The position numbers were made by a program, and so were the translations under genes. From an uncultured archaeon (GTDB lineage Archaea; Asgardarchaeota; Thorarchaeia; Thorarchaeales; CAZPUN01), in contig CAZPUN010000053.1 of assembly GCA_964589775.1 (NCBI GenBank), positions 1-9,285 of the forward strand: 9,285 nucleotides of DNA. Direction: 5' to 3'. This document shows, piece by piece, positions 1-9,285 of this stretch (position 1 is the first letter of the stretch; each line of letters starts with the position of its first letter). The notes under the pieces were generated by a model that was given only the letters and a program-made list of their open reading frames with translations, did no database searches and had not been told where the DNA came from.

Positions 1-57
1 TGGGAGTTTTAATTTGGAGGGGGCATCGTAGTCGGAAATGGTGCCAATAAAATTCAT
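1..57 (-). CDS. Possible N-terminus of a gene running off the left edge (MNFIGTISDYDAPSKLKLP...)
   Basis: ATG at 57-55 opens 19 sense codons up to position 1, with an in-frame TGA upstream. Too short to assign and no clear SD. Confidence 0.3.
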   Translation of the reverse strand, partial: MNFIGTISDYDAPSKLKLP

Positions 58-452
58 GATTTTGTCTATTATTGCGTAATATCAACTACAGTTATCTGAT
101 AATCGCGGAAAAATACTATTTAGTTTTATATTTGGTATAAAAGCGAATAATTTCAAAAATATGGAATAAAGTGGTATTTGCGGGCATAATAGGGTTTCTG
201 GTTATAAAATATTAGTTATCAATTCTTTCGATCTGTGATTCATGCGGGTTCATTTTCGTCATAATATGCATATCGCGCAAAAATATGAAAAAAGGGTGAA
301 GAACACAAAAATAGAGATGGAAAAAATTAATTATCCCATAATATAATTTGAAGGAAACAATTAATGAGTTGAGCGATCAACAATGGATATGATGTTCATA
401 GGGTTTCATTATGGTTTGTTATGGAGGATCGAATTTGCGAAAATTAACACCA

Positions 453-555
453 TGGTTTAACGACCGAAGCGAGCATATTTGTTATACGAATTTCAAGGAC
501 ATATCGCCTGCCAGTATGAAAATTGGTTTAACGACCGAAGCGAGCATATTTGTTA
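453..555. repeat. Two identical 32-bp direct repeats (TGGTTTAACGACCGAAGCGAGCATATTTGTTA) separated by a unique 39-bp spacer; CRISPR-like mini-array geometry
   Basis: Exact copies at 453-484 and 524-555, spacer 485-523. The 71-bp period is not a multiple of 3. The repeat is directly visible; CRISPR identity is unproven (two copies, no cas genes). Confidence 0.9.
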
Positions 556-663
556 CAGATGATGTTGAATTAATGTTTGTGAGTTTTAGCTTTTATGCAT
601 AATAGTAGAGATTTTACTACCTCTGAGAGCAAGCATTATTTTTCAAAGCGGTGATGAATTGCA

Positions 664-677
664 GAAAAGTTTATTAA
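664..677 (+). promoter_or_regulatory. Archaeal BRE-TATA promoter (GAAAAG-TTTATTAA), predicted start near 697-701
   Basis: Purine-rich BRE directly followed by TTTATTAA (670-677). The expected start coincides with the beginning of the GC-richer pairable segment, about 245 nt before the next start codon. Confidence 0.55.
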
Positions 678-690
678 TGATTATACATCT

Positions 691-828
691 CTTAATGAAG
701 CTAAACATACTAAAGGGCTGAAGCGATAATCAAAGCTCCCTTATCGGGGCAATGCGAGTATAAGCGTGAAATGTCTACCGCTGGATAGTCTATACTCAGG
801 ACCCTCGCATTTCAATGCAGGAAGTCTG
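691..828 (+). mobile_element. IS200/IS605-family right-end / tnpB 3' remnant (omegaRNA-like scaffold)
   Basis: GGACCCTCGCATTTCAATGCAGGAAGTCTG (799-828) forms a bulged hairpin with a TTCA loop. It resembles archaeal IS605 right ends as I recall them (GGAACCCTCGCCCTTTAGGGCGGGGAGGAAGTCAG-like). 691-718 reads LNEAK-NILKG if one A is restored, like the TnpB C-terminal NAAxNI motif. Confidence 0.5.
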
Positions 829-904
829 TTTGGATAGCGTCTTCAATTACCGCTACAGAGGACAAAATATTGAAAAGTAGCCCGCAAGGATCGCGGATTG
901 AAAT
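693..904 (+). ncRNA. Putative structured non-coding RNA, family unassigned
   Basis: No long ORF and an upstream promoter. Pairings: GCTCC(735-739)/GGGGC(746-750), CGATAA(724-729)/TTATCG(741-746), AATGCGAG(751-758)/CTCGCATT(804-811), GAGTATA(756-762)/TATACTC(791-797), AGCG(763-766)/CGCT(779-782), 693-710 imperfectly with 824-849, GCTAC(852-856)/GTAGC(877-881), CCGC(882-885)/GCGG(893-896). Confidence 0.55.
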
Positions 905-943
905 AAAGAAATAAAGAAAGAAGTGAAACAATAGGTGAATGCG

Positions 944-1549
944 ATGCGAGTAGATGATCTACGAGCTCTTTATAATCATAGGAAGAGGGTAATTATACTT
1001 TTGATAATTATAAATGAACTCATAGATGCAGTCATTATCATTACGAGTTTGGATTTTTCGAATATGGTTAATTTCATTCGTATAATTTCGGTTGCTATGA
1101 TAACATCATTTATATCTATTATTTTGCTAAACAAATATCTAACGTACAATACAAGTCTTACTATCATTAACGACATTGAAGAAATATTCGAAGATTTCAC
1201 ATTGTTTGGCGATAAGATTTTTGCGAAATATAAGGCGGACGACAGGATCTTTCTTATCATTAAGCTTGGATTTTTCGGTTCTGCGCAATACTATTTATTT
1301 GCATTCAAGAATTTCGTAAGCACCGAGGAATCCGAAAAATATCCACGCATGAGTAAAGGAACCAGAACAGAGCTTGATGGTTTTAAGTTTTATAAAATGA
1401 CTGGAAACTTTGTGATTCCCACGCCAAATGGTAATATAGACGGCGAAGGAACCGCATTAATGTTTAATAATATTCACTTAAGAATGTCGAGAAAGTTGCC
1501 CAAGGATGCTTTGAAACTGTTAATTGAAACCATACGAAATGAGCTTTAA
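944..1549 (+). CDS. Hypothetical membrane protein: two N-terminal TM helices plus a soluble beta-rich C-terminal domain
   Basis: ORF track 935..1549. AGGTGA (933-938) looks like the SD, so ATG 944 is the preferred start. Two hydrophobic segments (VIILLIIINELIDAVIIIT; FIRIISVAMITSFISIILL). Confidence 0.85.
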   Translation: MRVDDLRALYNHRKRVIILLIIINELIDAVIIITSLDFSNMVNFIRIISVAMITSFISIILLNKYLTYNTSLTIINDIEEIFEDFTLFGDKIFAKYKADDRIFLIIKLGFFGSAQYYLFAFKNFVSTEESEKYPRMSKGTRTELDGFKFYKMTGNFVIPTPNGNIDGEGTALMFNNIHLRMSRKLPKDALKLLIETIRNEL

Positions 1550-1551
1550 AG

Positions 1552-1573
1552 TTTCTTTCCATTTTTATTTTTT
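1552..1573 (+). terminator. Archaeal-type U-rich terminator
   Basis: TTTCTTTCCATTTTTATTTTTT immediately after the stop codon at 1549. Confidence 0.5.
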
Positions 1574-1685
1574 GCATCTTTAAAAATCTAATAACTCTGT
1601 CTTCAATGTGTATTGTATGGTGAAGGTTTCTAATATAGCAAAAGATAAATCCAAATTAGGAATGCCTAAATTCGAAGTGAATAAT

Positions 1686-2198
1686 ATGAGTAGCGATATA
1701 AACCATAGTGAAAAAATGAATATTGAGGAGTTTCTTGAACTTGTGGATAAGGATCCCCAGACGGCTCGCATGATTGCATATGTCCAGTTAAAAAATCCTA
1801 AAATTAAATCAATATCTTCTACAGGGCTCCGATTCTTCCTAGAATATATTTACATAATAACTTTCTACAAAACCTCAAAGAATAATAATGAGCTTGAAGA
1901 GTCGTTATTACCAATTCTTGAAAAATATGGTACCGATGTCATTAATACATTTACCACTCGATATATCCGCGAAAAGATCAAAAAAGATGAAGAGATGTTC
2001 ATCACTGCTGCATACTTTGGATTATATGTATTCATGATGTATATCTCCGTTCTGAAAGACTTGAAAAAATATGATGAAAAGCAATTCGCAAGAATTAAAG
2101 AAATAATGAAATCAATTTTACAAGACTATATTAAAATTGATAAAGAGGACAAAGGATTGCGTGAATACTGGAAATCGATATATGGCGAGGAAGTTTAA
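1686..2198 (+). CDS. Hypothetical alpha-helical protein
   Basis: ORF track 1608..2198. ATG 1686 follows SD-like GAAGTGA and is the preferred start, but this is uncertain. No recognisable motif. Confidence 0.8.
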   Translation: MSSDINHSEKMNIEEFLELVDKDPQTARMIAYVQLKNPKIKSISSTGLRFFLEYIYIITFYKTSKNNNELEESLLPILEKYGTDVINTFTTRYIREKIKKDEEMFITAAYFGLYVFMMYISVLKDLKKYDEKQFARIKEIMKSILQDYIKIDKEDKGLREYWKSIYGEEV

Positions 2199-2464
2199 AA
2201 AATTCTATTATATAATTAATACATGTGATTTTCGGTCGTATTACATTTTGTCATAATTTCACAGCTTTTATTTCGAATTTTCGAATCAATCAATTGATAC
2301 CTTCCCGATTTGGGCATCGTAAAAAAACATAAAAAATTTGAGTGCTATTAATCGATTTTTTCATTTTTTATTAATATGTTTATTCAAAATTCAAAAAAAT
2401 ATGTGAAATTTTTATTGGGTAGTTAATATCATATCATTTATTGGAATATTTAGGGGGGTATTAT

Positions 2465-3442
2465 ATGAAACCTGAAGAACGATATGGAAAGCTTGTACAT
2501 TCAGCTGAAAATGCTGCAAAATTGGGATTATTTGAAGAGGCATATAAACGATATTTAAAAGCGGCAGAATCTGCTATCTCGCTAAATAGAATGCAAGAAG
2601 CGTATGTTTGGTATTTTCTTGCTTCAATATATAAATGTAATAGTTCAATAGATGATGAAAAGTATTTACTGAGTAGCCTTTATAATTTATATGAGACGTA
2701 TAATAAGCATCCGGTGGATAAAGTTACGGTATATATGCTTGGGGGTGCTTTTGGAGAATTCCCGGCGAAAAGATTTGTAAATGAAGCAATTGGCTTGCTT
2801 GCTCTTAATAATGCTAAGCTTACAAATATGGGGCTTGAAGAAATTGTTGAAAACCTGGATAAAGCAACGAAAGCATTTATGGAAATAGGGAATGATTATC
2901 TGTTTTATTCTAAATATTTAAGTATCATAAACAAGCGAGTTACTGCAAATTACGCTGCATTGATCAGTGAAGCAAATAAAGCGTATCTCCTTGGAGAGTA
3001 TTATAGTGATATTGACCCTACAAAAGCAGTAGAACATTATATGATCGCATCTCGAGCGTATAGAACTGCAAGGCGAATGGATATTTATCGAGATGTAATC
3101 AAATTAATTCAAGGTGTTCGAGTAACGAAAAAATGCTGGATTTGTGGAAGAGAAATTCAGGGCGAAAAGCACTTTGTATATTTAGATGCGAAGCTTGGTC
3201 CATATTTTGAAAAACTAATTGAGAAAAATCAAGATAAGCATTCGATTCATGGTAATAAAATCGTTGTATGTAATGTATGCTATTCTGCAATCGATAATAT
3301 TGTACAAGAGGAGCAAAGAAAATTACGTCAATTAATAGACCGATTACTCCAATTGGAACGTACTGTCTATTATATGAAGAAGGTACTTGATGCCATTCAA
3401 GTTGGTGGAACGGCTCGAAATGCATTTGGGGGTGGGTACTAA
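2465..3442 (+). CDS. TPR/alpha-solenoid-like protein with a C-terminal 4-Cys zinc site (CWIC...CNVC) and a coiled-coil tail
   Basis: SD AGGGGGG before ATG 2465. TPR-like patterns (FEEAYKRYLKAAE; AYLLGEYY...PTKAVEHYMIA), two CxxC pairs about 45 aa apart, and a heptad-like tail (LRQLIDRLLQLERTV). Confidence 0.9.
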   Translation: MKPEERYGKLVHSAENAAKLGLFEEAYKRYLKAAESAISLNRMQEAYVWYFLASIYKCNSSIDDEKYLLSSLYNLYETYNKHPVDKVTVYMLGGAFGEFPAKRFVNEAIGLLALNNAKLTNMGLEEIVENLDKATKAFMEIGNDYLFYSKYLSIINKRVTANYAALISEANKAYLLGEYYSDIDPTKAVEHYMIASRAYRTARRMDIYRDVIKLIQGVRVTKKCWICGREIQGEKHFVYLDAKLGPYFEKLIEKNQDKHSIHGNKIVVCNVCYSAIDNIVQEEQRKLRQLIDRLLQLERTVYYMKKVLDAIQVGGTARNAFGGGY

Positions 3443-5223
3443 TGGTTGACATCCAGCAATTATCCTGTGCGAATTGTGGAGCTCCATTGGAGTATAAAGA
3501 GGGTATAGAATTCATACGATGTAAATATTGTGGATATCAAAATGAAATATCAACTGCCAAAGAACGTATGGATAAATTAATCGAAGAAACCAAAAAGTGG
3601 CTCGAACAATTTTATATTAGCGGCTCCTCAACTATTGATGTCGGCATGCGTGCAATGTATTTTAAGGATAAAATATTTCCAGAAATTGTAGGTGAATTTA
3701 CAGAAATTGTACGAGATCGTATAGAACTCATAGACTATCCAATTGTTGGAAGTCCAGTGTTTAATGTCATTGATTACTTGAAATCGGAAATCTCATGGAA
3801 AATCTCCGACAGTAAGGAATTTGAGGATTTCGCATTTAAATTAAAGAATCCTGAAATTGAAGGATTTGCAACAACAAAGAAAGCGAAGGTACTTCTAAAG
3901 GCTCTTGAATTCAGATGCTATCATATTCCTACAACTCTAACCATAAACTATCTTGCGAACAAAACAGATCTCGATAGTCTTAAACTACTTGTTCAAAATC
4001 TCGAACGAATTAGTAGTGAAGCGCATGAGATATACCAGTCTATCGGTGACCCTGATGGGAAAATTTACGAAATCTTTTCTGAACGTTACAGAATTGGAAA
4101 AGAATTCACTCAACTTTTAATTAATAAGATTCGAGACCGTAAGCCATTTGAGGACGAAGAAATTCAAGGATACATATCTGAAACCCAGAAACTAATCAAT
4201 ACTTTATCCGAATCTGAAAATGTTTCCGTGGTCGATAAGATTGCACTAGAACAAGGTCTAAAGTATGATATTGAGGCATACAAAGTTCATATGAGTATTG
4301 TATCACTTTATTCAATCGGTAAGCTCAATTATGATGATTTTGTTAGAAGCTTCGAATCTTACGTTCGAAATGCTTTGATCTATCCGCGAAAGACCTCAAG
4401 CTTCAAAAATGTATTCGGAATCGAACGTGCCGAGGTTCCTGAATGGTTCACCGACAGATATGACCTCAGTAAAATCTCTTGGTTCTCTATGATTTTGAAA
4501 AAGAATTATCGGCTAAAATCTATTAAGATTGCAGGTCTTGACGAGGCAAACAGACTTATTCAACAAAGGATTCGTGGGGATTATTCTATTTTCTTGTATC
4601 CGTTTTACTTGCTAAAAGTTAAGGCGATCTTGAAATCCGGATTCTTATTCTGGAAGAAAGCGAACGATTATGAATTTTATACACTTGTTGATGCAACGTT
4701 TAATCAGCTTACTAAACCATTCCTAGATCTTGACTTTGCAGTTTTTACATCTCCCGGATTCAAAAAGGCTTTGAAAACCCGTGAAGGCAGAAATGTTCAG
4801 TCTTTAATAAATCTAAGAGAAAGTTCTATTGACCCTCGACATATTGTTATACCACCGAGCGTAGATGAATTGGATGCTGAAAATCTTTATCGTTACGCCT
4901 ACATATTAAAGGAAGACGAGTATATCGCACAGAAAAAAGACGAAACACTTGGCGTGGCTTTCTCTAAGTTTTTGGCTAAGAAGTTGAAGGATCTTGGAGA
5001 CCAATTAACACAAGGCATTTTCAATATTTCAGGTTCTTTCGCTCGGAAAGGGTTTGATGCATCTGAGGTTAAAGGAGTAGTTCCAAAAGTGATTGATCTT
5101 TTATACATACCATTAATTGCAACTTCAAACAAAATAATGATTGTAGGGCGTCAATTTGGAATCGATGAAATTCCTCAACGTGCTGATGTAATAAATGCCT
5201 TTTTGAAATTTGCAAAAAAATAG
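3442..5223 (+). CDS. Large protein with an N-terminal zinc ribbon (CANCGAPL...CKYCG), helical middle and a C-terminal region with LYPFY/LYIP motifs
   Basis: 593-aa ORF. TAATG stop/start overlap with the upstream gene at 3440-3444, preceded by a G-rich SD. Confidence 0.92.
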   Translation: MVDIQQLSCANCGAPLEYKEGIEFIRCKYCGYQNEISTAKERMDKLIEETKKWLEQFYISGSSTIDVGMRAMYFKDKIFPEIVGEFTEIVRDRIELIDYPIVGSPVFNVIDYLKSEISWKISDSKEFEDFAFKLKNPEIEGFATTKKAKVLLKALEFRCYHIPTTLTINYLANKTDLDSLKLLVQNLERISSEAHEIYQSIGDPDGKIYEIFSERYRIGKEFTQLLINKIRDRKPFEDEEIQGYISETQKLINTLSESENVSVVDKIALEQGLKYDIEAYKVHMSIVSLYSIGKLNYDDFVRSFESYVRNALIYPRKTSSFKNVFGIERAEVPEWFTDRYDLSKISWFSMILKKNYRLKSIKIAGLDEANRLIQQRIRGDYSIFLYPFYLLKVKAILKSGFLFWKKANDYEFYTLVDATFNQLTKPFLDLDFAVFTSPGFKKALKTREGRNVQSLINLRESSIDPRHIVIPPSVDELDAENLYRYAYILKEDEYIAQKKDETLGVAFSKFLAKKLKDLGDQLTQGIFNISGSFARKGFDASEVKGVVPKVIDLLYIPLIATSNKIMIVGRQFGIDEIPQRADVINAFLKFAKK

Positions 5224-5272
5224 CAAAATAAATCTTTTCTCTCTTTTTTATGAAAAATAAAAAATAAATGAA
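5224..5272. terminator. Likely bidirectional terminator region between convergent genes
   Basis: A T-tract on + (TCTTTTCTCTCTTTTTT) is followed by an A-tract (AAAAATAAAAAATAAA), which is a T-tract on the - strand. Confidence 0.5.
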
Positions 5273-5737
5273 TCATTCAATTATCATTTTGTGTTTACAA
5301 GTATTGGTTTTCGGATCATATGTGGATTCTTTTATGCTTACAACCTTTCCTGTGAGGTCCTCAATTATTGCAGCCGTAATTCCAAAAGCCATACACATGG
5401 GTGGGTTAATATTCATTCTTTCCAAGAATTGACGAGATAAACTCAAATAACAATTTTTAATCTCTAAATCAAAACTTGTATCTGTTAGATTTGAATATTC
5501 GTAAGATGCACCATGTGCAAATTCTGTAGTCAATGCTGAAAATTTATCCAGGATTGCCTTAATACTTGGTTCCGTTTTCATAAATGGTTTTAGATATTGT
5601 GAGATCATATTCTTCAATACGTGCCCACTTAATCGTGCAGCAATTGACATATCAATTCCCAATTGTGGAAATGCTGCCATTACAGAAGCAAGTGTTATAT
5701 TGGCAAATTCTCTTTCAGATGATTTAAAATCACTCAT
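5273..5737 (-). CDS. Stand-alone V4R / methanogen-output-domain-like protein
   Basis: ORF track 5273..5815. SD AAGGGGA precedes ATG 5737 (MSDFK..., 154 aa). Three-Cys pattern FDLEIKNC...MCMAFGITAAIIEDLTG...TCKHKMII is typical of the V4R-like fold. Confidence 0.75.
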   Translation of the reverse strand: MSDFKSSEREFANITLASVMAAFPQLGIDMSIAARLSGHVLKNMISQYLKPFMKTEPSIKAILDKFSALTTEFAHGASYEYSNLTDTSFDLEIKNCYLSLSRQFLERMNINPPMCMAFGITAAIIEDLTGKVVSIKESTYDPKTNTCKHKMIIE

Positions 5738-5985
5738 GATTATGTCCCCTTTAACAGTGTTAATATTAATTTCTATCTTAATTATATATAAGACTAAGTA
5801 TTCATTAGAAAACAAATTCTAATAAAAATTAAATTATTCCATAATAATCTATTAAAATTTTTATATTCTTAAAAATCAAAAAGCGTACGAATAATCGTTT
5901 TCAATAATTTTTATTGATTTTTGTATTTTTATATTGATTAGAGCCTTTTTAGTGCGTTTTATAATCAAAAATAGAAAAAATTAAA

Positions 5986-6555
5986 TTAAATCTTTAAATC
6001 TAATCCGAAACCTCGGGTTTTCTCCTTGAATATTTTTTCACCAGCCTTAATTTCGCAATCTAAGCGGTTTTCTTGAGGCGTTATTGGGCACACCCAGTTA
6101 TTATTGTACGCACAATATGGATTATATGCAAGGTTGAAATCCAAGATGTATAGATCCTTTTCTAAATGTTCGAGTTCGACATATCTGCCAGACTCGTACG
6201 TTTCAACGCCGCTTGTTGCGTCGAGGAATGGTACAAACAAGTATTCATCTTCGGGCGATTTGTACACATGTAATCGGCATTTCTTTCCATCAATTTCAAA
6301 TTCCACATATGCATATCTATAATATTCTTGTACTTGAGGAGTATTTGTAATTATGTGTACAATTTCAGGATTATCGAATTTTACGAGCCGAACAATGAAT
6401 CTGTATTTTGGATCCGGAGGATAATACTTGAGCCCCTTGAATTCTCTTTTCTGTTCCGGGGTCAGAGGCGATTGTGGATGCCGCTTGAAAAATTCATCTT
6501 TTTCCTTTCGAAATTTTTCGATTGCTTTAATGTATTCCTTTTCTTCGTCGTTCAT
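5986..6555 (-). CDS. DUF1684 family protein
   Basis: Signature segments FVPFLDATSGVETYESGRY, LDFNLAYNPYCAYN, WVCPITPQENRL, IKAGEK. SD AGGGGA upstream. Confidence 0.95.
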   Translation of the reverse strand: MNDEEKEYIKAIEKFRKEKDEFFKRHPQSPLTPEQKREFKGLKYYPPDPKYRFIVRLVKFDNPEIVHIITNTPQVQEYYRYAYVEFEIDGKKCRLHVYKSPEDEYLFVPFLDATSGVETYESGRYVELEHLEKDLYILDFNLAYNPYCAYNNNWVCPITPQENRLDCEIKAGEKIFKEKTRGFGLDLKI

Positions 6556-6712
6556 CTTTAATCCCCTATATTAGACTAAAAATTGTAAATAAAAATTTAT
6601 GCATACCTCAAAAAATTAAAAAGGCTTCCTAAATTCGTCGGAAACCAAATAAATATTATTTGTATGACGTAATCATGTCTAAATTAAAAAGTTATTTAGA
6701 GATCGTATAACC

Positions 6713-7585
6713 ATGCCCGACAAAAAAACCCGAACAAGTAAATTTGGAGCCCCAGGTAGGATTAGTCATGATTCTACACCGTTCTATTCAGGAAAGTTGT
6801 ATTCAAATATTAGGAGCGAAGAAAAGATAACATATTTTGAGAATGCAGTTCCTTCTGATGTACTTGATAAAATTTTCCTAAAGTCCAGTGAAGACATGTC
6901 TGAGTTACCGGATAATAGTGTGCATTTAATGGTAACATCGCCGCCGTATAACGTTGGAAAAGAATATGATAATGATTACTCTCTTGAGGAATATCTCGCA
7001 CTTCTAAGGCGTGTCTGGACGGAAGTCTATCGTGTTCTCGTACCTGGCGGTCGTGCGTGTATAAATATTGCGAATCTAGGTCGCAAGCCGTATATCCCAT
7101 TGCACGCATTCGTAATTAAAGACATGGTTGAAATTGGCTTTTTGATGCGCGGCGAAATCATATGGAATAAGGAATCCAGTGCGGGTTCATCTACTGCATG
7201 GGGCAGCTGGATGTCGGCGTCTAATCCCACTCTTCGTGACGTGCATGAATACATTCTTGTATTTTCAAAACAAACGTTCAAACGGCCTAAGATGGACCGA
7301 AAGAGTACGATTTCCCGAGACGAATTTCTTGAATATACCAAGAGCGTATGGAATTTTGGGACAGTATCTGCAAAGAAGATTGGGCATCCGGCACCTTTTC
7401 CTGTTGAATTACCTTATAGATGCATTCAACTCTATACATTCGAAGGCGAAGTAATTCTTGATCCATTCATGGGTAGTGGGCAAACTGCTATCGCTGCTAA
7501 AAACACTAATCGCCACTTTGTGGGATACGAAAATAATCCAAGTTATGTTGAACTGGCTAATCATAGAATTAGTGCTATTGGATAG
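6713..7585 (+). CDS. Beta-class amino-DNA methyltransferase (N6_N4_Mtase family), probably N4-cytosine
   Basis: Catalytic motif IV TSPPY precedes HPAPFP and SAM-binding motif I LDPFMGSGQT, which is the beta-class order. SPPY favours but does not prove m4C. Confidence 0.95.
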   Translation: MPDKKTRTSKFGAPGRISHDSTPFYSGKLYSNIRSEEKITYFENAVPSDVLDKIFLKSSEDMSELPDNSVHLMVTSPPYNVGKEYDNDYSLEEYLALLRRVWTEVYRVLVPGGRACINIANLGRKPYIPLHAFVIKDMVEIGFLMRGEIIWNKESSAGSSTAWGSWMSASNPTLRDVHEYILVFSKQTFKRPKMDRKSTISRDEFLEYTKSVWNFGTVSAKKIGHPAPFPVELPYRCIQLYTFEGEVILDPFMGSGQTAIAAKNTNRHFVGYENNPSYVELANHRISAIG

Positions 7586-7626
7586 TTTTCCAATTAAGTT
7601 TTGTCTATTTTAATATTTTTAAATCC

Positions 7627-7851
7627 ATGATGATGTTATTTACGGCAGGATCTATGATTTGACAAATATTGGCTTTTATTCTAGTTTGTTCTAGACTATT
7701 TCCATGGATTTATGAGAAGACTTTTGGTAATGCAATATCTGCCTATGATGAAATAATCATTACCCACCTGACCTTTTTATTTATTATGCATTTGATCACT
7801 TGTTTTATTATATTTGAAGCGATATCTTCTTTGATTTCGGAATACCGTTAA
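7627..7851 (+). pseudogene. Possible degraded small membrane-protein gene
   Basis: A hydrophobic frame from ATG 7627 continues in frame into the 7669..7851 ORF across a single TGA at 7660-7662. It could be chance in T-rich DNA. Confidence 0.2.
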
Positions 7852-8024
7852 TCCAAACTTGTAATTCAGAATCCTATTCAACTGCTATTATGATGCTTAT
7901 TTCCATAAAATGGTTCTTTAATCTTTTTCTTAATTCTATCAATTAATGAAAAAACATAAAAATAAAAATTATTATTTATTATAATAACGAACATTTTTTT
8001 GTTCTTAATTCGGAGGAGCAATTT

Positions 8025-8456
8025 ATGACCGATAGTTTAATGAATAAATTGTTTGTCGTGGTGTTCTTTATAATTTTTGTATCGATTCCTGCATCGATGA
8101 TCGTAATGATGGTGTATGGTGTTACCGAACCAGGTGGATCTATGCCTCCTATAGCACTCGTGTTTATTATTATACCAATTGCCTTTATAGTTCTTGGAGT
8201 CATTGCTTGCGTCGGTACATTGAAAGGGTCTAATAATGTCGAGAAAGTGTCTACATATGAGGAGATAATTGATGAAGGCATTAGTGTAGCAAAGACAACA
8301 CCATTAGGAGGTAGTACCGGACTAGATCTAGACAGCATACCTGAAAAGTGCCCGAGTTGCGGAGCTCCATTAACAATTAGTGACCTCGTATGGAGCGGGC
8401 CCCTTACAGCTGAGTGCCCTTACTGTGGCTATGTTATTAAGGTCAAGGTAAAGTAA
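8025..8456 (+). CDS. Two-TM membrane protein with a C-terminal zinc ribbon (CPSCGAPL...CPYCG)
   Basis: SD GGAGGAG upstream, two long hydrophobic segments, four Cys in two CxxC pairs. Confidence 0.9.
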   Translation: MTDSLMNKLFVVVFFIIFVSIPASMIVMMVYGVTEPGGSMPPIALVFIIIPIAFIVLGVIACVGTLKGSNNVEKVSTYEEIIDEGISVAKTTPLGGSTGLDLDSIPEKCPSCGAPLTISDLVWSGPLTAECPYCGYVIKVKVK

Positions 8457-8566
8457 ACGGAATTTTGAGGTCTCATTTCTTTTTTATATTGATTACTAAT
8501 GCCATTAACATCAGAAAATCTATATAGTTTAGTTCAACTTGTATTTTCAATGTAGGAGGTACGTTT

Positions 8567-8857
8567 ATGAAGAATTTAGGTAATTTGATTATTGGAGTCG
8601 TGTTCTTTTCACTTGTCATATCTCTTGGAATATATCTGCTGTACTGTTTCATAGTATGTTTCCTTTTAAGGATTACATATTTCCTTGTGTTTATTATAGG
8701 ATCATTGATAATAATAGGTGGAATATTTGGTATTGTATTTGTGGTTAACTCTTCACGAGTTCCAGACAAAGATTCTATTTATGAAGAAATATTCGAAGAA
8801 GGTCATAAAATTCTTTCCGAAAAAAAAGGTGAATTCAACAATAATACAGAAAATTAA
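8567..8857 (+). CDS. Small two-TM membrane protein, probable distant paralog of 8025..8456 without the zinc ribbon
   Basis: SD AGGAGGT, hydrophobic N-terminal ~60 aa, and KDSIYEEIFEEG aligning with KVSTYEEIIDEG. Confidence 0.8.
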   Translation: MKNLGNLIIGVVFFSLVISLGIYLLYCFIVCFLLRITYFLVFIIGSLIIIGGIFGIVFVVNSSRVPDKDSIYEEIFEEGHKILSEKKGEFNNNTEN

Positions 8858-8924
8858 TGACTTGATATGAATTTAAATTATAATTTCAGTGTCTTAAAAA
8901 CTCTTATAATCCCTATCTAATTTC

Positions 8925-9119
8925 TCAAAATTCATATTTTTGTACCAATATCTTGATATTTTTTTCTTTACAAATTAAAGATGCGGTAAAGAATTGCTTT
9001 TGACGTGGTGATGGATCGTCTGAATGTTCAAAATATATCATAAATAATTTTTGAATATAGAACAAGACACAATCTGAATCTATTGCATCAAAAATTGTCC
9101 TCTCAAAAAATGAGAACAT
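8925..9119 (-). CDS. Small hypothetical ORF (64 aa), doubtful
   Basis: ATG start with AT-rich promoter-like DNA upstream and no overlap with other genes. No SD and no motif. Confidence 0.25.
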   Translation of the reverse strand: MFSFFERTIFDAIDSDCVLFYIQKLFMIYFEHSDDPSPRQKQFFTASLICKEKNIKILVQKYEF

Positions 9120-9285
9120 GATTATATCTTAAGTATTTTTAATATTAGTATATATGTTATTAAAATTCATAGACTAATTTTATTCGATATGATTTTCATA
9201 TTTATAATAATGGCATCAAATTTTAACATAGATTGGTTTACGCATCTTCAAATTTGTTTGAGCATAATGGTCTAAAAAAGTCTCA

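Follow-up and report, generated by a model that had tools for sequence, protein, structure and literature searches.

Two identical 32-nt direct repeats separated by a sequence of spacer size, on a contig that carries no cas gene, raise the question of whether such a locus is a minimal guide array, a pair of recombination sites or the trace of another process. The first two possibilities had been proposed in an initial annotation, which also placed a putative guide-RNA scaffold next to the repeats. Here, we examined the locus (positions 453-555) within the whole stretch of DNA analysed (hereafter the window; 9,285 nt), which is the entire 9.3-kb contig C53 of a 2.16-Mb metagenome-assembled genome (MAG; 64 contigs, 96.75% complete) from a hydrothermal-vent metagenome. 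The presence of TrmB, TFIIE and HVO_A0114-type regulators together with a type I-A operon identifies the MAG as an archaeon. It also gave a profilin match, which none of 14 control prokaryotes did, and is an Asgard-like archaeon.

Most ORFs of the contig belong to no known family. Searches against Pfam, NCBIfam, PADLOC and PHROGs recognised DUF1684 and an N6/N4 DNA methylase, and found no cas, transposase, phage or recombinase family among the ORFs of C53. An Rfam scan of the whole window gave no match at E <= 1, and no tRNA genes are present in the window. Four co-oriented genes encoding proteins of 201, 196, 333 and 593 aa occupy positions 944-5223, directly after a solitary CRISPR repeat. 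None of them has a credible match in the same four databases, although the 593-aa protein has an N-terminal zinc ribbon, and the protein of ORF 935-1549 has no relative in metagenome_contigs.

The beginning of the window is shared with contig C50 (Table 1), in which the parts follow one another in the same order (element, leader-like sequence, solitary repeat, gene). The JGI contig Ga0256914_1094002 reaches 245 nt further upstream than the window, into sequence missing from the bin. Given the 193-nt start common to C53 and C50 and the longer JGI contig, the MAG lacks one or more stretches upstream of the two loci.

Table 1. Coordinates of the two-repeat units in the genome and of other features in the window (C plus number, contig of the MAG)
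Feature	Coordinates	Strand	Duplication	Insert	Remarks
Unit	C5:72-174		31 nt	41 nt
Unit	C5:12753-12864		37 nt	38 nt
Unit	C7:54603-54699		29 nt	39 nt
Unit	C21:44375-44484		37 nt (1 mismatch)	36 nt
Unit	C61:26376-26485		37 nt	36 nt
Unit	C50:1926-2030		33 nt (2 mismatches)	39 nt
Unit	window 453-555		32 nt	39 nt
Segment with 98% identity to the beginning of C50	window 1-193	+			C50 is a paralogous locus with another mini-unit
Copy 1 of the duplicated target ('repeat')	window 453-484	+	32 nt		Repeat finding and whole-genome pattern search; border sharp
Unique insert ('spacer')	window 485-523	+		39 nt	Unlike flanks; no second copy in the genome; fold unremarkable
Copy 2 of the duplicated target	window 524-555	+	32 nt		100% identical to copy 1
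TTAC directly 5' of the dispersed element	window 614-617	+			Place of the IS608-type target/left cleavage site; alignment of copies
Decayed IS200/IS605-like non-autonomous element, short class (~215 nt)	window 618-832	+			nhmmer, covariance model, IS608-like hairpin distances
Short segment upstream of the solitary repeat	window 833-868	+			Common to C26 (two copies there)
Solitary native 36-nt CRISPR repeat, 3 mismatches, ending ATTGAAAT	window 869-904	+			Many array contigs of the run, with 35-40-nt spacers, join here
A-rich trailer	window 905-925	+			Common to other solitary repeats and the C54 array end
Gene for a 201-aa protein, first downstream	window 944-1549	+			Family unassigned; weak match to a 4TM effector model only

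Structure of the unit at 453-555

The two perfect 32-bp repeats and the unrelated 39-bp spacer described initially were confirmed by a pattern search of the genome, by three assemblies and by the contigs of the sequencing run. The two copies start 71 nt apart. As had been suggested, the repeat was searched in the full 2.16-Mb genome, and no third copy was found with up to 3 mismatches tolerated; neither is there a degenerate copy near the unit, the best match (15-17 of 32 positions) being at background. By simple arithmetic, about 1e-12 exact 32-mer pairs would be expected by chance in 9.3 kb. Outside the 32 nt, identity drops at once to the random level, and the insert is 21-28% identical to flanks of equal length. 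As held in the initial annotation, a simple tandem duplication is excluded.

The same structure was observed in JGI contig Ga0256914_1094002, which has 4 differences from the window upstream, and in an ENA MEGAHIT contig, and the insert is identical in three assemblies. A Logan contig of the public run covers positions 455-553 at a depth of 7.5, with depths of 8.7 and 6.0 in the flanks. No joint bypassing the insert is present in the contigs of this run, which drop rare variants. The unit reflects neither chance nor an artefact; an assembly error, raised initially as a possible objection and suggested by the shortness of C53 and its start in sequence repeated on C50, is hardly credible given the agreement of three assemblies and the run contig at flank-like depth. 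The search for an empty-site allele yielded nothing but identical copies of the locus, and positions 200-2200 of the window had no DNA match in 40 genomes of the same order. A search of sequencing runs for the locus listed no RNA run.

The unit has the CRISPR-like dimensions that had been pointed out: its repeats fall within the 23-50 nt expected of CRISPR arrays, its unique insert is of similar size, and two repeats with one spacer make the smallest array possible. Its 39-nt insert matches the spacers of a native array of the genome (38-40 nt). The 32-nt repeat was compared with the two native CRISPR repeats, and similarity was at background level for both the 36-nt (p = 0.29) and the 30-nt repeat (p = 0.39). 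It contains neither the ATTGAAAG handle nor the small stem of the native repeat, and its fold z-scores (-0.5 and +0.3) are not notable. The near-terminal AAAC noted on the minus strand does exist, but is merely the reverse complement of the GTTTAA found two bases into the repeat; the native repeat starts with GTTGAA, and the 30-nt repeat, read as its reverse complement, with GTTAAA. Partial matches of the insert within its own genome are chance 12-14-mers only, and its cores have no exact match in viral_contigs or genome_contigs. The proposed search of the spacer against host and viral sequences thus revealed no protospacer.

Seven units with unrelated repeats in one genome

Close direct repeats were sought throughout the genome, which revealed seven isolated two-repeat, one-insert units, each with a different repeat (Table 1). 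The remaining close repeat pairs are either coding tandem repeats, with periods that are multiples of 3, or parts of two real arrays. Duplications range from 29 to 37 nt (29-33 nt in four units and 37 nt in the other three) and inserts from 36 to 41 nt, and every border is sharp. The finding of six other units with six unrelated repeats points to a process, namely insertion with duplication of the target, rather than to a repeat that is read by one protein.

In three units (C61, C50 and C21), the duplicated segment is ordinary pre-existing sequence. On C61 the 3' end of a gene has been duplicated, with copy 1 reading into the insert (...NGA, stop) and copy 2 retaining the original ending ...NGDDSE followed by the stop. 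On C50, one copy carries the stop of a plus-strand gene, putatively GDT1-like as judged from its sequence, and the other copy carries the stop of a convergent macro-domain gene; here, gene ends that once overlapped were separated and both were regenerated. The C21 duplication is the right-end hairpin of an IS-like element; the other ~43 copies of this element have the hairpin only once. Duplicated segments of this kind, gene ends and a hairpin, argue for insertion with target-site duplication and not for repeats selected to be read by Cas proteins.

The inserts of the seven units are unrelated to their flanks and to one another, and have no common motif. Folded with RNA parameters, only one of the seven forms a hairpin. 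A hairpin mobile element as the inserted DNA was considered and dropped, as the inserts are mutually unrelated and only this one folds. When all seven inserts were compared with their own genome by BLAST, only chance 12-16-mers were found, and viral_contigs contained no exact match to the 22-24-nt cores of five inserts.

G or C is present at 10 of the 14 duplication ends, compared with a genome GC content of 35% (p = 0.006). Two units are located on the 13-kb type I-A cas contig C5, where one precedes csa5 by 240 nt. Two units, including that at 453-555, are no more than 700 nt away from solitary native repeats (p ~6e-4), and three lie within 70 nt of an end of the IS-like element (p = 0.004, even when compared with intergenic DNA only). 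Resemblance of the duplicated sequences to the native repeats, which had been expected, did not reach significance (Fisher p = 0.07). Only one unit, C5b, stands out, and the matches noted by eye in the others were dropped.

Shorter isolated duplications (13-28 nt) at the same spacing show no excess, which suggests that the size of the duplication is set in a ruler-like manner. The lengths of duplication and insert are negatively correlated (r = -0.80, p = 0.03, n = 7), so that 68-75 nt are gained per event (mean, 72 nt). This correlation might reflect the geometry of an integration complex or some other mechanism.

Native CRISPR-Cas loci and the dispersed element next to the unit

One native CRISPR array is split over contigs C48 (leader end) and C54 (trailer end) and has 36-nt repeats and 38-40-nt spacers; the spacers in the array contigs of the run measure 35-40 nt. 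Its 36-nt repeat was not found in 399 other genomes of the phylum or in genome_contigs. The second array (C64:63079-63339) combines 30-nt repeats with spacers that are unusually long (50-52 nt). It is cut off by the end of the contig, and there are no cas genes within 12 kb. No cas genes adjoin the native arrays. A type I-A interference operon, csa5-cas7-cas5a-cas8a/csx9-cas3'-cas3'' (HD)-csa3, was found on contig C5 (1-13062), together with no adaptation genes on that contig, and is bracketed by the units at 72-174 and 12753-12864. Cas6 and type III RAMP clusters are also present in the MAG. Searches for cas1, cas2 and cas4 (PF01867, PF09827 and PF01930) found none of them in the 96.75%-complete bin, and Cas1 was detected in 11 of 25 relatives of the same order, often at contig ends.

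The CRISPR-like feature nearest to the unit is the solitary repeat at 869-904, which lies 314 nt downstream of copy 2. Six such solitary native repeats, with 3-6 mismatches, occur in the genome (window 869-925, C26:4656, C30:5358, C40:13479, C44:5908 and C50:1260). A true leader is located upstream of four of the six, the A-rich trailer is shared by most of them, and in most cases an ORF on the same strand begins ~12-75 nt downstream. These repeats may represent arrays that have been emptied, or else leader promoters and Cas6-cleavable 5' UTRs that have been re-used by ordinary genes.

The neighbouring segment at 618-832, for which a guide-RNA scaffold had been proposed, turned out to be one member of a dispersed family of about 44 copies resembling IS200/IS605 elements. 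Approximately 40 loci were found by nhmmer and 44 matches in the same genome by a covariance model, which gave no match in 30 relatives of the same order. The copies fall into a class of ~215 nt and one of ~260 nt. Alignment of the copies revealed a conserved TTAC at the left end, followed by 18 nt ending in AAAG and a hairpin (CATCGC...GCGGTG); at the right end, a similar hairpin (CCTCGC...GCGGGG) is followed by ~10 nt (AGTATGTCAG). In IS608, the left hairpin follows TTAC at a distance of 19 nt, AAAG is the guide tetranucleotide and right cleavage occurs 10 nt 3' of the right hairpin (PMC3201880). The family thus resembles IS608 and PATE elements in its left TTAC, the 18 nt ending in AAAG, the alike right hairpin with its ~10 nt and the dispersal of ~44 copies without target duplication. 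It differs from IS608 and from TnpB omega-RNAs in that tnpA (Y1, PF01797) and tnpB (PF07282) were not found in the bin, no RNA fold is conserved, and the family was seen only here among the 30 relatives searched.

Several other identities were considered for this segment. RNAalifold on 28 copies gave -0.85 kcal/mol and 4 pairs, i.e., practically no consensus fold, and covariation was weak with many A-C/C-A mismatches, so that a structured RNA was dropped. A CRISPR leader was also dropped, because the segment is unlike the true leader on C48. No conserved gene or nuclease gene lies beside the copies; a tracrRNA or omega-RNA scaffold, and with it the guide-RNA scaffold of the initial annotation, was rejected as there is no conserved fold, neighbouring nuclease gene or Rfam match. 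These results, together with the IS608 layout, indicate a decaying non-autonomous IS200/IS605-like element, whose family either has been mobilised by an element that is not in the assembly or is a fossil.

Origin of the units

It appears likely, although our confidence is limited, that the seven units, including that at 453-555, are scars of ectopic spacer integration by Cas1-Cas2 ('neo-CRISPR'). At each of the seven loci, a spacer-sized insert is flanked by two copies of its target, and the repeats are unrelated between loci. At 453-555, a 39-nt piece of DNA would have entered an ordinary intergenic site, and strand cuts staggered by 32 nt would then have been filled in, leaving two identical copies of the target around the insert. 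The enzyme would most likely be the CRISPR adaptation integrase Cas1-Cas2 acting off-target, and the same off-target event may have taken place at least seven times in this genome. To our knowledge, the Cas1-Cas2 integrase is the sole enzyme that inserts ~39 bp with a repeat-sized duplication.

Several observations support Cas1-Cas2 as the agent. The 39-nt insert has the size of native spacers, both in the bin and in the run contigs, and the duplications fall within a narrow range of 29-37 nt without a tail of shorter ones. Their ends tend to be G or C, as at off-target sites of Pyrococcus furiosus, where Cas1-Cas2 integrates at positions at which G/C are one repeat length apart (PMC6698737). 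In addition, units are found near the cas operon and near solitary native repeats, and Cas1 is present in relatives. On the other hand, cas1, cas2 and cas4 were not found in the bin, and the native arrays have no adjacent cas genes. The duplication range also exceeds what a strict ruler would give, and 32 nt corresponds to neither native repeat length (36 and 30 nt); the spacers of the 30-nt array are, moreover, 50-52 nt rather than 39 nt long. The lack of significant similarity between the duplicated sequences and native repeats, and the failure to find a protospacer for the inserts tried or an empty-site allele of 453-555, also count against the integrase. The same is true of the anticorrelation of lengths, which standard integrase models do not predict, and of the three units near the IS-like element, which hint at another link.

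Neo-CRISPR refers to off-target integration of spacers by Cas1-Cas2 (Nivala, Shipman and Church 2018, cited in PMC6698737 and bioRxiv 10.1101/148544). The units found here are similar in that a spacer-sized insert lies within a repeat-sized duplication of a non-CRISPR target, with G/C borders, exactly two repeats and one spacer, and a location near CRISPR-related loci. They differ in being natural events in an uncultured Asgard-like archaeon, seven in one genome, with duplications that vary from 29 to 37 nt rather than equalling the repeat, in a bin without adaptation genes, and with no repeat-like motif detected beyond the borders.

A possible but doubtful alternative is a CRISPR-independent, previously undescribed insertion process that adds ~72 nt as an insert and a compensating duplication, perhaps linked to IS200/IS605-like elements or to repair. 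Such a process would be consistent with the nearly constant sum and the negative correlation of the two lengths, with the three units next to element ends, and with a bin in which cas1 and cas2 were not detected. However, the inserts have no common motif, a hairpin is missing from all but one of the seven, and there is no broader family of shorter duplications at equal total length. A link with IS200/IS605 is opposed by the failure to find tnpA and tnpB in the bin, and transposition of these elements generates no target duplication (PMC3201880). Insert size, G/C borders and proximity to cas genes or native repeats all suit an integrase instead. Somewhat more doubtful is the specific proposal that a mechanism other than Cas1-Cas2 pastes ~36-41 nt with a duplication of 29-37 nt, always adding ~72 nt, or, alternatively, that an integrase acted on the C21 hairpin such that a transposon end seeded a CRISPR repeat.

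We consider it improbable that the unit is functional, either as an orphan mini-CRISPR or as a regulatory mini-array (CreA/CreR-like or trans-acting), and is transcribed and processed to one guide for the type I-A or type III complexes. It has the repeat-spacer-repeat geometry, Cas6 and effector genes of both types are present in the genome, and the GTTTAA near the start of the repeat resembles the native GTTGAA and GTTAAA starts. However, the repeat has neither the handle nor similarity to native repeats nor a significant fold, and the seven units contain seven unrelated repeats, which cannot all be substrates of one Cas6. Two of these 'repeats' (C61 and C50) are coding gene ends, C53 has no cas gene, and the chance matches of the insert elsewhere in the genome lend no support to a CreA-like role. 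The minimal guide array suggested initially is therefore not upheld, given a repeat that is unique and has no notable fold, a contig without cas genes and six further units with unrelated repeats.

Regulatory mini-arrays of the CreTA/CreR type have reportedly been described for type I systems. In these, the repeats are degenerate versions of that of the host and include its handles, and the spacer matches a promoter. The units described here likewise consist of two repeats and one spacer, and the C5a unit lies beside a type I cas operon, whereas their repeats bear no relation to that of the host and a matching target was not found. Mini-CRISPR arrays and solitary repeat units are also said to be carried by viruses and plasmids. 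Such arrays use the repeat of the host, and host Cas proteins can thus load them. The unit at 453-555 is similarly very short and has no adjacent cas genes, but its repeat is unique, and the window has its true solitary repeat unit at 869-904.

An att-like pair of recombination sites, the second suggestion of the initial annotation, or a remnant of a tandem duplication with a diverged middle is very improbable: the two identical direct repeats are all that speaks for it, but just 39 nt separate the supposed sites and no recombinase gene lies on C53, perfect repeats beside a wholly unrelated middle and flanks exclude later divergence, and the same geometry recurs at seven loci.

Under the favoured explanation, ectopic integration by Cas1-Cas2, the unit at 453-555 is itself probably inert, since the resident Cas6 and effector complexes are not expected to recognise its repeat. 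A genuine link with CRISPR is probable, but the unit would be a by-product of adaptation. In genome annotation, a two-repeat 'mini-array' whose repeat is unique should not be called a guide array.

Off-target spacer integration has been well documented only in vitro and in E. coli over-expressing Cas1-Cas2, and the evidence from nature has been called circumstantial (bioRxiv 10.1101/148544). The seven units are probably a new natural case of such neo-CRISPR or ectopic spacer integration. If Cas1-Cas2 is not responsible, the constant ~72-nt geometry would point to an unknown insertion mechanism. If it is, seven independent, dated-looking scars would form a natural record of the reaction in one Asgard-like genome; gene ends were rebuilt in two of them, and a third lies on a transposon hairpin. 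They would show the mutational cost of adaptation and which sites an archaeal integrase takes for repeats. They would also show the possible birth of new repeat families, and the C21 unit on the IS200/IS605 right-end hairpin would represent a transposon end seeding new CRISPR repeats.

Follow-up and report, generated by a model that had tools for sequence, protein, structure and literature searches.

The RNA of ISDra2 TnpB overlaps the 3′ end of tnpB and ends at the right end of the element, and its guide comes from the flanking DNA; the flanking motif in this system is TTGAT. The same class of RNA can also be found without its nuclease gene. PATE-like minimal IS200/IS605 elements that encode omegaRNAs have been described as ISGst families in Geobacillus stearothermophilus (Meers et al. 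2023, PMC10055086). Such an element keeps the scaffold but no gene, and any TnpB must therefore act in trans. Nuclease-dead TnpB repressors, called TldR, likewise use TnpB-type guide RNAs, which adjoin the tldR gene and target specific promoters (PMC10705468).

The window analysed here is a stretch of 9,285 nucleotides from an uncultured archaeon. Its positions 614–832 are very probably a decayed, non-autonomous and protein-less PATE-like derivative of an IS200/IS605 element, which was made by internal deletion and is now most likely an immobile fossil. The element and its family resemble the PATEs of G. stearothermophilus (PMC10055086) in having a left end (LE) and a right end that are both conserved, no protein-coding gene, an omegaRNA scaffold at the right end and multiple copies, and also in a conserved flanking tetranucleotide in the absence of inverted terminal repeats or a target duplication. 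In contrast to those elements, the family resides in an archaeal genome assembled from vent DNA, carries an archaeal BRE/TATA promoter in the LE, is orphaned in that the assembly yielded no TnpB and no TnpA, and consists of copies that are old rather than recently mobile (mean core identity of 63%). The parental TnpB aligns over its full length with that of ISDra2 (complex structures PDB 8bf8, 8exa and 8h1j; E 4e-33), whereas RNA sequence similarity between ISDra2 and the window scaffold is undetectable and the motif flanking the window element is TTAC. With the TldR guide RNAs the family shares a TnpB-type scaffold away from a transposing element, but the assembly contains no TnpB-family gene, and the search for targets was negative.

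PATEs with an omegaRNA that depends on TnpB in trans have been described before, and no new mechanism is opened here. The present family stands out by its archaeal host and promoter, by the large number of its copies and by the fact that both enzymes are apparently absent. It provides a clean archaeal example of an IS200/IS605 element shrinking to a promoter and a guide-RNA gene, and indicates that many copies of an omegaRNA scaffold can persist after their nuclease is gone. In practice, it can assist in annotating omegaRNA-like repeats in archaeal metagenome-assembled genomes (MAGs), which no Rfam model covers, and in recognising the parental TnpB clade with its likely TTAC motif.

Architecture of the element

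The element comprises the following parts, all on the forward strand of the window:

614–617 (+): TTAC tetranucleotide, target site of the IS200/IS605 type and putative TAM, assigned from the family context and the match to the full-length element L076
618–664 (+): LE, an imperfect palindrome that is decayed here, with arms at 623–628 and 659–664 and an inner hairpin at 633–652; aligns with other copies in the genome and with L076
663–677 (+): BRE/TATA-like predicted promoter, AGAAAAG followed by TTTATTAA; kept in most family copies, the parent element's own LE promoter
692–717 (+): remnant, with a frameshift, of the part of tnpB that codes for the RuvC-III motif (DLNASINILKRG), from DNA alignment to intact tnpB genes
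716–832 (+): core of the omegaRNA scaffold and at the same time right end of the transposon; nhmmer E 1.4e-29, aligned to the tnpB 3′ ends of eight full-length elements, supported by covariation
823–832 (+): right-end tip, AGTCTGTTTG in the window copy and AGTATGTCAG in the family and all full-length elements
833–852 (+): nominal guide, the first ~20 nt of the flank, placed according to the established TnpB mechanism

These parts make up a complete miniature element that has both of its ends and exists in about 40 copies, and not the stand-alone remnant described in the initial annotation. The BRE-TATA motif that had been noticed there at 664–677 is present, reading GAAAAG-TTTATTAA, and is kept in most of the ~35 copies in the genome that retain a recognisable LE. 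In the full-length elements L061/L075 and L076, this motif likewise precedes the operon of small ORF and tnpB. The predicted promoter is the parent transposon's own and not an acquired one; it was brought next to the scaffold by internal deletion, instead of the scaffold having been placed behind a promoter as had been proposed.

Positions 692–717 read LNEAK/NILKG across a frameshift. This trace, already noticed in the initial annotation, is a real relic of the RuvC-III motif, since it aligns at the DNA level with the DLNASINILKRG codons of intact TnpB genes. No ORF of at least 50 aa overlaps 614–832, and the ~26-nt relic alone remains of the coding capacity. With the TnpB tail as tblastn query, the family copies were the sole matches in the genome.

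The LE is preceded by a TT(A/C)AC-type context in ~20 of the 24 recognisable copies of the genome. In the window copy, its pairs are broken by private substitutions at 626, 630, 637, 638 and 660, and three more (826, 830 and 831) alter the otherwise conserved right-end tip from TCAG to TTTG; a truncation at 828 is an alternative reading of this tip. The guide had been expected to start near 829. Alignment to the full-length elements instead puts the end of the scaffold at 832 and the nominal guide at 833, while position 829 is retained as the point where blastn homology of the flank to its paralogue begins. Terminal inverted repeats and a target-site duplication are absent, and by inspection of the 5′ and 3′ flanks of 31–39 copies the 3′ flanks repeat neither TTAC nor the 5′ flank. 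A reading of the element as a TIR-type MITE was rejected.

A match to another class of RNA, raised as a possibility in the initial annotation, was not obtained from Rfam for the window at gathering thresholds. At E ≤ 10, the hits were snoR128 with 20 bits versus 40 (E 3.9) and, outside the element at 877–904, CRISPR-DR9 with 16.7 versus 45.

The repeat family in the genome

The assembly to which the window belongs comprises 2.16 Mb in 64 contigs (96.75% complete, ~35% GC) and derives from a hydrothermal-vent metagenome. A search with the 114-nt core (window 715–829) revealed about 40 copies (39–45 nhmmer hits, best E 8e-35). According to both BLAST and nhmmer, homology between the copies stops at ~829–832, just past the conserved ...GTATGTCAG tip. 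Most copies have a common upstream layout, in which TTAC is followed by a ~45-nt imperfect palindrome, the BRE/TATA-like motif and then one of two junctions. The short junction is found in six copies including that of the window, and a junction longer by ~70 nt in the majority. The long subfamily retains more of the homology to tnpB, which extends as far as the zinc ribbon's second CxxC. Pairwise identity of the cores ranges from 44 to 88% with a mean of 63%, and the copies are old and not recently mobile.

An empty insertion site was sought through the paralogue of the window flank on contig C26. The sequences upstream of the window element and upstream of the paralogue proved to be unlike each other, and thus the insertion boundaries cannot be confirmed that way. 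In seven of the 39 copies, the distance to a contig end is ~1.3 kb or less (C3, C25, C48, C50, C46, C53 and C10), and no sequence common to these contig ends was seen by BLAST of window 400–1000.

Full-length relatives and the parental TnpB

An exact-pattern scan of public genome contigs returned 15 chance matches and one real relative, L061 (JAGHBQ010000082.1), from a Thermoplasmata MAG. In L061, a TnpB gene runs into the core with its 3′ end, and the product of this gene matches the Pfam family HTH_OrfB_IS605 (E 8.9e-9), OrfB_IS605 (E 5e-6) and a Cas12f1-like TNB domain (E 1.6e-15), and has the tail ...CSRCG...CPVCG...DRDLNASINILNRG.... The L061 protein as query led to 12 more loci in DHVE2-group and Thermoplasmatota MAGs, and the relatives named from these groups include L076 (WAOD01000060.1) and L079–L087. 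The full core is present in seven of the 12 further loci, six of which encode an intact TnpB of ~410 aa. The L061 TnpB is itself broken (MAG AUK260; L061:4199–5020 and 4039–4245, minus strand): the N-terminal 274 aa and the zinc-ribbon tail are kept, but the RuvC-II region that should connect them is missing owing to an internal deletion or frameshift.

The core of the full-length elements consists of the last ~31 codons of tnpB plus 14 nt, and the core model built from the window's genome recovers these elements with nhmmer E values of 1e-19 to 1e-26. Copies attached to tnpB, with homology stopping at about 828, had been suggested as a check of the initial annotation. Eight full-length loci now provide them: all end at the same ...GTATGTCAG tip and diverge thereafter, with homology ending at ~829–832. 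Because the core matches both the right end of these elements and their tnpB 3′ regions, a lack of similarity to IS605 sequences, which would have told against the annotation, does not apply. Its central proposal, an omegaRNA scaffold derived from IS200/IS605 that has lost tnpB and lies behind an archaeal promoter, is borne out by this match of the core to the tnpB 3′ end and right end.

The L076 TnpB contains the RuvC D/E/D residues and is the protein that aligns full length with ISDra2 TnpB. In several full-length loci, a Y1 (HUH) tnpA is located upstream of tnpB; in L076 and L061, its place is taken by a left end, a promoter and an ORF of ~46 aa. This small ORF lies between the LE promoter and tnpB and overlaps the tnpB start (L076:2370–2500; L061:5143–5005, minus strand). 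The left end of L076 begins directly after TTAC (L076:2234–2237) and is identical to that of L013, a family copy from the window's genome, at 40 of 45 positions. The window left end in turn aligns with L013 over 612–685, which includes the promoter.

The DHVE2-group and Thermoplasmatota elements therefore have the same LE (TTAC, hairpin and promoter), the same omegaRNA core and the same right-end tip as the family, but carry a ~410-aa TnpB together with the ~46-aa ORF or a Y1 tnpA, whereas the window element keeps the ~26-nt relic only. Since core, ends, promoter and RuvC-III relic all match full-length elements, the window element is best understood as an internal-deletion derivative of an IS200/IS605 element.

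Proposed origin and former mechanism

In this deletion, nearly the whole of tnpB was probably lost together with the small ORF. The LE, including hairpin and BRE/TATA promoter, thereby came to abut what was left on the other side, namely ~25 nt from the end of the RuvC-III coding region, followed by omegaRNA scaffold and right end. As long as a parent element was present in the cell, the LE promoter may have transcribed a scaffold of ~135 nt running into the flank, with the guide beginning at ~833. TnpB supplied in trans could then have used this scaffold RNA to cut the TTAC-flanked empty site, i.e., the donor joint left after excision by TnpA, and homologous recombination would have restored the copy of the mini-element. 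This course of events is modelled on the established pathway of IS200/IS605 elements and TnpB (PMC10055086). If TnpB acted in trans, each mini-element would need its own working promoter and scaffold, which would explain why both belong to the conserved unit. Once TnpA and TnpB were lost, copies could neither be excised nor restored and would decay in place, which fits the observations.

RNA structure

Five helices were set by hand on the alignments and then tested against controls (coordinates of the window, forward strand):

720–724/735–739 (+): helix P1, covariation-supported
740–745/753–758 (+): helix P2, covariation-supported
763–766/795–798 (+): helix P3a, covariation-supported
773–778/785–790 (+): helix P3b, covariation-supported
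803–810/815–822 (+): helix P4, the TTCA-loop hairpin (loop 811–814), covariation-supported, with two mismatches in the window copy and followed by AAGTCTG (822–828)

The helices span 720–822 and agree with the nested stems previously drawn over 717–821, and the bulged TTCA-loop hairpin followed by AAGTCTG is likewise found as first described. Folding of the single sequence shows nothing special, the minimum free energy of 690–850 being no better than that of shuffled sequences on either strand (z = 0.08 and -0.33), and RNAalifold on the raw MAFFT alignment returned four pairs only. On the alignment of 34 copies from the window's genome, 78% of the cells are paired versus 34–46% in controls in which the structure was slid, and the covariation score is 0.27 versus 0.10–0.16. 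With the eight full-length elements added, these values are 87.3% versus 35–47% and 0.31 versus 0.09–0.13. Comparison with slid controls flatters the structure somewhat, as the helices were set on these very sequences. In the combined set, double changes occur at 18 of the 29 pairs, and one of 500 shuffles attained that number. Compensatory changes are clear in the full-length elements, where P3a is flipped in L077, P3b is fully replaced and the closing pair of P4 has changed from U-A to C-G. In the window copy alone, seven of the 29 pairs are broken, with losses in P1, P2, P3 and P4, i.e., in four of the five helices.

Decay and present use

The family could still be in use in one of two ways, with its ~40 scaffolds either loaded by a TnpB-family effector from a virus, a plasmid or unassembled DNA or co-opted as regulatory RNAs of the host. 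Taken together these are unlikely; if true, the cell would keep a standing guide library without encoding the nuclease. The first way, active stand-alone guide RNAs that serve a TnpB- or TldR-like protein in trans for homing or transcriptional control, with 833–852 as the guide of the window copy, seems distinctly unlikely. In its favour, PATE omegaRNAs have been proposed to work with TnpB in trans (PMC10055086), and promoter and scaffold are kept together in most copies. Conservation is, moreover, over-dispersed and site-specific, as the rate variation from site to site, taken over all copies, exceeds the binomial expectation by a factor of 3.6. This is a sign of constraint at some stage, which may go back to the active parents.

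The six copies with the deletion junction of the window are informative in this respect, because the junction is common to all six and their divergence hence post-dates the loss of tnpB. Within this subfamily, substitutions are even across stems (0.110 per site) and unpaired positions (0.098), and the promoter is deleted in one sister copy. Changed pairs are still paired in 37% of cases versus 32% under random placement (P = 0.27; low power with 35 changed pair cells). Among the six, divergence is greatest in the window copy, which carries 26 substitutions over 215 nt: nine of these affect stems and three affect the right-end tip. This pattern looks like neutral decay, and at the low power available nothing in it suggests selection on the RNA. 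Both the pairing, preserved no better than at random since the loss of tnpB, and the damage to stems and tip of the window copy argue against an active guide.

Searches for partner enzymes were also negative. The TnpB profiles PF07282, PF01385 and NF040570 detected zero TnpB genes in the assembly, the Y1 TnpA profile PF01797 gave zero matches at E ≤ 1, and no TldR-like gene was found in it either. With the TnpB proteins of L061, L076 and L082, tblastn and HMMER matched the last ~35–40 residues alone, and always at family copies; across the three profile models and two tblastn queries, these tail relics are all that was found of TnpB. TnpB-like genes are present in 29 of the 40 same-order relatives searched. 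An assembly that is 96.75% complete leaves some room for an active guide, as a MAG of 64 contigs may have missed, in assembly or binning, a full-length element that is multi-copy or is borne by a plasmid or virus. The absence of a Y1 TnpA bears on present mobility and not on descent.

Targets were sought with the flanks as guides. For none of the 31 copies did the flank have a second match beside TTAC, and such matches as were obtained were AT-rich chance ones. DNA similar to the window guide occurs elsewhere only in the paralogues on C26, at C26:4620–4640 and in a CDF-like gene, with mismatches in the seed and TTAG or TTAT in place of TTAC; the search for targets of the flank advised in the initial annotation thus led to these paralogues only. 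The target in homing would be the empty donor site, which is not observable in this assembly. A present-day role as trans-acting guide, which had been suggested for the window copy, is not supported, given the lack of a TnpB-, TldR-like or Y1 TnpA gene, of a TTAC-flanked target and of visible constraint on pairing. With ~40 copies but no gene found for TnpB or a transposase, the window copy is most likely a fossil that no longer moves and is decaying, and its promoter may still be active.

The second way, exaptation by the host, is highly improbable. Here the outward-reading LE promoter or the structured RNA would serve the cell as a mobile promoter or regulatory small RNA, and ORF 935–1549, which lies co-oriented 111 nt downstream of the window copy, would be the candidate gene. 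That every family copy is intergenic and that most retain the promoter motif is consistent with such a role. However, the downstream gene is co-oriented in 21 of 35 copies and opposite in 14, which is no better than chance, the promoter has simply been lost in one copy of the subfamily, and substitution density is even across the parts of the element. Relatives close enough to test positional conservation were not found, and blastn of one long copy against 40 same-order genomes gave zero matches.

Flanking DNA and CRISPR repeats

Beyond the right end, the window contains two features outside the element:

829–868 (+): fragment resembling part of a CDF-transporter-like gene, with 89.7% identity to C26:4616–4702 and 87% to C26:5138–5175
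869–904 (+): solitary copy of the genome's CRISPR repeat, matching the array repeats at C48:46173–46356 and C54:59–316

Window 829–915 as a whole is a paralogue of C26:4616–4702, where the CDF-like gene fragment is again followed by a solitary CRISPR repeat. A CRISPR-linked module, in which promoter, scaffold, a ~37-nt spacer-like segment and the repeat 869–904 form one unit, be it a leader, a tracr-like RNA or a mini-array, is extremely improbable and already largely refuted: although a genuine CRISPR repeat of the genome lies 37–41 nt past the scaffold and a second family copy (C50) is ~150 nt from an orphan leader-plus-repeat unit, only two of 39 copies are near any repeat (~0.5 expected by chance in intergenic DNA, an estimate), segment 829–915 recurs at C26 without a scaffold, true arrays have a different leader and the scaffold is homologous to tnpB 3′ ends and not to CRISPR components.

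At both sites, a duplicate of ~40–65 nt of the CDF-like gene directly precedes the solitary repeat (window 829–915 and C26:4597–4702, with the source at C26:5113–5175), and on C26 the source gene is only ~520 nt from its duplicate. Ectopic spacer integration or a rearrangement are possible origins of this arrangement. Orphan units of a CRISPR leader and a single repeat are scattered in the genome (C40 ~13427–13522, C44 ~5856–5951 and C50 ~1208–1303) and have in common with the real array its leader of ~60 nt. Further repeats occur at C30:5359–5384 (minus strand) and C34:16210–16235, and arrays at C48:46173 to the contig end and C54:59–316.

Upstream of the element, a perfect 32-nt direct repeat occupies 453–484 and 524–555, 71 nt apart, within a doubtful ORF of 63 aa (411–602). 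It has zero other copies in the genome and is unrelated to the CRISPR repeat or the IS family. The ORFs at 935–1549, 1608–2198 and 2441–5223 of the window are without a Pfam family. Further downstream, the window encodes a DUF1684 protein at 5986–6555 (minus strand, E 9e-48) and an N6/N4 DNA methylase at 6713–7585 (plus strand, PF01555, E 5e-50).
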